From Acidimicrobiales bacterium (GTDB taxonomy: Bacteria; Actinomycetota; Acidimicrobiia; Acidimicrobiales; SZUA-35), in contig JBLINY010000002.1 in assembly GCA_047638695.1 (NCBI GenBank), positions 11 through 64,010 of the forward strand: a stretch of 64,000 nucleotides of DNA. The letters run 5' to 3'. The notes under the pieces were generated by a model. It saw only the letters and a program-made list of their open reading frames with translations, did no database searches and had not been told where the DNA came from. This document shows positions 1 through 64,000 of this stretch, piece after piece (within the stretch, counting starts at the first letter, position 1; each line of letters opens with the position of its first letter). The translations under genes were made by a program, and so were the position numbers.

Positions 1-481
1 CCATTTCCTCGGGTTCGCTTAGAAGATGGGGACGATTCCGCCGGAGATTCTCGAGATGATGGCGACAGAACTCGAGCCGCTGGTCCGCCAGCACAAGAGC
101 AACATGTTCATCGTCGGCAGCGGCGAACTCGAGGTCGACGAAGATGAGTTTGGTACTGATGGCCGTCGAACGTTCCTGCATGCTCTGCATCGCGGCGCCA
201 CGTTCGGGATCACTGGTGTCTTCGCTGAACCGCAACATCGCGTAATGACCGGCGAGACTGCCGAACTCACCAATGGTGGCCAGTGTGGTCATGAGTTCGA
301 CCAGTTCGGAGCTGTCCAGCGTGGCGACGCGACCTCGGTACGATCCGACGCCGTCGGCGAGTACATCGGCCTCGTCCAAGAGATCATCGACCGACTTCCC
401 TGCAGGTAGAAGACCGTCGATGGCCCATGCAACGTCGGCAGCTGCAAGGTCACGTTCGACCTCGTCGCCGCTGCTACTCAT
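1..481 (-). CDS. M3-family oligoendopeptidase F (PepF-like), N-terminal part; gene continues past the left edge
   Basis: Absent from the ORF track because it has no stop in the window. The reverse frame is open from ATG (complement of 479-481) to position 1. It reads MSSSGDEVERDLAAADVAWAIDGLL...HYAMLRFSEDTSDPERGAAMQSMQER...LEFCRHHLENLRRNRPHLLSEPEEM. The HHLENLRR.RPHLLSE.EE segment is typical of PepF/M3B N-terminal domains. Confidence 0.7.
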   Translation of the reverse strand, partial: MSSSGDEVERDLAAADVAWAIDGLLPAGKSVDDLLDEADVLADGVGSYRGRVATLDSSELVELMTTLATIGEFGSLAGHYAMLRFSEDTSDPERGAAMQSMQERSTAISTKLIFVDLEFAAADDEHVALVLADQRLEFCRHHLENLRRNRPHLLSEPEEM

Positions 482-521
482 CTGCAAATCGATAGCACTC
501 ATAGACAAATGATGGCACCTG

Positions 522-926
522 GTGAGCAGGAGATTGGGATGGGCTCAAATCCTCTGCGCTCGAACCGATGGGCAGGGTGTGCAACTCGCATCCAAGACAC
601 TTCGGGCCTTCGTCGCCGGGTCGATCCTGGTCTTCGCGCTCGCTCTCACGACACCCGCATGGGCACAACCTCCAACCTCAGATGGCACCTCAACACCGAG
701 TGTCAGCCTGCTTGAGGGTGGTGTGGTGCAAACCCGCCCGGCCAGCCAGTCGACCAACGCCCAAACAACTCAACCGGCTCCGCTCGGACCGCTGTCGCCG
801 GAAGCTCCTGCGAGCAACGGACCAGTGGCCGTCGTCTATGTGATCTTGCTGGTGACGATGCCTCTGCTCACGGTGGCCACGGTCGGCTGGATGCAGACCC
901 GGCGCCGTGTACCGGTCCGTGTCTGA
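522..926 (+). CDS. small hypothetical secreted or membrane-anchored protein (signal peptide, P/T/S/Q-rich linker, C-terminal TM helix)
   Basis: ORF-track protein contains KTLRAFVAGSILVFALALTTPAWA-QPP (signal-peptide-like, AWA-Q cleavage site). A low-complexity region follows, then VAVVYVILLVTMPLLTVATVGW and RRR. A GTG at 579 is a more likely start. No family recognised. Confidence 0.45.
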   Translation: MSRRLGWAQILCARTDGQGVQLASKTLRAFVAGSILVFALALTTPAWAQPPTSDGTSTPSVSLLEGGVVQTRPASQSTNAQTTQPAPLGPLSPEAPASNGPVAVVYVILLVTMPLLTVATVGWMQTRRRVPVRV

Positions 927-990
927 TCGAGCGCATTAGCTGAAGCAAAGGCCCGAGCTGTATGGCCGAGGCGGTTTGGCAACCGAAGCG

Positions 991-3366
991 TCACTGGCGA
1001 AAGGTTGCACCGTTCTTCGCAACGACCGCATCGATGAGTTTCTGCCGCAGCTCTGCGACCTCGCCGTCGGTAAGCGTCCGATCTGTGGCCTGGAACCGCA
1101 GCCCGAATGCCAGCGATCGGACACCCTCGCCGACCTGGTCGCTGCGGAATGCATTGAGAAAACGCACCGATTGCAGCAGCGTTCCGCCCGTCTTTTCCAG
1201 GGTGGTGATCACGCTCGGCACGGCAACATCATCAGCCACGATAAAGGCCAAATCGATGTCGCTGGACGGGTACAGCGACACCGGTCGATATTTCGCGTTG
1301 TTGGCGAGAGCGGAGTTGATCGGGGCAACATCAAGCTGAAGCCACCCAACCCGGCCTGCGATGTCGAAGGCCTCGAGCACTCGTGGGTCTACCTCGCCAA
1401 CCTCACCAAGGGTCCGGCCACGGAAAATCACCTCGGCTGATCGACTTGGGTGCAGACCCGGACGCTCGGCGTTCTTGATCGTCAGGCCATTCAGCCGCAA
1501 GAGTTGCGCCAATTGATGCAACATCTGCGTAGCGTGGCCGGCATCGTGGCCGGCCATGATCGCTGCCACCCACTCGGGCTCGATGGGCAGGGCGGCGTCG
1601 GCATCGGGATTGGCCAGATAGACCCGGCCCAGCTCAAACAGCTGCACCGCCGGGTTTCGGTGCGACTGGTTGTAGGCAACCGCCTTCAGGAGCCCTGGAA
1701 GTAACGACGTCCGAAGCACAGACTCTTCGGCGACAAGCGGGTTGTCCAAGGTAATACCGTCGTCGGCAAGCCCCGCCCGAACGAGATCGTCGGGCGCCAG
1801 GAACGGCATTGGCATCGCCTCGGAAAAGCCAACCCCCATCAAGGCTCGACGAATCCGACGCCGACCAAGTTGGTTCGGGGTGAGTTCCCCGTTTTGCGCT
1901 GGCGTTGGGACCCTTCGGCCTGACTTGTCGTAGCCATGGTGTCGCCCGACTTCTTCGACAATGTCCTCCTCGATTGAACTATCCGGTCTCCACGAGGGAA
2001 CGGCGACCAGCAGGTTGTCACCCTCAGCTTGACTCTCGAAGCCAATAGGTCGAAGCAGACTCGCTATCTCGCCTGTGCTCAGCTCGGTGTTGAGTAGGTG
2101 GTTGACCTTCGCAGGTCGGACGAGCACGGCAGGTGTTGGTGCATACCCACCCTCGACCACGAGGGCACCTTGGTTCACCGTGGCGCCGCAGAGCTCGACG
2201 GCCAGCTCGGCGAACCGGTCGAGAGCGCGTTCGATCCCCAGGGGATCGGCGCCGCGCTCGAAGCGAGTCGACGCCTCGGAGCGCAAGTTGAGCCGGCGAC
2301 TGGTCTTGGCGATCGTCATCCGATCCCAGACCGCGGCCTCCAGAAGAACTCGAGTTGTACCTTCGGTGATCTCCGTTGACAGACCCCCCATCACGCCGGC
2401 AAGCCCGATGGGCTCGTCGTTCTCGTTGCAGATGAGGCCATCGGCCTCGGTGATTTGTCGTTCCTGGCTGTCGAGCGTCGTGAGTGTCTCATCCACTCGA
2501 CCCATTCGAACCCGGAGGTGTCCGTTGGGGACGAGGTCGAGGTCGTAGGTGTGGTTCGGCGCTCCCAGCTCGAGCATCACATAGTTCGAGATATCAACGA
2601 TCGAGTTGATGGGCCGCATTCCGGCCGCTTGGAGGCGCGCGGCCATCCAGCCAGGCGAGGTGCCGACGGTGACGTTCTCGAGAACACGAAGTCCGAAGCG
2701 AGCGCAAAGCGCCTTGTCCTGTATGTCAATCGACGACTGCGAGGCCGTGGCCGATTCGGTTTCGACGAAGCTTGATGGAGGAAACGCGAACGGCACGCCA
2801 AGACGGGCCGCCAGGTCTCGCGCAACACCAGCGACAGACAAGGCATCCGGCCGATTGCCCTCGACGTCGATATCAAACAGCACATCGCTCTCGACACCCA
2901 TGGCTTCGACGAGCGCCTGCCCGACCCGATACGACGAGTCGAGCACTTTGATGCCGTCGGTGTCATCGTCTAACTCGAGCTCGGCCCCCGAACAGATCAT
3001 TCCGTTCGACCACTCGCCCCGCAGCTTTCGTCTGGCAATCTCGAGACCGCCTGGCATCACGGTGCCCAGAGTTGCCAGCGGAACCAGGTCGCCGACGGCC
3101 ATGTTGAACGCGCCGCAGCAGATTTGGAGGGCTTCGCCCGCCGGCGAAGCGACGCCGCCGGTATCGACATCAACGAGCTGAATTCGGTCAGCCTCGGGGT
3201 GGGGGCGCAGATCGAGCACCTTGGCAACAACGATGCCATCCCATTGGGCGCCTACCGTGGCAACGCTTTCGACGACCAGACCCAAGTCAGTGAGCGTCGC
3301 CGCCAGCGCGTCGGACTCACCCTCGATCGGGGCGAATTGTTGCATCCAGGACAGAAGAACTTTCAA
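991..3366 (-). CDS. pheT: phenylalanine--tRNA ligase beta subunit
   Basis: 791 aa. The N-terminus MKVLLSWMQQFAP and overall length and architecture are typical of PheT. It lies directly downstream of pheS. Confidence 0.97.
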   Translation of the reverse strand: MKVLLSWMQQFAPIEGESDALAATLTDLGLVVESVATVGAQWDGIVVAKVLDLRPHPEADRIQLVDVDTGGVASPAGEALQICCGAFNMAVGDLVPLATLGTVMPGGLEIARRKLRGEWSNGMICSGAELELDDDTDGIKVLDSSYRVGQALVEAMGVESDVLFDIDVEGNRPDALSVAGVARDLAARLGVPFAFPPSSFVETESATASQSSIDIQDKALCARFGLRVLENVTVGTSPGWMAARLQAAGMRPINSIVDISNYVMLELGAPNHTYDLDLVPNGHLRVRMGRVDETLTTLDSQERQITEADGLICNENDEPIGLAGVMGGLSTEITEGTTRVLLEAAVWDRMTIAKTSRRLNLRSEASTRFERGADPLGIERALDRFAELAVELCGATVNQGALVVEGGYAPTPAVLVRPAKVNHLLNTELSTGEIASLLRPIGFESQAEGDNLLVAVPSWRPDSSIEEDIVEEVGRHHGYDKSGRRVPTPAQNGELTPNQLGRRRIRRALMGVGFSEAMPMPFLAPDDLVRAGLADDGITLDNPLVAEESVLRTSLLPGLLKAVAYNQSHRNPAVQLFELGRVYLANPDADAALPIEPEWVAAIMAGHDAGHATQMLHQLAQLLRLNGLTIKNAERPGLHPSRSAEVIFRGRTLGEVGEVDPRVLEAFDIAGRVGWLQLDVAPINSALANNAKYRPVSLYPSSDIDLAFIVADDVAVPSVITTLEKTGGTLLQSVRFLNAFRSDQVGEGVRSLAFGLRFQATDRTLTDGEVAELRQKLIDAVVAKNGATFRQ

Positions 3367-3382
3367 CGTACGAACTCCGAAG

Positions 3383-4384
3383 TCAGAACTGGGACAGGAA
3401 GCGGATGTCGTTCGTGAACAACTCCCGCAGATCGTCGACGCCGAACTTCATCAGAGCGAGGCGGTCGATACCGAAACCAAAGGCAAAAGCAGACCACTCG
3501 TCAGGGTCGACGCCGCCGGCACGAAGTACGTGGGGGTGCACCATGCCGCAACCACCAAGCTCGAGCCAGGTGCCATCCGGGCGCTGAATGTCGAACTCGG
3601 CTGAGGGCTCGGTGAACGGGAAGTGGTTGGGGCGAAGGCGCGACGTAAAACCCTCACCGAAGTAAGCCGTGGTGAAGGCTTCGATGGTGCCTGCCAGGTC
3701 GGCCAGCGAAATGTCTCGGTCGATCACCAAACCCTCGATCTGGTGGAAGACCGGCATATGAGTTGCATCTGCGGTGTCTCGTCGGAACACGCGTCCCGGA
3801 GCAATCACGTAGATGGGCGGTTCCTGCTCCAGCATGGTCCGAATCTGCACCGGCGACGTGTGTGTCCGAAGCAGCGTGCTGCCCGGTTGTCCGTGGTTCA
3901 CGTAGATAGTGTCGAAACCATCCCGGGCAGGGTGGCTGGGAGGAATGTTGAGCGCATCGAAGTTGTGCCAATCGGTCTCAACCTCTGGCCCCTCAGCGAC
4001 TCGGAAGCCCATGCCCACGAAGACGTCCTCGAGCTCTTCCCAAGCCTGCGTGACGATGTGGGCGTGACCAATCGGTGCACTGGCGGGGGGAACCTCGGTG
4101 AGGTCTAGGCGTTCGGCTTCGAATTGTTGGGATCGTTCGCTACCGCTTAGCTCGACACGTCGCGCTTCGATCGCGCCTTCAACTGCCTCGCGAGCCTCGT
4201 TAAGGGCCCGACCCGCCTCTTTGCGGTCTTCCTTCGGAAGTGATCCCAATTCCCGGCGAGCAAGGAGAAGCGGTGCTTCTTTTCCGAGGTGTGCATGTTC
4301 CACCTCACGAAGCTCGTCGGTTGACGACGAGCTTGCGGCGGCAGCGAACGCAGCCGCAGTGAGGTCCGGAAGTTCATCGATCAT
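3383..4384 (-). CDS. pheS: phenylalanine--tRNA ligase alpha subunit
   Basis: 333 aa with class II aaRS motifs (HPARD, FRRDTADATH, GFGIDRLAL). Adjacent to pheT. Confidence 0.97.
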   Translation of the reverse strand: MIDELPDLTAAAFAAAASSSSTDELREVEHAHLGKEAPLLLARRELGSLPKEDRKEAGRALNEAREAVEGAIEARRVELSGSERSQQFEAERLDLTEVPPASAPIGHAHIVTQAWEELEDVFVGMGFRVAEGPEVETDWHNFDALNIPPSHPARDGFDTIYVNHGQPGSTLLRTHTSPVQIRTMLEQEPPIYVIAPGRVFRRDTADATHMPVFHQIEGLVIDRDISLADLAGTIEAFTTAYFGEGFTSRLRPNHFPFTEPSAEFDIQRPDGTWLELGGCGMVHPHVLRAGGVDPDEWSAFAFGFGIDRLALMKFGVDDLRELFTNDIRFLSQF

Positions 4385-5238
4385 TGGCTAACAACCTGGC
4401 CTGGTGAGAGTGGGCGGGCAAGTGAATTTCGTCGCTGCCGTAGCGACTCGAAGGCCAGCACGGCGCCGGCGGCTGCGACGTTCAGCGATTCGGTGGGACC
4501 GTCAAGCTCGATTGCGACGTTGTCGTCGGCCAAAGCGCACACGTCGGGGTCGAGACCGTGGGCCTCATTGCCGAGAACGATCACGGCCGTGCGAAGGTCT
4601 ACGGCGTCGTAGTGGCTCGCCTCGATGCCGAGACCGGTGGTGACGATGCGGCGGCCCTGAGCTCGGAGTTCTGTGCAGGCAACGGCGTAATCAGGCGACT
4701 CGACGATGGGAGACCGAAGGCTCGCACCTGCTGCGGCCCGTACCACTTTGGGATTGGTCGGATCGACCGATTCCCCGGCAAGTATCAGCCCCGCCATTCC
4801 TGCGCCCTCCGCCGTGCGACAGAGCGTGCCGACGTTGCCCGGGTCGCGGGCGTCGACCAACATCAGAACGGGGCGGTCGACCGCCAGGTCATCGATGACT
4901 ACCTGCCGACGCTCGATCACGGCAACGATCGGTTGCGGTGTCACGGTCGACAGAATCTTTTCAAGCACGCCCTGGTTCAGGGTGTACACGGCAATTCCCC
5001 GGTCGAGCGCAAGTGCCACCGAGGGCTCGTCGGCAAATCGGTCGTCGACGAAGATCTCGCGAACCACTGCCTGGGCCGCGAGGGCTTCGGCAACCAGCGT
5101 TGGACCCTCGACCACCAAAACACCGTCGTCTCGCCTCGCTTTTGATTGCGAGACGAGACGACGAAGTACTTTCAGGCGAGGGTTCTTGGCACTCAGGTGC
5201 TCAGAAGAATTGAGTGGCCCATGGCGCCCACCGCCCAC
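4381..5238 (-). CDS. TrmH/SpoU-family RNA 2'-O-methyltransferase
   Basis: 285 aa with SpoU motifs (LVDARDPGNVGTLCRTAEGAG, VLGNEAHGL, ESLNVAAAGAV). Its stop overlaps the pheS start. The rplT-trmH-pheS order is conserved in actinobacteria. Confidence 0.85.
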   Translation of the reverse strand: MGGGRHGPLNSSEHLSAKNPRLKVLRRLVSQSKARRDDGVLVVEGPTLVAEALAAQAVVREIFVDDRFADEPSVALALDRGIAVYTLNQGVLEKILSTVTPQPIVAVIERRQVVIDDLAVDRPVLMLVDARDPGNVGTLCRTAEGAGMAGLILAGESVDPTNPKVVRAAAGASLRSPIVESPDYAVACTELRAQGRRIVTTGLGIEASHYDAVDLRTAVIVLGNEAHGLDPDVCALADDNVAIELDGPTESLNVAAAGAVLAFESLRQRRNSLARPLSPGQVVSQ

Positions 5239-5247
5239 GCTCGTGGT

Positions 5248-5622
5248 TCAGGCTGCGTCGGAAGTGGCCGACGAGGCGCCCTCGGCGACGACAACCAAAG
5301 CCGAGAATGCGGCCGGATCGGAAATTGCCAGGTCGGAGAGGACCTTCCGGTCTACCTCGACGCCAGCGACCTTGAGGCCGGCGATAAACCGGCTGTAGCT
5401 CGTGTTGTTCTGTCTACACGCGGCATTGATTCGCTGGATCCACAGGCGACGAAACTCGCCCTTCTTGGCCCGACGATCCCGGTATGCGTAATTGCCGGAG
5501 TGCATGACCTGCTCGTTGGCGGCCCGGACACTGCGACTCTTGTTGCCGTAGTAGCCCTTTGCTCGCGCGAGCGTAGTACGACGGCGCTTCTTAGAATGGA
5601 CGGAGCGCTTCACTCGTGCCAT
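5248..5622 (-). CDS. rplT: 50S ribosomal protein L20
   Basis: 124 aa, [26 protein letters not shown]... Confidence 0.97.
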
Positions 5623-5685
5623 AACGGCACCTCCTTCTGCTAGATCTTCTTCTCTGGGGACGGATGTCCGGGGACGGACGAGCGA

Positions 5686-5889
5686 TCAGCTCGACAGCAG
5701 CTTCTTGATCTTTGGCATGTCGGAACTATCGACAAGCTCAGGTCCGGACAGACGTCGCTTGTGACGGCTCGACATCTTCGTGTTGAAGTGATTGAGGTTT
5801 CGCTGACGGCGCCGGATCTTGCCCGAGCCTGTCACCTTGAAGCGCTTTTTGGCGCCCTTATGCGTCTTCATCTTTGGGGATTTCGACAT
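5686..5889 (-). CDS. rpmI: 50S ribosomal protein L35
   Basis: 67 aa, PKMKTHKGAKKRFKVTGSGKIRRR. Confidence 0.95.
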   Translation of the reverse strand: MSKSPKMKTHKGAKKRFKVTGSGKIRRRQRNLNHFNTKMSSRHKRRLSGPELVDSSDMPKIKKLLSS

Positions 5890-5911
5890 AACGTTCTTTC
5901 CTGGAGAGAGA

Positions 5912-6607
5912 TCAGCTCTCGGTGCTGGTGTCGGTTACGGGGGCCTCGGCCGCAGCAGCCTCGACTACCGGCACCTCGGCTACTGGAGCTTCGGTTACAG
6001 GAGCTTCGACTACAGGCGCCTTGGCTGCGGGAACCTCGGCCGGTTCGGCCTCGGTCTCAGCAACCTGCTCTGGCTTTTTTCTCGGTTTCTTGGTCTTGTC
6101 CGGGCCCAGCACCATGGTCATGTTGCGACCATCGAGCCTTGGGTAGGCCTCGACCTTTGCGAAATCGTCGACTCGTGCGGAGATGTCATCAAGAATCTTG
6201 CGTCCCAACTGGGGATGCGTAACCTCGCGACCTCGGAACATGATGGTGATCTTGACCTTGTGCCCTTCCTCTAGGAAGCGCTCGACCCTGCGGGTCTTGG
6301 TTTCGAAATCACCGCCCGAAATTTTGGGTCGGTACTTCATCTCTTTGACGGTTACCTGGCTGGCCTTTTTCCGGGATTCCTTCGCACGCTGAGCCGCCTC
6401 GTATTTGTACTTGCCGTAATCCATGATTCGGCAAACGGGCGGATTCGCCTGATCTGCGACCTCGACAAGGTCGAGGTCGAGTTCACGGGCGAGATTCAGT
6501 GCTTCTGGAAGTGGCTTGATACCAAGCTGATCGCCATCGGCGGCGATCACCCGGACTTCGCGAGCACGGATCTTCTCATTGATCCGTGGTTCTTGTGGCG
6601 CAGCTAT
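5912..6607 (-). CDS. infC: translation initiation factor IF-3, with a non-canonical start and an acidic PAE-rich C-terminal tail
   Basis: The track ORF (5912-6550) starts inside the conserved N-domain. The frame stays open upstream to 6613 and encodes I-A-A-P-Q-E-P-R-I-N-E-K-I-R-A-R-E-V-R-V-IAADGDQLG. The only plausible starts are ATA (6605-6607) or ATC (6581-6583). Unusual start codons are a hallmark of infC. Confidence 0.9.
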   Translation of the reverse strand: MAAPQEPRINEKIRAREVRVIAADGDQLGIKPLPEALNLARELDLDLVEVADQANPPVCRIMDYGKYKYEAAQRAKESRKKASQVTVKEMKYRPKISGGDFETKTRRVERFLEEGHKVKITIMFRGREVTHPQLGRKILDDISARVDDFAKVEAYPRLDGRNMTMVLGPDKTKKPRKKPEQVAETEAEPAEVPAAKAPVVEAPVTEAPVAEVPVVEAAAAEAPVTDTSTES

Positions 6608-6842
6608 CGCTGATCACTCTTCATGCAGGCGCAACTCCTCTTGGCGCGGACGGACTATTCAGTCAAACCAGAAAGAGGAGGCGCTCTAGCCACGTCTCCC
6701 GAAAGAGACGCCCTAGTTCACACATGGACCTGGACTCATCGCCGGCGCTAACCGTGACGGCCAGGTGGGGCAAACGCCCACTTCCTGTTCAGACAAAGGA
6801 CAACGATAGCCGGTCGGGGAAGCAGAACGGCATACTTCGACG

Positions 6843-7304
6843 ATGAGCAGTCTGTGGACCCCCGACGGTGAACGCCCAGTCAATCGCGATCCAGAGCCAG
6901 CGGTAGCGCCCGCCGACCGCCCGCCGGAGGCGGAACTGACGCCTGAGCAACAGGACCAGGCGCGCGAAATGGCCAAACAAATGGCCGACGCCCGAGCCCA
7001 GCTGTTGGCGGCTGATGCTGCGGACCTCGTCGCCAATCACGCCATGGGTTTGTACGAACTCGCGGCCATTCACCTCACGGCCGAAGAACCAGACCTTTCG
7101 TCTGCTCGCCTTGCCGTCGATGCCCTCGGCGCTCTTGTCGACGGGCTCCCAGGCCGGCTGGGCCAGCACGAGGAAACCCTCAACGAAGCGCTTCATAGCG
7201 CTCGCATGGCCTTCGTTCAGCGTTCACAAAACGGGGGCCAGGTACCGGATGAGAGCGCCGGTTCGGACGGCGCGACAACATCGACTGAGACCTCCGAAGG
7301 CTAA
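6843..7304 (+). CDS. DUF1844 domain-containing protein
   Basis: 153 aa. The segment LVANHAMGLYELAAIHL and its position divergent from infC match the conserved actinobacterial DUF1844 family (from memory). Confidence 0.75.
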   Translation: MSSLWTPDGERPVNRDPEPAVAPADRPPEAELTPEQQDQAREMAKQMADARAQLLAADAADLVANHAMGLYELAAIHLTAEEPDLSSARLAVDALGALVDGLPGRLGQHEETLNEALHSARMAFVQRSQNGGQVPDESAGSDGATTSTETSEG

Positions 7305-7322
7305 ACCCTGACGACTGAGCCC

Positions 7323-9740
7323 TTATGCGACGGAGCCCTCGGGAATCTCGAAGGGCTTTCTGAGCAGACCGATGATCTGCTCACTTGGTGCCGGGCGCTG
7401 AAAGTAGAAGCCCTGGATGAGATCGACGCCGAGTTCGTGGAGGGCAACCACTTGATCTGCGTCTTCCACCCCTTCGGCCACAACTTCCATCCCAACCGAA
7501 TCGGCAAGCGCAACGATGGCGGTGATGATCTTCCGGTCGACCGAATCGTTGGCAACGTCGGTCACGAAGGCCCGGTCGATCTTGAGGGTCGCAACCATGT
7601 CCAGGCTCTTCAGCTGACTCAGTGAGGCTCGGCTGGTACCGAAGTCGTCGATGGCCAGCTGGACGCCCATCGCAACGAGTTCACGGAGGATCGTAAGTCG
7701 ATTGTCGAGTTTCTCGACAATGAGTTCTTCCGTTAGCTCGAGCTCGAGCTGCGAGGGCGAGATCCCGGTCTCTTCCAAAACTCGCTTCACGCTGGCCAGC
7801 AAGCTGTTGTCGAGCAACTGACGCTCGGCCACATTAACCGACACCATGATCGAGCGACCCGCGGCCGCCTGCCACAGCGCCGCCTGCCTGCAGGCCTCTC
7901 GCAACACATGTTCGCCAACATCGACAATGAGGCCTGATTCCGCCGCCACCGAGAGGAACTGTGCCGGCAGCACGATCCCTCGCTCCGGATGTTGCCAGCG
8001 GACGAGCGCCTCGAGCCGATCAACCATCCCGGTGGTGACATCGACAATGGGTTGATAGTGCACGACCAGTTGACCGGTACGAATCGCCCGACGTAACTCA
8101 CGCTCGACCTCGAGGCGAGCCAGCGCCTGGGCGCGGAGTTCGCTGTCGAAAATTTCGTAGCGAGATCCACCGGCTTCCTTGGCCCGGTACATGGCCAGAT
8201 CGGCATCGCGAAGCAGGCTCTCGGCCGTCGTATCTTCGCCATCTTCGAACGAGATTCCGATGCTCGCCGAAATCACCTGCGTCGACTCGTCGCTTAGGGT
8301 CGCCGGTTCGCGGAACGCGTCGAGGACACGCTCGGCAAGCGTTGCTGCATCGGTGATCGACTGGAGGCCCGATGCCACGACAACAAACTCGTCGCCACCA
8401 AAGCGACCAACAATGTCGGGCCCTCGCAGGATGCCCTCCAGGCGACGACCGACGTGCTTGAGCACTTCGTCACCCGCGCTGTGACCGATCGAATCATTCA
8501 CCACCTTCAGCCGGTCGAGGTCGAGAAACAGCACAGATACGTACTTTTTGTCTCGCCGGTCAGCAAGACGCTTGTCGAGTTCCTCTGTCAGCCCGGCCCG
8601 GTTCAGCAGCCCCGTGAGCACGTCGTGACGTGCATCGAATTCGCTCCGTTCGAGTCGGCCCAAAATTATGGCATGGCGCCGTGCCGAGTTGGCGAACAAC
8701 CCGCCAGTGACTGCCAACAGCAGGCCGGTGAAAAGTGCGACCCACGATCCCCGATGATCGATCTCAAGACCGGCCTCGAAACCCTGAATTGACCACGTCA
8801 CATCGGCCTCTGAGAAGACGACGGGCTCACCGAATGGAGCTCCACGCTCGTCCTTGGAGATTGTTGCCGCCAGTGGCTGCTGGTCGGCCGAAAGTTCGAG
8901 CGCAGCCGGTTCACCTGATGTCATCGAGTTCATCGCAGCGAGCAGCTGGTCCAGATAGAGCTGTCCAACGAGAAGACCGTCGACCGCGTCTTCGATCGTA
9001 CGTTCTTCGGCATCGTCAAACCACCGGATCGGGGCCACCAAAACGAGGCCTGACCGTTCCGATGCATCACCGGCGCCGTTGATGGCGGCGAATATCTGAG
9101 CCGACGCGGCGGTGTCTGCGACCATTGTGCGATCCGTGTACACCGACCGGTCGACGAGTGCCTTGAGTGCCGGGATCGATGCCAGGTCCTGACCCAATAG
9201 TTCAGTCGATTGGTTCACCCCGAAGAGGCGGGTGAGAACGACGTTCGGCCGGGTCGTGGGGGATCCGTCGTACTGGTCGGCGAAACCTGGGGTGAGATAG
9301 CTCCGCTCTCGTCCAAGCAGCGCCGTTTCTTCCCCAGCGCTGCGAATGATCTCGAACAGGGCGATGCTCGAGATCGCCTGCCGGTCCTTTAGCGGCTCGA
9401 AATCGCTAAAGAGGTTGTCGGTCGCACTTACTGACCGGGCCGTTCGAGAGGCTTCGAGGGCGGCGCCGAGGCCATCCATTCCGTTGATATAGGCCTGAAG
9501 CTCGACCTGCAGCTCCGAACTCTGGGCCAGCAACACACGCTCGTAGGCCACGCGGGCCTCGGATGTCTCGACAGAACGAAGGCCTTGCCAGGCGAAGATC
9601 GACAGGGCAATACCGAGCCCGACGACCACAATCGACAGTGGAGCCCGAGCCATCCAACGCTGAAGCCCCGTGCCCGATGCACCTGGCACGTCGAAGGCTG
9701 CAGCCACTGCATCGCCTGCGTCGCCATCGGTGGGTTTCAC
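7323..9740 (-). CDS. membrane sensor diguanylate cyclase/phosphodiesterase (TM, large extracytoplasmic domain, TM, GGDEF, EAL)
   Basis: 805 aa. Intact GGDEF (RFGGDEFVVVASG) and EAL (LEALVRWQHP, DDFGTS) motifs. Two hydrophobic helices flank a roughly 270 aa sensor region. Confidence 0.9.
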   Translation of the reverse strand: MKPTDGDAGDAVAAAFDVPGASGTGLQRWMARAPLSIVVVGLGIALSIFAWQGLRSVETSEARVAYERVLLAQSSELQVELQAYINGMDGLGAALEASRTARSVSATDNLFSDFEPLKDRQAISSIALFEIIRSAGEETALLGRERSYLTPGFADQYDGSPTTRPNVVLTRLFGVNQSTELLGQDLASIPALKALVDRSVYTDRTMVADTAASAQIFAAINGAGDASERSGLVLVAPIRWFDDAEERTIEDAVDGLLVGQLYLDQLLAAMNSMTSGEPAALELSADQQPLAATISKDERGAPFGEPVVFSEADVTWSIQGFEAGLEIDHRGSWVALFTGLLLAVTGGLFANSARRHAIILGRLERSEFDARHDVLTGLLNRAGLTEELDKRLADRRDKKYVSVLFLDLDRLKVVNDSIGHSAGDEVLKHVGRRLEGILRGPDIVGRFGGDEFVVVASGLQSITDAATLAERVLDAFREPATLSDESTQVISASIGISFEDGEDTTAESLLRDADLAMYRAKEAGGSRYEIFDSELRAQALARLEVERELRRAIRTGQLVVHYQPIVDVTTGMVDRLEALVRWQHPERGIVLPAQFLSVAAESGLIVDVGEHVLREACRQAALWQAAAGRSIMVSVNVAERQLLDNSLLASVKRVLEETGISPSQLELELTEELIVEKLDNRLTILRELVAMGVQLAIDDFGTSRASLSQLKSLDMVATLKIDRAFVTDVANDSVDRKIITAIVALADSVGMEVVAEGVEDADQVVALHELGVDLIQGFYFQRPAPSEQIIGLLRKPFEIPEGSVA

Positions 9741-9868
9741 CTAGTCCTCATCGGCACCCGGCAGGCAGTCTTTACCTAGCGGACCCTCACCGGCTACCTA
9801 CCAGCGCATGTCCTACCTGCTGGTTTGGTCGAGGGAACGACCGCTGCGGGCCCGATCGAGCGCTACGT

Positions 9869-10069
9869 TCAGACCGAGGTGACCTCGAACGCCTCCCAGC
9901 GACCGGGTGCGCCGGGCCGTACCACGAAGGCCACCTTCTGCCCAACATCGACTCGACGGGAGCCGTCAGCCAAAGCGGTGCAATGAAACGACCACGAGTC
10001 GGTGCCGTTGCCGACTGTCCCCAGCCCAACATGCTCGTCGAAGGCCACAACCTCACCGACGATCAGCAT
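9869..10069 (-). CDS. small cold-shock-domain-like (OB-fold) protein
   Basis: The track ORF 9869-10159 overlaps hisG. An internal ATG at 10069 gives a 66 aa protein: MLIVGEVVAFDEHVGLGTVGNGTDSWSFHCTALADGSRRVDVGQKVAFVV. This resembles CSD-like proteins. Confidence 0.5.
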   Translation of the reverse strand: MLIVGEVVAFDEHVGLGTVGNGTDSWSFHCTALADGSRRVDVGQKVAFVVRPGAPGRWEAFEVTSV

Positions 10070-10106
10070 CGCTTGGCGACCACCAGCATCGAGGCATGCA
10101 GCATGA

Positions 10107-10985
10107 TCAGTGGACGATTTTGGCCAGTGCCAGCTCGATGATGTCGCTGGCGCCGGCATCTTTCAGGGCGGGAATCAACACGTTGATGTCCTGCTTCGGC
10201 ACAACCGTCTCGATCGCGTAGCCAGCTCCTCCGTGCAACTCGTTGACCGTCGGGGCCTTCATCGACGGCAAGAGATCGATGACGTTGCTCAGCGCTCCCC
10301 CATCATCGACGTTGAGCTTGACCAGCACCTTTGTGCGAGCCTCCAGAGATCCCTGGAGCAACGTGAGCAACTGTTCCATGGCGTGCCGCTTCTCAGGATC
10401 GGCATAGGAGACCGGGTTGGCAATGAACTCGGTGTAGCTGGTGAGAATGGTGTCGATGATCCGCAGACCGGCGGCACGGATGGCGCGACCCGTCTCGGTG
10501 AGATCGACGGCAACATCAACGATGTCGGGCACTTTCGCCTCGGTCGCGCCATACGACAGCCGGATGTCGGCGTCAATGCCAGCGTCGGCGAAGAAACGCG
10601 CCGTCAGCTCGGGGTACTCGGTTGACACGCGAACGCCTGCTTTGAGATCGGCGATCGACTCGATGGGCGAGTCTCCGGCAACGGCGACGACGAGTCGTAC
10701 CGGACTGGAGGTTGCCTTGGAGTACTTGAGCTCCCCGAGCGAAACGACGTCGCTGCTGGTTTCCTCCACCCAGTCGCGGCCCGTGATACCGAGGTCGAAC
10801 ATGCCCTCGGCGACGTAGACCGGGATCTCTTGCGGACGCAGGATGCGGACCGAGTCGACTCTTGGGTCGTTGATATCGGCTTTGTAGTCGACCTCGGAGC
10901 TGCGCTTGACCGTGAGATCGGCATCTTCGAACAACGCGAGCGTGGCCTTCTCGAGGGACCCCTTGGGGAGTACCAGATTCAACAT
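10107..10985 (-). CDS. hisG: ATP phosphoribosyltransferase (long form)
   Basis: 292 aa, MLNLVLPKGSLEKATLALFEDADL..., with a C-terminal regulatory domain. Confidence 0.95.
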   Translation of the reverse strand: MLNLVLPKGSLEKATLALFEDADLTVKRSSEVDYKADINDPRVDSVRILRPQEIPVYVAEGMFDLGITGRDWVEETSSDVVSLGELKYSKATSSPVRLVVAVAGDSPIESIADLKAGVRVSTEYPELTARFFADAGIDADIRLSYGATEAKVPDIVDVAVDLTETGRAIRAAGLRIIDTILTSYTEFIANPVSYADPEKRHAMEQLLTLLQGSLEARTKVLVKLNVDDGGALSNVIDLLPSMKAPTVNELHGGAGYAIETVVPKQDINVLIPALKDAGASDIIELALAKIVH

Positions 10986-11020
10986 GCGCTCACGCTACCG
11001 GACCTACTAGCTTCCGATTC

Positions 11021-12040
11021 ATGTCGAGTGTCACGCAGTCTTCCTCTCCCACCCCTCCCGCAGAAGAAATCTTGGAGGCCGACCGGGCAATCTGCGATCC
11101 CCATCACCATTACTGGCATCATCCGAAGCGGCCCTACCTACTCGAAGATCTCCACGGCGATACCAGTTCGGGTCACAACGTCGTGAGCACCGTGTTCGTC
11201 GACTGCGGCGCTGAATATCGCACCGACGGACCCGAGGCACTCCGTCCCGTGGGCGAGACCGAGTTCATCACCGAAGCGGCAAAGCGAAGCGAAACCAGCG
11301 ACGAGGCCACCATTGCGGCCATCGTCAGTTTCGCCGATCTGGCGCTCGGCGACGACGTTGAAGAGGTGCTCGCGGCACATGTTGCTGCCGCCGAAGGACG
11401 ATTCCGAGGCATCCGTCATGTCACCTCGTGGGATGCCAGTCCTGACCTGCACCCTGCACACACCAATCCCCCGCAAGGCCTCATGGGACACGACAACTTC
11501 CGGGCCGGTTTTGATGTGTTGGGCCGGATGGGCCTGTCGTTCGACGCCTGGCTCTATCACCCCCAGCTTTCGGAGTTGGTCGATCTGGCCCGCGAGCATC
11601 CCGAAACAACGGTGATACTCGACCACCTCGGCGGTCCGGTCGGGATCGGTCCATACCAGGGCATGCGAGATGAGGTACTAGCGGCCACACAAGAACCTTT
11701 GCGTCAGCTCGCCGAGATGCCACAGGTCTATATGAAGGTCGGCGGCATCGGCATGTCCCTGTTTGGCGATGCCTGGAACAAGATGGAGCAGCGACCAACA
11801 TCGGACCAGTTGGTCGAACGGTGGGGTGACCATCTCAACTGGATCATCGACACATTCGGCCCCGAACGGTGCATGTTCGAGTCGAACTTTCCGGTCGACA
11901 AGATCGGCATCGATTACGCGGTGCTCTGGAATGCCTTCAAGAAGATGTCGGCCCATCGCAGTGACGCCGAAAAAACCTGGCTATTCCACGACGCAGCAGC
12001 CGCCGCGTACCGGCTGCCAGCCATCGGGGCTGCGCAATAG
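11021..12040 (+). CDS. amidohydrolase-2 family metal-dependent hydrolase
   Basis: 339 aa. N-terminal CDPHHHYW metal motif; later ILDHLGGP and ESNFPVD are typical of PF04909-type TIM-barrel hydrolases. Confidence 0.8.
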   Translation: MSSVTQSSSPTPPAEEILEADRAICDPHHHYWHHPKRPYLLEDLHGDTSSGHNVVSTVFVDCGAEYRTDGPEALRPVGETEFITEAAKRSETSDEATIAAIVSFADLALGDDVEEVLAAHVAAAEGRFRGIRHVTSWDASPDLHPAHTNPPQGLMGHDNFRAGFDVLGRMGLSFDAWLYHPQLSELVDLAREHPETTVILDHLGGPVGIGPYQGMRDEVLAATQEPLRQLAEMPQVYMKVGGIGMSLFGDAWNKMEQRPTSDQLVERWGDHLNWIIDTFGPERCMFESNFPVDKIGIDYAVLWNAFKKMSAHRSDAEKTWLFHDAAAAAYRLPAIGAAQ

Positions 12041-12124
12041 GACCCGTCAGTTACAGGGTCCCCCACCAGACTTTGGGGGATTCCCACGATCGTTTGACAA
12101 GGCCCGAGGGTCGAAGCTCTTGTC

Positions 12125-12955
12125 ATGCTTCGCGACGCCACGACCTGGCTGCTCGATAACAACCTCCAGCTGCTCGTCACGGCAATCAGCTGCATCTTCC
12201 TCGTCGAGACCGCGGGGTTGTTGCCCCGCGGCCGTTCGATCGATCGCAGCCAGACAGCAAGATCTGCGCTCGCCGGATTCGCCTACCTCATCGGCAAGAT
12301 CGTCGGTACCAAGGCCTCGATTTTCGTGCTCTACATCTGGCTGTGGGAGAACTACCGACTGTTCGACATTCCCGTCTTCACCTGGTGGTCGTGGCTTGTC
12401 CTGTGGGTCATCGGCGACTTTGCCTACTACTGGATTCATCGAATGGAGCACTCAACCCGGCTGTTCTGGGCATCCCATTCGATTCACCACTCGTCCACAG
12501 ATTTCAATTACACGACGGCCGTACGGATGCCCTGGATGGAGATGTTCTACAAGCCGGTGATTGTGCTGTGGGCGCCACTACTTGGGTTCGACCCAATGAT
12601 GTATGCGGCCCTCGGAGCGCTGGCTTTGATCTTCGGGCAGCTTCAACACTCCGAGACTGTGGGCTCGCTCGGTGTGCTGGACAAGATCTTCGTGACCCCG
12701 GTGAACCATCGGGTGCACCACGCTTCGAACACCGAGTACCTCGATACGAACTTCGGCGCCTCGTTCATTGTCTGGGACCGGATGTTCGGCACCTACCAAG
12801 CCTTCGACGAGACCATCACCATTCGCTACGGGATCTTGCACGACAAAACTCGGGGCCGACTTATTGATGTCCTGACCGGAGGCTTTCCGCAGCTACTGAG
12901 CGATCTGCGCTGCCGACGGATCACCGGCCGACAGCTCTTCACGATGAACGCCTGA
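12125..12955 (+). CDS. fatty acid hydroxylase / sterol desaturase family membrane protein
   Basis: 276 aa with histidine boxes HRMEH, HSIHHSS and NHRVHH, plus several TM helices. Confidence 0.85.
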   Translation: MLRDATTWLLDNNLQLLVTAISCIFLVETAGLLPRGRSIDRSQTARSALAGFAYLIGKIVGTKASIFVLYIWLWENYRLFDIPVFTWWSWLVLWVIGDFAYYWIHRMEHSTRLFWASHSIHHSSTDFNYTTAVRMPWMEMFYKPVIVLWAPLLGFDPMMYAALGALALIFGQLQHSETVGSLGVLDKIFVTPVNHRVHHASNTEYLDTNFGASFIVWDRMFGTYQAFDETITIRYGILHDKTRGRLIDVLTGGFPQLLSDLRCRRITGRQLFTMNA

Positions 12956-13002
12956 CTTACCGCCGTGGTGTGCCGGGTACTGCCCCTCCCGAGGGTCGTC
13001 CT

Positions 13003-14262
13003 CTAGCTGCTGCCGGCTTCTTCGCTGAGATTTCCGATGATGTGACCCATGCGTTCCCGCTTGGTGCGCAAATATTCCAGATTCTCGGGCGTCGGCTCGG
13101 TTTCCAACGGCACTCGCTCGGTGATCTCGAGGCCGAAACCGTCGAGGCCGCCATACTTGGCCGGATTGTTGGTGAGCAGTCGCATGCTGGTGATTCCGAG
13201 ATCCACCAGCATCTGAGCGCCGACCCCGTACTCACGACTATCGGCGGGCAGGCCAAGCTCGAGATTGGCATCGACGGTGTCGAAACCCTCGTCTTGGAGG
13301 CTGTAAGCCCTGATCTTGTGGCCCAGTCCGATACCGCGTCCTTCGTGGCCCCGGAGGTAGACCAGGACACCTTCGCCTATCTCGGCGATCTGCTGCAGCG
13401 CTTTGTCGAGCTGCGGGCCGCAGTCGCAGCGGCGTGAGCCGAAGATGTCGCCCGTCAAGCACTCGGAGTGCACCCGCACCAGTACATCAGACTTCCCATC
13501 AGGGTCGCCCATAACGAACGCGATGTGCTGTTCCGGTTCGAGCACCGACTCGTAGACGACGGCCTTGAACTCTCCATGATCGGTAGGAATCCGAGCCTCG
13601 GAGACCCTGACCACGAGCTTCTCGTGGCGACGTCGGTACCGAACCATGTCAGCGATCGAGATGAACACCAGGCCGTGTTCTTTGCAGAACTCAACCAGGT
13701 CGGGAACCCGGGCCATGGTGCCGTCGGGCTTGACGATCTCGCACAACACACCACCGGGCTTGAGACCGGCCATGCGAGCCAGGTCGACGGCGGCTTCGGT
13801 GTGGCCGGCACGCTTCAGGACGCCGCCTTCGCGGGCCCGGAGCGGAAAGATATGCCCGGGCCGAGCCAGGTCGGCGCCTGTGGTCTGTGGATCGACCATG
13901 GCTCGAAGGGTGAGGGCCCGATCGTGGGCCGAGATACCGGTGCTGGTACCAGCTCGCAGATCGACCGTGACGGTGAACGCCGTGCGCATGACTTCGGTGT
14001 TCTCGGCCACCATCAGACGAAGGTCGAGCTCGTCGGCCCGCTCTTCAGTGACGGGCGCACAGATGACGCCGCTCGTGTGGTTCACGAAGAAAGCGATCTT
14101 CTCTTCCGTGGCGAACTCAGCCGCCATGATCAGATCGCCCTCGTTCTCGCGGTCTTCGTCATCGACGACCACAACGATCTCGCCTCGGCCAATGGCCGCG
14201 ATGGCGTCCTCGACCGAGTCGAACGGGCTATCGGCGTCTTGGTTCTGATCTACTGAGGTCAC
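13003..14262 (-). CDS. ribBA: bifunctional 3,4-dihydroxy-2-butanone-4-phosphate synthase / GTP cyclohydrolase II
   Basis: 419 aa with DRENEGDL (RibB) and CDCG...GRGIGL (RibA) motifs. Confidence 0.96.
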
Positions 14263-14852
14263 GAGCTCTCTCCTGCCGTCGGCCCGTGGCCTGCCAACAG
14301 TTTTTCTGCGTACTTGGCCATCACGTCCACTTCGATGTTCACCCGATCACCCACACCCTTGTGACCAAGAGTGGTTACCTCCGTGGTGTGCGGAATCACC
14401 GCAACGGTAAAGCCGTCGGCCGCAGGATCAACAATTGTCAGGCTGATTCCGTCGACGGTCACCGAGCCCTTCTCGACCAAATAGCGGTGCAGGCTGTCAG
14501 GAACGTTCACTTTCAGGTCGGGGGCAGGCGTGACGATCTCGCCGACCGCGTCGACGTGACCTTGGACGAGGTGGCCGCCGAGACGGTCTTCAAGCCTTAC
14601 CGGCCGCTCCAGATTAACCGGGTCACCGGGCTGCAGATCGCCGAGCTGCGTGCGGTCGTAGGACTCCTCGGTAACGTCGGCTTCCCACCAGCCCGCCTTG
14701 ACGTCCCAGGCGACCACGGTGAGACAGCATCCGTTCACGGCGATCGAAGCCCCGAGCGAGATGTCTCCAAGGACTTCAGTGCAATTCAGACGAAGTTTGG
14801 CCCCGTCACGGCTCTGGACCGAGCCGAGCTCTTCAACAATTCCGGTGAACAT
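14259..14852 (-). CDS. ribE: riboflavin synthase
   Basis: 197 aa, [10 protein letters not shown]..., with the internal duplication typical of riboflavin synthase alpha chain. Overlaps the ribBA start. Confidence 0.93.
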
Positions 14853-14870
14853 TACGATGACGATAGAAGT

Positions 14871-15887
14871 TCAAGCTCTCTTGAAGTCAATTCGAAGATC
14901 GTCGCCCAGCCGGGCGACCGTCTCCATTCGCCCTCTCGTGAGCTCCGCTATCGACGAGGCTCCGGCTTCGGCAAAGACCGGGTGGCCATCGTCTCCGCCC
15001 ATCAGGGCCGGCGCCAGGTAGAGAACGTAGTGATCGACAAGCCCCGCCCGATGAAAGGCCCCGGCTACCGCGGCCCCACCCTCCACCATGAGCTGGACCA
15101 CATCGCGAGCCCCCAAGTCGTCGAGAACCTCATCGAGAGACCCCTTCATCTCGAGACAAGGATGGACTGCTGCTGCGTCGGGCACCGATCCCAAGACCAC
15201 TCGCAGCGGTTCTCGGAGCGGCTGGCCGTCACCCGCGACTATGTCGCGGACGGTGAGGCGTGGATTGTCGGCCCGCACGGTCCCGGCACCCACCAGAATG
15301 GCGTCGGACTGGGCTCGGACCAAGTGGGCGTCAGCACGAGCTTCGGGGCCCGTGATCCACTGGCTGGTTCCATCCGCAGCTGCCGTACGGCCATCCAGGG
15401 TGCTCGCCAGCTTCAGCACCACATAGGGACGGCCCGTCCGGCGATGGTGCAAATAAGGTGCCAACTGAGCTTCAATCTCGGCTTCGCACACGCCACGAAC
15501 CACGGTGATGCCCGCCGCCTCCAGCTGCGCCCGACCACTGCCGGCAACGTGAGGATCGGGGTCATCGACGCCGTAAACGACCGTGCCAATCCCCGCCTCG
15601 ATGATGGCGTCTGTGCATGGACCGGTGCGGCCTTGGTGGCTGCACGGTTCGAGGGTCGAGTAAAGCGTTGCCCCCCGGCTCGAGGCTCCGGCTCGCTGCA
15701 ACGCTTCGCGCTCGGCGTGGTTGCCGCCGGGACGACGGGTGGAACCGGTATGCCTGGTTCCGTCATTGGTCACGACAACCGACCCGACCCACGGGTTGGG
15801 CGGGCTGATCAGTCGGCTCTGGGCCGCAGCTTCGATCGCGGTGGCCATGGCAGCGCCATGCTGCTCGTGTTCGTTCGTCGCAGCCAC
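14871..15887 (-). CDS. ribD: bifunctional riboflavin biosynthesis deaminase/reductase
   Basis: 338 aa with HAEREAL and PCSHQGRTGPC deaminase zinc motifs and a C-terminal reductase domain. Confidence 0.95.
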   Translation of the reverse strand: MAATNEHEQHGAAMATAIEAAAQSRLISPPNPWVGSVVVTNDGTRHTGSTRRPGGNHAEREALQRAGASSRGATLYSTLEPCSHQGRTGPCTDAIIEAGIGTVVYGVDDPDPHVAGSGRAQLEAAGITVVRGVCEAEIEAQLAPYLHHRRTGRPYVVLKLASTLDGRTAAADGTSQWITGPEARADAHLVRAQSDAILVGAGTVRADNPRLTVRDIVAGDGQPLREPLRVVLGSVPDAAAVHPCLEMKGSLDEVLDDLGARDVVQLMVEGGAAVAGAFHRAGLVDHYVLYLAPALMGGDDGHPVFAEAGASSIAELTRGRMETVARLGDDLRIDFKRA

Positions 15888-15889
15888 GT

Positions 15890-16366
15890 TCAGTGTGGTC
15901 GTCCACCGGCCAGAAGATCGATGGCGTGGGGCACCACGTCAAGAACAGCCTCGAGGGTCTCCACGCAGCCGTTTGTTGAACCGGGAGTGTTCAGAATGAG
16001 CGCTTGGCCTCGAGTACCCGCCAGCGCCCGGCTGAGTCGACCAAGACCGTCGGGATTGCACAGGCGCATGGCCTCGGCCAGGCCGGGGGCCTGCCGCTCG
16101 ACTGCCTCGAGTGTCCCTTCGGGGGTCAGGTCGCGGGGACCGAACCCGGTGCCGCCGGTCGTGACGATCAACCCGCTGAATCCGTCGGCGAGTTCGATGA
16201 GGGCGTCACGAACAGACTCGATGCCGTCGGCAATCTGGCGCCGTTCAATCACTTCGAATCCGGCCTCGACCAGGCGAGCGGCCAGCGCATCACCTGAACG
16301 GTCTTCCCGAGTGCCGGCGATGACGCCGTCGGACGCGGTGATCACTTTTGCAACCAGTGCCATCAC
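15890..16366 (-). CDS. MogA/MoaB-family molybdenum cofactor biosynthesis protein
   Basis: 158 aa. ITASDGVIAGTREDRSGDAL...TTGGTGFGPRD is the MoCF_biosynth domain signature. Ends 3 nt before the ribD start. Confidence 0.85.
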   Translation of the reverse strand: MMALVAKVITASDGVIAGTREDRSGDALAARLVEAGFEVIERRQIADGIESVRDALIELADGFSGLIVTTGGTGFGPRDLTPEGTLEAVERQAPGLAEAMRLCNPDGLGRLSRALAGTRGQALILNTPGSTNGCVETLEAVLDVVPHAIDLLAGGRPH

Positions 16367-16386
16367 TGCACTCTAGGGTTTGTCGG

Positions 16387-17523
<1,137 letters not shown>

Positions 17524-17597
17524 CACCGGTACCCTCACCGGTTCACGACCCCGCCATCCGCTCCGCCGATGCCGGGCTTCGAACTGGAGAGAGTTTC

Positions 17598-18806
17598 ATG
17601 CGCGTCCTTTTCGCCGATCCAATCGACGAATCTCGGCTTGGCCGACTCCGCTCTGCCGGGCACGACTGCGTCGTTGAGAACCTCACCGCCGCCGAGCTGC
17701 CAGGAGAGATCAGCGGGTTCGACACCCTCGTCGTCCGCAGCACCAAGGTCACATCCGACACCATTGCGGCCGCCGACCGCCTGGAGCTGATTGTCAGAGC
17801 CGGCGCAGGAATCGACAACATCGATCGAGCGAGCGCCTCCGCCGCCGGCATCTACCTGTGCAACGTCCCCGGGCGAAACGCGGTAGCGGTCGCTGAGCTC
17901 ACACTGGGTCTGCTGCTGGCCGTCGACCGGCACATTCCCGACGGCGTCGCTGATCTCCGTGCAAGCCGATGGGACAAAACCCGCTATGGGTCAGCCGATG
18001 GCCTCTCGGGCAAACACCTGGCCATCGTTGGACTCGGCGACGTCGGACTGGCGGTCGCCGAACGAGCCAAGGCCTTCGGCATGACTATCGGCGTCATCCG
18101 TAAGGACGAACGGTCACCCGCGATCAAAGCCAAGATCCGGGGCATCGGCATACGCCTTGCCGACGACCTTGACTCGCTGCTGGCCGAGGCTGACGTCGTG
18201 TCGTTGCACGTTCCGAAATCGCCAGACACCACCGGCCTCGTAAGCCGCAAGTTTCTCGCCGCCATGCCGGATGGTGCAATCGTCCTCAACACCTCGCGTG
18301 GCGATGTGATCAACGAGGCTGCATTGCTGGACGCGCTGAACACACGCGGTTTCCGAGCCGGACTCGACGTGTTCGCCGACGAACCGACCACCCCTACCGG
18401 TCCCTGGACTTCCCCCCTCGCCAGCCACCCAAGTGTCGTGGGTTCGCACCACATCGGAGCATCGACCCGGCAAGCTCAAGCCTCCGTGGCCGATGGTGTC
18501 GTTGAGGTGATCGAAGCGTTTATCGCTGGTGATCCTCCAAACTGCTTGAACATCGTGCAGAACCCGACGGACGCCCGTTGCCTAAGTATTCGCCATCTCG
18601 ACCGTGTCGGCGTTCTTGCCCAGATTCTCAACGTCCTCGGAAGAAGCGGGCTCAACGTGCAGCAGATGCAGAACCAGGTTTTTGAGGGGGGCAACGCGGC
18701 CGTGGCCACCATCAACCTGCACGGCGAAATCAGCAGGGCGTTGCTGGATCAGTTGCAAGCCATCGATGAAGTAATCTCAGCCATCGAAACGGGGGAAACA
18801 TCATGA
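17598..18806 (+). CDS. serA: D-3-phosphoglycerate dehydrogenase-like 2-hydroxyacid dehydrogenase with a C-terminal ACT domain
   Basis: The internal ATG at 17598 is preceded by GGAGAGAG. Sequence MRVLFADPIDE..., NAD motif GLGDVG, and C-terminal ACT-like LSIRHLDRVGVLAQILNVLGRSGLNV. Confidence 0.85.
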   Translation: MRVLFADPIDESRLGRLRSAGHDCVVENLTAAELPGEISGFDTLVVRSTKVTSDTIAAADRLELIVRAGAGIDNIDRASASAAGIYLCNVPGRNAVAVAELTLGLLLAVDRHIPDGVADLRASRWDKTRYGSADGLSGKHLAIVGLGDVGLAVAERAKAFGMTIGVIRKDERSPAIKAKIRGIGIRLADDLDSLLAEADVVSLHVPKSPDTTGLVSRKFLAAMPDGAIVLNTSRGDVINEAALLDALNTRGFRAGLDVFADEPTTPTGPWTSPLASHPSVVGSHHIGASTRQAQASVADGVVEVIEAFIAGDPPNCLNIVQNPTDARCLSIRHLDRVGVLAQILNVLGRSGLNVQQMQNQVFEGGNAAVATINLHGEISRALLDQLQAIDEVISAIETGETS

Positions 18807-20083
18807 CCACCTTTGTGCCCCTGGCTCTCCGTCTCGTCGATACCGATTGGGCCGACCGAGTCCCGTCTCCTGCCCACGATGCGCTCTCGCCCGACCAACG
18901 TCGGACCTTCCTCAAGGCCAACCCCGACTCCTATCTCACCGTCACCCGCTCGCCAGAAGACGTTGCCCCCGGCGAGAAGACCCGCTCGGCCGATGAAGTT
19001 CTCAGCGAGGGCCGGGTTGCCCTCGATCGCCTCATCGATCGAGCCACCTTTGGCATCGAACACCCGCCCCGCTTCTATGCCTACCGACTTCGGCTGAGCA
19101 ACCCCGACCGAGGCAACCACCAGCAGACCGGCATCGTCGGTGGCATTGCCCTCACCGATTACACCTCGGGCGAGCTACGGGTGCACGAGCAAGTGGAAGC
19201 CGACCGAACGCTTCACCTGGCCCGGCATCTCGGTGTCGTCGGTGCCCAGTCAAGCCCCCTCGCTGTTGCCCATCGTCCGTTGGCTTCGATCGATGCCCTC
19301 CTGTCTCGGGTGACTGTCACCGAACCGGCTGTCGTTGCCGTTGGTGGTGATGGCCTGGAGCAGACCGTGTGGGCCATCACCGAGCCGACAGACAACGAAA
19401 CCATCAGCGCCGCCCTGGCCAACAGCCCCACCTACATCGTCGACGGGCATCACCGGACGGCGGCTGGCCAGACGTACCATGCCGCAACGAAGACCCAGAA
19501 GTCGGGGTTGATCCTGGTCGCACTGTTCTCGACCGATCTGCTGTTGAACCGGGCGTTCCACCGCGTCATCAAGGGCCAGTCACTCTCCGCCCTGCGCGAG
19601 GCTGTCGGCAGTCGTTTGCGCTGGCGTGAATGCTCCTTCGAGGACGTCGAAGGAAGGGATCACGATGAGGTGGCGCTCTACGGCGACCGCCAGTGGGCAC
19701 TCTTGCAACTTCCGTTCTCAGCTGATGCACCGAGCAATGCCGTCGCGCCAAGCTCGGCCGATGCACCAAGCAGAGCCACCGATCCCGCCCTGGCACTCGC
19801 CAACCTTGATCCGGTCCGCCTCGACGAACAGCTCTTGCGGCCGATTCTCGGGATCGACGCCACGGACGCGGGCCGACGGATCTCGTACCGGGCAGGCACG
19901 GCCGATCTTCGTGTCCTGGCGAAGGGCCTCCGTAGCCGCGAGTCAGTCCTGTGCGTCAACCGGGCTGTGCCGATCGATTTGTTACTCGATGCGGCCGACG
20001 CTGGCCTCGTCATGCCACCCAAGTCGACCTATTTCGAACCAAAGGTGCGCTCGGGCGTGTTCGTTCGCTCGATCACTGATTGA
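18803..20083 (+). CDS. DUF1015 domain-containing protein
   Basis: 426 aa. The YIVDGHHRTAA motif and overall length match DUF1015. Its start overlaps the serA-like stop (ATGA). Confidence 0.8.
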   Translation: MTTFVPLALRLVDTDWADRVPSPAHDALSPDQRRTFLKANPDSYLTVTRSPEDVAPGEKTRSADEVLSEGRVALDRLIDRATFGIEHPPRFYAYRLRLSNPDRGNHQQTGIVGGIALTDYTSGELRVHEQVEADRTLHLARHLGVVGAQSSPLAVAHRPLASIDALLSRVTVTEPAVVAVGGDGLEQTVWAITEPTDNETISAALANSPTYIVDGHHRTAAGQTYHAATKTQKSGLILVALFSTDLLLNRAFHRVIKGQSLSALREAVGSRLRWRECSFEDVEGRDHDEVALYGDRQWALLQLPFSADAPSNAVAPSSADAPSRATDPALALANLDPVRLDEQLLRPILGIDATDAGRRISYRAGTADLRVLAKGLRSRESVLCVNRAVPIDLLLDAADAGLVMPPKSTYFEPKVRSGVFVRSITD

Positions 20084-20093
20084 CTTGGCGGCC

Positions 20094-21302
20094 ATGCGCC
20101 TGCTCGATCGCACCCTCTCCGTCGAACTCTCTCCGATCGCCGCTGCGTACGCCCATCTCGCACGCCGTACCAGTACGAAACAGCTCCTTGATCTGTCGCA
20201 GGCAGCTCCCAGCTACCCGACGGCCGACATCATCGCCGACCGGATCGCCGAAGTAGCGCACTCGGCCGACGGAGGCCGCTACGCCCCCTCCCCCGGACTG
20301 CCAGACCTACGTGCCGCCCTGGCCGACGAGCTGAACACCGATCACCAGGTGTCGGCACCTCGGCAGACCCTCAGTAGTGAAGTCGGCGCGAACAATCCGC
20401 TCAGCGCCAACAATGTCCAGATCACGGCCGGGTGTAACCAAGCGTTCTGCGCCATCGCCACCACACTGGCCGAGCCCGGTGATGAGTTCATCGTTCCTGT
20501 TCCCTATTACTTCAACCACGACATGTGGTTGAAGCTCGAGGGCATCGTGCCCCGCTACCTCTTCTCGGGCGACGACCAGTTGCCCGACCCTGCCAAGGCG
20601 GCGAGCCTCATTAACGACAAGACCCGCGCCATCGTGCTGGTCTCGCCCGCAAACCCGACCGGCGCCATCGTCCCACCGGCCACCATCGACGCCTTCTTCG
20701 AGCTGGCCGAACGCCACAACCTGGCGTTGATCCTCGATGAGACCTACCGCAACTTCCGCGGCACCGACGAGCCCTCACACCAGCTCTACAGCCGACCCAA
20801 CTGGGATCAGACGCTGGTGACCCTGCACAGTTTCTCCAAAGATCTCGCCATTCCCGGCTATCGGGTGGGTGCCATCGTTGGCAGCGAAGCCCTTACCGCG
20901 GAGGCATTGAAGGTTCTCGACTGCGTCGCCATTTGTGCACCGCGGGTTGGGCAGGAAGCGGCCCTGGCCGGTCTTCAGCTGGCCGGCGATTGGCGTCGGG
21001 CCCAGGCCGAACGCATCGGGGCCCGTTTACAGATCTTCCGCTCAACGATGGAAGGCCAGCCTGGGGGATTCGAACTCATGGCCTCCGGAGCCTTCTTCGG
21101 CTGGGTCCGTCACCCGTTCACGGACGACGCAGCTCCCTCGGTGGTCGAGCGACTGGTTCTCGAACACGATCTGCTGGTGATTCCTGGCACCGCGTTCACA
21201 CCAACCGACGACCATTGGCTTCGGTTCAGCTTTGCCAATCTCGAGCCCGACGACTTCCCGCTGCTCGCAGAGCGCCTCGAGCACGCAGCCGCCACCTGGT
21301 GA
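20094..21302 (+). CDS. class I/II PLP-dependent aminotransferase
   Basis: The track ORF 19626-21302 overlaps the DUF1015 gene. ATG at 20094 (MRLLDRTLSVE...) gives 402 aa with PANPTG, DETYRNF and SFSKDLAIPGYRVG motifs. Confidence 0.88.
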   Translation: MRLLDRTLSVELSPIAAAYAHLARRTSTKQLLDLSQAAPSYPTADIIADRIAEVAHSADGGRYAPSPGLPDLRAALADELNTDHQVSAPRQTLSSEVGANNPLSANNVQITAGCNQAFCAIATTLAEPGDEFIVPVPYYFNHDMWLKLEGIVPRYLFSGDDQLPDPAKAASLINDKTRAIVLVSPANPTGAIVPPATIDAFFELAERHNLALILDETYRNFRGTDEPSHQLYSRPNWDQTLVTLHSFSKDLAIPGYRVGAIVGSEALTAEALKVLDCVAICAPRVGQEAALAGLQLAGDWRRAQAERIGARLQIFRSTMEGQPGGFELMASGAFFGWVRHPFTDDAAPSVVERLVLEHDLLVIPGTAFTPTDDHWLRFSFANLEPDDFPLLAERLEHAAATW

Positions 21303-21318
21303 GCTAAACCGCTCGCAA

Positions 21319-22464
21319 CTAGCCGGGCACCCGCAGTCTGAACAGTGACATGCCATCGGTCTCGGCCGGCAAGACATGACCGACTGCGCCACGGGACAAC
21401 CACGGGCCTTCGGGCACGGGGAGCATCTCGACCGCTGGTCGCAGTTGGCGGACGGTGCCGAGGACACCAGTGGTTTCGGCGTTCGTGAGCGTGCACACGC
21501 TGTAAGTCAGTTCGCCGCCTGGCCGTAGGAGCTCGAGGCCAGCGACAACCAGCCTGACCTGCAGTTCTGCCAACCGAGCGGGAGCTTCGGCATCGATTCG
21601 CCACCTGGCATCGGGGCGTCGCCTCAGGCTTCCCAATCCTGAACACGGCGCGTCGATCAGCACTTTGTCGAAGGCGCCGGGTCGAAGTGGCGGCGCCGCA
21701 CCGTCGGCGATGATGACGGGAAGTCGTTGCTCGAGTCTTGCCGCGTTGCGGGCGATCAGCTTGGCCCGGTTCGGACGCAGATCGGCGGCGATAACGATGG
21801 CGCCGGCTGCGTTAAGCGAGGTCGCCTTTCCTCCCGGTGCCGCACACACATCGACTAATCGCTCGCCCGCTTTGACGTCGAGTGCATCAGTCACCAGCTG
21901 CGAAGCCGGATCTTGGATATAGCCGTCGTCGCGTGTGTGAACGGTTGCTGCATCGTTCATCGACTCGAGTGCATCGGTTGCTTGCGCCAGGTCGAGATCA
22001 TGGCCGAGGGTCTTCACGATCCAGTCGGGGTAGCTCAGCCGGGTGGCCTCGTTTGGCCACTCGACCTCGGCGCTGGCGACGCGCCGGAGGACTGCGTTCA
22101 CAACGCTGCGGCCGCGGCCGCGCACCGCGCCCACCGTCGCCGCTACCGCCGCATGCGGCGGCGTCCTCATGAAGTGCAGCTGATACGCGCCCAGCCGTAG
22201 CCCAGCACGCACCTCAGGTTCAACGTCGTCGAGCACGAACCGGTCGACCAGGAAATCACAGGCCCGACGCATTCGAGTGGTTCCGTAGACCAACTCGGTC
22301 ACAAGTCGCCGATCGCGATCGGCGAGCTTCGATCGATCGAGCATCGGGGGCAACACCAGATTGGCATACGCGCCGTCAGTTTCGATTCGAAGAAGCGCCC
22401 GGATTGCTAGTTCTCTGGCGGCAACGCCGTCAGTTGAGTCGCTCATCGGACTCCATCTGGGCAC
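21319..22464 (-). CDS. rsmB: 16S rRNA (cytosine-C5)-methyltransferase RsmB/Sun family
   Basis: 381 aa with DVCAAPGGKAT and DAPCSGLG motifs. Lies downstream of fmt. An alternative start is at 22446. Confidence 0.88.
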   Translation of the reverse strand: MPRWSPMSDSTDGVAARELAIRALLRIETDGAYANLVLPPMLDRSKLADRDRRLVTELVYGTTRMRRACDFLVDRFVLDDVEPEVRAGLRLGAYQLHFMRTPPHAAVAATVGAVRGRGRSVVNAVLRRVASAEVEWPNEATRLSYPDWIVKTLGHDLDLAQATDALESMNDAATVHTRDDGYIQDPASQLVTDALDVKAGERLVDVCAAPGGKATSLNAAGAIVIAADLRPNRAKLIARNAARLEQRLPVIIADGAAPPLRPGAFDKVLIDAPCSGLGSLRRRPDARWRIDAEAPARLAELQVRLVVAGLELLRPGGELTYSVCTLTNAETTGVLGTVRQLRPAVEMLPVPEGPWLSRGAVGHVLPAETDGMSLFRLRVPG

Positions 22465-23314
22465 CGTTCAACCATGCCTGAGCTGTCATTTGTTGTTTAC
22501 CTTCCGGCTGCACGTTGATGAGTTCGAGTCCACCCTGCCCGGTGCCGAGCACACTGTCGACGACGACCCCCGGTGCTGGGCCATCGGCAACTGGCTCGGC
22601 CTCCCACAGTCGAAGCCGTTTGCCCCGAAACTCAAGCCACGCGCCACCCAAGCGGATGACTCGATGCAGCTCGTCGGCCGACTTGTCGAGATCGAGCCGC
22701 AGCTCGTCGCTTCGAATTTTCTTGGCCACGACGACTTCGCCGACCTGAGGAGCGGCAGGGCCGAGACCATTGGCCAGAGCTTCGAGTAGCAGCGATGTGC
22801 CAATGTCGACCAGCTCGTTCCGAAGGCCATCGAGCGTGGCCGTCGATGCGATGGGGACCTCGGCCACCCGGTAGATGCCACCGGCGTCGAGCTCCTCTGC
22901 CAGTTCCATCAGGCATACACCGGTGGTTTCGTCACCGGCCAAGATCGCCCGTTCGACCGGGGCCGCACCCCGCCAACGAGGCAACAGCGAGAAGTGAAGG
23001 TTGACCATCGGCACCTGTTCGAGCACGTGGCGTTTGATCAGGCGACCGAACGCCACCACCACCGCTAGGTCCGCGTCGACCTCGAGAACGTCATCGACCT
23101 CGTCCGTGACCGTAAGCCCCAGCTCAACAGCAGCCGCTTTCACTGGCGATGGCATCAGAGACTTGCCTCGCCCGCGGCGCCGGTCCGGTTGCGATACGAC
23201 GAGGGGTATTTCGTAGCCGGCCTCGTGGAGCGCCATCAATGAAGGCACAGCCAGCTGGGGGGTACCCATGTAGACCAACCGGCGAGGGTGGGCTGGAGGT
23301 TCGGCCAGGCTCAA
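22430..23314 (-). CDS. fmt: methionyl-tRNA formyltransferase
   Basis: 294 aa with NLHFSLLPRWRGAAPVERAI. Forms def-fmt synteny. Confidence 0.96.
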   Translation of the reverse strand: MSLAEPPAHPRRLVYMGTPQLAVPSLMALHEAGYEIPLVVSQPDRRRGRGKSLMPSPVKAAAVELGLTVTDEVDDVLEVDADLAVVVAFGRLIKRHVLEQVPMVNLHFSLLPRWRGAAPVERAILAGDETTGVCLMELAEELDAGGIYRVAEVPIASTATLDGLRNELVDIGTSLLLEALANGLGPAAPQVGEVVVAKKIRSDELRLDLDKSADELHRVIRLGGAWLEFRGKRLRLWEAEPVADGPAPGVVVDSVLGTGQGGLELINVQPEGKQQMTAQAWLNGAQMESDERLN

Positions 23315-23345
23315 GGGAGAAACACGATCGCTGGAGAAGCGTCGG

Positions 23346-23894
23346 TCAAGGGAGGGTCAACCCACCGATGGGGTTAGCAGGCGCTGCTGCTTCCTGAGCA
23401 TCAAGAAAACGCTCGCGCAGCGTACGCATCGCTGCCTTGCGGGTGTCTTCGTCGAGGCGATCGACCAGCAGAACGCCATCGAGGTGATCCAATTCGTGCT
23501 GGAAGAGTCGGGCCTCGAGCTCATCGGCCTCAATCGAAACTTCGTTGCCATCGAGGTCGTAGCCGGTGATATGGATCAGCTTTGGACGCACGATGTCCCA
23601 GTGGAGGCCGGGAACCGACAGGCATCCTTCCTCGTACACCCACTCGCCGTCCGATTCCTGGACGACGGGGTTGATGAGGACTCGAGGGTCATCGCCGAGG
23701 TCGTAGACAAAGAAGCGACGTTGTACGCCGACCTGGGGTGCAGCCAGGCCGATGCCCGGCTCGTCGTACATGGTCTGCAACATGTCCTCGGCCAGCTTGG
23801 CCAGTTTGCCGTCGATGTCGCCGACATCATCGGCCACCTGCCGGAGGACCGGATCGCCGAAGACGCGAATCTGGTAGGGGGACGCCATGATCAC
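23346..23894 (-). CDS. def: peptide deformylase
   Basis: 182 aa with GIGLAAPQVG, EGCLS and HELDHLDG motifs. Confidence 0.96.
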   Translation of the reverse strand: MIMASPYQIRVFGDPVLRQVADDVGDIDGKLAKLAEDMLQTMYDEPGIGLAAPQVGVQRRFFVYDLGDDPRVLINPVVQESDGEWVYEEGCLSVPGLHWDIVRPKLIHITGYDLDGNEVSIEADELEARLFQHELDHLDGVLLVDRLDEDTRKAAMRTLRERFLDAQEAAAPANPIGGLTLP

Positions 23895-24585
23895 TAAGGC
23901 TAGCGTTGTCGTCTCAGTGGCCCGCTCCCAAGAATCTTCATCAACAGAATCCTCGTCAACAGAGCTCTCGGCTCCATCACCCGAGCCTTCGGCTCAGTAC
24001 TTTGATGCCGAGCCGACCGTGCAGTCAGAACGCAAACAGGTGGAGCTGACACTGCCCGATCTGCAGCTTTCGTTCACGACCGATCGCGGCGTGTTCAGCG
24101 CTGGGGGCGTCGACTCTGGAACGAAGCTGCTGTTGCTCGATGGCCCCGGACCGATCACCAGCGATCGCGTCTTGGTCGATGTCGGAGCTGGCTACGGCCC
24201 AATTGCCCTGGCCTTGGCCAAGCGGAATCCCGATGCCCAGGTATGGGCGGTGGAGGTCAACGGTCGGGCTCGGGATCTGTGTGCGGAGAATGCTGAGGCC
24301 AATGGCCTGGCGAATGTGCGGGTGGTATCACCGGACGATGTGCCCGATGATTTGCTAGTCGACCGCCTTTGGTCGAATCCTCCGGTCCGAGTTGGGAAAG
24401 CGGCGATGCACGAACTCCTCGATGGATGGCTGGCGCGACTCTCCCCCACCGGTTCAGCTCATCTGGTTGTACAAAAGCACCTCGGAGCCGACAGCCTTCA
24501 CAAACGACTGGAAGGCCTGGGGTGGGATGTCAACCGTCGGGCGTCTAGGAAATCGTTCAGACTCCTGGATGTGATGCACCGATGA
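23887..24585 (+). CDS. class I SAM-dependent methyltransferase (RsmC/MTS small-domain type)
   Basis: VLVDVGAGYGPIAL and SNPPVRVG motifs. The start is uncertain because the track start overlaps the divergent def start. GTG at 23917 is an alternative. Confidence 0.8.
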   Translation: MITKASVVVSVARSQESSSTESSSTELSAPSPEPSAQYFDAEPTVQSERKQVELTLPDLQLSFTTDRGVFSAGGVDSGTKLLLLDGPGPITSDRVLVDVGAGYGPIALALAKRNPDAQVWAVEVNGRARDLCAENAEANGLANVRVVSPDDVPDDLLVDRLWSNPPVRVGKAAMHELLDGWLARLSPTGSAHLVVQKHLGADSLHKRLEGLGWDVNRRASRKSFRLLDVMHR

Positions 24586-25115
24586 GCAAGTCGCTTTCTC
24601 CTACCGAACTGAAGCGCCTGCACCGCGAATGGCGGCGCAAGACAGACCTGAACCTGGGCCTGATCCTCGACGGAGTTCAGAATCCATTCAATGTCGGGTC
24701 ACTTTTCCGCTCAGCGGCGGCCTACAAGGTCGAACGGATGTGGTTGGCTCCGCCAACGCCGGATCCTGCCACGGCCAAGGTGGCGAAGACGGCGTTGGGT
24801 TGCGAGAAGCTCATCCCGTGGGAGATCACAGTCGACGGCGTCACCGCGGTGAAGGAGGCAAAAGCCGCTGGCTACCTGACGGTCGCCATAGAGCTGACCG
24901 ACACCGCAGTTCCGCTGTTCGCCATGGACCTTGGGGCGAAGGTCTGCCTTGTGCTCGGTCATGAGGACCGAGGTGTTCGCAAAGACACGCTGGCGGCCGT
25001 CGACCGGGTCGGCTTCCTCCCCCAGCTGGGCAAGGTCGGGTCGTTGAACGTCGCCCAGGCCGGCACGGCGGCGCTGTACGAGACGGCGCGGCAGCGCTGG
25101 TCGGCCGACTTGTAG
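24582..25115 (+). CDS. TrmH/SpoU-family RNA methyltransferase
   Basis: 177 aa with NPFNVGSLFRSAAAY, VLGHEDRGV and GSLNVAQAG motifs. Confidence 0.85.
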   Translation: MSKSLSPTELKRLHREWRRKTDLNLGLILDGVQNPFNVGSLFRSAAAYKVERMWLAPPTPDPATAKVAKTALGCEKLIPWEITVDGVTAVKEAKAAGYLTVAIELTDTAVPLFAMDLGAKVCLVLGHEDRGVRKDTLAAVDRVGFLPQLGKVGSLNVAQAGTAALYETARQRWSADL

Positions 25116-25151
25116 GTCACGCCTCCTTCGAGGACGACATCTCGATGACGC

Positions 25152-26297
25152 CTAGTTTTTGGCCTCGACCAGCCGCCAGTCGTCCGAGCCCGGCGCATAA
25201 CGATCGCGGAAGTCTGGATCGTACGCGTCGGCCAATCGTTGGGCCTCGGTGCTGCCCGCCCGGTAGGCCTCGATCAGTTCATCCTCAGCCTGGTAGTCGA
25301 AGGGGTCTTGGAGCCGCATCTCAGTGATGCTGTTTCGCTCAATAGGATTGTCGAACAGGTCGCGGGCGGTGATGGCCAAAGCTTCGACGGCGGGCACCGG
25401 ATCGCGATATCCGAGGTCAAAGCGAATGGCGTCTATACCCATCAGCTGATGCAGCGTGTGCTCGGCGCTCAGGAACGGCCGGGCCGGCGTTGCCAATTCG
25501 CCTGGCAAGCTCACGATCTCCATTTCAACGTCGAGTGCCTTGGCCAGAACCTGGATGGTTTGGGTCGCCGTCAGGCAGTGCTCGTCAGCAACGTTGTAGG
25601 TCTTGCCTGCCGACTCGGCCGGCCGGCCGGCGACGAGCGAAAGCGCGTGGCCGACATTCGGCCCGTAACCGGCGGTGCGAAGCGTCAGGCCCCCGTCAGC
25701 CACGATCACTCGGCGTCTACCGTCGATGATGCGCTTGACGATCAGCCACTCGCGCGGGTTGATCTGGCCCGGGCCGTAGATCAGCGGATAGCGGAACATG
25801 GTGGCGTCGGGGTGATGTTCGAAGACCAGGTCTTCGCTGGCCACCATCTTGGCTGTCTTCTCGTTCTCCTGAATTCCTGAGCGCTGGGCATCTTCCCTGG
25901 TGGGGGCGGGCAGACCGGGCGGCCAGAGCAAGTCAGGAACAGCGAACCCGAGATAGGAAGGCACGCCACCGACGGCAACAAACTTGCCGGTGCGGCCGGC
26001 AAACCAGGGGGCGATGTCACGCAGGCGGCCGTACATCGCATAGACGATGTCAAAGGTGCGATCGCCAACGGTCGCTGCCAGCTCTTCGATCTTGAACGGG
26101 TTGGTGTGCAGATGCTCGACGTGCGCAGGGATGGCATCGACTTCATGGCGTCCGGTGTGCAGGATGGTGACGGTGTAACCCTGGTCAATGAGGCCGTTCA
26201 CCAAACTGGGCCCGGTGGGACCGGTTCCACCGATCACTAAGGCGGTGGGTCCTGCTGAGGAGCCCGCAGCTGACGGGCCTGTCGTTGAAGTTGTCAC
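25152..26297 (-). CDS. NAD-dependent epimerase/dehydratase family protein
   Basis: Rossmann motif ALVIGGTGPTG near the N-terminus. The track ORF runs to 26666, but that extension overlaps a convincing membrane protein on the plus strand. In-frame GTG at 26297 is preferred. Confidence 0.8.
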   Translation of the reverse strand: MTTSTTGPSAAGSSAGPTALVIGGTGPTGPSLVNGLIDQGYTVTILHTGRHEVDAIPAHVEHLHTNPFKIEELAATVGDRTFDIVYAMYGRLRDIAPWFAGRTGKFVAVGGVPSYLGFAVPDLLWPPGLPAPTREDAQRSGIQENEKTAKMVASEDLVFEHHPDATMFRYPLIYGPGQINPREWLIVKRIIDGRRRVIVADGGLTLRTAGYGPNVGHALSLVAGRPAESAGKTYNVADEHCLTATQTIQVLAKALDVEMEIVSLPGELATPARPFLSAEHTLHQLMGIDAIRFDLGYRDPVPAVEALAITARDLFDNPIERNSITEMRLQDPFDYQAEDELIEAYRAGSTEAQRLADAYDPDFRDRYAPGSDDWRLVEAKN

Positions 26298-26349
26298 ACC
26301 AGGACACTTTCGCAGATGGCGATTGGCGTCAATCGCCGGGTCGGCCGCG

Positions 26350-27606
26350 ATGTACTCTTCGCTCGTGCGCAGGTTCGACTCGTTCCTCCATCCTGCGTTC
26401 ACCGGTGCGGTAGCGGTACTCGCGGTGAACGACCATCTACTGAAGGCGGCATGGCCCGGCCTGGTGACCGGCAAGCTCAGCGACGTCGCCGGCGTCTTCG
26501 TTGTCGCCATCGTCAGCTCGGTCTTGCTGAACAATCGGGTGGCGGGACTGACGCTGACCATCATCGGGTTCGGCGCTCTCAAGACTGCGCCAGCCGTGGC
26601 GTTCGCCGCTGCACCGCTGCTTGGAGGGGTCACCAGGACCGACCCGACCGACCTCGTAGCTCTCATGATGGTCGTGCCCTCCTACTTCTTTCTCGGTCGA
26701 GATGTTGATTGTGGGCCAAATCGTGTCGAGCCAACGACTGGCTTGAGACCAGCGGCGCTCGTTGTCGTCGCCGCCGTCACGCTCGTCACGACCACCGCGA
26801 CGAGCTGCGACAGCTACCAGACCGGTGTCGAGGCCATCGAACAAGGCCCGAATGCCCTGGTTGCCTATACCGGCGGGGTTCGCTTCACCTCCGACGATGG
26901 TGGTCGGACGTGGAGTCCGGCCTCGGCAGGTGAAAGCCGCATCAGGACCGAACACAACGTGCAGCACGAGGCGTGCCTACGCGATGGCCGGTGCTTTCGA
27001 GTCGTCGACAACGATCGGGTCGAGGAGCGAGCTGATGACCAATGGGTCACCGCGTTCCGCTACACCGACGAAGAGGTCGGACGCATGCGACTGAGAGCCA
27101 ACAGCTGCGACCAACTCGGCAGCGTCGAAGGCATGTTTTCCTCCGTAACGGTGGCCGAACTCGATGGTTCCGAAATCGTGCTGGTCGTCATGGACCGTCA
27201 GGGCGTCCTTCGGCTCGACCCTGCGACATCAACATGGACACGCCATGGCATCGGCATCTTTCGCCCGCCCAGCCTTTGGGGTCCACGGTGGCTCCGCTCA
27301 CTGGTGTACCTGCCGTGGTCACTCTTGCTGTTCGGTCCTCTCCTTCTGCTGATCAACCGGGGCAGGAGTGTGTCGCTCGTCCGGCGCGGCAGCGCCGCCG
27401 CCATCGCCGTCGTTCTAGGGATCGGGTGCGGGGTCGCCTTCTTCGTTCTGAGCGTTTCGACGATTGACTATGCGCAGCTCGGTCTCGCGGCGACTGCCAT
27501 GACCGTCATCATCTTCGTCGGCTCGGTGTTGATCGTCTTGCCGAAGGGGCGACCGAAGCCGGCCCCACCTCCTCCTCGAACGCCGCCACCGCCGGCACGG
27601 CACTAG
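26350..27606 (+). CDS. hypothetical polytopic membrane protein with an Asp-box (BNR) motif and a proline-rich tail
   Basis: ATG at 26350 (MYSSLVRRFDSFLHPAF...). It has several N-terminal TM helices and a soluble middle region containing SDDGGRTWSP. C-terminal TM helices follow, then PKGRPKPAPPPPRTPPPPARH. Confidence 0.6.
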   Translation: MYSSLVRRFDSFLHPAFTGAVAVLAVNDHLLKAAWPGLVTGKLSDVAGVFVVAIVSSVLLNNRVAGLTLTIIGFGALKTAPAVAFAAAPLLGGVTRTDPTDLVALMMVVPSYFFLGRDVDCGPNRVEPTTGLRPAALVVVAAVTLVTTTATSCDSYQTGVEAIEQGPNALVAYTGGVRFTSDDGGRTWSPASAGESRIRTEHNVQHEACLRDGRCFRVVDNDRVEERADDQWVTAFRYTDEEVGRMRLRANSCDQLGSVEGMFSSVTVAELDGSEIVLVVMDRQGVLRLDPATSTWTRHGIGIFRPPSLWGPRWLRSLVYLPWSLLLFGPLLLLINRGRSVSLVRRGSAAAIAVVLGIGCGVAFFVLSVSTIDYAQLGLAATAMTVIIFVGSVLIVLPKGRPKPAPPPPRTPPPPARH

Positions 27607-27680
27607 ACACAGCTCGCTTGCCCATCAGGCTTGCGAATCAGACAGCGAGGCACCGCATTCGCTAAGGTCCTGCAGCACTA

Positions 27681-28985
27681 ATGAGACGGAACTTGTTGCG
27701 CACGGTCATCCTCGTTTTCAGCGGGCTCACCGTTGCGCTCGCGGCGCTTGTTCTGTCCACATCTCCAGTCGATGCTCAGGACGGCAACAGCAGCGTCAAG
27801 GGACAGCTCGAGGCAATCGATGCCGCAATCCGAGAACCTGTGGAGGGTGTCCTCATCGTCGTCGAGCAGGACGGAGTCGAGGTCGGCACTGCGAACTCGG
27901 CGGCCGACGGGTCTTGGGAGATTCCGGTACCGGCCGGTGGCGTCTATCAGGTCACGCTCGACGTCGACTCGCTGCCCGATGGGGTTGCGCCCACCGACCC
28001 CGCAACGATGAGCCTGGATGATGTCAGCGTCCGCGACGGTCAGAACAAGACGGTGCGGTTCAATCTTGGCGCAGGTGTCACCTCGGCGGTGAGCGAGTTC
28101 GAGCGTTTCAAGGATCTCGTCATCGTTGGCTTAAAACTCGGTGCGATCATTGCACTGGCCGCCGTTGGGCTGTCCCTCGTCTTCGGTGTCACTGGGTTGG
28201 TCAACTTCGCACACGGCGAGCTGATCACGCTCGGGGCGGTCCTCGCCTATTTCTTTCACGTCTCTGACTCGGGACCTGGCTGGCCGCTTCTGGTGGCTGC
28301 CATACCGGCCATGATCCTGACTGCGGGCTTCGGCGCGGCCAACGACCTCGCTCTATGGCGGCCGCTTCGCCGACGTCAAACCGGAGCGGTGGCCATGCTG
28401 GTCATCTCGATCGGTTTGTCTTTCGCTGTTCGCAATCTCGTCCTCGTGATCTTCGGCGGCGAGCCACGGAATTACGACGACTTTCTCATTCAGGACGAAT
28501 GGTCCTTTCTCGGCTTCTCGACACCGCCCAAGAATCTCATCATCATCGGCACTGCGGTGGTGATTCTCGGAGCTGTGGGCTTGTTCCTCCAGCGCACCCG
28601 AGCCGGTGTGGCGGTCCGTGCTGTGGCCGACAACAAGGACTTGGCCGAATCTTCGGGCATCGACGTAAATCGGGTGATCCTCATCACCTGGGTGCTGGGC
28701 GCAGGCCTGGCGAGTCTCAGTGGGATCTTCCTAGGGGTCTCGGAGCAGATCCAGTGGGACGCAGGATTCAAGATCTTGCTGTTGATCTTCGCTGCCGTCG
28801 TGCTTGGCGGTCTTGGTACCGCGTTCGGGGCCATGCTCGGGGGTTTTGTCATCGGCTTGTCGGTTGAGGTCAGCACGTTCTGGATCCCCACCGAACTCAA
28901 GAACGCGGTAGCACTGGGCCTACTTATCATCATGTTGCTGTGGCGGCCCCAAGGGTTGCTCGGAACGCGAGAGAGGATCGGCTGA
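27681..28985 (+). CDS. livH: branched-chain amino acid ABC transporter permease (LivH type) with an N-terminal secreted beta-sandwich-like extension
   Basis: 434 aa. The C-terminal 300 aa are typical LivH. The first 130 aa or so carry a signal peptide and VEGVLIVVEQDGVEVGTANSAADGSWEIPVPAGGVYQVTLD. Confidence 0.9.
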   Translation: MRRNLLRTVILVFSGLTVALAALVLSTSPVDAQDGNSSVKGQLEAIDAAIREPVEGVLIVVEQDGVEVGTANSAADGSWEIPVPAGGVYQVTLDVDSLPDGVAPTDPATMSLDDVSVRDGQNKTVRFNLGAGVTSAVSEFERFKDLVIVGLKLGAIIALAAVGLSLVFGVTGLVNFAHGELITLGAVLAYFFHVSDSGPGWPLLVAAIPAMILTAGFGAANDLALWRPLRRRQTGAVAMLVISIGLSFAVRNLVLVIFGGEPRNYDDFLIQDEWSFLGFSTPPKNLIIIGTAVVILGAVGLFLQRTRAGVAVRAVADNKDLAESSGIDVNRVILITWVLGAGLASLSGIFLGVSEQIQWDAGFKILLLIFAAVVLGGLGTAFGAMLGGFVIGLSVEVSTFWIPTELKNAVALGLLIIMLLWRPQGLLGTRERIG

Positions 28986-29974
28986 TGGATTGGGCAGAGA
29001 TACTCATCGATGCGTCCGTTGCCGCCATTGGACCGGTTGCCGCTGCCTACGCGCTGGCCGCGCTCGGGCTCAACCTTCAGTTCGGGTATACCGGGCTGCT
29101 CAACTTCGGCCATGTCGCCTTCATGTTGATGGGTGCATACGGTCTGGCGGTCACCGTGGAGGCCGGAGGATCATTCTGGCTGGGCCTGTTTGTCGGTGTC
29201 GTCGCCGCCATGACGCTCGGGGTCGTCATGGGCGGCCCGACACTGCGTTTGCGGGCTGACTACCTCGCCATCGTCACGATCTCGGCGGCTGAAATACTGC
29301 GTTTGGTCGTCAGGTCGAGTTGGGCCGAGCCGGTGACGAACGGCGTTTTCGGTATTCAGCAGTTTGCTGGTGACTTCTTCGACCTCAATCCCTTCGGGCC
29401 CAACGAACGATACGGGTTCGGTGATTTCCGCTTTCAAGGACGCACCTTGTGGGTGATGGTGGTCGGTTGGGTTTTGGTCGCACTTTCCACATTCCTGCTG
29501 TGGAGGCTGATCAAGAGCCCCTGGGGCCGGGCCCTTCGCTCCGTACGCGAAGACGAGGATGCGGCGCGGTCCGTCGGAAAGAACGTCTTCTTACTCAAAC
29601 TCCAAAGCCTCATGATCGGCGGCGCCCTCGGCGGCATGGCTGGCATGCTCCTGGTAATCGAACAACAGAGTGCAACCCCGGACGGCTTCCTTCCCAGAAT
29701 CACCTTCTTCCTCTACGTGATCGTGATCCTGGGCGGCGCCGGAACAATCTACGGCCCGGTTATTGGCGCAGTGATGTTCCAGTTCCTGCTGTTCTTCTTC
29801 GATGGTTTCATGACCCAGGCCCAGGCCCAGGGCTGGTTTGGTGATGCGCTCGACTCCACCGATGCCCAGCAGGTGAAACTCGTTCTCGTGGGGTTTGGTC
29901 TCATGGCCCTCATGACACTTCGGCCGCAGGGCGTCTTCGGCGACCGCTCCGAACAGCTCGTCGGAGAACGGTGA
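28985..29974 (+). CDS. livM: branched-chain amino acid ABC transporter permease (LivM type)
   Basis: ATG at 28985 overlaps the livH stop (ATGA). Sequence MDWAEILIDASV...GLNLQFGYTGLLNFGHVAF. Confidence 0.9.
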   Translation: MDWAEILIDASVAAIGPVAAAYALAALGLNLQFGYTGLLNFGHVAFMLMGAYGLAVTVEAGGSFWLGLFVGVVAAMTLGVVMGGPTLRLRADYLAIVTISAAEILRLVVRSSWAEPVTNGVFGIQQFAGDFFDLNPFGPNERYGFGDFRFQGRTLWVMVVGWVLVALSTFLLWRLIKSPWGRALRSVREDEDAARSVGKNVFLLKLQSLMIGGALGGMAGMLLVIEQQSATPDGFLPRITFFLYVIVILGGAGTIYGPVIGAVMFQFLLFFFDGFMTQAQAQGWFGDALDSTDAQQVKLVLVGFGLMALMTLRPQGVFGDRSEQLVGER

Positions 29975-29981
29975 ACTGACC

Positions 29982-30803
29982 ATGGAAGCTCTCGACCACG
30001 TCGCTCCCGAACCCGGTATTCCCAAGCCCGATCCGATTCTTACCGTGAGCGACCTGACGCGCACGTTCGGTGGGCTGCGCGCCGTCGACGTCCGTCATCT
30101 CGAAATTCAGCGGGGCACGATCACCTCGCTGATTGGCCCCAACGGCGCTGGGAAGACCACCTTCTTCAACCTGCTGACCGGCTTCGACGACGTTGATAGC
30201 GGCTCGTGGACGCTCGATGGCAACGGGCTGGCAGGCGTTCCCGCCTATCAGATCGCGCGGAAAGGCATGGTGAGAACGTTCCAGCTGACCAAGACGCTCG
30301 CACGGCTCACCGTCCTCGAAAACGTCATGCTGGCGGCGCAAGGCAACCGCGGCGAGACGCTGATCGGTGCAATCTTTGGTGGCTGGCGCCAGCATGAAGC
30401 GGAGATCGAAGCCCGGGCCCGTGAGCTGCTGGACCGATTCGGGCTCACGCACATGACCGAGGAATACGGTGGCTCGTTGTCTGGCGGGCAGCGCAAACTG
30501 GTCGAGATGGCCCGGGCGTTGATGGTGGAACCCGAGGTCGTGATGCTCGATGAACCCATGGCGGGCGTCAATCCCGCTCTCACCCAATCGATCCTCGAGC
30601 ATGTCAAGGCGCTACGGGACGACGATGGGCGAACGGTGATCTTCATCGAACATGACATGGCCGTTGTGCAAGAAATCAGCGACTGGGTCGTGGTGCTGGG
30701 TGAGGGTGCCGTGATCGCGGAGGGTCGTCCGGAACATGTGGCCGCAGATCCCAAGGTGATCGACGCGTACCTCGGATCGAACCTCGCCGGCGACAGCCAA
30801 TGA
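29982..30803 (+). CDS. livG: ABC transporter ATP-binding protein (LivG type)
   Basis: Walker A GPNGAGKTT, signature LSGGQRK and Walker B VVMLDEP. Confidence 0.93.
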   Translation: MEALDHVAPEPGIPKPDPILTVSDLTRTFGGLRAVDVRHLEIQRGTITSLIGPNGAGKTTFFNLLTGFDDVDSGSWTLDGNGLAGVPAYQIARKGMVRTFQLTKTLARLTVLENVMLAAQGNRGETLIGAIFGGWRQHEAEIEARARELLDRFGLTHMTEEYGGSLSGGQRKLVEMARALMVEPEVVMLDEPMAGVNPALTQSILEHVKALRDDDGRTVIFIEHDMAVVQEISDWVVVLGEGAVIAEGRPEHVAADPKVIDAYLGSNLAGDSQ

Positions 30804-31522
30804 GCTCGCTACTTGTCGCCGAAGACGTGGTCGCTGGGTATTTGCCGGGAATCAACATCCTGAACGGTGTGAACCTGACGCTTGCTGAAGGCGAGCTGGT
30901 CGCAATCATCGGCCCGAATGGTGCTGGCAAGTCGACGCTGTTGAAGTCGATGTTCGGACTGGTCTCTGTGCGATCAGGGTCGATCCTGCTACGCGAGGAA
31001 GAGATCAGCTCCCTTCCTGCGCACAGCTTGGTGGCCAAAGGGGTTGGCTACGTACCCCAACGCGAGAACGTCTTTCCTTCGCTGACCGTCGAAGAGAACC
31101 TGAAGATGGGCCTCTACCTTCGGCCCGAGGCGTGGGAAGAGCGCCACGAGTACGTCTCCGGACTTTTCCCCCTGCTCAGCGATCGCCGCAGCCAGCGAGC
31201 CGGCTACCTATCCGGCGGCGAACGCCAGATGGTGGCGATGGCCCGAGCACTGATGATGGACCCCCTGGTTTTGCTTCTCGATGAGCCTTCGGCCGGGCTC
31301 TCACCAAAGCTGCAGGAGACGGTTTTTCTGCGAGTCCGCGAGATCGCCGATGCGGGAGTTTCCATCGTGATGGTCGAGCAGAACGCAAGTCGCTGCCTTC
31401 AGATATGCGACCGCGGATACGTCCTGGACCAAGGTGCGAATGCTTACACCGACACCGGCGAGGCGCTCCTCAAGGACCCAAAGGTGATCGCGTTGTACCT
31501 GGGAACCCTCGGCAAAGACTGA
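30800..31522 (+). CDS. livF: ABC transporter ATP-binding protein (LivF type)
   Basis: GPNGAGKST, LSGGERQ and LLLDEPS motifs. Confidence 0.93.
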   Translation: MSSLLVAEDVVAGYLPGINILNGVNLTLAEGELVAIIGPNGAGKSTLLKSMFGLVSVRSGSILLREEEISSLPAHSLVAKGVGYVPQRENVFPSLTVEENLKMGLYLRPEAWEERHEYVSGLFPLLSDRRSQRAGYLSGGERQMVAMARALMMDPLVLLLDEPSAGLSPKLQETVFLRVREIADAGVSIVMVEQNASRCLQICDRGYVLDQGANAYTDTGEALLKDPKVIALYLGTLGKD

Positions 31523-31526
31523 GAGT

Positions 31527-31575
31527 TCCAAAAAAACAAGATGGGCCCGGCAAAAGCCGGACCCATCTGCTGTTT
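31527..31575. terminator. bidirectional intrinsic terminator between convergent livF and the binding-protein gene
   Basis: Hairpin at 31540-31567: GATGGGCCCGGC-AAAA-GCCGGACCCATC, with 11 of 12 pairs. AAAAAAACAA lies on the left, which reads as a U-run on the minus strand. TGCTGTTTCGAGTTTCG lies on the right. Confidence 0.7.
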
Positions 31576-31590
31576 CGAGTTTCGAAACGA

Positions 31591-32946
31591 CTAGCCGATC
31601 GTGAGCGAGATCTGATCCTCGGTCACGGCAGTTCCTTCGGCATCGTAGGTGTAAATATCGTAGGCACCAGAGGTCGGTTCACCGACGTCGTTCAGGTCGA
31701 CCAGACCCGAGGCGCCCTGGTAGTTGATGTCGCCACCGGCAGCAAGGATCGTGGCACACGCCTCGTACGAGATGCACTCTTCCCCGTCATTGGTGACCGT
31801 CAACATCTCGCCGACGATGTCAGCCGAGTCGATGCTTCCTGCTGCCAGCGCAGCCAGTGCCATCACGTTGACACAGTCATAGAAGTGACCCGAGAAGATG
31901 GTTGGCGTGCCGGGGGCAAAGGCCTCGAGACGATCGAGGAAGCCGGGCTCGCCATCGGCGGGAGCAGCCGACGGAGCGGTACCGCGGACACCCTCAAGCA
32001 CCGACAGATCGTCCGGGTTGACCCCTTCGGCAGTCACGGCGTCTTTGAAGCCGTCGGTTACGTAGACGGCAACATCGTCGGGACCAACGCCAGCTTCGAT
32101 CATGCCCTGCATCACGGCTGCGCCTTCAGCGAAGGTGATGAGGACGATGCTGTCGACACCAGCGGCAGCGATCTCACCGATCTCTGCATCGAAGGATGTG
32201 GCGCTCGGATCGAGCGCGACCTGTGCGGCCACGGTGACTCCGTTTGCTTCAAGCCCAGCAACGAGCGATTCGTTGAAGCCAACGCCGTACTCGTCGTTCC
32301 GGTAGATGACGCCGACGCTACTCACACCATCGTCGGTCATCAGGTCGGCCAGCACCGGGCCTTGGATCGAGTCAGGTGGCGACGTGCGGAAGTAGAAGCC
32401 GCCGTCATCGTAGGTACTGAAGACCGAACCGGTGGTCGAACCGGAGCACTCAACGATTCCCGAGCCGGTGATCTTGTCGATGACACCGAGGGTGACGGAA
32501 GTTCCGGCTGGGCCGAGAATGACGCTGACGTCGTCGTTGATCAGCGCATCCACGGTGGCCGAGGCAATGTTCACGTCGGTTCCGCTGTCACCGGGGATAA
32601 GCGAGACGTTGCCGCCGGCCGCGTTGATCTCCTCGACCGCCATCTCAGATGGCTTGACCAGCGCGTCGATAATGGCCGAAAGCGCGCCGGTTTGCGGCAG
32701 CACATAACCAATCACCAAGGTCTCCTCGGTTCCCATCGCTCCGTCACCACCCGATCCTGCGTCCGGGTCGGCGGCTTCGGTCGTGTCGGCTGTGTCGTCG
32801 GCTTCCGCTGTGTCGTCGACTTCCGTCGTGTCGGGAGCTTCGGTGGTGGCTGCACCACCGTCGCTCGAGTCTGAGTCTGATCCGCAGGCTGCTGCTACAA
32901 GGCACATTGCCAAGAGCGTGCCAAGGATCTTGAAGGGCTTTTTCAT
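31591..32946 (-). CDS. ABC transporter substrate-binding lipoprotein (branched-chain amino acid / Peripla_BP_6 type)
   Basis: 451 aa. Lipobox LVAAACGS is followed by an acidic D/T/E/A-rich linker and a type I periplasmic binding fold. Confidence 0.9.
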   Translation of the reverse strand: MKKPFKILGTLLAMCLVAAACGSDSDSSDGGAATTEAPDTTEVDDTAEADDTADTTEAADPDAGSGGDGAMGTEETLVIGYVLPQTGALSAIIDALVKPSEMAVEEINAAGGNVSLIPGDSGTDVNIASATVDALINDDVSVILGPAGTSVTLGVIDKITGSGIVECSGSTTGSVFSTYDDGGFYFRTSPPDSIQGPVLADLMTDDGVSSVGVIYRNDEYGVGFNESLVAGLEANGVTVAAQVALDPSATSFDAEIGEIAAAGVDSIVLITFAEGAAVMQGMIEAGVGPDDVAVYVTDGFKDAVTAEGVNPDDLSVLEGVRGTAPSAAPADGEPGFLDRLEAFAPGTPTIFSGHFYDCVNVMALAALAAGSIDSADIVGEMLTVTNDGEECISYEACATILAAGGDINYQGASGLVDLNDVGEPTSGAYDIYTYDAEGTAVTEDQISLTIG

Positions 32947-33082
32947 TGTTCTCCTCCAGGGAGTGTGACGTACGGGGGTGGCGCAGCATATTTACTGCGC
33001 CACGACTTGCAAATCTGCGCAGCGGTTTGCTACCGGATAGACGCTAGCACCGGCTCAGGGCCACAAACCGCCACACCGTCGG

Positions 33083-34312
33083 CTAGCCGGCCGCACCAAT
33101 CTCGACCCGCGGTGGTAGTGGCTGGTCTCGCTTGGTCGAGCGTTCGCGCTCCCTAGCGTCGTTGACAATGGCTCCGAGAGCCACCGATCCCATCGCCGAC
33201 ACAAATCCCTGGGCACCAACGCCGCTGGGCACGCCTGAGCCCATGGCCAGCCGGAGGCCATCGGTGGGCCAAAGACGTTGCGGGGTGTAGTCGCCACCCT
33301 CCACGAAATTCTGCCAGGCCCCGTTCACGCCGGACACTTGGAGCTGCCCCGATTGTCCCATTACGAAGTTGGACCCGAATGCCCAGTTGAGGGCATGGAG
33401 TTCGGAATCGGTCAGATCATCAAGAGAAGACCACGACCGGGAGGCCGGGATCACACCGGTAAGGAGAGCTGCCACCGCTTCGTACACACCCGGGCTGAGG
33501 TCGGAGCCAATGTCACTCCCCACCCTGTAGTCGCCACCGTAGGGGCCACCGACCATGACGTGGGGCTGCCCATCGCCATCGGTCCAGATCGTTCCTTCCG
33601 GCCTCTCGGCCCACACCGCGGCCCCGGCCGGGAACGCGACGTCTATGCCCGCTTCCAACATGACGTTGCGGATCACTGACCATGTGAGATCGACACCGTC
33701 AAAGGTTGCGCCAAGGGCAGCACCAACAACGAGCCGGAACGGCTCGAACGGTGGCAGCGGATGGCGTCGCAGGAGAGCGGCGGTTCGGCCGCTGAGATCG
33801 TCCTCGTCGGACCGCAGTTGGTCATAGGCCCGACGGGAACGATCGATGGCATCGTCTGCGTCTTGCTGTCGCTGCTCGGCGAAGTAGAGATCGATGCTGG
33901 TCGCTACATTGCTCTCGCCGCCGATCGCCAGCTCAGCTTTCAGATCGGCAACAGTCCGGCGGAGCCGCTTTGCCTCCTCGTAGTGATCGTTGGCCGCCTG
34001 CAGCTCACGGTCGGAGCGAATCAGTAAGTCCTCCAGCTCCTCGGCGTGACTGCCAAGCGCGTCAGCCACCGCAGCAATGGCGAGCGGTGTCGACTCGAGT
34101 TGGCGCGCCGTCTCGGCTGTGAGGTCTGCGAATGCCTGAGCCGCCATTCCCTCGAATCCGGGCTGCGTCGTGACGGCACTTCCAATCCGGTCGACGACAT
34201 CAACCAGTCGGTCGTGTTGGGCCACAAGGTCGGTTTCGAGCCGGCGGTAGACCTCGGGAGAACCCACGATGGCGTCGGTCTCGACGCGGAACACTTCGGT
34301 CCAGGTCTTCAT
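33083..34312 (-). CDS. hypothetical protein: helical WXG100-like N-terminal domain plus an unknown roughly 200 aa C-terminal domain
   Basis: The ATG at 34312 forms an ATGA overlap with the upstream stop. The N-terminus is MKTWTEVFRVETDAIVGSPEVYRRLETDL...QPGFEGMAAQAFADLTAETARQLE. F-E-G-x-AA-x-AF sits where WXG100 proteins carry W-x-G, and coiled-coil-like helices follow. The C-terminal half has no motif I recognise. Confidence 0.7.
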   Translation of the reverse strand: MKTWTEVFRVETDAIVGSPEVYRRLETDLVAQHDRLVDVVDRIGSAVTTQPGFEGMAAQAFADLTAETARQLESTPLAIAAVADALGSHAEELEDLLIRSDRELQAANDHYEEAKRLRRTVADLKAELAIGGESNVATSIDLYFAEQRQQDADDAIDRSRRAYDQLRSDEDDLSGRTAALLRRHPLPPFEPFRLVVGAALGATFDGVDLTWSVIRNVMLEAGIDVAFPAGAAVWAERPEGTIWTDGDGQPHVMVGGPYGGDYRVGSDIGSDLSPGVYEAVAALLTGVIPASRSWSSLDDLTDSELHALNWAFGSNFVMGQSGQLQVSGVNGAWQNFVEGGDYTPQRLWPTDGLRLAMGSGVPSGVGAQGFVSAMGSVALGAIVNDARERERSTKRDQPLPPRVEIGAAG

Positions 34313-34623
34313 CGCCCACTCCCGGCTGGACTCGGTACCAACGAGCCGATGTCCCACTGAGCGGCCAAGATCTGATCGGCGGCGACGAAGGCCTCCAGAG
34401 TTTCATCGATCGCCGTCTCGATGACCCTGACCTCGTCGGCCAACCGCTGTCGCATGCGATCGAGGTCGCCGATGAACTGGTCGAGCAGTTCCTGCATCTG
34501 GGGCGCACCGATCACAACCGGCAACGTGATCGCTTCAATTGTTTCCACCTCGTCGGCCAGCTGGTCGAACGACTGGGCCAACGAAGCAACCACTTCGTGT
34601 GTTACTGAGATCGTGCCGTTCAT
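34309..34623 (-). CDS. small helical protein, EspC/DUF2580-like or WXG100-like (104 aa)
   Basis: MNGTISVTHEVVASLAQSFDQLADEVETIEA... is all-helical in character and about 100 aa long. It has ATGA overlaps with both neighbours. Family assignment is tentative. Confidence 0.65.
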   Translation of the reverse strand: MNGTISVTHEVVASLAQSFDQLADEVETIEAITLPVVIGAPQMQELLDQFIGDLDRMRQRLADEVRVIETAIDETLEAFVAADQILAAQWDIGSLVPSPAGSGR

Positions 34624-35159
34624 GCCGCATCACGCCGCTGCTGCTCCTGGTGATCCCGCAGTTGTTTGGCTGTCAGGGCGGCGTGCGCCCGTTGGAGGTG
34701 GGGAGGCAGCTTCTCGACCTGCCTGAGTGTCAGTGGAGCCAGCTTCCTCCGAACAAGCAGAACCTCCCCCTGGCGGTGGGTGGCGTTGAACCGACTCGTG
34801 CGATCGACGGCCCGCCAGAACGGGCTGTTCTTACCACCGCGCATGCCGAGGCCGAGTTCGAACGCCCAGTTCACCGGGTCGAGATCGTATCCCTCGGGTT
34901 GGATCTCTAATCCCGCTGCTAGGCGCCGTAACAACAACGTCGCCGTTGGCCCCAGGATGCTGACCCAGTAGCGCTCGACATACAGGCTGCGAGGGTCATG
35001 GCCGAGTTGATCGAGCGTCGCGTCTTCCCAGGGCTTTACCTGCAACCGCTTCTCTGGGAACACAGGGCCCAGATCGTTGATGGGCCGAGGTATCGGCACC
35101 GCCGACATTGCCGGGCCTCCTGGAGGATTGGGTCCATCAGGTGGTGTCAGTTCGTTCAT
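34620..35159 (-). CDS. hypothetical protein, possible winged-helix DNA-binding protein (179 aa)
   Basis: Proline-rich N-terminus, then YVERYWVSILGPTATLLLRRLAAGL...VNWAFELGLG...SPFWRAVDRTSRFNATHRQGEVLLVRRKL. This looks like a helix-helix-wing pattern. The C-terminal helix is basic. First gene of the operon. Confidence 0.65.
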   Translation of the reverse strand: MNELTPPDGPNPPGGPAMSAVPIPRPINDLGPVFPEKRLQVKPWEDATLDQLGHDPRSLYVERYWVSILGPTATLLLRRLAAGLEIQPEGYDLDPVNWAFELGLGMRGGKNSPFWRAVDRTSRFNATHRQGEVLLVRRKLAPLTLRQVEKLPPHLQRAHAALTAKQLRDHQEQQRRDAA

Positions 35160-35214
35160 CGCCGTTTACGCCTTTCATACCCTCCGCTCACTTTGAGAGG
35201 AGTTGAGAGTATTT

Positions 35215-35243
35215 AAGGTAAATAACAGTAGTTAAATTGTCAA
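35215..35243 (-). promoter_or_regulatory. putative sigma-70-type promoter of the three-gene operon
   Basis: The minus strand reads TTGACA (complement of 35238-35243), a 17 nt spacer, then TACCTT (complement of 35215-35220). It lies about 55 nt upstream of the ATG at 35159, inside the most AT-rich stretch of the window. Confidence 0.4.
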
Positions 35244-35294
35244 GACCGCAGACAGTAGTTTTTTATGAGAGAGTGACTCTTAGTGGCAGTAGTT
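35226..35294 (-). repeat. three direct repeats of AACTACTG (plus strand CAGTAGTT) in the AT-rich intergenic region
   Basis: Exact 8-mers at 35226-35233, 35253-35260 and 35287-35294, spaced 27 and 34 nt apart. On the plus strand each is followed by an A/T run. The first lies in the spacer of the putative promoter. Confidence 0.6.
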
Positions 35295-35330
35295 TTCAGT
35301 AACCGTCAGGGGTTTGCGTGTCAGACACCG

Positions 35331-35843
35331 TCATTCCCCCCGGAAGTCGAGATCGGGCACGGAGCGATCGGTCATCTCGCGGGCGACCAGACGCAGCTCT
35401 TCGAGCGTTGGTCGACCGACGAAGTACCAGCCGTTGAAGATGTGGGAGATCGTGAGATCGGGCAACAAACCAAACGTGAATGGCACCGGCAGCGGCCCGT
35501 GGGTCGAATCGGTGGTCTCGCTGATCCCCAGCTGGTTCGTCAACGAGCGGTCTTCGTCGCTGAGGAAGTGGAACTTGGCTCCGAGCCCTGCCTTGAACGC
35601 TTCGAGAACCCGCGGCGGATCAACCGATATGGCCGCGACCTGTTGGTAGGCGACCTTGGTGGCGTCTGAGAACTGGACCAGTTCTCGCAGCTGAAGCTGT
35701 CATTTGGGTCACCAGGGCCCACGGAAGAATGCCAGGAACAGCGGTTGGCCTTGGGCCACCTCACCGATTGAGATGGCCTGGCCCCGGTCGTTGGTCAGTG
35801 TCACGTCGGGGAAGATGTCGCCGACCTGCAGGTTCAACGGCAT
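35331..35843 (-). CDS. PRX_like2 / redoxin (AhpC-TSA family) protein with two in-frame TGA codons at the CxxC positions: candidate UxxU selenoprotein
   Basis: A single 170-codon reverse frame reads MPLNLQVGDIFPDVTLTNDRGQAISIGEVAQGQPLFLAFFRGPW-TGA-PK-TGA-QLQLRELVQFSDATKVAYQQVAAISVDPPRVLEAFKAGLGAKFHFLSDEDR...NGWYFVGRPTLEELRLVAREM. The TGA codons are the complements of 35709-35711 and 35700-35702. The family motif is F-[FY]-R-G-x-W-C-P-x-C. The track shows only fragments (35331-35543). Confidence 0.7.
35668..35686 (-). promoter_or_regulatory. SECIS-like hairpin downstream of the two TGA codons
   Basis: Minus-strand RNA GAGAACU-GGUCC-AGUUCUC: a perfect 7 bp stem with a loop containing GGUC. It starts 13 nt after the second TGA and 22 nt after the first. 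Confidence 0.55.
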
Positions 35844-35848
35844 AACTT

Positions 35849-36988
35849 CTATGCCGACATTTGCCACGACGCATCGGCGGCGGGCAGATTGAAGAGGCGG
35901 GCCGTGTTGTCTCGGAAGATGTCCTGGTGCTGCTGCTCGGTGAGGTGTGAAGCCTGCTCGGCGATGAGCTCACGGGAACGGGGCCAGGTTGAGTCGGTGT
36001 GCGGAAAATCGCTGGCCCACAACAGGTGCGTGTGATCGACAAAATTCGTCGTGTGATAGGCGGTCACATCGTCTTGGAACGTAGCCCAGACATTGCTGCG
36101 GATGTACTCACTCGGCAGCTTCGAGAGACCTTCCAGAAGGCCATCTTCTGCGTTCATCCTGGCTGCGTGGTCCATGCGGTACATGTAGTGCGGCAGCCAG
36201 CCGGCGTCGCTCTCGGCAACCACAAGCTTCAAGTCGGGATGGCGTTCGAAAACACCACCCAACGTCATCATGCCAATCACGTCCTGGATTGCCCGAATGA
36301 TTCCGAGGAAGCTGTTGAGGTGATGACCACGGGGCTTGGTGTGGAGGCTGCCCGCTCGCGAGGTGAGGATGTGGAAACAGATCGGTAGATCGAGATCGAC
36401 TGCGCACTCCCAGAGAGCGTCGTAGTCAGCGTGGTCATAGTCCTCGTGGATTGGATCGCCCGGCATCATCATGCCGACCATTCCCATCTCCTTGGCCCGA
36501 ACGAAATCGGCGATCGCCCCGTCGACACTGAGAACTGCGGTCTGCGCCAGCCCGAAGATGCGGTCGGGAGCCTCGGCGCACATACCTTGCAGCCAACGGT
36601 TGTAGGCAAGCATGCAGGCATTCTTGTAATCTGGGTCGCGGTGCATGAACAGGCCCATGCCAACCGAGGCGTAGATCAACTCGGCGGCTAGACCATCCTG
36701 ATCCATGAACGGAACCCGTTCCTTGCCCAAGTATGCGGCAGGCCGAACGTCGTCAAACCGCATGGTCTTGGCTCTGGCATTGCGTTCCTTCGGGCCAAAG
36801 CCGGCCCCGTCGACGAAACCCAACGCGATCGGACGCTTCATGCCGGGCACGACGAATGCCTCGGTGCCATCGTCTTGTTCAATCACCCGCGGCGCGTCGT
36901 CGCGGTACTTCGGATCGATGAAGTCGACATAACAGTTCGGTGGTTCACATACGTGACCGTCAGCAGAAATGATGCCAGCAGGAATCAT
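35849..36988 (-). CDS. amidohydrolase-2 family protein (ACMSD-like metal-dependent hydrolase/decarboxylase)
   Basis: 379 aa, MIPAGIISADGHVCEP..., with SDFPHTDSTWP near the C-terminus. Its stop is 5 nt upstream of the redoxin ATG. Confidence 0.85.
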   Translation of the reverse strand: MIPAGIISADGHVCEPPNCYVDFIDPKYRDDAPRVIEQDDGTEAFVVPGMKRPIALGFVDGAGFGPKERNARAKTMRFDDVRPAAYLGKERVPFMDQDGLAAELIYASVGMGLFMHRDPDYKNACMLAYNRWLQGMCAEAPDRIFGLAQTAVLSVDGAIADFVRAKEMGMVGMMMPGDPIHEDYDHADYDALWECAVDLDLPICFHILTSRAGSLHTKPRGHHLNSFLGIIRAIQDVIGMMTLGGVFERHPDLKLVVAESDAGWLPHYMYRMDHAARMNAEDGLLEGLSKLPSEYIRSNVWATFQDDVTAYHTTNFVDHTHLLWASDFPHTDSTWPRSRELIAEQASHLTEQQHQDIFRDNTARLFNLPAADASWQMSA

Positions 36989-37050
36989 GGAGGCCTTTCG
37001 TTAGATGGAGCACTCGTGGAGGGAGCACAGTTGAATCGAGGGCTCGTGGA

Positions 37051-38772
37051 TCAAGCGCTCGTGGATTGAGGACCGCGAATGAGTTGTCCCGGCATGGACC
37101 CCGTTGCCTCACCGTCGCGGTAGATCACTTCGCCACGCTTGATCGTGGCCAGGTAGCCCTCGGCCCGCTGGATGAGTCGACGCCCGCCCGCCGGTAGGTC
37201 GTATGCCATCTCGGGAGCTCGCAGCGTCAAGTTCTCGAAGTCGATCACGTTGACGTCAGCCAACATGCCCGCTTCCAAGGTGCCCCGGTCGTCCAACCCG
37301 ACCTGACGAGCGGTGTCGCGGCACTGACGCTGGATTACGAGCTCCAGGGGCAACCGCTCGCCTCGCTCGCGGTCGCGCACCCAGTGGGTGAGCATGTAGG
37401 TGGGGAAGCTGGCGTCGCAGATCACGCCGCAGTGAGCGCCGCCGTCGGAAAGCCCAGGCACCGTGCCCTCGGCCAGGTTCATTTCTCGCACCACGTCATG
37501 GTTGCCGTCGGTGAAGTTGGCAAGCGGGAACAACATGAGTTCGCGGCCGTCGCGCTCGAGCAGCATGTCGTAAGCCATCTCGACGGGCGGAACTCCTGCC
37601 GCTTCGGCCCGATCTTTGATGCTGTCCTCGGGTGCGGGCTCGTAGTCCGGAGGATCGCCAAGAGGGAACATCTTGTGGAACGACTGCGCCACCATGCCCG
37701 ACATACCCCTGGTGCGCGACGCATGTTCCTCAATCAACTTGGCTCGCATTTCCGGGTCGCGCATGCGATCGACCCGCGCATCGAGGTCAAGGTCCGCCAG
37801 TTCTTTGCGGTAGGTGGGGCAAGTAATGAACGGATGCATCGACGACTGCAACCCAAGCAGGAGGCTCACCGGGCGGATGGCGACCTGAGCGGTGAGGTCG
37901 GTCCCACCGGCCCTGGCATCCTGGATACGGTCGAGCACCTTGCGCCAGTGGTCGGGGCTCTGATCGTTCTGCACCAGCAGGATCGACAGCGGCGCCGAGG
38001 CATGGTCGGCCATGCCCTCGAAGATCTCGAACTCAACGTCGAGATCGACAAAGTCGGAGACGATCTCGAGGTGCCCGAAGCCCTTGTCGGCCAACGCAGC
38101 CGCAATTCCCCACAGCTCATCGGGGGTGTTGGTGAGCGTCGGGATCTGGTTGCCCTCTTTGTCGCGGTGGTTGATCGTGCGAGAGGTGGTGAATCCGAGT
38201 GCTCCGGCCTCGAGCGCCTCGCCGGTCAGCTCACGCATCGTGGCGATCTCTTCGGGTGTGGCCACTTCGGTGTGATCGCGGCCGCGGTCGCCCATGACGT
38301 AGACCCGCAATGCCGAGTGGGGCATCTGGGCCCCGACATCGATGGCGTGAGGGATGGCCTCGACGGCGTCGAGGTACTCGGGAAACGACTCCCATGTGAA
38401 GTCAACGCCCTCGGACAGGGCGGCGCCAGGGATGTCTTCGACCCCTTCCATCACGCTGATCAGGAACTCATGTCGGTCGGGTCGAACGGGAGCGAATCCG
38501 ACACCGCAGTTGCCCATCACAATCGACGTGACGCCATGCCACGACGACGGGGTGATGGCGGGATCCCACAACACCTGACCGTCGTAGTGTGTGTGAATAT
38601 CCACAAAGCCAGGCGTGACCATCTGGCCCGCGGCATCGATTTCCTCGCGGCCTTGGTCGGGAACATCGCCGACGATGGAGATGCGATCTCCGTCGATAGC
38701 CACGTCGGCTGTTCGGGCCGCGACGCCCGTTCCGTCGACAACCCGGCCGTTACGAATAACTAGATCGTGCAT
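37051..38772 (-). CDS. N-acyl-D-amino-acid deacylase (D-aminoacylase) family amidohydrolase
   Basis: 573 aa with [16 protein letters not shown]...[24 protein letters not shown] lies upstream of the ATG. Confidence 0.9.
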
Positions 38773-38947
38773 TTGATCCCCCTATGAATCAACCTCAAGC
38801 GTAGACCGATGCTCGGTCATGGGGTGGATCGACGGCAAGGAGCCCGCAACACAACAGGGCGGGGAGCTGCCTCGCAGCGCGACCAGAGCGAGATCTCGAA
38901 GTCCTTCGCACCATCAATCGTGAGCGCCAACGAGAACCCTGTCCGGG

Positions 38948-40702
38948 TCACACCCGGGGTGGATCGATGGCCACGCGCACCCGACCCTTTGGCCTTTCAA
39001 GGCTACAAAGAACATCTGCCAAAGTGTCGGGGTCGGCAGCCCGCACCAGGTAGCGGCCATCAGGTCGAGGGCCCATCACATTGACCTCGCCAACACCCGG
39101 GCCGGAGACCAGCGGTTCGAGAAGCTCGGCGGCTGCCGCACCGCTCACTTCGGCCAGGGCCCCGTACGGCGGGAAGCCCATGCTCTGTCGTATGGCCAGC
39201 TCTTCGGTGACAAATCGGTCGGTGTCGCTACGAACGGCTGCCGTGACCACCCGATGCTCAGGGGTTCGGGTCTGCAACATGATTCGACCACCACCGGCTC
39301 GGCTACCCACCAAGCGAGCAGCTCTGACCACGAGTCCCATAGCCTGTTCAGCCGTCCGGTATCGGGTGGCCAAAAGCTCCTGATCGAAGTCGAGAAAACA
39401 CACCGCATCGGCGACATGCACTCGATGCAGCAGCGCCTCAGTGCCGACCATGATGCGGAGACGTTCGATATCGGCGGCAGATGTTTCGGCGGTCAGCTCG
39501 CCTACCGGCTCGCCCGCAAGTACCTCGAGTTCTTCCCGTGCTCGGTTTACGCCGAGACGTAACCGTTTCAGTTTTGTTCCCGAGCAGTTGGCACACACGA
39601 GCGGTCTGCGCTCACCGCTGAACGACACCAGCTCACCATCCATCTCGGCCATCAGCTGGTTGCCATCTTCGGTGCGTACTAGTTCGCCACATGACGCACA
39701 GGCCAGCATCTGGGCCCGACCTTTGCGGTTCAGCACACACAAGACTCGACCAGGTGAACGAACAAGATCGACGAGCTCCGACGAGAACAGTCCCGGCTTG
39801 CCGGGATCCTCCTGACGGCGGTCGACCACCTGCACCAGCGGCCATCCGGCTCGCTCGTCGCTACGCGACAGCGAAAGCACTCGGTCCGCAGCCCCAATGG
39901 CAGCGGCGCTGGGCGCGGCGGAGACCAGGACGCAGGGCACTCCGGCGCGCCGGGCCCGTTCGACGGCCACATCCCGGGCGTGCCATGTCGGGTTCCGTTC
40001 TTCCTGAAGTGACTCGTCGTGCTCGTCGATGACCAACATGCAACCGAGCTGGGGCACGGTGGCCCAAACCGCAGATCGAGCCCCGGTGACTAACCCTCCG
40101 GTTGCGCCGAGCGCCCAGTCTCGGCCGGCCAGCGCTATGCGGCCGCCGGCTCGCCGGTAGCGGGCTCCGTTGAAACGAGCGTCAGCAACTCCCGGCATGA
40201 CGATGATGGCGTCGCCACAGCTGGCGGCTGCGGCATAAAAGGGCAGGAGGTCGGTATCGGGTGCAACCCGCACCACGGTGACACCCGGTTTCGAGACAGC
40301 TTCGGCTGCGAGGGCAGCCACGGGGTCAGCGAGATCTGTTGGCACGACCCGCGCCGGGGCCGGCGGGGCGGGCAGGAGATCGATCATCTTGTCGGGCGAA
40401 GCCGTCTTGAGGATCGAAGCGAGTCGACCTCGCCATCGATGCCCGGCCCAGCGGGCGAGCTCGATGACCTCGGCTGACGGGCCTACTGACGACACCTTGG
40501 TGATCTCCCGTAGCACCACGCCCTCAGGCGGCTCCACGTCGGCGGCCACAACCCAGCCAGCTACTCGCCGGTTGTGCAGCTCGACCCGAACCAGCGAACC
40601 GACATCGACAATGTCGGCCCACCGCTCGGGGGCTAGATAGTCAAACTCTTTGTCGAGCCCCGATACGTCGGGGACCACCCGAACAACTCGAGGCATGCTC
40701 AC
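38948..40702 (-). CDS. priA: primosomal protein N' (PriA) homologue, apparently without a Walker A P-loop
   Basis: 584 aa. N-terminal VVRVVPDVSGLDKEFDYLAP, a DEHD box (LVIDEHDESLQEE) and Cys-rich CASCG...CANCSG. I see no GxxGxGK[ST] motif anywhere. Confidence 0.85.
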   Translation of the reverse strand: MSMPRVVRVVPDVSGLDKEFDYLAPERWADIVDVGSLVRVELHNRRVAGWVVAADVEPPEGVVLREITKVSSVGPSAEVIELARWAGHRWRGRLASILKTASPDKMIDLLPAPPAPARVVPTDLADPVAALAAEAVSKPGVTVVRVAPDTDLLPFYAAAASCGDAIIVMPGVADARFNGARYRRAGGRIALAGRDWALGATGGLVTGARSAVWATVPQLGCMLVIDEHDESLQEERNPTWHARDVAVERARRAGVPCVLVSAAPSAAAIGAADRVLSLSRSDERAGWPLVQVVDRRQEDPGKPGLFSSELVDLVRSPGRVLCVLNRKGRAQMLACASCGELVRTEDGNQLMAEMDGELVSFSGERRPLVCANCSGTKLKRLRLGVNRAREELEVLAGEPVGELTAETSAADIERLRIMVGTEALLHRVHVADAVCFLDFDQELLATRYRTAEQAMGLVVRAARLVGSRAGGGRIMLQTRTPEHRVVTAAVRSDTDRFVTEELAIRQSMGFPPYGALAEVSGAAAAELLEPLVSGPGVGEVNVMGPRPDGRYLVRAADPDTLADVLCSLERPKGRVRVAIDPPRV

Positions 40703-40792
40703 CAGTAGAGCCTAGGCACCAGTTACAAAAGTCGGTGACACCCGAATAGCAAAGCGAAAGGAACCCACCCCAAAAAACAGAGCAACCAGAGA

Positions 40793-41020
40793 GGCTGCGC
40801 CGCGGAGCAAGCAGCTCAACAAACGACACCCAGATGGCGAAGCGGAAGAGCTACGCCCGACCCAATATGAAGGCTGCGCCGCGGAGCAAGCAGCTCAACA
40901 AACGACACCCAGATGGCGAAGCGGAAGAGCTACGCCCGACCCAATATGAAGGCTGCGCCGCGGAGCAAGCAGCTCAACAGTCGACACCCAGATGGCGAAG
41001 CAGGAGGGCGCCAGCCCGAC
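40793..41020. repeat. about 79 bp tandem repeat, 2.9 copies, filling the metK-priA intergenic region
   Basis: GGCTGCGCCGCGGAGCAAGCAGCTCAAC recurs at 40793, 40872 and 40951. The two copies nearest priA are near-identical. The copy abutting the metK stop (41021-41023) is diverged and 80 nt long. Confidence 0.9.
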
Positions 41021-42220
41021 TCAAAGAGACAGTGCGCTCTTCACCTCGTCCACTTTGTCGGTGCGCTCCCAGGTAAAGGAGTTGCCGTCTTCGCGGCCGA
41101 AGTGGCCGTAGGCCGCAGTGGTGGCGTAGATCGGCCGGCGCAAGTCGAGGTGATCGAGGATGGCGGCGGGTCGAAGGTCGAACACGTCGTTGACGCATGC
41201 AGCGATGGCTGCCGGATCGGCGTTCTCGGTACCGAAGGTCTCGACCATCACCGACACGGGGCGAGCAACACCGATGGCATACGCGACCTGCACCTCGCAG
41301 CGATCGGCGACGCCAGCTGCGACCAGATTCTTAGCGACCCAACGAGTGGCGTAGGCAGCGGAGCGGTCGACCTTCGATGGGTCCTTGCCGGAGAAGGCGC
41401 CTCCGCCGTGGCGGGCCCAGCCGCCGTAGGTGTCGACGATGATCTTGCGACCGGTGAGACCAGCGTCACCGACTGGACCACCGATAACAAAGCGACCCGT
41501 CGGGTTGACCAATACTTCGTACGGGTCGTCAGCGAACTCGGCCGGGATCACCGGTCGGATGACATGCTCGATGAGATCGGGCCGAATCATGCTGTCACGG
41601 TCGATGCCATCGTCGTGCTGAGTTGAGATCAGCACGGTCTTCAGACGAACCGCTTTGCCGTCTTCGTAGTCGAAGGTGACCTGCGTCTTGCCGTCGGGAC
41701 GGAGATAGGGAACCGTGCCGGCGCGGCGCACCTCAGTTAGGCGCTCAGCCATGCGATGCGCGGTGTGAATCGGCAGCGGCATCATGGCTTCGTTCTCGTT
41801 GGTGGCGTAGCCAAACATCATGCCCTGGTCGCCGGCACCCTGTTCGTCGTAGAGATCGCCGGTTGCCCCGGTGTCACGGACTTCTTCAGATTTGTCGACG
41901 CCCTGAGCAATGTCGGCCGACTGTTCATCGATCGCAACCATGACGCCGCAGGTGTTGCCATCGAAGCCGTACGACCCGTTGTCGTAACCGATCTTCGTGA
42001 TGGTCTTACGAACGACCGAGGGGATGTCAACATAGGCCTCGGTGGAGATCTCACCAGCGACGATGGCAAGGCCTGTGGTGACCATTGTCTCGCAAGCGAC
42101 TCGACTGTTCGGATCCTGTTCGAGCAGCGCATCAAGGATGCTGTCCGAAATCTGATCAGCCATCTTGTCGGGGTGACCTTCGGTGACCGACTCAGACGTA
42201 AAGGTAAAGTTCTCGCTCAC
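41021..42220 (-). CDS. metK: S-adenosylmethionine synthase
   Basis: 399 aa with [20 protein letters not shown] and [16 protein letters not shown]. Confidence 0.98.
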
Positions 42221-42253
42221 AGGCTTCTCGCTTCGTTGTTTCCGGATTGAGGC

Positions 42254-43492
42254 TTACGATTTAGTGGCTGACGGGCGCGCCGATACGATGTCGAGAACGG
42301 CTCCGGCAACTTGATTTTTGCCACGCAGAGGCACATGGACGACAGAGCCATCTGCCCCATGGATCGTGACTTCGTTGGTGTCGTGGGCAAAGCCGACGCC
42401 GGGCGCTGAGACATCGTTGGCCACGATGAAGTCGGCCCCCTTGCGCGCGAGTTTCGACCTTGCATTGGCCGCGAGATCATTCGTCTCGGCTGCGAACCCA
42501 ACAAGAACCTGACCAGCCCGCTTTTGCGAGCCGAGACCGGCCAAAATGTCGTTTGTTGGTTCGAGGACTATCTGGGGAACGCCATCGGCCTTCTTGATCT
42601 TCTGATCAGCTTGCTGAGCGGGCCGAAAGTCGGCAACGGCGGCAGCCATGATGATGATGTCTGCGGTGGCAGCCACTTCGTTAACGGCTGCTTCCATTTG
42701 GGCCGCAGTGGTGACCTGAACGACCTCGATGCCAGCCGGCACCGGCAACTCGACGGTACGGATCAGCGTGACCGTGGCCCCTCGCCGGTGGGCCTCGACC
42801 GCCAACGCGTGACCTTGCTTGCCAGTAGAGCGGTTACCGATGTAACGAACGGGATCGATTGCTTCTCGTGTTCCGCCTGCGGTCACGACTACCGAGCATC
42901 CGGCAAGGGGTCGATCCCCGACAAGGGTGGCGACGACTGTCTCGACGATCCGTTCGGGGGCAGCGAGACGACCTTTTCCTATGTCGCCGCCGGCCAGGCG
43001 ACCCTCTTCGGGGGGTACGACAATGACGCCGCGGTCGGCTAACACGGTCAGGTTCTCTTGCACCGCCGGGTGGTCCCACATCTCGGTGTGCATCGCCGGA
43101 CACAGGACGACCGGGGCTTCGGTCGCGATAAGTGTTGCCGACAGAAGATCGGCCGAGCGTCCAATGCGATAGTCGGCCAGGACGCGCGCCGTTGCCGGGC
43201 AGACAACGATGAGATCGGCGGTCTGTCCCATTGTCGTATGCGGTATCGGGTCGGCGTCGGTCCAAAGACTGGTCTTCACTGGCTCAGATCCGAGCGCTGT
43301 AAACGTGGTTGGACCCACCATGTTGAGCGCAGCGTCTGTAAGCACTGGCACCACATGGGCGCCCAGATCGACCAACCGTCGCATGACTTCAATCGACTTG
43401 TAGGCGGCAATACCGCCCGTGACGCCTAGAACAACTCGTTTACCCAACAGGCTCTTGGACTCCATCGAGTCTGACATGAGCGAGTCTGACAT
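42254..43492 (-). CDS. coaBC: bifunctional phosphopantothenoylcysteine decarboxylase / phosphopantothenate--cysteine ligase
   Basis: 412 aa, with GKRVVLGVTGGIAAYK flavoprotein N-domain and a CoaB C-domain. The start is ambiguous because of an MSDSLMSDSM duplication. Confidence 0.95.
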   Translation of the reverse strand: MSDSLMSDSMESKSLLGKRVVLGVTGGIAAYKSIEVMRRLVDLGAHVVPVLTDAALNMVGPTTFTALGSEPVKTSLWTDADPIPHTTMGQTADLIVVCPATARVLADYRIGRSADLLSATLIATEAPVVLCPAMHTEMWDHPAVQENLTVLADRGVIVVPPEEGRLAGGDIGKGRLAAPERIVETVVATLVGDRPLAGCSVVVTAGGTREAIDPVRYIGNRSTGKQGHALAVEAHRRGATVTLIRTVELPVPAGIEVVQVTTAAQMEAAVNEVAATADIIIMAAAVADFRPAQQADQKIKKADGVPQIVLEPTNDILAGLGSQKRAGQVLVGFAAETNDLAANARSKLARKGADFIVANDVSAPGVGFAHDTNEVTIHGADGSVVHVPLRGKNQVAGAVLDIVSARPSATKS

Positions 43493-43504
43493 GAGCGAAG
43501 ACGA

Positions 43505-43795
43505 CTAGGCAGCGTCGTCGTCGGAGGCTTCATCGCCCTCCGCCACCGGCTCTGGCCGGATGGGAACAATTTTGGCTGCTGCGATCTCCTCGAAGGCGAT
43601 CGACAGGGGTTTGCGGGCCACCGAAGTGACCTGCGGCGGGATCTTGGTTCCCAGCCCGTCGCCGAGCTGCCCAAAGTACGAATTGATCTCGCGAGCTCGC
43701 GTGGAGGCCAGGGTGCAAAGGCCGAACTTGGAGCCAGCGGCGTCCATCAGCTCTTCGACCTTTGGGGTCATCATCGTGTCGTACATCTCAGCCAT
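43505..43795 (-). CDS. rpoZ: DNA-directed RNA polymerase subunit omega
   Basis: 96 aa with SKFGLCTLASTRAREINSY. Forms gmk-rpoZ synteny. Confidence 0.9.
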   Translation of the reverse strand: MAEMYDTMMTPKVEELMDAAGSKFGLCTLASTRAREINSYFGQLGDGLGTKIPPQVTSVARKPLSIAFEEIAAAKIVPIRPEPVAEGDEASDDDAA

Positions 43796-43834
43796 GGGGG
43801 CAGACCTCCGAAGAGTCAGTATAGGCCGAGGAAG

Positions 43835-44407
43835 TCACCGTTGAGTGGCTTCCCTCGCGGTCATGATTACCTGATAGATCTCATCGGCACAGTTATCGAC
43901 ATCTTCATTGGTTATGCGATGCGCGCCGAGTTCGGCGCCGGCGTCGGCTTCCTCGCGGGCTTTCGCCAATCGTTGTGCAACCTTGTCCTCCGGGTCGCCC
44001 CGACGCCGAAGACGATCCTCTTGTTCCGCAGCCGAAGGCGCTTCGAGAAATATCAACAGAGAACCGGGGTTCTGCGCCATCACTTGGCGGGCCCCCTGCA
44101 CATCGATCTCGAGGACCAGGTCACGACCCAACGGCGCTTCGGGAGTCGGGGTGCCATAGAGGTTGCCAAGGAACTCTGCGTACTCGAGGAATCCGTTGAT
44201 TTCAATCCGTTCCTCAAAGGCCTCGCGAGTTACGAACACGTAGGCATCCTCGGCCTCACCGGGTCGCCGAGGCCGAGTGCTCCACGATCGACTGAGCCAT
44301 AACTCGGGGTGCCGTTCCACAAGGACGGCAACAACCGTTCCCTTACCGACGCCGCCCGGTCCGGAGACTACGACGACGAGCGGCTCAGGAAGCGGGGGTT
44401 CGGTCAG
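43835..44407 (-). CDS. gmk: guanylate kinase (non-canonical start required)
   Basis: The track ORF begins at GTG 44320, downstream of the P-loop. The same frame upstream encodes LTEPPLPEPLVVVVSGPGGVGKGT with no ATG, GTG or TTG. The candidate start CTG 44405-44407 overlaps the mihF TGA (CTGA). Confidence 0.85.
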   Translation of the reverse strand: MTEPPLPEPLVVVVSGPGGVGKGTVVAVLVERHPELWLSRSWSTRPRRPGEAEDAYVFVTREAFEERIEINGFLEYAEFLGNLYGTPTPEAPLGRDLVLEIDVQGARQVMAQNPGSLLIFLEAPSAAEQEDRLRRRGDPEDKVAQRLAKAREEADAGAELGAHRITNEDVDNCADEIYQVIMTAREATQR

Positions 44408-44718
44408 GAGAATTCCTTCAACAGCTTCTCGCGCTGCTGAGGCCCGAGGCCAGACAGGCGACGCGACTCGGCGATCGACAGTTCTTCCATCTTGCGTCGG
44501 GCGGTAACTTTGCCGATGCCCGGGAGCGATTCAAGAACAGCCAAAACTTTGATCTTGGCGATCATGACATCAGCATCAGCCTGAGCCAGAAGCTCGGGAA
44601 GGGTGACCGTGCCCATCTTCAGCCGAGCCTTCACTTCGGCGCGGACCCTACGTGCGACTGCTGCCTTTTCAAGGGCGGCTCGACGCTGCTCGTCCGTGAG
44701 TTGTGGTGGGTTGGGCAT
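44404..44718 (-). CDS. mihF: actinobacterial integration host factor
   Basis: 104 aa with LTDEQRRAALEKAAVARRVRAEVK...LESLPGIGKVTARR. Confidence 0.9.
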   Translation of the reverse strand: MPNPPQLTDEQRRAALEKAAVARRVRAEVKARLKMGTVTLPELLAQADADVMIAKIKVLAVLESLPGIGKVTARRKMEELSIAESRRLSGLGPQQREKLLKEFS

Positions 44719-44778
44719 GGGCGAAGACTAACCAAGACATTCACAAGTGATGAGATCAGAGCCTAAGAGAGATCAGTA

Positions 44779-45504
44779 TTATTCCAGACCCGCGAAAAGT
44801 TCGCTCGCTGCCACTGCAGGGTCCTTGGCCAAGGTAACGGCTCGACCGACAACAAGAAGGTCGGCCCCAGCGTCGAGCGCCTCGCTCGGAGTTACCGCTT
44901 TCGGCTGATCGTGGCGCTCCGCACCTGCGGCGCGGATACCTGGAACGACCCGTGTGGTTCGCGGCGCCATCTCACGAATGTCCTTTAGATCGCTAGCGGC
45001 GCAGACAATGCCACCGCAACCAGCCTCGACGGCAAGCCGCAGTCGATTAGGCACGATGTGGGCCGGAGCGTCGTCATCGCTCGTGAGAACGGTGATGGCC
45101 AGCGCGGTCGGTTCGGGTAGGCCCGCTTGGCGAGCACCGGTCTGCAAACCGTCGACGCCGGCACGCAACATGGCAGCACCGCCGTGAGCGTGCATTGTCA
45201 GGTAAGACGCGCCCAGAGCACCGGCGACACTGGCTGACTTCCCCACGGTGGTTGGGATGTCGTGGAGTTTGATATCGAGGAAAACCTCGAAGCCTTGGTC
45301 GATCAAGGTGCCGATGGCGTCGGGCCCAGCGGCGGTAAAAAGCTCGAGCCCTACTTTGGCTACGCCGAACCACGGCTTCAGGGCTCGGGCCAGTCGGGTG
45401 GCCTCGACCAGGTCATCGACATCGAGTGCGAGCGCCATACGAGCCCGCAGCTCAGGCGATAGGCCGATGTCCTGGGCGACCGCTGCTTTGGTGCTTTCCG
45501 CCAT
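44779..45504 (-). CDS. pyrF: orotidine 5'-phosphate decarboxylase
   Basis: 241 aa with FLDIKLHDIPTTV and LVVGRAV motifs. Confidence 0.93.
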   Translation of the reverse strand: MAESTKAAVAQDIGLSPELRARMALALDVDDLVEATRLARALKPWFGVAKVGLELFTAAGPDAIGTLIDQGFEVFLDIKLHDIPTTVGKSASVAGALGASYLTMHAHGGAAMLRAGVDGLQTGARQAGLPEPTALAITVLTSDDDAPAHIVPNRLRLAVEAGCGGIVCAASDLKDIREMAPRTTRVVPGIRAAGAERHDQPKAVTPSEALDAGADLLVVGRAVTLAKDPAVAASELFAGLE

Positions 45505-45548
45505 CTGATCTACTCCTGTTGCTGATTTGATACCGCTGAGTTCGGTCT

Positions 45549-46478
45549 TCAGAACCGCGCTTCACCGATGAGATCAGCGAAGCAATCAATGCCTTGTTTA
45601 GCGCACCACCGGTCGAGATCGGTGGTTAGTCGCCCGCAGGCGCGTGGATCGGCGAACGTGGCGGTTCCGACCTCGATCGCCGAAGCTCCGACAAGGGCAA
45701 ACTCGATGACGTCCTCGACGGTCGCAACCCCGCCCGCGGCCACGATCGGAAGATCGGGAATGGCTTGATGCACGAGGTGAACCGCTCGAACCGCCAGCGG
45801 GTGAATGGCCGGTCCCGAAACACCACCTGCTCCCCCACCGAGACGAGGTCTGCGAGTGATCGGATCGATGCTGAGGCCAAAGAACGTATTGACGAGGGTG
45901 ACGGCTTCAGCGCCGCCGAGCGCCGCTGCCTCGGCGATGGCGGGAAGCCCGGGTCCGACATTGGGACTGAGTTTGGCCCATCGAGGACGGCCTGCCGTCG
46001 CAGTGACGGCGAGAACTTCTTCCGTCATTGTTGGCGAGTGAGCGAACAGCTCGTTGCCTGCTTCGGTGTTGGGGCATGAGATGTTGACCTCGACCGCGAC
46101 AACCGAAGCCGATGCCTTGGCCAGCTGCTCGGCCGCCTCGGCGTAATCGTCAATCGAACGTCCCCAAATCGACGCCACCACCCGAGCGCCGGCGGCCTCG
46201 AGTTCAGGAAGCTCACTAACCAACCATTGGCTGACTCCCGAGCCCTGGAGTCCCACCGAGTTGATCATGCCAGAAGGCGTCTGGTGGACCCGGACCGGAG
46301 GGTTGCCATCCCACGGAAAGGCGGCGAGTGACTTCACCACGACAGCGCCCAGCGAGCCCAGGTCGACAAACGCACCGAGCTCAGCTCCATGGCCGGCTGT
46401 TCCCGACGCGGTCAGAATCGGCGTTGGCAACCTAAGCGACCCGACGGTGGTGGAGAGATCAGGCAGGGCTGACTCCAT
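45549..46478 (-). CDS. pyrD: dihydroorotate dehydrogenase, class 1 (Cys active-site base)
   Basis: Internal ATG at 46478 ([29 protein letters not shown]). NISCPN motif. The track start 46559 lies deep inside carB. Confidence 0.92.
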
Positions 46479-49400
46479 GGATCGACTGCAGCGACCGAAC
46501 CTGGAATGGCTGTTCTTCCCACCGAACCAGTCCGTTTGCTGCCGCCCGGGCGGCGGCAACCGTCGTCACGAGCGGCACGCCGGTCTGGGCAGCGGCGGTG
46601 CGAATGTACGCGCCATCGGCCCGGGCACCACGACCACGCGGCGTGTTGATGACAAGGTCGATCTGGCCGTCCTCGATCAGAGTGATTGCGTCGGGCCCAC
46701 CTTCATCGAGTCTCGACAAGATCTGTTTCACCTCGATACCTGCCTTGCCTAGCGCCTCGGCTGTACCGGCGGTGGCGACGAACGTGAAACCAAGCGTTGT
46801 CAGCGTGGCCGCCACCTCCATTCCCGCTGGCTTATCTCGGTCGGCCAGCGACAGGAACACCGTGCCGCCGGGGCGAAGGGAAGTTCCGGCAGCCAGCTGG
46901 CTCTTGACGAAGGCCAGGCCCGGATGAATATCAATGCCCATCACCTCGCCGGTCGAACGCATCTCAGGACCGAGAAGCGCGTCGCTCTCAGGGAACCGGT
47001 TGAACGGAAGCACCGCTTCTTTCACCGACCAGTGACCGGTAACCGGCTCGGCCGACAGCAGCCCCTCAGTGCGGAGCTCGTCAAGAGTGGCCCCGGCCAT
47101 GACCCGTGCGGCGATCTTGGCCAACGGTCGCCCCGTGGCCTTCGCCACGAACGGCACCGTTCGAGACGCCCGTGGATTAGCTTCGATAACGAAGACCTGG
47201 CTGTCCTTCACCGCGAACTGCACATTGATCAGTCCGACAACTTCGAGATCGGCCGCAATGCGCCGGGTGTAGTCCTCCAAGACTCGAATGGTTTGCTCAC
47301 CCAGATTTGGCGGGGGAAGCACGCAGGCCGAGTCACCCGAGTGCACACCGGCCTCCTCGACGTGCTCCATGACACCACCAATCATGGCGTCGCCCGTCTG
47401 ATCGCGAATAGCATCAACATCGACTTCGGTGGCGTCTTCGAGAAAGCGATCGACCAGAACCGGGCGTTCGGTCGACAGCCCGCCTTCACGGCCGAGCGAC
47501 CCAGTGGCATCGAACGCCTTCATCACTCGTCGCAAATCGCCGTCGTCGTAGACGATTTCCATGCCTCGTCCACCAAGCACGTAGCTGGGCCGAACAAGAG
47601 CGGGGTAACCAATGCGCCCCGCGACCTCAAGCGCTCCCTCGACAGTGGTCGCTGTACCACCGGCTGGCTGCGGGATCTCGAGCCGAGCGCATAAGGAGGC
47701 CCAGTGATCGCGATCTTCGGCCGCGTCGATGGATGCCGGTGTCGTTCCCAGCACAAGTTCAGCAGGGAGGCGGTCGGCCAACTTCAAGGGGGTTTGGCCG
47801 CCGAGACTCACGATGATGCCGGTGGGCTGCTCGGCCTCGATGACGTTCATGACGTCTTCATAGGTAAGGGGTTCGAAGTACAAACGATCGGAGGTGTCGT
47901 AGTCAGTCGAGACCGTCTCAGGATTGCAGTTGATCATGATGGTCTCGTAGCCGGCGTCGCGTAGAGCGAAGCTGGCGTGAACGCAGCAATAGTCGAATTC
48001 GATGCCCTGCCCAATGCGGTTAGGACCGGATCCGAGAATCACGACCTTCTGCCGATCGCTCGGAACAACCTCGGACTCATCCTCGTAGGTGGAGTAGTGA
48101 TACGGCGTCTTGGCTTCAAATTCTGCGGCACACGTATCGACCGTCTTGAAGGTGGCGACGACACCGACGTCGAGTCGAGCCTGACGGACGGCAGACTCTT
48201 CGCAGCCCAGCAGCTGCGCCAGCTGCGGATCGCTGAAACCGAGCTGCTTGGCTCGGCGCCATTCGGGCCTACTCAGATCTCCCAGCGCACGCCCGCTGAG
48301 GGCAGCTCGCTCGTCAGTGATAAAGAGCATTTGGTCGAGGAACCAGGGATCAACTTTGGTCGCTGCATAGATGTCATCGACACCGATGCCCCGACGAAGC
48401 AAGGCCTCGAGCTGGAAGATGCGATCGGGCGTTGCGATAGAAGCAGTTGCCAGCAAATCGTCGTCGGACAGGTGGTCGAACTGTTCCCCGCTGTCGAGAC
48501 CGAGCCAACCCTGTTCGAGCGATCGGCACGCTTTTTGGAGACTCTCCGGGAAGGTGCGCCCAATGGCCATTACCTCGCCGACTGATTGCATCGATGTACC
48601 AAGATGGCCCGTTGTGCCGGGAAACTTCTCGAAGGCCCATCGGGGAATCTTGGTGACTACGTAGTCAATGACCGGCTCGAAACTGGCTGGCGTCACTTGG
48701 GTGATGTCGTTGGGGATCTCATCGAGGGAGTAGCCGACTGCCAATTTGGCTGCAATCTTGGCGATTGGAAACCCGGTTGCCTTAGAGGCCAACGCCGATG
48801 ACCGACTCACCCTGGGGTTCATCTCGATGATGACTCGGCGACCGTCGACCGGGTCGACGGCGAACTGCACGTTCGAACCGCCCGTCTCGACACCGACTCG
48901 ACGGAGGCATGCGAATGCTGCATCGCGCATCTCCTGGTACTCGACGTCGGAGAGTGTCTGGATCGGAGCGACCGTGATCGAGTCGCCCGTATGAACTCCC
49001 ATTGGATCAAGATTCTCGATGGAGCAGATGATCACCTGGTTGTCCTTGTGATCACGCATCACCTCAAGCTCGTATTCCTTCCAGCCAGCAATCGACTCTT
49101 CGATCAGGATCTCGGTGATCGGACTGGCGAGAAGCCCGTTGCGGGCAACATGTTCGAACTCTTCCATTGTTGCCGCCATGCCTGTACCCCGGCCTCCGAG
49201 GATGTAGGCGGGACGGATAACGATCGGTAGCCCGACCTCCTTGACGATCTTGCGAGCGTCGATCATCGCTGCGTCGACAGCGGCACCCTTGTCGTTGCCG
49301 GAGCCTCGGGCAGTTCCGCTGCGGGGGACCTCCATCCCGATTTCGATCATGGCGAGCTTGAATCGCTCGCGATCTTCGGCCGTCGCGATGGCTTCGGCGT

Positions 49401-49755
49401 CGGCACCGATGAGCTCAACGTTGTGCTCATCGAGCACGCCAGCGGCAACCAGCTCCATCGAGAGGTTCAACGCCGTCTGACCACCCAGCGTAGGTAGCAG
49501 AGCTTGAGGCTTTTCCTGTTCGATGATCCGCGTGAGGACCTCGAGTGTGAGCGGTTCGATGTAGGTGGCATCGGCGAACTCCGGGTCGGTCATGATGGTT
49601 GCCGGGTTCGAGTTGGCGAGCACGACGCGATAGCCATCTTCTCGCAACACCCGGCACGCCTGCGTGCCCGAGTAGTCGAACTCACAAGCTTGGCCTATGA
49701 CAATGGGCCCGGAGCCGATCACCAGAATGGTCTCGAGGTCGTCGCGGCGGGGCAT
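46459..49755 (-). CDS. carB: carbamoyl-phosphate synthase large subunit
   Basis: 1098 aa with duplicated ATP-grasp halves and an MGS-like C-terminus. Confidence 0.98.
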
Positions 49756-49756
49756 A

Positions 49757-50857
49757 TCAGTTGGCCTTCCGGGTCATCAGTTCATCGAACCGATCGAACA
49801 AATAGAGGCTGTCGTGCGGACCAGGGCTGGCCTCGGGATGGTGCTGCACACTGAACGCAGGCGCTTCGCGCAGCGCCATTCCCTCGCATACTCCGTCATT
49901 CAGATTGATATGGGTGACATCGGCGACGTCGCTGATCGACTCGCCAAGCACGGCGAAATTGTGATTCTGGCTCGTGATCTCGACCTTGCCCGTCGTCTCG
50001 TCTCGGACCGGATGATTGGCGCCATGGTGGCCAAAGGAGAGCTTCTCGACCGAACCGCCAACCGCCAACGACAAAATCTGATGGCCCAGGCAAATACCGA
50101 AGATCGGTACCTGATCAATCAGCTCCTGGACAGCAGCGATGCCCGTCGGCACCATCTCAGGGTCGCCGGGACCGTTCGAGAGGAAGACCCCGGCTGGGTT
50201 CCGAGCCAGGACATCGGCCGCAGATGTGGTCGCAGGCACAATCTCGACCGTGCCGAGCGAGCTGAGGTGCTGGATGATCGAGGTCTTGATGCCGAAGTCG
50301 TAGGCCACGATCAACCGATCCGAAGGACCGGTGGATTCCACCCGATACGGCGCCGCAGTGGTGACCTGAGCAACAAGATCGACACCGGCCGTGCCTGGCT
50401 CCGCAGCAGCGGCCTGCTTTAGCCCTGCCTCATCGACCGCGTGCTCTCCCTCGGTGGGACCAAATGCTCCGGGAAGGGCGCCCGATGTGCGAAGAATGCG
50501 AGTGAGGCGGCGGGTATCGATGCCGCCGATCCCGGCAAGCCCGCGATCACGAAGGAAGGTCTCGAGATGATCCGTTGCCCGGAAGTTCGAATGTCGACGA
50601 GTGAGGTCGCGAACAATCACGCCCCGAGCGAACGAACCACTGCTTTCGTTGTCGGCATCGGTAACGCCGTAGTTGCCGATGTGGGGGTAAGTAAAGGTGA
50701 TGATCTGACCGGCATACGACGGGTCGCTGAGTACTTCCTGGTACCCCGTCAGCGCGGTGTTGAATACGACCTCCCCGGACGCGATGCCCTGCGGAGCACC
50801 GAACATCTCACCCTCGAATGTGCTGCCATCGGCTAACACCAACGCGCCGGCGATCAT
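49757..50857 (-). CDS. carA: carbamoyl-phosphate synthase small subunit
   Basis: 366 aa with GICLGHQ glutamine amidotransferase motif. Confidence 0.97.
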
Positions 50858-52152
50858 CGAGTTGCCTCGCCGTCGACCACGACCACCTCACCATTGAACA
50901 CTGTGTGTCGTACCTTCCCTGTCAGTTCGCGTCCCTCAAAGGGTGTGTTGACTGCCTTGCTAGCCATCTCCCGACCCGAGACCACCCACCGAATGTCCGG
51001 GTCGATGATCGCCAGGTTCGCCGGATTGCCATCTTCCACCGGCCGACCATGTCGGCCGGACATCCCGGCGATGGCTGCCGGCCGCCAAGAAAGGAGGGCC
51101 AGGATCTCGGCGAGAGGAAGATCGAGTTCATCCAACGCGATGGCCAGAGCTGTTTCGAGTCCGAGCATTCCGGGCGGAGCCTGATCGAACGGTCGCTCCT
51201 TCGCATCGGGCGTGTGCGGAGCGTGGTCGGTTGCGATGGCATCAATCGTGCCGTCGGCCAGACCTTCCTTGATAGCCAGAACGTCGGCTGCGGTCCGAAG
51301 CGGAGGATGAACCTTGAAGTTGGCATCGTAAGTAGCGCACGCTGCATCAGTAAGCGAGAAATGATGGGGTGTTGCCTCCGCCGTGACCGGCAGCCCACCG
51401 GCCTTGGCCGCCCGGACCATGCCGACACTTCCGGCGGTGGAGAGATGCTGGAAATGGACACGCACGCCGGTGAGCCTGGCCAAAGCGATATCGCGCATCA
51501 CCATCAGTTCTTCGGCCTCCGACGGCTGGCCGCCGAGACCCAACCGCGATGACCATTCGCCCTCATGCATCACGCCGCCTTCGGTCAGGGCCGACACCTC
51601 ACAATGCTGGGCAAGAACAAATTGCACGCCGTCGTTCGAGCGGAGACTACCGGCGTACTCGAGGGCGCGGCGCATGAAGTTGTCGTCCTGCACACCCGTG
51701 CCGTCGTCGGTAAACATCCGAACGCCCAAATGGGCGAGCTCGCCCATTGGCGACAAGGCGTCGCCCGCTCTACCGATGCTGATCGCGGCCGAAGGTTTCA
51801 CTTCACACAGCGCCGAGCGGCTCAAGGCCAGAACGTCGTTGATGACCGCGGCCGAGTCCATACAGGGATCGGTGTTCGGCATGGCGACCACCCCGGTGAA
51901 CCCACCTCTAGCTGCCCCCCGGCTGCCCGACTCGATGGTTTCGGCCGCTTCGCCGCCTGGCTGCCGCAGATGAACGTGAAGATCGACGAAGCCAGGCGAA
52001 ACGACGCAGCCCGACACATCGATGACTCGTTCCGCCGTCAGATCAGGACCGACACGGGTGATCAAGCCACTCGTGTCGTCAACTTCGATATCGCCGGACC
52101 GCTCACCGAGTTGATCGATAATTCGTCCGCCTTTGAAGACCGTGGTGGTCAA
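50854..52152 (-). CDS. pyrC: dihydroorotase
   Basis: 432 aa with PGFVDLHVHLRQPG and ATDHAPH motifs. Confidence 0.95.
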   Translation of the reverse strand: MTTTVFKGGRIIDQLGERSGDIEVDDTSGLITRVGPDLTAERVIDVSGCVVSPGFVDLHVHLRQPGGEAAETIESGSRGAARGGFTGVVAMPNTDPCMDSAAVINDVLALSRSALCEVKPSAAISIGRAGDALSPMGELAHLGVRMFTDDGTGVQDDNFMRRALEYAGSLRSNDGVQFVLAQHCEVSALTEGGVMHEGEWSSRLGLGGQPSEAEELMVMRDIALARLTGVRVHFQHLSTAGSVGMVRAAKAGGLPVTAEATPHHFSLTDAACATYDANFKVHPPLRTAADVLAIKEGLADGTIDAIATDHAPHTPDAKERPFDQAPPGMLGLETALAIALDELDLPLAEILALLSWRPAAIAGMSGRHGRPVEDGNPANLAIIDPDIRWVVSGREMASKAVNTPFEGRELTGKVRHTVFNGEVVVVDGEATR

Positions 52153-53150
52153 CGCTTCACTCCTGGTTCGTTCTTTTCGTCTGCATTCGATTGGTCGGCC
52201 GCGAGATCCTCAGCCATCTCGGCCTCCGCCAGGCTGGCCTGGGCCCGCGCTCCAACGACCGAGAACAACACTGCCATCCGCACCGGTACCCCGTGGGCCA
52301 CCTGGTCGAGCACAACCGAACGAGGATCGTCGGCGACCTCGGCATCGATCTCGACACCCCGATTCATCGGACCCGGATGCATGATCAGCGCATCAGGCCG
52401 CAGCCTGGTCGCTCGCTCGGTTGTGAGCCCAAAGAGGTGGCGATACTCGCGGTCGCTCGGCAGCAGCGCTTGGTTCATCCGCTCGTGCTGGATGCGGAGG
52501 AGATAGACAACATCGAGATCGGGCAAAATCCGGTCGAGGTCGGGCTCGACCTTCACCGGCCAACCCTCGAGGCTCGGAGGCAGCAACGTGCGGGGTGCAA
52601 CAAGCACCACCTCGGCCCCCAGCTTGGTGAAAGCGTCCGCGTTCGACCTCGCCACTCGTGAATGCTGGATGTCACCGCAAATGGCGATGCGTTTGCCCTC
52701 GAGATCCCCAAGACGATGCTGAATCGTGTACGCATCGAGCAGCGCCTGGGTTGGGTGCTGGTGCCAGCCATCGCCGGCGTTGACGATCGAGGCGTCGGTC
52801 CATCCCGCTATTTGCTGCGGGACACCGGAGCTGCCGTGACGGACGACAATGGCGTCGACCCCCATGGCGCTGATGGTCTCGATCGTGTCTCGAAGTGACT
52901 CGCCTTTTTTCAACGACGACGACCCCGCCGCGAAGTTGACGACGTCGGCAGACAAGCGGCGAGCAGCAAGGTCGAAGCTGGTACGAGTTCGCGTCGAGTC
53001 TTCAAAAAAGGCGAGCACGATGGTGCGACCGCGAAGGGCCGGAACTTTCGGGACATCGCGTTTCTGGGTTTGGGCGAACTGTTCAGTGAGATCGAGCAAC
53101 TGGCGCAGATCGTCGGCCGTGAGCTCGCCGATCGAGATCAGATGCCTCAT
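52149..53150 (-). CDS. pyrB: aspartate carbamoyltransferase catalytic subunit
   Basis: 333 aa with STRTRTSF and HPGPMNRG motifs, and a short acidic C-terminal extension. Confidence 0.96.
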   Translation of the reverse strand: MRHLISIGELTADDLRQLLDLTEQFAQTQKRDVPKVPALRGRTIVLAFFEDSTRTRTSFDLAARRLSADVVNFAAGSSSLKKGESLRDTIETISAMGVDAIVVRHGSSGVPQQIAGWTDASIVNAGDGWHQHPTQALLDAYTIQHRLGDLEGKRIAICGDIQHSRVARSNADAFTKLGAEVVLVAPRTLLPPSLEGWPVKVEPDLDRILPDLDVVYLLRIQHERMNQALLPSDREYRHLFGLTTERATRLRPDALIMHPGPMNRGVEIDAEVADDPRSVVLDQVAHGVPVRMAVLFSVVGARAQASLAEAEMAEDLAADQSNADEKNEPGVKR

Positions 53151-53716
53151 GAACGCTCCATCTCACCCAGCTCGACACCATCGATGGTGGCGTTGACGAC
53201 CTCAATCTTGCTGGTGGGGAGGTTCTTGCCGACATAGTCGGGGCGAATCGGGAGTTCACGGTGCCCGCGATCGACCATGACGGCGAGTTGGACGGCCCGT
53301 GGCCGTCCCTGAGCCACCAGCGCGTCGAGAGCGGCACGAATGGTCCGCCCGGTGAAGAGCACGTCATCGACCAGCACAACCACCTTGCGGGCGATGTCGA
53401 AGGGAACCTCGGTTGCCGCCTCTGGCAGCACCGGTCGAAGACTGATGTCGTCTCTGTAGAACGCCACATCGAGTTTGCCGACCGCAACTTCGAGGCCTTC
53501 GATCTCGGCGAGCGCGATGGCCAATGATTCAGCGAATGGCACGCCGCCGGTTTGTAGCCCGACGATCACGACGTCATCGAGCCCCTGGTTCCGTTCGATG
53601 ACCTCGTGAGCCATACGGCGGATCGCTCGCTCGACAGCGTCTCGATCGAGCACGGTGGTGCGAGGAATGAAAACACCGCCGTACGGGGGCGTGCGTTTTC
53701 GTTCGCGTTCAGCCAA
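53147..53716 (-). CDS. pyrR: bifunctional pyr operon regulator / uracil phosphoribosyltransferase
   Basis: 189 aa with VVLVDDVLFTGRTIRAAL PRPP-binding motif. First gene of the pyr operon. Confidence 0.95.
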   Translation of the reverse strand: MAERERKRTPPYGGVFIPRTTVLDRDAVERAIRRMAHEVIERNQGLDDVVIVGLQTGGVPFAESLAIALAEIEGLEVAVGKLDVAFYRDDISLRPVLPEAATEVPFDIARKVVVLVDDVLFTGRTIRAALDALVAQGRPRAVQLAVMVDRGHRELPIRPDYVGKNLPTSKIEVVNATIDGVELGEMERS

Positions 53717-53732
53717 CTGACCCCTTCTTCCT

Positions 53733-53763
53733 CCGTGCCGGCCTCACAGGACCAGCTTCACGG
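53733..53763 (-). promoter_or_regulatory. PyrR-binding RNA hairpin in the pyrR leader
   Basis: The minus strand reads CCGUG-AAGCUGGUCCUGUGAGGCCGG-CACGG. The loop UCCUGUGAGGC resembles the PyrR-binding consensus UCCAGAGAGGC. The hairpin directly abuts the GGAGGAAGAAGGGG Shine-Dalgarno region. Confidence 0.6.
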
Positions 53764-53792
53764 ACTCTGGGGGTGAATTCTAAAGGACGGAA

Positions 53793-54581
53793 TCAGTACA
53801 TCCGCCCCGAAGTGCCATCGTCTCCGGCCCCGCGGGCCGTCTTTAGAGCAGCAGATGCGCCTGACACCATGGCCAGCAGGTCCGACGTGATCGTTATCAT
53901 GCGGAACCCCTGCTCGATCCGCTTGGCGGCCAAGGCGTGCGTACTGTGAATGCCCGGGGTAACGCCCTTTGCGTTGCAGGCCGCCACAACGGTCGCGAGA
54001 GCGTCGTTGAAGCTCTGGTCGTCGTGATCCGATCCCGGGGGAAGACCGAGAGTGATCGACAGATCGGCTGGTCCGACATAGACGGCATCGATCCCGGGGA
54101 CCTCAAGAATGTCGTCGATGCTCTCTACCGCCTGCACCGTCTCGATCATCGGGATACACAACACCGTCTCGTTGGCTGTGCTGGCGTAGTCAGGTCCGAG
54201 GGCCATGCCTGCCCGGGCGGGCCCGTAGCTACGAGATCCCAAGGGGGCATAGCGACAAGAAGCGACCGCCTGCTCGGCCTCGGCGACTGAATTCACCATT
54301 GGAATAATCACGCCCATGGCTCCGGCATCGAGCACCTTGCCGATGATGCCCGGTTCGTTCCAGGGCACCCTGACCGTCGGCGTTGCGCCGATTCGTTGCA
54401 TTGCCTGCAACGAATACAAGACTTCGTTGTAGTCGAGCAGACCGTGTTGCATATCGATGTTGATGTAGTCGAAGTCGAGCGCTCCAAAGTGCTCGGCGGC
54501 AATTGAGCTGCCAGTTGACAGCCACAGCCCAAGGGCCGCCTTGTCGTCGGCCCAGACCTGCTTCAGAGTGTTCTTACGCAT
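53793..54581 (-). CDS. HpcH/HpaI-family aldolase
   Basis: 262 aa with DFDYINIDMQHG and VRVPWNEPGIIGKVLDAGAMGVIIPMV. Confidence 0.88.
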   Translation of the reverse strand: MRKNTLKQVWADDKAALGLWLSTGSSIAAEHFGALDFDYINIDMQHGLLDYNEVLYSLQAMQRIGATPTVRVPWNEPGIIGKVLDAGAMGVIIPMVNSVAEAEQAVASCRYAPLGSRSYGPARAGMALGPDYASTANETVLCIPMIETVQAVESIDDILEVPGIDAVYVGPADLSITLGLPPGSDHDDQSFNDALATVVAACNAKGVTPGIHSTHALAAKRIEQGFRMITITSDLLAMVSGASAALKTARGAGDDGTSGRMY

Positions 54582-54663
54582 ACCCGCGACCCTAGTGCCG
54601 TAGGACTGCCCGGTGACAGGGCCGCGTACGCTAAAGAGTTCGGCCTATCGACTGCGAGTGATC

Positions 54664-56283
54664 TCAGCCGGCGAAGTACTCGTTGGAGCTAGCCAACACG
54701 GCCGCAAGACGAAGATCATCACCGGACTTGAGCACGTCGGCCCAGTAGGCAAGTCCGGCTGCGTCGGGGGCACGGTTGAGGAACTGCAAGTACATCGCCG
54801 CCACTCGCGCTTCGCGACTCTCCCGCGATTGGTAGAAACGGTAGGCGACGGTGCCCGTTCCGATGCTGCCGGCTTGGCCCGTCCAATAGCTTCGGCCGCC
54901 GTTATCGGCCGATCGATCGAGGAGCACGCCATAGAGATCGACCACCCATGCGTCGTAGGTGCCCCCCTGAAGGGTCACGTACTCCCGACTGCCATAGAAA
55001 GAGGCTGCTACCTGCGCCACTGACGACCCGGTCTGGAGCCTAGAGATCCAGTACTGGCTACCCGAGCGGTCGCCCGGCCGGCCCAGGGTGTCGATGTAAA
55101 GCTGGTCGACCACGTTGGCTGTCCAGGCCTCACTTACGGCGAGAGCCTGCACGAAGTTGAACCGAGTAGTTCCCGTGGCCAACCGCTGTGTCCAATACTC
55201 GAGCTCGCCTGCAGTCGGGTTGCGGCCTACGAAGTCAGCGAACGAGCGAGTGACGAAATCGTTGTAGACCGCTGGTGAGATGCCGCCGGCAGCGGGGGTG
55301 TCACCGAGGATCACGACGTCATAGCTGAAGCTTGCGGGGTTGCCACCGACTCGCGCACCATCAACGGTCACCCGGTAGGTGAGATCGACGGTCGGATGCA
55401 GGTTCACGCCGACTGGCTCCCACACCAGGATGGGGAACGGGGCGCTGTTGCCAGCTGAGTCGCGATGCACAACGGTGCTGGAGATCGGTGACCCATCCTG
55501 CGAAATCGAGACGGTTGCGGCGGAAAAGTCGCCGTTGCGGATACCAACTGACCAACGGGGAAAGACCAACTCGCCTGGGACGAATCCACGAGGTGGCCAG
55601 GCAACAAAGCCCTCACTCTCACGGAGTGTCGGCTGGGCGCCGAACACATTGTCAAAGACCCACAGGGTGTTGGACGACCAACCTCCGGTGGCCGGAATGT
55701 CACCGGTTCCCATCTGATTCGTCGTTGGGTGCAGGATCCAGTTGCGATGTCCGACCCGGAGGTTGTTGCTGCCCGGGTCTTCCATATAGCCGGTAATCGA
55801 CTCGGGGCCGGTTCGGCCGAGATAGAGATCGCTCGATTGGGCCGCCTGGGCGCCGCTGGCGGTGTAGCAGGCAAAGCTCGAGTCGGGGGAGTGACTCAAA
55901 CGTCCGCTGGCGCTCATCATGAGGGCCGCTTCTTGAGCTTGGGCTGACCAGGCGGGGTTCTCGGTTATGCCGGCCGGCACGCCCGCCATCGACCGGAAGA
56001 AGTTGACTCGACTGAAGATTGCGTCCCGAAATTCCTGTGACGTTGTTCCCGGGGTACAGCTCGACCGATCGCCGTTCCAACCGCTGCTGGGCGACGGTGA
56101 GCCGAACTCCGACTCGTAGGCCGCCACGACGGCACTCCGGTCCTGTGTGTTCAGCCAGTTCGACGCGGCATTGGCTGAGTTACTTCCGACGGGCCCGACA
56201 CCGGCAAACGATGCGGTGAGTAGAAGAAGAAAGGAGAAGAGCCGGAGAGACCTCGATCGGAGCACGACTGTGTTGTCGTCCAC
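54664..56283 (-). CDS. secreted CAP/SCP-domain protein with C-terminal DUF4214 repeats
   Basis: Signal peptide (LFSFLLLLTASFAGVGPVGSNSANA). CAP-like FRDAIFSRVNFFRSMAGVP...SGRLSHSP. There are four DUF4214-like units (for example LYIDTLGRPGDRSGSQYWISRL and FLNRAPDAAGLAYWADVL). An alternative start is GTG 56265. Confidence 0.8.
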   Translation of the reverse strand: MDDNTVVLRSRSLRLFSFLLLLTASFAGVGPVGSNSANAASNWLNTQDRSAVVAAYESEFGSPSPSSGWNGDRSSCTPGTTSQEFRDAIFSRVNFFRSMAGVPAGITENPAWSAQAQEAALMMSASGRLSHSPDSSFACYTASGAQAAQSSDLYLGRTGPESITGYMEDPGSNNLRVGHRNWILHPTTNQMGTGDIPATGGWSSNTLWVFDNVFGAQPTLRESEGFVAWPPRGFVPGELVFPRWSVGIRNGDFSAATVSISQDGSPISSTVVHRDSAGNSAPFPILVWEPVGVNLHPTVDLTYRVTVDGARVGGNPASFSYDVVILGDTPAAGGISPAVYNDFVTRSFADFVGRNPTAGELEYWTQRLATGTTRFNFVQALAVSEAWTANVVDQLYIDTLGRPGDRSGSQYWISRLQTGSSVAQVAASFYGSREYVTLQGGTYDAWVVDLYGVLLDRSADNGGRSYWTGQAGSIGTGTVAYRFYQSRESREARVAAMYLQFLNRAPDAAGLAYWADVLKSGDDLRLAAVLASSNEYFAG

Positions 56284-56332
56284 AGAAGGTCAAACATTAA
56301 GAACTTTGAGGAATTCGTTTACGCCACTCTGT

Positions 56333-56370
56333 TTCTTTCACGCAACTTCTTTCACGCAACTTCTTTCACG
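56333..56370. repeat. 14 bp tandem repeat TTCTTTCACGCAAC, 2.7 copies
   Basis: Copies at 56333-56346 and 56347-56360, plus a partial copy at 56361-56370. It lies in the nusB / CAP-gene intergenic region, 50-90 nt upstream of the CAP-gene start. Confidence 0.85.
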
Positions 56371-56380
56371 TCTGTTTCCT

Positions 56381-56800
56381 TCAAGCCACTTTGTTCGGCA
56401 GGTCGCGCGCGATGGCTGCCAAAACACCGTTCACGAACCGACTCGACTCGTCTGTCGAGTATCGACCGGCGAGTTCGACGGCCTCGGAGAGAATTACGCC
56501 TGTCGGCGCCTCCCCGTTGAGCATCTCCGAAACGGCGAGGCGCATCACGATCAAGTCGAGCACCGGCATGCGTTCGAGTGTCCAGCCCTTTGCCTTAGCG
56601 GCGATGAGTTGGTCGGCCTGCTCTTGGTGTTCGGCCATAGCGGTCATCAGATTCAGCGCGAAAGTCTCTGGTGGCACGACAAGGCTGTCGATCAGCTCGC
56701 CGATCGAGATCTTTCGGATGCGGGCTTCGTAGCTCAACTCGACGGCCCTCTCGCGTCCCTCGCGACGGCTGGCCCGGCCCAAAGGCGAGTTTCCGGTCAC
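56381..56800 (-). CDS. nusB: transcription antitermination factor NusB
   Basis: 139 aa. efp-nusB synteny and a YSTDESSRFVNGVL motif. Confidence 0.92.
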   Translation of the reverse strand: MTGNSPLGRASRREGRERAVELSYEARIRKISIGELIDSLVVPPETFALNLMTAMAEHQEQADQLIAAKAKGWTLERMPVLDLIVMRLAVSEMLNGEAPTGVILSEAVELAGRYSTDESSRFVNGVLAAIARDLPNKVA

Positions 56801-57357
56801 GCCCGGGTCATGTATTCGCCCGTACGAGTGTCGACCTTCACCCGCTCTCCCGGCCCAACAAAGAGGGGAACCTGCAGCACGAACCCGGTCTCGAGTGTCG
56901 CTGGCTTACGGGCGCCGGAGACGCGATCACCCTGGACTCCCGGCTCTGTCTCGGTGATCTGAAGCTCGACTGAAGTCGGCAGATCGGTTCCGACTACTTC
57001 GTCGCCGAACTTCAACAGCACGATCGATGAACCCTCGACGAGGTAGTTGACTGCGTCACCCATCGCCACCTCCGAAACGTTCGACTGTTCAAACGTCTCG
57101 TTATCCATGACGACATAGTCGGCACCCTCGCGGTACAGGAACTGCTGTTCACGCTTTTCGATGAACGCCCGCTCGATTCGTTCACCGGCGTTGAACCGAC
57201 GATCGACCACAGACCCCGTCCGCATGTTGCGCAGTGTGGTTCGGACGAATGCACCACCCTTGCCAGGCTTCACGTGCTGGAATTCGACGACGGTGAGGAG
57301 ATCCCCATTGATCTCGATCGTCATCCCGTTCTTGAAGTCGTTCGTGGTCATTGCCAT
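56797..57357 (-). CDS. efp: elongation factor P
   Basis: Internal ATG at 57357 gives MAMTTNDFKNGMTIEINGDLLTVVEFQHVKPGKGGAFVRT (186 aa). The track start 57438 overlaps pepP. Confidence 0.96.
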   Translation of the reverse strand: MAMTTNDFKNGMTIEINGDLLTVVEFQHVKPGKGGAFVRTTLRNMRTGSVVDRRFNAGERIERAFIEKREQQFLYREGADYVVMDNETFEQSNVSEVAMGDAVNYLVEGSSIVLLKFGDEVVGTDLPTSVELQITETEPGVQGDRVSGARKPATLETGFVLQVPLFVGPGERVKVDTRTGEYMTRA

Positions 57358-57385
57358 TGCTGCGTCTCCTCGTTGCGGTGTCGCG

Positions 57386-58495
57386 TCATCCGACGAAGTC
57401 GGGGACGAGGCCCTTTGGGCTGTGGGTGATAGGTACACAGCCGGTTCTGGTGACGATGACCGAATCCTCGACCCGCACTCCCCCGTAGCCGGGGAAATAG
57501 GCGCCGGGCTCGACCGTCACCACGAGACCGGCTCGGAGGATACCTACCGAGCGGGGCGACAAGATGGGTTGCTCATGGATCTCGAGGCCGATCCCGTGAC
57601 CCGTACCGTGGGTGAAATGGTCGGCCATGCCGCGATCAGCCAAGACCTCGCGGCATGCAATGTCGATGGCCACCTGCTCTATCCCGTCCTTAACGGCGGC
57701 AACGCCACAACGTTGCGCCGTGGCGACTGCGTCGTAGAGAGCCGCCTGCCTTTCGGTTGGATCGCCACCCGCCACCACCGTTCGTGTCATGTCGCTGCCA
57801 TAGCCGTCGATCTTTGCCCCGAAGTCGAGCACGACGAGGTCGCCATGCTCGACACGTCGATCGGACGGTCGGGCGTGCGGTAGCGCTGCGTTGGGGCCAG
57901 AGCCGACGATTGTCTCGAAACTGACTTCATCGGCGCCCAACAAACGCATCTGATGATCGAGTTCGGCTCCAAAGGCCCGCTCGGTCGGTCGTTCGTCAAG
58001 CAATGGGTAAACAACAGCGAATGCGGCGTCAGCTACTTCTGATGCTCGACGGAGTCGGCTGATCTCACCATCGTCCTTGTATTGGCGAAGTACTTCGATC
58101 AACCCATCGGTGACGACCAACGTCGCGTCGAGAACATCCTCAAGCCGCCCATATTCGGCCACCGTCAGGTGCGCGGCCTCGATACCGACACGGTCGCGGG
58201 CGAGGGCTGCAGCCGCCGCTCCATTGGTATCGACCGTGATCTCGATTTCGGCCTCAACGCCGTTCGCCGCTAGCTGCTGGGGAGCCTGCTCGGCGTATCG
58301 GGCGTCGGTAATCAGCAGCAATCGATCGGTCGTGATCACTACCCGACCGTTTGATCCGGTGAAACCGGTGAGCCAGCGAACGTTGACCGGTTTCGACACC
58401 ATCAGAGCATCGATACCGGCCCCATCGAACTCGCCGCGCACCTTGTCGACGCGAGCCACCACCGCCATATCGACAAGCTTGGTCTTAGCGCTCAT
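57386..58495 (-). CDS. M24-family Xaa-Pro aminopeptidase
   Basis: DFGAKIDGYGSDMTRT, HGTGHGIGLEIHE and VEPG motifs. The start is either 58495 or 58528. Confidence 0.9.
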   Translation of the reverse strand: MSAKTKLVDMAVVARVDKVRGEFDGAGIDALMVSKPVNVRWLTGFTGSNGRVVITTDRLLLITDARYAEQAPQQLAANGVEAEIEITVDTNGAAAAALARDRVGIEAAHLTVAEYGRLEDVLDATLVVTDGLIEVLRQYKDDGEISRLRRASEVADAAFAVVYPLLDERPTERAFGAELDHQMRLLGADEVSFETIVGSGPNAALPHARPSDRRVEHGDLVVLDFGAKIDGYGSDMTRTVVAGGDPTERQAALYDAVATAQRCGVAAVKDGIEQVAIDIACREVLADRGMADHFTHGTGHGIGLEIHEQPILSPRSVGILRAGLVVTVEPGAYFPGYGGVRVEDSVIVTRTGCVPITHSPKGLVPDFVG

Positions 58496-58505
58496 CAGAC
58501 AGCGC

Positions 58506-59531
58506 TCATGAGACTGCGAGCAAGGCATCGAGAAGCAAATCGACGTCGTCGACGATCACCGACTCGACCCCGTCCGGTCCATCAAGCACGAACGTGATGC
58601 CGTCAGTGGCCTTCTTGTCCTTTCGAAACAGCTCGACCAAAGCATGGTGATCAGAGTTTGCGGGCACCGTGGTAGCCAAGCCGAACTGCTCTACCAACCG
58701 TCGATGCTCGTCGACGGACGCGGCCTCGATTCGACCCAGCCGTCGAGCGACTTCAGCCGCATATACCAACCCGATCGCGACGCCCTCGCCGTGCCTGATG
58801 TCGTACGCTCCGGCCGTTTCGAGTGCGTGCCCAAGGGTGTGGCCATAGTTCAGAATGGCGCGCCGGCCCCCTTCACGCTCGTCGCTGGCGACAACGTCGG
58901 CCTTGATCCGGACACACGTGGCGACTTGTTCTGCGAGGTCGAGTTCGTCGAGTCTGCGGCCGGCGAGGTGATCGCCGCCAATGAACTGGTACTTGGCCAA
59001 CTCGCCGAGGCCGCTGGAAAACTCTCTTGCCGGCAATGTTGCCAACGTATCGGTGTCACAAATGACGGCCGCTGGCTGCCAAAAGGCCCCGACAAGGTTC
59101 TTGCCCTCGGGAAGATTGACGCCACATTTTCCACCGATGGCGGCATCGATCTGGCCGAGCAGCGTGGTGGCAACGTGGATCACGTTGATCCCCCGGTGAT
59201 AGCTGGCAGCGAGGAAGCCGCCGAGGTCAGTGACGACTCCGCCGCCCACGGCGACAACCAGATCTCGGCGTGTCATGCCCGACTGGGCCATTTGCCGAGC
59301 CAGATCTTCGACGACGCTGAGCCGCTTGGCCGCCTCGCCGTCGGGCACGGTGAATACCTCAAACGGCAGGCCGGGATCGACGGTCACACCCACACCAGTC
59401 TGCGTAACAACCGCAACTCGTTGTGTACCCGGAGGAATAAGGGACGCGAGATCAGCGATTACCCCAGGGCCAACATGAACCGGATAGCTCCGCCCATCAG
59501 GAAGCGGAACGGTCTCGACCAAAGTCCTCAC
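58506..59531 (-). CDS. aroB: 3-dehydroquinate synthase
   Basis: 341 aa with GGGVVTDLGGF and NYGHTLGHALE motifs. Confidence 0.95.
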   Translation of the reverse strand: MRTLVETVPLPDGRSYPVHVGPGVIADLASLIPPGTQRVAVVTQTGVGVTVDPGLPFEVFTVPDGEAAKRLSVVEDLARQMAQSGMTRRDLVVAVGGGVVTDLGGFLAASYHRGINVIHVATTLLGQIDAAIGGKCGVNLPEGKNLVGAFWQPAAVICDTDTLATLPAREFSSGLGELAKYQFIGGDHLAGRRLDELDLAEQVATCVRIKADVVASDEREGGRRAILNYGHTLGHALETAGAYDIRHGEGVAIGLVYAAEVARRLGRIEAASVDEHRRLVEQFGLATTVPANSDHHALVELFRKDKKATDGITFVLDGPDGVESVIVDDVDLLLDALLAVS

Positions 59532-59548
59532 AGGACCCGAGGCTACTG

Positions 59549-60310
59549 TCAGCCGACGACCGCAGCGCTCACAGGAGCAGCGGCCACAATCACGATCGTC
59601 GCCGCGGCCAAGAACGGGCCCATGGGAATCTCGGCCCGTCGATCGCCTCGAATCGCGTTGAGAATCACTCCGGACACGCCGGCGACCAGAAAGCTAAGCA
59701 GGATGGCGTAGAAGACAAGCCGGACGGCGATCATCTGTTCGGTCGACATCCAACCAAGAAAGAGGCCGAGACTCGGAGCCAACTTGACGTCACCGAGACC
59801 CATTCCAGGCGGGTAAGCCAAAAATGCTGCCCCAAGAATTCCACCAAACAGCAGGGCGCCGATGAGCGCTGGCCAGATGCGATCTTGAGCCCCGTCGGAT
59901 CCGCTCAGCACCAGCACCAGCACCAGTCCGGCCAGGAGAGTCGGGTAGGTCAGGATGTTCAACAGCAGATGAGTCTCAATATCAATTACCGACATAGTGA
60001 CGAGAGCGGCGAAAAACAGCAGATAGGGCACCAGATCGATACTCATGCCAAAGCGAACACCGGCGGCTGCGAACGCTGCTGCGGTTGCGAGGTCAGTGAG
60101 GGGATACCGCCACCACGAGTGCGAGGTATCGGTGGGGCAGCGACGAAACCACGAGAAGACCGGAAGCAACGACGCATTACCGAGGCTGCAGCGACAGACC
60201 TGGCATCGATGCTCGGCTGCCAGTTTCTCGCGGTCGACGGCTCGGTCGACAATCACCCCCAGAAGAGGGCCAACAACCAGCCCGCAAAGAAAGAGAAAAA
60301 GCGCCAGCAT
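59549..60310 (-). CDS. A24-family prepilin peptidase
   Basis: 253 aa polytopic protein with the Cys pairs CQVC...C and catalytic Asp contexts VIDIETH and GMGLGDVKL. Confidence 0.88.
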   Translation of the reverse strand: MLALFLFLCGLVVGPLLGVIVDRAVDREKLAAEHRCQVCRCSLGNASLLPVFSWFRRCPTDTSHSWWRYPLTDLATAAAFAAAGVRFGMSIDLVPYLLFFAALVTMSVIDIETHLLLNILTYPTLLAGLVLVLVLSGSDGAQDRIWPALIGALLFGGILGAAFLAYPPGMGLGDVKLAPSLGLFLGWMSTEQMIAVRLVFYAILLSFLVAGVSGVILNAIRGDRRAEIPMGPFLAAATIVIVAAAPVSAAVVG

Positions 60311-60313
60311 GTA

Positions 60314-61900
60314 TCAGCGTTCGCTCTTGAGGTAACGCATCAGCAAGCTTCCGCCTTGCTCTTCGGTGGATGGGGCCTCGTCGCCCTCGGTATCGGCCAC
60401 GGGCTCGGCGCCCGGCATGACCGGGGCATCGTTAAGCGACTCACGGAACGAGTCGATCTCCGCGGGTGACGGCGGTGCCGGCATATCGCTGCCCATGGAC
60501 TCAGCGGCGAAGGACTCGACACCACTGACGTCCTCGATGCTGTCAGAAACGAACATCGGTTCCGACATGGGATCCAGGTCGGGAGCGCTGAAGTCGGGAG
60601 CAGCAGGAGCTTCGCTGAATACTGGGGGTGCCGGCATCGGCGGGCGCTCGGAACGGGGAACGGGCGGTGCAGCGGGCAGCTCATCGGTCATGCCGATCTG
60701 GGCGGCGGTCTCAACGGCACCGATAGAGAAGGGATCGTTTGTGTCAACCGAATCGGTGGTCGAGACCGAATCAGCGAAGCTCATCGGCTCAGGCTGAAAG
60801 GCGGCGAACGACGAAACGGCCTCCTCGATGAGATCATCAGGATCAGGGGCGGCGATTGGAGTCATTGCCCGACCGAAAGAGACATCGGCGGCTGGAATTG
60901 TTTCCTGCGCCATCGCTGCCGGGGCAGCGAACATCGAGTCGTCGACGGGCTCGGCCTCAAGCGCCAAGAACGCCTCGACGTTGGGTTGTGGCCGGGGAGT
61001 CGGGACGGCTGGCGGCTCGTCGGACACGTTGCTCCGGGTTGCGGCCTCGAACTTCGGCTCGGGCTGAGCGACCTCTGTGACCGGCTGTTCAATGGCAACC
61101 GGTCCGGTTTCAACAACCATCGCGGCGCCGGTCTGGGCTTCGTCGATCGCCAGCTGATTGCCGGCGATCTCGGCAACCGCTCGGTCGGCGACTGCCGGCG
61201 AGTGAGCAACAACTGGAGGGTCGGCAACCACTGGCTGGGCGACAACCATCTCGTCACGGACCATCGCATCACTGGCAGTTTCATCGACCCCGGACCGGGC
61301 AGCAACAGCCTCGTCAGCAACGGCCTCGTCAGCAACAACCGGGTCACTCTGCGAACGGGCATCCTCGTTTATGTCGAGCAGTTCTTGTTCGATCAGCTTC
61401 TTCAGCATGCGGCTGACGTCAACCTCGCCCAGCTCGAGATCCACCGAGACCTCGCGTACGGCGGCTCGTGAGCCGACCGTCACGAGCAATCTCCACTGCT
61501 CACGAGTGATCGTGACTTCATCGGCTGAAAGCTCGGGCCGTGGGGTCAGAATGTGGTCCATCGACGGCACAACAGCGGCGATCTCGTTCCACTCTTGTAG
61601 GCGCTCACCGGCTGTCGCCACCACCAAGTCGACGATCTGCGAGCTGCTCGGATCGTCCGAGTTCTCATCGGCCGTAAAAGAGAAGTTGCCGCTATTGAAC
61701 CGCATCAGCTCAAAGACTGAGTCCTCCACCGAGCAACCGGCAGCGGCGCCGAACGAACCATCGACGAGTTGACCGTCGTGGAGCCAGAGCGATCCAGTTC
61801 CCCGGTCGCCACTCACCCGCAGGCGACCTGTCTTTGAGGTCCCGGCCAGCAGGCCGAGAACCTCGTCGAGGGTAAAATTATCGAGCGAGCCTTGCAGCAT
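60314..61900 (-). CDS. DUF4388-domain protein with a long acidic P/A/V-rich low-complexity C-terminal region
   Basis: The N-terminus MLQGSLDNFTLDEVLGLLAGTSKTGRLRVSGDRGTGSLWLHDGQLV matches DUF4388 (PATAN-associated). The remaining 350 aa or so are low complexity, with VADEAVADEAVA and VVAQPVVADPPVVAHSPAVAD. Confidence 0.7.
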   Translation of the reverse strand: MLQGSLDNFTLDEVLGLLAGTSKTGRLRVSGDRGTGSLWLHDGQLVDGSFGAAAGCSVEDSVFELMRFNSGNFSFTADENSDDPSSSQIVDLVVATAGERLQEWNEIAAVVPSMDHILTPRPELSADEVTITREQWRLLVTVGSRAAVREVSVDLELGEVDVSRMLKKLIEQELLDINEDARSQSDPVVADEAVADEAVAARSGVDETASDAMVRDEMVVAQPVVADPPVVAHSPAVADRAVAEIAGNQLAIDEAQTGAAMVVETGPVAIEQPVTEVAQPEPKFEAATRSNVSDEPPAVPTPRPQPNVEAFLALEAEPVDDSMFAAPAAMAQETIPAADVSFGRAMTPIAAPDPDDLIEEAVSSFAAFQPEPMSFADSVSTTDSVDTNDPFSIGAVETAAQIGMTDELPAAPPVPRSERPPMPAPPVFSEAPAAPDFSAPDLDPMSEPMFVSDSIEDVSGVESFAAESMGSDMPAPPSPAEIDSFRESLNDAPVMPGAEPVADTEGDEAPSTEEQGGSLLMRYLKSER

Positions 61901-62045
61901 TGGGAGCCACCCTTAACGGTGATGAGACAGTGGAGGACCTCGATTGAGGCAGTCCTGAATAGTTCGGCCGCTCAACGCTGCCTTTAAGGCATTTGAGAGA
62001 ATCTTCTAGTTCACTTGCCCTAGTAGCCCTTCTCCTTCGTTTGCC

Positions 62046-62849
62046 CTAAGCCGGCGTGCGTAGGGCGGCCGTCATCACGTCAATTGGCGCCGACTCACCC
62101 GTCCAGAGTTCAAATTGAAGCGCGGCCTGATGGACCAACATGCCAAGGCCGCCAAGCGTTTTCACCCCACGAGTGGCTGCCGCATCAAGCAACGGTGTGA
62201 GCTCGGGTTGATAGACGATGTCTACCACCAGCTGTTGGGCGCCCAGAACTTCAGGGTCGAGGGGCAGTGCGTCGGGCGCCGGCCCGCCGTCCATACCAAC
62301 GGCCGTGGCGTTGACGATGACATCGACCTCGGCAAGGTCATCAGGCGTACCGACGGCGGCAACATCACTTGCCTCCGCGGCATCTTCGGCCCGTGATTGG
62401 GTTCGGTTGATCACCAACACTCGTTCCGCCCCCGCCGCTCCGACGGCGTGAATAATGGCCCTCGCTGCGCCCCCAGCACCGAGCACGGCGACCCGCGCTC
62501 CCGATAGATCAATGCCAGCGCCGTGCGCTACCGAGGCGACGAAGCCTGCTCCATCGGTGTTGTGGCCGACCAGCATGTCCCCGTCGCGGGCGACGCAGTT
62601 GCACGCCCGCAGCCGCGTTACTGCCTCGGTCTGACGATCAACATTTTGGGCTACGACTTCCTTGTGAGGCATGGTCACTGACAGCCCGTCGATCCCAAGG
62701 GAACGCATGGCGTCGAGAGCAATCGCTCCCGAGCCTGCGGCGACTGGCAGCGCGACGTACACCCAATCGAGTCCAACAGATGCGAACGCCGCGTTATGAA
62801 TGGCAGGCGACCGTGAGTGGCGTACAGGATCGCCGATGACAGCTGCCAG
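62046..62849 (-). CDS. aroE: shikimate dehydrogenase (start codon unresolved)
   Basis: The track ORF starts at GTG 62762, but the same frame upstream encodes the essential RLAAVIGDPVRHSRSPAIHNAAF motif. There is no ATG, GTG or TTG between the in-frame stop (62997-62999) and 62762. Candidate CTG starts are at 62849 (L-AAVIGDP) and 62963 (CTGA overlap with the mltG stop). Confidence 0.85.
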   Translation of the reverse strand: MAAVIGDPVRHSRSPAIHNAAFASVGLDWVYVALPVAAGSGAIALDAMRSLGIDGLSVTMPHKEVVAQNVDRQTEAVTRLRACNCVARDGDMLVGHNTDGAGFVASVAHGAGIDLSGARVAVLGAGGAARAIIHAVGAAGAERVLVINRTQSRAEDAAEASDVAAVGTPDDLAEVDVIVNATAVGMDGGPAPDALPLDPEVLGAQQLVVDIVYQPELTPLLDAAATRGVKTLGGLGMLVHQAALQFELWTGESAPIDVMTAALRTPA

Positions 62850-62875
62850 CCTCGTCCGGCCGCTGATCCATGCTC

Positions 62876-62964
62876 GCTCGGTGGTCAGCGGCTCGGTGGT
62901 CAGCGGCTCGGTGGTCAGCGGCTCGGTGGTCAGCGGCTCGGTGGTCAGCGGCTCGGTGGTCAGC
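62876..62964. repeat. 15 bp tandem repeat GCTCGGTGGTCAGCG, 5.9 near-perfect copies
   Basis: Units start at 62876, 62891, 62906, 62921, 62936 and 62951. On the minus strand the unit is CTGACCACCGAGCCG. The array contains the mltG stop codon and lies in the aroE reading frame, where it encodes (LTTEP)n. Confidence 0.95.
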
Positions 62965-64000
62965 AGAGCCCCTTCTCGACACAGATCGCCTTGGCTTCAG
63001 CGAATTCTTCGTCGGTCGTGGCAAAAGTGTGCAGGCCACTCGCGTCGGTGAGCACGTAGTACATGAATTCGGTCTCGGCCGGGTTGATCGCTGCCTCGAG
63101 CGAGGCTCGACCTGGCGCACCAATGGGTGTCGGCGGCAAACCGATGACGTTGCGACACCCGAAGGGATTGTCGGGAGCTTGCAGGATCTCGTTGGTGAGC
63201 TGGACCCGACGATCGCCGGCACCGTAGATGCACGTTGCGTCGATTCCGAGGGCCCATTGCTCGCGCAAGCGGTTGTAGATGACCGAAGCGACAAGTGGGC
63301 GCTCTTCGTCAAACTTTGCTTCCGCTTCGACCAGGCTGGCCACGACGAGAACTTCGTAGGCCGACCGGTTGAGCTGCGTTTCCGCCGCACCAAAACCGAG
63401 GTCGCCCGTAACGGCGGTGAACTGGTCGCTCATGCGCAGCAGCACGTCCAGCGCGGTGTCGTCGACATTTACCTCGTAGGTGTCTGGAAAGAACAACCCC
63501 TCCCAACTCTGAGAGTCGGGTGGGCGGTAGCGGGGAACGATCTGTCCCGAACCGAGCACAGCCCGAAGCTCGGACTCGGTGACATTGTCGAGCTGGCTGG
63601 CGATCTCAGGAAGCATCTCTTCGATCCAGAGGCCCTCACGGATAGTGAATCGCTGGTACTCCTGAGGGGTCGGTCCGAGATTGAGAACGGCGATGGCCTC
63701 CTCGGCCGAAGAGTTCTGTTGGAGGAAGTACTCGCCCGCCCCGAAGTTGCCCTCGCCCTTCCACTGCGCGAAGTAACGGAAGAACGTGCTGTTCGGAATG
63801 ATGTTCTCAGACTCAAGCTGGCGGGCGATGTCGGCCGTGGTTGCACCAACGGGCACGACGAGATCAACAACTTCACCCGGTTCGCCTTCAGGATCGAGCT
63901 GCGCCGCGAACCAGCCGCTGGCAACCCCATACAACCACCATCCGGCCAACAAAATGAGAGCGATGGCTACCAGGCCACGAAGGAACCGGAGGCCGGCGGG
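62960..64000 (-). CDS. mltG: endolytic transglycosylase MltG (YceG-like); 5' end beyond the right edge
   Basis: The frame is open to position 64000 (PAGLRFLRGLVAIALILLAGWW TM helix). YceG-like body with YFLQQNSSAEEAIAVL, FPDTYEV, LVVASLVEAEA and the family-typical PPTPIGAPG. Confidence 0.9.
   Translation of the reverse strand, partial: PAGLRFLRGLVAIALILLAGWWLYGVASGWFAAQLDPEGEPGEVVDLVVPVGATTADIARQLESENIIPNSTFFRYFAQWKGEGNFGAGEYFLQQNSSAEEAIAVLNLGPTPQEYQRFTIREGLWIEEMLPEIASQLDNVTESELRAVLGSGQIVPRYRPPDSQSWEGLFFPDTYEVNVDDTALDVLLRMSDQFTAVTGDLGFGAAETQLNRSAYEVLVVASLVEAEAKFDEERPLVASVIYNRLREQWALGIDATCIYGAGDRRVQLTNEILQAPDNPFGCRNVIGLPPTPIGAPGRASLEAAINPAETEFMYYVLTDASGLHTFATTDEEFAEAKAICVEKGLC

Follow-up and report, generated by a model that had tools for sequence, protein, structure and literature searches.

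A predicted selenoprotein with a U-x-x-U active site in an uncultured Acidimicrobiales bacterium and its unannotated redoxin subfamily

A gene of an uncultured Acidimicrobiales bacterium is interrupted twice by in-frame TGA and probably encodes a functional selenoprotein with two selenocysteine (Sec) residues. The comparative sequence analysis described here makes it likely that both codons are decoded with the help of SelB and a SECIS element and the product, a redoxin of the AhpC/TSA fold, would use diselenide chemistry. The gene lies in a DNA stretch of 64,000 nucleotides, referred to below as the window. A local recoding of the two TGAs, giving a U-x-x-U redoxin, had been proposed from the letters of the window alone. 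This sequence-only reading is now supported by the conservation of the TGAs, by selection on the reading frame, by a covarying hairpin, and by the normal use of TGA as a stop codon. The features of the locus are as follows.

35331–35843, minus strand: predicted selenoprotein gene of 170 codons and a terminal TGA, for a redoxin of the AhpC/TSA fold with the active site W-U-P-K-U (translation, Pfam, orthologues, dN/dS)
35841–35843, minus strand: ATG start codon (sequence ...GGCATAGAAGTTATGCCG), its position kept in 49/49 sequences
35709–35711, minus strand: UGA codon 45, predicted selenocysteine at the N-terminal (nucleophile) position of the motif, TGA in 49/49 sequences
35700–35702, minus strand: UGA codon 48, predicted second selenocysteine at the resolving position, TGA in 34/49 and TGC/TGT in 15/49 sequences
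35668–35686, minus strand: SECIS-like hairpin within the coding region, codons R53–S59 (pairing and covariation)
35688–35699, minus strand: small hairpin CAGC-UUCA-GCUG immediately 3' of UGA-48 (86% of cells pair)
35849–36988, minus strand: Amidohydro_2 (PF04909) gene of 379 aa, the upstream neighbour
35283–35669, plus strand: spurious antisense ORF of 128 aa (ORF listing)

The interrupted frame, its surroundings and its public gene calls

Translation of the reverse complement confirmed that minus-strand positions 35843–35331 form a single frame of 170 codons, which runs from ATG (35843–35841) to TGA (35333–35331) and contains no frameshift. There are only two internal stops, and both are TGA: codon 45 (35711–35709) and codon 48 (35702–35700). 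The peptide around them reads ...QPLFLAFFRGPW-(TGA)-PK-(TGA)-QLQLRELVQF..., and with Sec at both sites the active-site string is F-F-R-G-P-W-U-P-K-U. The statement that TGA is an ordinary stop in this neighbourhood also holds. No other stop is as frequent in the window, where TGA terminates 31 of 45 long ORFs as well as the redoxin gene itself, and the ATGA junctions at 34620 and 34309 were confirmed. Such regular termination speaks against a genetic code (4 or 25) in which TGA is a sense codon. The related idea of a sequencing or assembly error is already refuted, as the 513-nt gene recurs base for base, both TGAs included, in contigs of five other, independent metagenome assemblies from different samples (L001–L004 and L088). 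The probability that either an error or a sense TGA explains the interruption is close to nil.

The sequence-only reading had described the gene as missed by gene callers, and the public databases bear this out. Among 5.8 billion predicted proteins, 319 homologues were recovered, none of them annotated at full length. The best 120 of the 319 are all 97–123 aa long and cover the last 57–71% of the query, beginning after the TGAs. A query made of the N-terminal 79 residues gave 25 matches, all limited to residues 1–44; 22 of these are 44-aa proteins that end at the first TGA, and no full-length C-x-x-C orthologue is among the 25. Because the database homologues are only C-terminal fragments or 44-residue N-terminal fragments, the interruption is a property of the whole family. 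The exact fragment from the window is named 'MAG: peroxiredoxin [Acidimicrobiales bacterium]' at NCBI. In the JGI contigs L001, L002 and L088, the plus-strand antisense ORF (35283..35669) has been called as a gene and replaces the C-terminal part of the selenoprotein.

The ATG of the redoxin gene lies 5 nt past the TAG of the upstream amidohydrolase_2 gene, a distance that makes co-transcription and coupling likely in this lineage. The amidohydrolase_2 gene adjoins the redoxin in this lineage only, no gene neighbourhood is conserved across the orthologue loci, and CoA-transferase genes recur near only about eight of them. The neighbourhood offers no functional clue.

The genes of Sec synthesis and decoding were searched for in the same surroundings. 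No tRNA-Sec was found by ARAGORN in the 64-kb window or in 50 loci, and neither SelD nor SelB was found by tblastn in the window and about 1.3 Mb in 80 loci, a weak negative, as the E. coli queries were unvalidated. The 10 kb walked past each window end hold housekeeping genes only, and tRNA-Sec, selD and selB were not found in about 25 kb past the window ends. Two scans for in-frame TGA found no second selenoprotein gene in the window or the loci; the candidates that they raised were antisense or adjacent-gene artefacts. A CobW gene beyond the window end was considered as a possible selenoprotein and is of the Cys type. Within the class Acidimicrobiia, selA, selB, selC and selD are carried by Actinomarinales, another order (bioRxiv 10.64898/2026.04.03.716425).

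Conservation of the two codons and selection on the frame

When one genome was scanned for each GTDB species, 80 loci were obtained, 48 of which are close orthologues with 59–88% identity; one locus (L019) is on a chromosome (OZ244139.1, 6.3 Mb). These 48 and the window sequence make up the 49 sequences to which the orthologue counts refer. Their hosts belong to at least eight phyla and include Acidimicrobiia/Acidimicrobiales, Acidobacteriota, Thermoanaerobaculia, Myxococcota, Latescibacterota, SAR324, Binatia, Spirochaetales and other MAGs. The start codon is conserved in all 49 (ATG in 47 and GTG in two), and every sequence has 170 codons with no frameshift and no further stop. The absence of decay, noted earlier for the window, thus extends to the relatives. 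Codon 45 is TGA in 49/49 sequences and never TGY. At codon 48, 34 sequences have TGA and the remaining 15 have TGC or TGT, with no third alternative. The comparison of TGA with TGC/TGT among orthologues, which had been named as a check on the recoding, therefore came out in its favour. A rough NJ tree suggests that codon 48 has switched between U and C independently at least three to four times. The orthologues themselves end in TGA, at codon 171, in 27 of the 49 genes, so any recoding must be local.

Selection acts on both sides of the interruption. The Nei-Gojobori dN/dS is approximately 0.30 for codons 1–44 and approximately 0.26 for codons 49–170; purifying selection downstream of the TGAs, as had been anticipated, is accompanied by similar constraint upstream. 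For the pair formed by the window sequence and the orthologue L008, the N-terminal part gives pS=0.52 and pN=0.08. These pS/pN and dN/dS values indicate that the 44 codons before the first TGA are translated in-frame as part of a constrained protein. As judged from the aligned genes, the TGAs are neither a sequencing error nor a result of decay.

Two in-frame stops, each a single mutation away from a Cys codon, might also be taken for nonsense mutations that mark the decay of a redoxin gene. The comparative data already refute this view, since TGA occupies both positions in 34 genomes from many phyla, and the 49 sequences combine purifying selection on both sides with the absence of any frameshift or extra stop. 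The chance of a pseudogene is vanishingly small. It could further be supposed that no recoding takes place at all, and that translation stops at UGA-45 to give a 44-aa peptide, the remainder being dead or separately expressed in the manner of a split gene. Every gene caller has produced output that matches this picture. However, neither piece alone could form a thioredoxin fold, and no start codon is conserved after the TGAs. Moreover, both parts keep their frame, their length and a dN/dS of about 0.3 over at least eight phyla, and the stops fall exactly on the redox positions, with a covarying hairpin downstream. A gene without recoding is very improbable.

The residues that correspond to the two TGAs can be read from the Cys-type relatives. 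The 31 distant loci of the GTDB-species scan (Ktedonobacter, Cyclobacteriaceae, Flavobacteriaceae and others), which are 37–48% identical to the redoxin, carry R-G-F-F-C-P-R-D and have Cys at position 45 in 31/31 cases. An exhaustive HMMER search with the C-terminal 122 residues against 1.84 billion cluster representatives returned a family of modest size, 424 clusters at E<=1e-3, in which a single truncated representative stands for the entire Sec clade. Of the best 150 matches, 61 have a recognisable motif, which reads C-P-x-E in 30, C-P-x-D in 23 and C-P-x-A in one. The first position is Cys in 54 of these 61 representatives and is something else in seven. The second position is never Cys in the Cys-type relatives, whether the 31 distant loci or the motif-bearing HMMER representatives; it is acidic. 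In this comparison, only the Sec clade has Cys or Sec at position 48. The expectation that homologues have Cys at both TGA positions was therefore correct for codon 45 (31/31; 54/61) and wrong for codon 48, where the closest Cys-type relatives have Asp or Glu. Likewise, the motif W-C-P-x-C had been given for the family, and the nearest Cys-type relatives read C-P-[KR]-[DE] instead.

The Cys-type relatives, with the longer motif R-G-x-[FWY]-C-P-[KR]-[DE], are homologous to the redoxin over its full length (37–52% identity) and have the C-terminal motifs SVDPP, HGPLPVP and NGWY.GRP in common with it. As 1-Cys proteins, they have an acidic residue at the site of the second Sec and, unlike the redoxin, possess neither the hairpin nor a TGA. 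The Sec-type genes occur in lineages known for the use of Sec, and the Cys-type genes occur in Bacteroidota and Ktedonobacteria.

The SECIS-like hairpin and the proposed decoding

Downstream of the TGAs, every Sec-type sequence can adopt an identical hairpin fold. In the window, the hairpin reads GAGAACUG-GUC-CAGUUCUC (35686–35668, codons for R-E-L-V-Q-F-S) and is part of the MFE fold of the window sequence. RNAalifold, applied to an alignment of 47 sequences, gave a 6-bp core (35685–35680 with 35674–35669) within a stem of 6–8 bp, and the core pairs at all six positions in 47/47 sequences. Three stem pairs covary, with the counts GC28/AU17/GU2, AU31/GU14/GC2 and CG42/UA5. The covariation score was reached in 0/500 column shuffles, and in slid controls the share of paired cells drops from 86% to 27–60%. 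One compensatory change, from A-U to G-C in the loci L026 and L032, costs a Phe-to-Leu replacement; another, from C-G to U-A, is brought about by two synonymous changes. The independent covariation events are few (approximately 3–5), and all of them lie within coding sequence.

The hairpin loop consists of 5 nt, N-G-U-N-N, in which G40 and U41 are invariant. GpU is the loop element recognised by the winged-helix domains of SelB. UGA-48 is separated from the stem by 13–14 nt and from the loop by 20 nt, and the corresponding distances for UGA-45 are 22–23 nt and 29 nt. In fdhF of E. coli, the optimal spacing between the UGA and the hairpin is 11 nt, so the spacer of UGA-45 is twice that optimum. 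The U-x-x-C orthologues have the same hairpin geometry with a single UGA, and since they retain it for this lone codon, the longer spacing must be functional in their hosts. The Cys-type homologues have a similar peptide (R-x-L-V-[QE]-F), yet the hairpin is missing, and the mean dG is -9.2 kcal/mol for the Sec forms as compared with -3.4 for the 31 Cys homologues. A G within the first two loop positions is a hallmark of bacterial SECIS elements (PMC13582414). A search of Rfam, which holds no bacterial SECIS model, found no matching model and only chance-level matches. Taken as a candidate, the hairpin at 35686–35668 behaves as expected of a bacterial SECIS element.

Two further structures were considered. 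The small hairpin at 35699–35688 pairs in 86% of cells with essentially zero covariation, and it may simply reflect the codons of Q-L-Q-L. A long-range helix that closes the SECIS region over UGA-45 was paired in 43% of cells, a value obtained with the columns entered one off register, and was dropped as a candidate.

Recoding thus finds its support in codon 45, which is TGA in 49/49 sequences and aligns with Cys, in codon 48, which is TGA or TGY only, in the selection on both sides, and in a hairpin that accompanies only the Sec forms. In the mechanism proposed, the mRNA would be translated from the ATG at 35843, and termination would be overridden locally at UGA-45 and UGA-48. The in-frame hairpin with its invariant loop G-U would act as the bacterial SECIS element and would recruit SelB-GTP-Sec-tRNA(Sec), leading to the insertion of selenocysteine at both UGAs. 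A single hairpin would serve the two codons, at 13–14 nt from UGA-48 and at 22–23 nt from UGA-45. The predicted product is a cytoplasmic thioredoxin-fold (AhpC/TSA) oxidoreductase of 170 residues with the active site W-U45-P-K-U48. U45 is the probable attacking nucleophile because, within the Sec clade, this position is invariably Sec, and nearly all relatives have Cys there. U48 would then resolve the intermediate through an intramolecular diselenide, and a selenenylsulfide would take its place in the 15 orthologues that have Cys48.

The same type of SECIS/SelB-dependent recoding could instead insert Cys at one or both UGAs by means of a selC*-type tRNA (tRNA-ReC), in which case the product would be UxxC, CxxU, CxxC or a mixture. 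There is a precedent in UGA-to-Cys recoding with a downstream SECIS (Vargas-Rodriguez 2018, as cited in PMC13582414), and tRNA-ReC-like genes are reported in approximately 56% of the genomes with UXXU-type hydrogenases but in only about 2% of other Sec-type genomes (PMC13582414). The alternation of TGA and TGY at codon 48 also shows that Cys is tolerated at this position. However, a codon 45 that is always TGA and never TGY is hard to explain in this way, which argues against Cys insertion at the first site, and a search of the window and the fetched loci revealed no selC*-type tRNA. Insertion of Cys is considered unlikely, and Sec at both UGAs is the reading followed below.

Relation to redoxins and known selenoproteins

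With U replaced by C, the redoxin matches the Pfam models AhpC-TSA (PF00578; E=6.4e-19, 68.5 bits, cutoff 26) and Redoxin (PF08534; E=8e-16), and it gives no match to PF13911 in the same search. All of its matches in NCBIfam are below the cutoffs: the SelL-related model NF040769 (SelL_rel_redox) gives 36.9 bits against a cutoff of 120, the BCP model PRK09437 gives 42.9 against 140, and the ResA model gives 22.4 against 170. The label 'PRX_like2-type', which had been attached to the sequence, is not borne out, in view of the missing PF13911 match and the score of the SelL-related model. This latter score, well under its cutoff, also indicates that the redoxin is not a member of the SelL family.

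The closest solved structure in a sequence search of the PDB is the A. pernix BCP 2cx3 (E=3.5e-8). The codon-48 position aligns with the peroxidatic Cys of this protein and with the second Cys of the ResA CxxC, and the W-C-P-H-C motif of ResA aligns with W-U-P-K-U at positions 45/48. The Prx signature P-x-x-x-T/S-x-x-C is absent, with Arg at the Pro site and Sec45 at the Thr site. The BCP/PrxQ peroxiredoxins and the ResA/TlpA CxxC reductases have the same fold as the redoxin, but their models score far under the cutoffs. ResA has a signal peptide or membrane anchor, whereas the redoxin sequence contains neither. Overall, the redoxin looks more like a thiol/selenol-disulfide oxidoreductase than a canonical peroxidase. 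Its subfamily can be recognised by the motifs FFRGPW-U-PK-U/C, HGPLPVP and NGWY.GRP.

Selenoprotein families are defined in reviews by a domain plus a motif (PMC9312934). A Prx-like thiol:disulfide oxidoreductase with PF00578, a UxxC/UxxU motif and one to two Sec is among the high-confidence predicted families (PMC9312934, PMC13188914), and these reviews trace the PF00578 Prx-like family to Kryukov & Gladyshev in 2004. Under the domain-plus-motif definition, the predicted redoxin is of this kind, a placement made by domain and motif alone. The two have the same domain, Sec in the first place of an x-x-C/U motif, one- and two-Sec forms, a bacterial origin, and a SECIS inside the coding region. 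The representative of the family in the reviews is WP_010940744.1 (Geobacter). UxxU sequences in the Prx-like family were also reported from the GOS data (PMC2398784). In the part of the GOS supplement that was compared, the 'WUPKC' Prx-like sequences are 29% identical to the redoxin over 65 residues, and none of the sequences examined there contains the signature strings of the redoxin subfamily.

Other selenoproteins with paired Sec are also comparable. SelL is described as forming a diselenide in a natural UxxU motif and as occurring in fish, invertebrates and marine bacteria (Shchedrina et al. 2007; PMC2397514), and one SECIS serves both of its UGAs, which lie two codons apart (PMC4989117). 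Like the predicted redoxin, it is a Prx-like protein of the thioredoxin fold with two Sec two positions apart in the redox motif; the redoxin, in contrast, is hosted by Acidimicrobiia and by other MAG lineages of soil or freshwater. In PrxL.1 of Lokiarchaeota, Sec takes the place of both redox-box Cys (PMC4989117). This protein is also Prx-like and has homologues with one or two Sec at the same positions, but it comes from archaea and has its SECIS, of a eukaryote-like type, outside the coding region, and the redoxin is compared with it by description only. The view that a UxxU form would be unusual overstates its rarity: the type is rare, but such forms are already known in PF00578 Prx-like selenoproteins, SelL and other families (PMC9312934, PMC13188914, PMC4989117, PMC2398784). 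The UxxC/UxxU PF00578 kind is thus known; the gene is very probably a genuine two-Sec member of it, and its widespread, unannotated subfamily has no NCBIfam model.

A conserved redox protein of at least eight bacterial phyla is mis-annotated wherever it is seen. For the whole subfamily, gene callers produce a 44-aa stub and a truncated 'peroxiredoxin', sometimes together with a spurious antisense ORF. Few natural proteins contain two adjacent selenocysteines: SelL, the Loki PrxL.1, some hydrogenases and members of a few predicted families. The redoxin subfamily leaves the known picture of selenoprotein biology unchanged. Somewhat better than even confidence can be given to a broader proposal, in which both UGAs are Sec and the subfamily represents a large family of naturally occurring diselenide oxidoreductases in bacteria. 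The second redox residue would have been gained at an Asp/Glu site and would then have toggled between Sec and Cys, with one SECIS acting at approximately 14 and 23 nt. The 34 UxxU and 15 UxxC orthologues, which have the same SECIS, allow diselenide and selenenylsulfide chemistry to be compared in a clean natural experiment, and the subfamily is a test case for the decoding of two UGAs 9 nt apart by one bacterial SECIS. If both UGAs are indeed read as Sec, these genes would provide a comparative system for understanding why a diselenide is used and how SelB reloads within three codons.

Surroundings of the redoxin gene

The following features were recorded around the predicted redoxin selenoprotein gene.

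Window 35844-38772 (-): Amidohydro_3 and Amidohydro_2 genes, the part of the Amidohydro_3, Amidohydro_2 and redoxin trio upstream of redoxin
Window 35283-35669 (+): antisense ORF of 128 aa, overlapping the C-terminal half of redoxin
Window 35225-35294 (+): repeat ACAGTAGTT, three copies (AACTACTGT when read on the minus strand)
L091 16840-17745: CobW-family gene of the same organism, beyond the window start

On the minus strand of the window, the Amidohydro_3 gene is followed by the Amidohydro_2 gene and then by redoxin, whose start lies 5 nt past the Amidohydro_2 stop. The trio is flanked by priA and by the next minus-strand genes (34620-35159 onward), and only this lineage showed such an order.

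The antisense ORF is carried as an annotated gene on JGI contigs. This gene call is spurious and arose because the selenoprotein was missed.

The ACAGTAGTT copies are spaced by 27 and 34 nt. All three fall within the AT-rich stretch that separates the stop of redoxin from the following minus-strand gene (34620-35159), and they could serve as operator or promoter elements.

The CobW-family gene is in frame with the preceding ORF, with a TGA between them. A CobW-type selenoprotein was ruled out here, as the gene encodes an ordinary Cys form (GCVCCS) and has its own start.

A divergent copy and two extended orthologues

One further copy of the redoxin gene was found on an ENA scaffold.

L090 297-809 (ERZ23495043): redoxin gene copy

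Its first 135 nt are identical to the window. Directly past the first TGA the match breaks down, with 135 mismatches over 375 nt, and the regions on either side of the gene are also unlike those of the window. Such an identical 5' part joined to a divergent remainder and flanks suggests either that the assembly is chimeric or that recombination occurred at the conserved motif. In two orthologues (L022 and L038), codon 171, the usual stop position, is CCC, so the ORF continues beyond the usual end.

The active site in Cys-type relatives

The more distant Cys-type relatives (broader-family proteins P0147-P0295; loci L056-L087) carry the motif R-G-x-[FWY]-C-P-[KR]-[DE], and many of them are 200-330 aa long, with additional N- or C-terminal regions. 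Their single Cys is followed by an acidic residue, whereas the Sec clade has Sec or Cys at the site of that residue.

Follow-up and report, generated by a model that had tools for sequence, protein, structure and literature searches.

The window, i.e. the whole stretch of DNA that was analysed, comprises 64,000 nt from an Acidimicrobiales bacterium (GCA_047638695.1 JBLINY010000002.1:11-64010), and the feature described here lies on its minus strand. Translation of positions 35331..35843 (minus strand) gives a reading frame of 170 codons that begins with ATG at 35843, ends with an ordinary TGA stop at 35333-35331, and contains two further in-frame TGAs, at codon 45 (UGA1; 35709..35711, read as 35711-35709) and at codon 48 (UGA2; 35700..35702, read as 35702-35700). 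From UGA1, the minus-strand RNA reads UGA CCC AAA UGA, continues through CAG CUU CAG CUG, and passes into CGA GAA CUG GUC CAG UUC UCA GAC. With both internal TGAs taken as selenocysteine (Sec, U), the translation around them is ...LFLAFFRGPW-U-PK-U-QLQLRELVQFSD..., and the redox box of the encoded protein would be W44-U45-P46-K47-U48.

When both TGAs are written as Cys, the protein scores 68.5 bits against Pfam AhpC/TSA (PF00578; cut-off 26, E = 6e-19) and 58.6 against Redoxin (PF08534; cut-off 26.6), and its sequence matches in the PDB are BCP, ResA, and PrxQ-like chains, including BCP 2cx3 and ResA 3c71. Based on these Pfam and PDB sequence matches, the predicted product is assigned to the AhpC/TSA, thioredoxin-fold redoxins. 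In the PDB alignments, W-U-P-K-U lies opposite the redox box W-C-P-H-C of ResA, and codon 48 lies opposite the Cys of FSPVC, the peroxidatic residue in the peroxiredoxin BCP. Residue 45 corresponds to the N-terminal nucleophilic Cys of the W-C-x-x-C box, a position taken by Thr/Ser in the T-x-x-C motif of peroxiredoxins (Prx), while residue 48 is aligned with the second Cys of ResA as well as with the peroxidatic Cys of BCP. As judged from these alignments, the two redox-box positions of a thioredoxin-fold oxidoreductase are precisely where the TGAs are found.

In a protein search, 317 relatives were recovered; since the best 120 of these are all C-terminal fragments of 97-123 aa beginning past codon 48, gene callers evidently halt at the TGAs family-wide. 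On annotated contigs the gene is shown as a 44-aa ORF followed by an ORF of ~115 aa, and its copies in public data are likewise split into a 44-aa piece and a "hypothetical/peroxiredoxin" fragment of roughly 100-120 aa; the annotation should instead give one 170-aa selenoprotein. Scanning one genome per GTDB species yielded 80 loci that fall into two groups. The close group consists of 48 full-length orthologues (59-88% identity, with in-frame conservation over the whole length) whose record titles name Acidimicrobiia, Acidobacteriota, Latescibacterota, Myxococcota, SAR324, Binatia, Spirochaetales, and Pseudomonadota; TGA is found at codon 45 in every one of them and at codon 48 in 33, the other 15 having TGC/TGT there. 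Together with the window sequence, these orthologues form the Sec-type set used throughout (n = 49, about eight phylum-level labels), in which UGA1 is present in 49/49 members and followed by C in 49/49, and UGA2 is present in 34/49 (TGC/TGT in 15/49) and followed by C in 33/34. The neighbours of the gene in the window (Amidohydro_2, Amidohydro_3, PriA-like, and others) were not found beside the orthologues, and the sampled orthologue neighbourhoods had no partner gene in common.

The distant group from the same scan comprises 31 relatives (40-48% identity) with a single Cys in the motif F-C-P-R-D. Closer forms with Cys at position 45 were sought by scanning a metagenome collection for DNA encoding F-R-G-P-W-C-P-K, which yielded 11 true relatives (42-51% identity), all of them C-P-K-E. 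Position 48 is Asp or Glu in these Cys-type relatives (CPRD, CPKE). Codon 45 is Cys in 42 relatives and codon 48 is Cys in 15 orthologues, so that each TGA stands opposite Cys in homologues, and the N- and C-terminal parts are both kept in frame, a pattern that is generally expected of a selenoprotein gene.

The TGAs could alternatively be left without recoding, the gene being a pseudogene, a product of sequencing error, or part of a genome in which TGA is reassigned, and the gene is not given as intact in any annotation source. However, the two codons recur in 48 independent assemblies and across over 300 protein clusters, the parts of the protein on either side of them are both in frame at 59-88% identity, and both coincide exactly with redox-box positions. 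TGA also terminates 19 of the 28 long ORFs of the window, the stop of the selenoprotein gene itself included; it is otherwise a normal stop in the source genome, and the code is not reassigned. Pseudogene formation, sequencing error, and a reassigned code were rejected on orthologue conservation and TGA stop usage, and we regard an absence of recoding as exceedingly improbable.

UGA2 is followed by a spacer (35688..35699, minus strand; CAG CUU CAG CUG) with reduced synonymous variation, and beyond it by the hairpin GAGAACUG-GUC-CAGUUCUC (35686..35668), which can be drawn with 8 bp and a 3-nt loop or with 7 bp and the loop GGUCC, and which has a folding energy of -10.3 kcal/mol. On the minus strand, the 5' arm of this SECIS-like stem occupies 35679..35686 (GAGAACUG; the core pairs use 35685-35680), the apical loop GUC occupies 35676..35678 (the Val56 codon; its G-U is invariant in 49/49), and the 3' arm occupies 35668..35675 (CAGUUCUC; the core pairs use 35674-35669, and the arm includes the TTC of Phe58). 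The codons that spell out the stem encode (R)-E-L-V-Q-F-(S). Counted from the U of each UGA, the loop G-U lies at +34/+35 for UGA1 and at +25/+26 for UGA2, and UGA1 and UGA2 are separated from the loop by 29-30 nt and 20-21 nt, respectively. An earlier note on this DNA had described a hairpin of these dimensions after two UGAs, had read its stem as R-E-L-V-Q-F-S, and had given the same loop numbering; sequence and folding, translation, and recounting bear out the three descriptions respectively.

The earlier note had further held that coding constraint could hardly explain such a hairpin, which for the single sequence is overstated. When the peptide is kept fixed and synonymous codons are resampled according to local codon usage, the six core pairs all survive in 28% of the resampled window sequences, and 2.2% fold at least as stably as observed; the corresponding means over the family are 0.36 and 0.16. 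This reflects the peptide itself, as [E/Q]-L-V-[E/Q]-F is encoded by GAR YUN GUN SAR UUY, from which the inner four pairs arise almost automatically. Dinucleotide shuffles of the 27-nt hairpin give z = -2.3 (5/200 as good), and those of 52-72 nt segments give z = -1.35 to -1.74. Much of the stem is thus dictated by the peptide, the single-sequence anomaly is consequently mild, and against the shuffled and codon-preserving controls put forward in the same note the hairpin is only mildly unusual; taken as a single sequence, it lies weakly beyond chance. Rfam contains nothing relevant, either at gathering thresholds over the whole window or at E <= 10 on 35560-35800, and is without a model that captures the minimal hairpin of this gene.

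These figures would also suit a hairpin that has no RNA function and is a by-product of the peptide E-L-V-[Q/E]-F, with recoding relying on something else. Such a reading draws on the 28-36% of peptide-fixed resamplings that keep the six core pairs, on the modest single-sequence z-scores, on the lack of an Rfam match, and on Cys-type relatives with the similar peptide Q-L-V-E-F, which reach 5/6 pairs. What it predicts for the family as a whole can be compared with the 49 Sec-type segments, which align without gaps and in which the core is defined as columns 33-38 paired with columns 44-49. All six core pairs are standard in 49/49 sequences, with no broken pair, far above the 0.36 expected per sequence with the peptide fixed. 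Double changes are found at three of the pairs, i.e. G-C/A-U at columns 33/49 (G-C 28, A-U 17, G-U 2), A-U/G-C at columns 36/46 (A-U 31, G-U 14, G-C 2), and C-G/U-A at columns 37/45 (C-G 42, U-A 5). The covariation score is 0.237 versus 0.160 for shuffled alignments (0/500 reach the observed value), and slid registers give at most 0.167. RNAalifold independently predicts the stem, which is the only consensus helix within +65 nt; no second conserved structure was found in that range. When the motif and stem codons are left out of the tree, the double changes cluster by clade, and they amount to about 4-5 independent events, a small number.

Several of these changes also couple amino acids. The third base of codon 53 always complements the first base of codon 59, even across a Ser/His replacement, with Ser59 (UCN) paired with CGA at codon 53 and His59 (CAY) with CGG/AGG/UCG. 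Replacement of Phe58 by Leu (CUC) is seen only with GAG at Glu54 (GAA>GAG), Gln57 is written CAA only where codon 55 is UUG/UUC, and CUG>UUG is accompanied by CAG>CAA in 5/5 cases. As they appear in the alignment, the coupled double changes therefore include non-synonymous ones and cross the protein level. Synonymous sites within the stem and directly before it are frozen as well: Phe58 is TTC in 47/47 sequences, where other Phe columns have ~20% TTT, and Gln49 is CAG in 44/44, Leu52 CTG in 44/49, and Val56 GTC in 40/49. Two further pairings were considered and set aside, namely a long-range GACC/GGUC helix in the minimum-energy fold of the window, rejected as unconserved in the family, and a CAG/CUG mini-stem (3-4 bp) after UGA2, which is too weak to call and consists mostly of two conserved codons.

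The Cys-type relatives differ from the Sec-type set. The full core stem is present in 1/31 CPRD and 0/11 CPKE relatives (1/42 in total) versus 49/49 Sec-type sequences, Glu54 is invariant in the Sec-type clade only, and the mean local energy is -3.6 kcal/mol in the 31 CPRD relatives versus -8.8 kcal/mol in the Sec-type set (Mann-Whitney p = 4e-13, uncorrected for phylogeny). The two comparisons that the earlier note had named, retention of the hairpin with compensatory changes in TGA-containing orthologues and its absence from Cys-containing homologues, thus both came out in favour of an RNA element, and its view that coding constraint is an insufficient explanation holds true family-wide. Given the intact core, the invariant TTC codon, the matching of codons 53 and 59 across Ser/His, the F58L and CUG>UUG couplings, and the absence of any other conserved helix in the vicinity, we consider it very unlikely that the hairpin is a mere by-product of the peptide. 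It is the comparative data, rather than the one sequence, that decide for an RNA-level constraint, and a SECIS function is supported indirectly by conservation with covariation in the Sec-type genes and by loss in the Cys-type genes. The segment would then be dual coding, with an RNA structure mostly embedded in the conserved peptide E-L-V-Q/E-F and tuned at synonymous sites and by coupled amino-acid changes.

The consensus for bacterial SECIS elements (bSECIS; PMC13188914, Fig. 2) specifies (i) an upper stem of 4-16 bp capped by an apical loop of 3-9 nt, (ii) a G as the first or second loop base, with G or U as the usual next base, (iii) a UGA-to-loop distance of 16-37 nt, and (iv) a minimum free energy (MFE) of -7.5 kcal/mol or lower. 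In the Sec-type set, the loops are of 3 or 5 nt with stems of 6-10 bp in 48/49; a G is found in the first two loop positions in 48/49 (loops GUC, GGUCG, CGUGC, GUU, GUA); the spacings of 29-30 and 20-21 nt hold for the respective UGAs with no indel in 49 sequences; and the MFE is -10.3 kcal/mol in the window and -7.5 kcal/mol or lower in 44/49. The five family members above the energy threshold are A/U-rich SAR324-like variants. The candidate SECIS hence lies within all four consensus limits for each UGA. The 16-37 nt range is the one given in the earlier note, and both distances are inside it.

Among individual elements, the hairpin resembles that of E. coli fdhF in its loop G-G-U-C with the essential G-U, in the C-A that follows the UGA, and in its position in the coding sequence just downstream. 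Checked on the real E. coli sequence, the fdhF UGA is codon 140 and its apical loop is G22 G23 U24 C25, so that the likeness of GGUC to the fdhF loop holds as far as that sequence is concerned, but within the present family only the G-U is invariant. The fdhF element is moreover a two-part stem-loop of ~40 nt that begins at the UGA itself, carries a bulged U, and has its loop 18 nt from a single UGA, whereas the window hairpin has a stem of 6-8 bp only, no conserved lower helix, and two UGAs.

The variation at codon 48 bears on how one such element might relate to two UGAs. TGA and TGY have replaced one another at codon 48 on at least four occasions (in Latescibacterota, Acidobacteriota, and, twice, Acidimicrobiia) with the hairpin unmoved, and the UxxC members have an identical hairpin at an identical distance. 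The shared hairpin and distance indicate that the element serves UGA1 at 29-30 nt, and, given that the hairpin is the same in UxxC members, that the gain of UGA2 needed no change in the element. Among the 49 family sequences no member has UGA at codon 48 alone, so that the evidence for a role of the hairpin at UGA2 is indirect. In E. coli, the distance between UGA and SECIS is reportedly strict. As the two UGAs differ by 9 nt in this distance, the present case would require either a SelB that tolerates more variation or recoding that is less efficient at one codon than at the other.

Taken together, we consider it highly probable that this is a Prx-like gene in which both UGAs are read as Sec by means of a single minimal SECIS; the comparative data and the fit to the bSECIS consensus both support the proposal in the earlier note that one SECIS-like hairpin serves two UGAs. 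In the mechanism that we envisage, the Sec pathway would recode both UGAs through SelB-GTP-Sec-tRNA(Sec) tethered to the mRNA hairpin at 35686..35668, with its stem of 6-8 bp and G-U apical loop serving both codons. With UGA1 in the A site, the stem would begin 22 nt downstream and present its loop at 29-30 nt; three codons on, with UGA2 in the A site, the still-folded stem would lie 13 nt downstream and its loop at 20-21 nt, a geometry near that of E. coli fdhF (loop at 18 nt). The same hairpin would then have to be bound by another SelB ternary complex, i.e. the element would need to be re-loaded, and the C after each UGA would provide a weak release-factor context. A diselenide would be expected in the product (in UxxC variants, a selenenylsulfide), with residue 45 acting as the indispensable nucleophile and residue 48 as its resolving partner. 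Two-step delivery from one hairpin would be the most economical mechanism. What the comparative evidence presents is one short coding-region hairpin that accompanies either one UGA (UxxC) or two (UxxU) with its position unchanged, and this bears on the strictness of UGA-SECIS distance outside E. coli.

A different decoding would leave the hairpin as a genuine SelB-dependent element but let a SelC*-type tRNA (tRNA-ReC) insert Cys at one or both UGAs, with UGA2 the likeliest candidate, in which case the mature protein would be U-x-x-C or C-x-x-C and would form no diselenide. In genomes with UXXU-type hydrogenases, tRNA-ReC-like genes are enriched (~56% vs 2.3%), and the same study warns that either UGA may be decoded as Cys with a SECIS present (PMC13582414, 2026); the toggling of codon 48 between TGA and TGY at least four times also implies that Cys is functionally acceptable there. 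Local support is lacking, however, as no tRNA genes, and hence no linked selC/selC*, were found in the window or within 3 kb on either side of the 48 orthologues. Throughout the close family codon 45 is TGA (49/49) and never Cys, an indication that Sec is required at least at this position, and reading TGA48 as Cys would incur the cost of recoding without gain, yet TGA is retained there in 34/49 members across phyla. We therefore judge Cys decoding unlikely, although it deserves more weight than the other alternatives, and favour Sec at both positions. Searches by tblastn with E. coli SelA, SelB, and SelD gave no match in the 64-kb window or in 777 kb of flanks; as it covers these segments only, this absence speaks neither for nor against Sec competence of the source genome.

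With respect to protein chemistry, BCP/PrxQ and ResA/TlpA are Cys enzymes with solved structures that have the fold in common with the window protein and active-site segments that can be aligned with its own. Comparison with canonical peroxiredoxins (BCP/PrxQ) places Sec45 at the Thr/Ser of P-x-x-x-T/S-x-x-Cp rather than at the peroxidatic position, and the NCBIfam BCP model gives 42.9 bits versus a cut-off of 140. The peroxidatic position itself, 48, is U/C in the Sec clade and Asp/Glu in the Cys-type relatives, and the window protein is thus no canonical Prx. As position 48 is variable and position 45 is kept, the conserved catalytic residue is presumably 45, as in ResA/TlpA-type enzymes.

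The arrangement as such is not new, as one SECIS for a UxxU protein was established with SelL in 2007. The bacterial SelL element is said to be located within the coding sequence, far enough from the UGAs to allow recoding of one or of both, a logic like that proposed for the present gene. SelL is a Prx-like protein with a UxxU motif and a demonstrated diselenide (Shchedrina et al. 2007, PNAS 104:13919, as cited in PMC4989117, PMC2397514, and PMC2398784); its two UGA codons, which lie two codons apart, are acted on by one SECIS (PMC4989117), and the protein is reported in fish, invertebrates, and marine bacteria (PMC2397514). The window protein resembles SelL, as described there, in its Prx-like thioredoxin fold, its UxxU box, and its one SECIS, a resemblance of function rather than one of established orthology. 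Against the NCBIfam model that serves as a proxy for SelL (NF040769, "SelL-related redox protein"), it scores 36.9 bits versus a cut-off of 120, about the same as against the NCBIfam BCP model and too low for membership; its relatives score 21-42 bits, one CPKE relative has no NCBIfam match, and, with the window protein and relatives scored, no NCBIfam model claims the family. The two also differ in distribution, the present family being found mostly in metagenome-assembled genomes of Acidimicrobiia, Acidobacteriota, Myxococcota, Latescibacterota, and SAR324, and SelL in marine bacteria, fish, and invertebrates. With the principle already known from SelL, current understanding is left unchanged.

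A second group of relevance is the "Prx-like thiol:disulfide oxidoreductase" class, which PMC9312934 and PMC13188914 list with PF00578, UxxC/UxxU motifs, and 1-2 Sec (Kryukov & Gladyshev 2004), and whose reference member is Geobacter WP_010940744.1. The window protein has the same Pfam domain and the same UxxC/UxxU motifs, and shares the status of a computationally predicted bacterial selenoprotein. In the GTDB species scan, no Geobacter locus with the family signature HGPLPVP[FY]T / GWY[FM][VA]GRPT was recovered, and the present gene family is for this reason probably a separate subfamily within the broad Prx-like UxxC/UxxU class. The gene accordingly adds a new, unannotated member, probably a subfamily in its own right, to a type of bacterial selenoprotein that is already known. 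UxxU was also noted previously in a Prx-like family from GOS; the part of the GOS supplement that was searched contained no WUPKU, and its WUPKC Prx-like reads are only distantly similar.

Paired Sec residues are known from less closely related systems. In UXXU-type Group 4 [NiFeSe] hydrogenases, Sec takes the place of each Cys in a CxxC motif, the SECIS architecture is common to UXXU and single-Sec forms, and one downstream SECIS is proposed for both UGAs (PMC13582414), but these hydrogenases belong to another protein family with another chemistry (Ni ligands). The Lokiarchaeota PrxL.1 is likewise a UxxU protein (PMC4989117); it differs in being archaeal and in having a eukaryote-like SECIS outside the coding sequence. 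Set against these systems, it is possible, though we put it forward as a tentative suggestion that is somewhat more doubtful than not, that the gene represents an uncatalogued and widespread bacterial family of UxxU diselenide redoxins, distinct from SelL, in which Sec45 is obligatory and position 48 has toggled between Sec and Cys at least four times while the minimal SECIS of 6-8 bp stayed the same. Were this so, the family would constitute a natural experiment in which one SECIS is used at two spacings 9 nt apart, and would offer a compact system for SelB re-loading, with two Sec insertions three codons apart.

Among the 42 Cys-type relatives of the redoxin, a full in-register hairpin was found in one alone, a Rubrobacterales MAG member with the CPRD box (L071:1354-1860), whose redox position is occupied by Cys and not encoded by TGA. 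The complete hairpin of this gene (GGGGACUG-GUC-CGGUUCC, -8.4 kcal/mol) could be the leftover of an earlier SECIS following a Sec-to-Cys change, or could have arisen by chance. A hairpin differing from the Sec-type stem spans the homologous codons of four CPKE relatives on metagenome contigs (L092, L098, L100, and L103), the genes of which are near-identical to one another; it consists of 5 bp with GGUC inside the loop (GCAGC-UGGUCCC-GCUGC), and the local fold in the 66 nt following the Cys codon is very stable (-26 kcal/mol).

Throughout the Cys-type relatives (L048-L080 and L092-L109), Cys at position 45 is always accompanied by an acidic residue at position 48, as C-P-R-D or C-P-K-E, and no CxxC box occurs among them. 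A second redox residue, whether Sec or Cys, is limited to the clade with Sec45.

Synonymous variation is unusually low family-wide in the spacer between the second UGA and the stem (window 35688-35699, minus strand; codons 49-52), where Gln49 is encoded by CAG in 44 of 44 sequences and Leu52 by CTG in 44 of 49, and this is not explained by the stem. A CAG/CUG mini-stem of 3 bp, paired in 43-46 of 47 sequences, can be drawn within the spacer, and is too weak to call. Within the stem itself, the Phe58 codon (window 35671-35673; columns 46-48 of the family alignment, A2) is TTC in all 47 sequences, despite the fact that TTT would retain pairing as G-U; selection at this position therefore seems to favour a G-C pair, or base identity as such.

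In public gene calls for the annotated contigs carrying family members (L081-L087), the gene is broken into a 44-aa ORF and a 97-123-aa ORF, labelled 'peroxiredoxin' or 'hypothetical protein', and none of these sources annotates a selenoprotein. In one Acidobacteriota MAG the family sequence appears on two contigs, and the two copies (L017 and L018) do not differ, reflecting either duplication or assembly redundancy. A further family sequence, L026, is titled 'uncultured Enterobacteriaceae' yet groups with Binatia sequences, a conflict which suggests mis-binning.

Upstream of the redoxin in the window, an Amidohydro_2-family gene (35849-36988, minus strand) stops 5 nt short of the start codon of the redoxin gene, and the two are thus probably co-transcribed; an Amidohydro_3 gene (37051-38772) lies further upstream. 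This neighbourhood is not kept beside any orthologue. Downstream, the minus strand carries three successive ORFs of 179, 104, and 424 aa (33083-35159), none of which matches Pfam at E <= 1e-4. The 104-aa ORF shares a few bases with the ORF on either side, an arrangement suggestive of an operon.

Follow-up and report, generated by a model that had tools for sequence, protein, structure and literature searches.

MIRU units of mycobacteria are 40-100 bp long, are scattered over many loci and seem to be mobile. Simple-sequence contingency loci, such as the tetranucleotide repeats of Haemophilus and Neisseria, are phase-variable repeats located in 5' coding regions. Near-cognate start codons are also found in bacteria, including the AUU of infC and a few annotated CTG, ATT, ATC and ATA starts. 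The frame through a MIRU unit is open, and its stop and start overlap those of the neighbouring genes (at a -4 spacing), so that expression is little affected when a unit is inserted or the array expands (PMC12548453); initiation at AUC and CUG in E. coli reaches about 1-2% of that at AUG (bioRxiv 10.1101/063800). Our search of the literature on CTG starts in Actinobacteria returned nothing useful.

Here we describe a 15-bp tandem array situated at the junction of mltG and aroE in an Acidimicrobiales bacterium that is uncultured. The window, i.e. the whole stretch of DNA that was analysed, spans 64,000 nucleotides (64 kb), and both genes and the array lie on its minus strand.

A 15-bp repeat with variable copy number

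The array occupies positions 62874-62964. TRF reports a period of 15 with 5.9 copies, 100% matches and 0 indels at 62876-62964, and a pattern search resolves five exact CTGACCACCGAGCCG units (62889-62963) together with one terminal unit matching at 13 of 15 positions (62874-62888); the copies stand head to tail at high identity, in agreement with an earlier note on this DNA, which had described a near-invariant 5.9-copy repeat here. Six unit matches compare with 0.48 expected for the window, a number reached in none of 100 shuffles, and the pattern search found no further copy beyond the array in the 64 kb. Two DNA scans of the metagenome_contigs collection, which evidently does not hold these samples, gave 0 matches, and hence neither further alleles nor additional sites at which the unit occurs. 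Translated in the aroE frame the array gives (LTTEP)n, and in the third frame ADHRA; in the mltG frame each unit contains a TGA. Two plus-strand ORFs lying antisense to the array (62800-63051 and 62817-63059) were dismissed, since they merely mirror the repeat and lie within two genes that are well supported.

On the upstream side lies the 3' part of mltG (62960-64000), which encodes a YceG-like endolytic transglycosylase and is open to the window edge. Its product carries the MltG/YceG domain (Pfam PF02618, E = 1.2e-68, profile positions 2-273 of 275); the N-terminus is outside the window, and the full 450-aa call is present in the related assembly L082. The frame ends ...GTC GAG AAG GGG CTC TGC TGA, and the C-terminus ...CVEKGLC* aligns with the ...C(Q/R)ELGLC* of relatives. 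As had been noticed before, this TGA (62962-62960) falls in the most upstream repeat unit. Because mltG always terminates at this first-unit TGA, it is untouched by copy number.

The junction was compared among related contigs (JGI and ENA cluster members), giving five metagenome assemblies of one organism from two projects, with copy numbers derived from short-read assembly. We count six copies in the window and in L082, seven in L083, three in L081 and four in L084. Outside the array, L081 to L083 are 100% identical to the window (0 mismatches over 2.2-5 kb), and L084 differs by 9 SNPs in 1.37 kb, its flanks being 99.3% identical. At the level of assemblies, copy number thus differs (3, 4, 6, 6, 7) while the flanks are unchanged. 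The array is a true VNTR, with 3 to 7 copies in otherwise identical genomes, and what had been put forward as a plausible VNTR is borne out by this comparison.

Searches for RNA-level and regulatory elements gave little. Rfam returned no match over the whole window and nothing meaningful at the junction (mir-1180, 27 bits against a gathering score of 49 bits), and scans of the junction found 0 promoter-like and 0 terminator-like sites. In the predicted MFE and centroid folds, TCAGCGGC (62859-62866) is complementary to the GCCGCTGA of every unit-unit junction, and the resulting 8-11 bp helix would cover an ATC at 62867; the fold of the region is not significant (z = -1.6). The junction-created GCCGCUGA is predicted to pair with UCAGCGGC at the ISG codons described below. 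On the Rfam result, the site scans and the fold z-score we reject a structured RNA, riboswitch, promoter or terminator at the junction.

The aroE frame and its start codon

The shikimate dehydrogenase gene aroE is proposed to extend from 62963 to 62046 (stop 62048-62046) on the basis of Pfam, homologue alignment and codon comparison; its minimum extent begins at ATC 62867, and the public annotation covers 62046-62762 only. The 316-aa translation matches PF08501 (9.7e-23), PF01488 (1e-8) and PF18317 (3.2e-16), and all 57 columns that are invariant in the alignment are present, HSxSP, K and D included, as in shikimate dehydrogenase AroE. V53 (VIGDP) is the first residue of the Pfam Shikimate_dh_N domain, and starting at 62762 would therefore delete the HSRSP motif, a loss that the earlier note had foreseen. 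Judged by this domain boundary, the public 238-aa AroE (MFT7597270.1, called from GTG 62762) is truncated and is without its substrate-binding N-terminus. With (LTTEP)5 included, the same translation yielded AroE-related domains only; the tail had been called a pentapeptide-repeat extension, which is literally apt for a five-residue repeat but does not hold in the sense of the pentapeptide family PF00805 (A(D/N)LXX beta-helix), to which Pfam found no match.

Read from the in-frame TGA at 62999-62997, the aroE frame runs SQGDLCREGAL(LTTEP)5LTTERAWISGRTRLAAVIGDPVRHSRSP... It is open through the array and offers no ATG, GTG or TTG upstream of GTG 62762. The lack of a canonical start had been correctly recognised, and the same startless sequence occurs in all five assemblies, so it is no one-off sequencing error.

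The nine codons preceding the Pfam domain, ISGRTRLAA (62841-62867), form a segment conserved across the clade. Relative to the 60%-identical L007 they show 8 synonymous differences and 0 amino-acid changes, and the corresponding counts are 6 and 1 for L004 and 7 and 1 for L017; homologues in the alignment all carry I/L-S/T-G-x-T-R-L-A-A-V-I-G-D-P. This conservation of the protein despite synonymous change shows that the ISGRTR codons are translated, and it places the translation start at or upstream of ATC 62867. GTG 62762 is ruled out as a start by the conservation of these upstream codons together with the Pfam boundary, and CTG 62849, one of two CTG options raised previously, fails too, as the ISGRTR codons upstream of it have kept their amino acids in spite of many synonymous changes.

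Directly before the conserved segment stands the sequence A-TGG (62868-62871), identical in all five assemblies. Its TGG (62870-62868) sits at -10 from V53, the position of the TTG or ATG start in L007, L004, L010 and L003, and together with the preceding A it creates an ATG in another frame (62871-62869), which leads to a dead end after 25 codons. Neither the near-cognate ATC 62867 nor the TGG at the relatives' start position had been remarked upon earlier. Deletion of G 62868 would give ATG ATC AGC GGC (MISGRTRL), like L010 and L003, and a sequencing error hiding an ATG was accordingly considered; it is ruled out by the ATGGATC context, which is the same in five independent assemblies. A programmed +1 frameshift from ATG 62871 is implausible, since the shift would be needed at the initiation codon itself, with ISG following directly.

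Our favoured candidate for the initiation codon is the CTG at 62961-62963, on the grounds of frame register and of relatives that have only CTG available. It is in the aroE frame and shares its TG with the mltG stop (CTGA, 62963-62960); a second in-frame CTG lies directly upstream (62964-62966). The Shine-Dalgarno-like AAGGGG (62969-62974) inside the mltG 3' end is 5 nt upstream of CTG 62963, and no ATG, GTG or TTG falls in its initiation window. Predicted anti-SD duplex energies are -8.9 kcal/mol for CTG 62963/62966, -2.2 for the CTGs internal to the array, -4.1 for ATC 62867 and -3.2 for CTG 62849; a value of -8.9 is within the top 4.6% of window positions and is only moderately unusual. In the aroE frame the unit consists of preferred codons, with a geometric-mean RSCU of 1.77 versus 1.30 and 1.19 in the others. 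This argument and that from the open frame both depend on one 5-codon unit. With a single copy left in the array, 17 codons would separate the first CTG from V53, precisely the spacing seen in L085.

The overlap arrangement of the junction is conserved. Of 58 relatives in which mltG precedes aroE, 45 have the mltG stop in the same register (the base before the stop and the first two stop bases being in the aroE frame), the overlap being ATGA in 9, GTGA in 11, TTGA in 5 and CTGA in 14, with TAA or TAG stops in the other 6. At the sequence level the window junction is an NTGA overlap in the register of the 25 canonical ones. Most CTGA relatives have a canonical start nearby, and in some the CTGA is a mere consequence of a conserved Phe or Cys codon before the TGA. 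Four independent relatives (five loci: L002, L005, L039 and L085/L086) have no canonical start that retains the conserved segment and carry a CTG at or beside the mltG stop, with SD energies of -5.3, -9.2, -12.5 and -6.6 kcal/mol, respectively. The protein of L085/L086 and the window AroE share 68% identity. N-terminal tails of 30-36 residues occur in L076 and L014.

Based on the NTGA architecture, the CTG-only relatives and the SD-like site 5 nt upstream, CTG 62963 is the better supported of the two CTG options; that aroE starts there, with the array as a variable (LTTEP)n N-terminal tail, is a reading to which we give about an even chance. One point against it is that CTG is a weak start in E. 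coli, at about 1-2% of AUG. We propose that the repeat may have originated when the CTGA overlap between the mltG stop and the aroE start was duplicated locally. Initiation at CTG 62963 would be served by AAGGGG and/or by ribosomes terminating on mltG, that is by coupling, and the array would be translated as a low-complexity (LTTEP)n tail of about 31 to 51 residues before the conserved ISGRTRLAAVIGDP core. Replication slippage would then alter copy number without breaking mltG or aroE, and a 15-bp unit with its initiation context upstream of the array would allow the frame-preserving drift between 3 and 7 copies. We infer the CTG start, the translational coupling and the tolerance of the tail from these comparisons, and the functional effect of a copy-number change is probably small.

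Alternative readings of the start and the array

Translation of aroE might instead begin at the near-cognate ATC 62867, giving fMet-SGRTRLAAVIGDP, in which case the array would be an untranslated spacer of variable length and its open frame incidental, a stop-free frame in a 5-codon unit being not unlikely. The ATC lies one codon after the -10 position at which L007, L004, L010 and L003 start (TTG/ATG ATC...), TGG 62870 resembles a mutated TTG start, and in L085 the corresponding -9 position is occupied by a CTG; in E. coli, AUC initiates about as well as CUG (bioRxiv 10.1101/063800). Its SD pairing is, however, weak (-4.1 kcal/mol, with 37% of random positions scoring as well), the AUC is covered by the predicted GCCGCUGA/UCAGCGGC helix, and the perfect out-of-frame AUG at 62871, 4 nt upstream, would be expected to capture initiating ribosomes. 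Moreover, its distance from the mltG stop ranges from about 48 to 108 nt across alleles, so scanning reinitiation would be strongly allele-dependent, and the CTG-only relatives favour the overlap over -9. We regard an ATC start as rather unlikely, if still a genuine contender. The repeat could also act through amplification of start sites, each unit contributing a CTG/CTGA for multiple (re)initiation and copy number serving as an AroE rheostat that offsets the lost TTG or ATG. The duplication of the CTGA module in each unit, the loss of the canonical start and the differing copy numbers of otherwise identical genomes are all compatible with this idea, and in its fullest form the amplified stop/start overlap would be a heritable and rapidly reversible translational rheostat, whose units would add weak CUG (re)initiation sites or alter mRNA structure near the start of aroE and whose 3 to 7 copies would set AroE output relative to MltG by subpopulation. 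In either form we consider it improbable: an SD is nearly absent at the internal CTGs (-2.2 kcal/mol), and neutral slippage predicts the array and its multiple-of-3 period equally well.

Alternatively, aroE could be decaying or non-functional here, its start codon lost and the repeat neutral junk in a dead junction. Such a loss would account for the absence of a canonical start in all five assemblies and for the fact that annotation pipelines call only the truncated 238-aa product. It is nevertheless highly unlikely, given an ORF intact over at least 274 codons with all invariant family residues kept, an excess of synonymous over non-synonymous aroE SNPs against L084 (3 versus 1), the presence of other shikimate-pathway genes (e.g., aroB) alongside, the lack of any second aroE or paralogue within the 64-kb window, and a CTG-only arrangement common to several relatives; by these signs aroE looks functional. 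The copy-number differences could themselves have been introduced when de Bruijn assemblers handled a tandem repeat in short reads, and not be biological alleles, and assemblers do break here, with Logan contig L091 and JGI contig L083 starting in the array or 40 nt away. Arrays of 44-104 bp do, however, fit within typical reads and the largest k-mers, the array was resolved with clean flanks in all five assemblies of the two projects, L084 has a copy count of its own and represents a distinct strain (9 SNPs), and a separate 2-copy 15-bp repeat was assembled identically in 9 assemblies. An artefact is thus very improbable.

Significance and relation to known systems

Overall, the mltG-aroE junction holds a real but fairly ordinary hypervariable repeat together with an annotation error, and current understanding is not overturned by it. 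Since L002, L005, L039 and L085 show this CTG-only junction as well, gene callers restricted to ATG, GTG and TTG probably truncate aroE systematically in several Acidimicrobiia lineages. As copy number changes in genomes without a SNP over several kb, the locus is also a ready high-resolution typing marker for this uncultured population. Finally, the junction offers a small and clean case of repeat expansion harming neither gene, since the stop of the upstream gene and an in-frame start for the downstream one are both contained in the unit.

With no ATG, GTG or TTG available, aroE needs a near-cognate codon (CUG or AUC), as in starts of the infC type; unlike infC, aroE has no known autoregulatory logic, and its near-cognate usage is deduced from comparative data. 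Like contingency loci, the array places short and perfect tandem repeats at a gene's 5' end, where slippage changes copy number far faster than point mutations arise. It differs from them in that its 15-bp unit is a multiple of three and both frames are kept in all alleles, leaving no ON/OFF frameshift, and in that the gene encodes a housekeeping enzyme and not a surface or restriction function. The 4-nt ATGA, GTGA and TTGA coupled overlaps share with this junction the gene order, the register and an SD-like site in the 3' end of the upstream gene, whereas here the codon is CTG, the overlap module is tandemly repeated and the coupling is putative.

The nearest resemblance in layout is to MIRU-VNTR loci, in which tandem units likewise lie between co-oriented operon genes of an actinobacterium and vary in copy number among strains. 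Each unit here supplies a TGA in the mltG frame and a stop-free aroE frame, comparable to the open frame of MIRUs, with the difference that the start is a non-canonical CTG. The unit is also far from a MIRU in size and dispersal, being 15 bp long and present at one site, as judged from the 64-kb window and the metagenome_contigs scan, and it derives from local junction sequence. The logic of expansion may therefore be viewed as that proposed for MIRUs, but locally generated.

The repeat array and reading frames at the mltG-aroE junction

On the minus strand, the 3' part of mltG (PF02618 YceG, E = 1.2e-68) is open to the window edge at 64000, ends in ...GTC GAG AAG GGG CTC TGC TGA and stops at TGA 62962-62960; aroE (PF08501, PF01488, PF18317) lies downstream. 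Five perfect 15-bp units, CTGACCACCGAGCCG, occupy 62889-62963 of this strand, the first beginning at C 62963, and a sixth (62874-62888) matches at 13/15 positions. The earlier note had described about six near-invariant copies around the mltG stop, and this description is borne out by TRF (period 15, 5.9 copies, 100% identity, 62876-62964) and by a pattern search for the unit (6 matches versus 0.48 expected). In the aroE frame the unit encodes LTTEP, in the mltG frame it carries a TGA, and the remaining frame gives ADHRA; its codons are preferred in the aroE frame (geometric-mean RSCU 1.77 versus 1.30 and 1.19). The (LTTEP)n stretch matched no Pfam pentapeptide-repeat domain, and the junction yielded no Rfam family, promoter or terminator, while the stability of its predicted mRNA fold was not significant (z = -1.6).

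The sequence GCCGCUGA arises wherever two units meet and is complementary to UCAGCGGC at the aroE ISG codons. In detail, the GCCGCTGA present at all of these junctions (62874-62964) is the exact complement of TCAGCGGC (62859-62866, codons I44-S45-G46), and the two form a helix of 8-11 bp in the predicted mRNA fold; the complementary junction sequence is absent from the first unit (CTCTGCTGA). This complementarity may be due to chance (p of roughly 0.02-0.05) or be left over from template switching at a quasi-palindrome.

The aroE frame is open from TGA 62999-62997, and its first ATG, GTG or TTG is GTG 62762, as had been stated. That codon lies beyond the HSRSP substrate-binding motif, so a start there does remove H-S-x-S-P; the Pfam N-domain begins at V53 of the 316-aa open translation. 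The 238-aa product from GTG 62762 is NCBI MFT7597270.1, 'MAG: shikimate dehydrogenase [Acidimicrobiales bacterium]', on a 106-kb contig. No aroE paralogue was found in the 64-kb window. The closest AroE outside this organism is only 70% identical, so no sister species is at hand. With frames, repeat and starts re-examined, every factual statement of the earlier note on the junction proved correct, and its interpretation is largely supported.

Copy number across assemblies

Through proteins clustering with MFT7597270.1, the same organism was traced in four more assemblies, one from ENA and three from JGI metagenomes; copies were counted in junction alignments and identities computed outside the array. 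The window has 6 copies, as does L082 (100% identity over 2.2 kb), whereas L083/L092 has 7 (100% over about 4 kb), L081/L090 has 3 (100% over about 5 kb) and L084 has 4 (9 SNPs in 1.37 kb). The predicted VNTR is thus observed, with 3, 4, 6, 6 and 7 copies across five assemblies, and the near-identical flanks indicate that the array changes far faster than point substitutions accumulate. All copy numbers rest on short-read assemblies, and contigs L083 and L091 start at or within the array, which suggests assembly-graph ambiguity and possibly within-sample heterogeneity. The control, a 2.2-copy perfect repeat of 15 bp at the start of coaBC (43466-43498), showed equal copy number in nine assemblies, and we consider it very unlikely that the differences at aroE are an assembly artefact.

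The coaBC repeat (CGCTCATGTCAGACT, minus strand) lies at the 5' end of the gene (412-aa product, PF02441/PF04127), where it is an in-frame duplication of the region around the ATG (MSDSL MSDS M...); unlike the aroE array, it is not visibly polymorphic. Other repeats in the window include a 79-bp unit x 2.7 (40792-41001, 98% identity, no Rfam match), intergenic between minus-strand genes 41021-42220 and 38948-40702, and a perfect 14-bp x 2.7 repeat (56333-56370; minus-strand sequence GTGAAAGAAGTTGC) some 50-90 nt ahead of the GTG that starts a 539-aa ORF (54664-56283); the 14-bp repeat could be promoter or 5'-UTR spacing. Imperfect in-frame 15- and 18-bp repeats (61207-61346, 79-91% identity) lie in the low-complexity middle of a 528-aa DUF4388/PatA_N ORF (60314-61900, minus) directly downstream of aroE.

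The start of aroE

The segment I/L-S/T-G-x-T-R-L-A-A-V-I-G-D-P is present in 26/26 homologues, with Met 1-20 residues further upstream. Compared with the related locus L007, the nine codons before V53 (ISGRTRLAA) differ at eight codons with zero amino-acid changes; synonymous changes outnumber amino-acid changes 6 to 1 against L004 and 7 to 1 against L017. Such divergence indicates that these codons are translated and under protein-level selection, which rules out both the publicly annotated GTG 62762 and CTG 62849. Of the two CTG starts the earlier note had entertained, 62849 thus falls to the conserved codons upstream of it, while 62963 is favoured by the overlap register, CTG-only relatives and a Shine-Dalgarno-like (SD) site.

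TGG 62870 (position -10) is the site of a TTG start in L007 and L004 and of an ATG start in L010 and L003; the canonical aroE start is lost in this lineage. Sequencing error is rejected as the cause, ATGGATC being identical in all five assemblies. Together with the A before it, TGG yields an ATG in another frame (62871), from which a dead-end frame of 25 codons runs. In L003 (CAVPHU010000001.1) the mltG frame apparently merges with or shifts into that of aroE across several hundred codons, most likely through assembly indel errors rather than biology.

Junctions were extracted from 80 related genomes, 58 with an upstream mltG-like ORF. In 45 of these 58, the stop register places the preceding base and first two stop bases in the aroE frame; canonical 4-nt overlaps account for 25 of them (ATGA 9, GTGA 11, TTGA 5), CTGA for 14 and TAA/TAG stops for 6. 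The window shares this register, with CTGA. In the majority of CTGA relatives, a canonical start is found a few codons off. Four independent junctions (L002, L005, L039 and L085/L086) have none that keeps the conserved SGxTRxAAVIG segment, and their sole common candidate is CTG at the mltG stop, with SD duplex energies of -5.3, -9.2, -12.5 and -6.6 kcal/mol, respectively. The L085/L086 protein shares 68% identity with the window AroE and its junction reads CTG CTA G, with a TAG stop; cut to one copy, the window array would place the first CTG 17 codons before V53, as in L085. At a fifth locus, L041 (SD -10.6), the junction is similar to that of L039, but a GTG is also present three codons ahead of the core. 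Starts of this CTG-at-overlap kind may recur among Acidimicrobiia aroE genes and lead to truncated annotations.

The CTG-only relatives are Acidimicrobiia or Actinomycetota MAGs. Among database proteins, P0004 and P0111 start 'MIGDP' and P0019 and P0027 have just 245 aa; all four may be truncations of the same sort. A further start-codon ambiguity in this gene cluster concerns aroB (about 59046 and below, downstream of the prepilin peptidase gene): it is called at 295 aa in a single JGI sample but at 341 aa in the others, differing between L081/L090 and L083/L091/L092 although the compared DNA is identical.

An SD-like AAGGGG (62974-62969) lies 5 nt before CTG 62963, in an initiation window free of ATG, GTG and TTG; the energy at CTG 62963/62966, -8.9 kcal/mol, is in the top 4.6% of window positions, versus -4.1 at ATC 62867, -3.2 at CTG 62849 and -2.2 at CTGs within the repeat. 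Neither candidate can be called strong, since in E. coli CUG and AUC support initiation at ~1-2% of the AUG level (bioRxiv 10.1101/063800); defective initiation sites are known to be made to work by overlapping with a terminating ribosome (review PMC12548453). We judge it about an even call that aroE starts at the CTGA overlap, in which case the array would be read as a variable-length (LTTEP)n N-terminal tail. Slippage would be harmless, because the period is 15 and copy changes would leave the mltG stop and SD-CTG context in place at the upstream edge. Relatives L076 and L014 have AroE tails of 30-36 residues, indicating that such extensions are tolerated; these are Pro/Glu/Ala-rich, low-complexity and begin with a canonical start codon located at the mltG stop (L076, JAPOUM010000017.1, has TGATG there).

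A start at ATC 62867, leaving the array as an untranslated variable spacer, is possible though rather unlikely, and would face the competing out-of-frame AUG 4 nt upstream. Initiation at multiple array sites, working as a rheostat, seems improbable, given the energy at the repeat CTGs. That aroE is simply decaying is more improbable still: its ORF is intact, its SNPs against L084 split 3:1 between synonymous and non-synonymous, and the neighbouring pathway gene aroB is there as well.

Relation to known repeat systems

The array is hypervariable yet probably near-neutral, and biologically modest; it is useful as a strain marker, and its junction as a flag for mis-annotated starts. It is not a phase-variation locus, since its period is a multiple of 3, and is best filed among in-frame junctional VNTRs. 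The closest analogues are MIRU-VNTRs, tandem units found between the genes of actinobacterial operons, with an internal ORF that overlaps the stop and start of the adjacent genes (PMC12548453); the mltG-aroE array works like one, but differs in unit size and dispersal and hence is not a MIRU.
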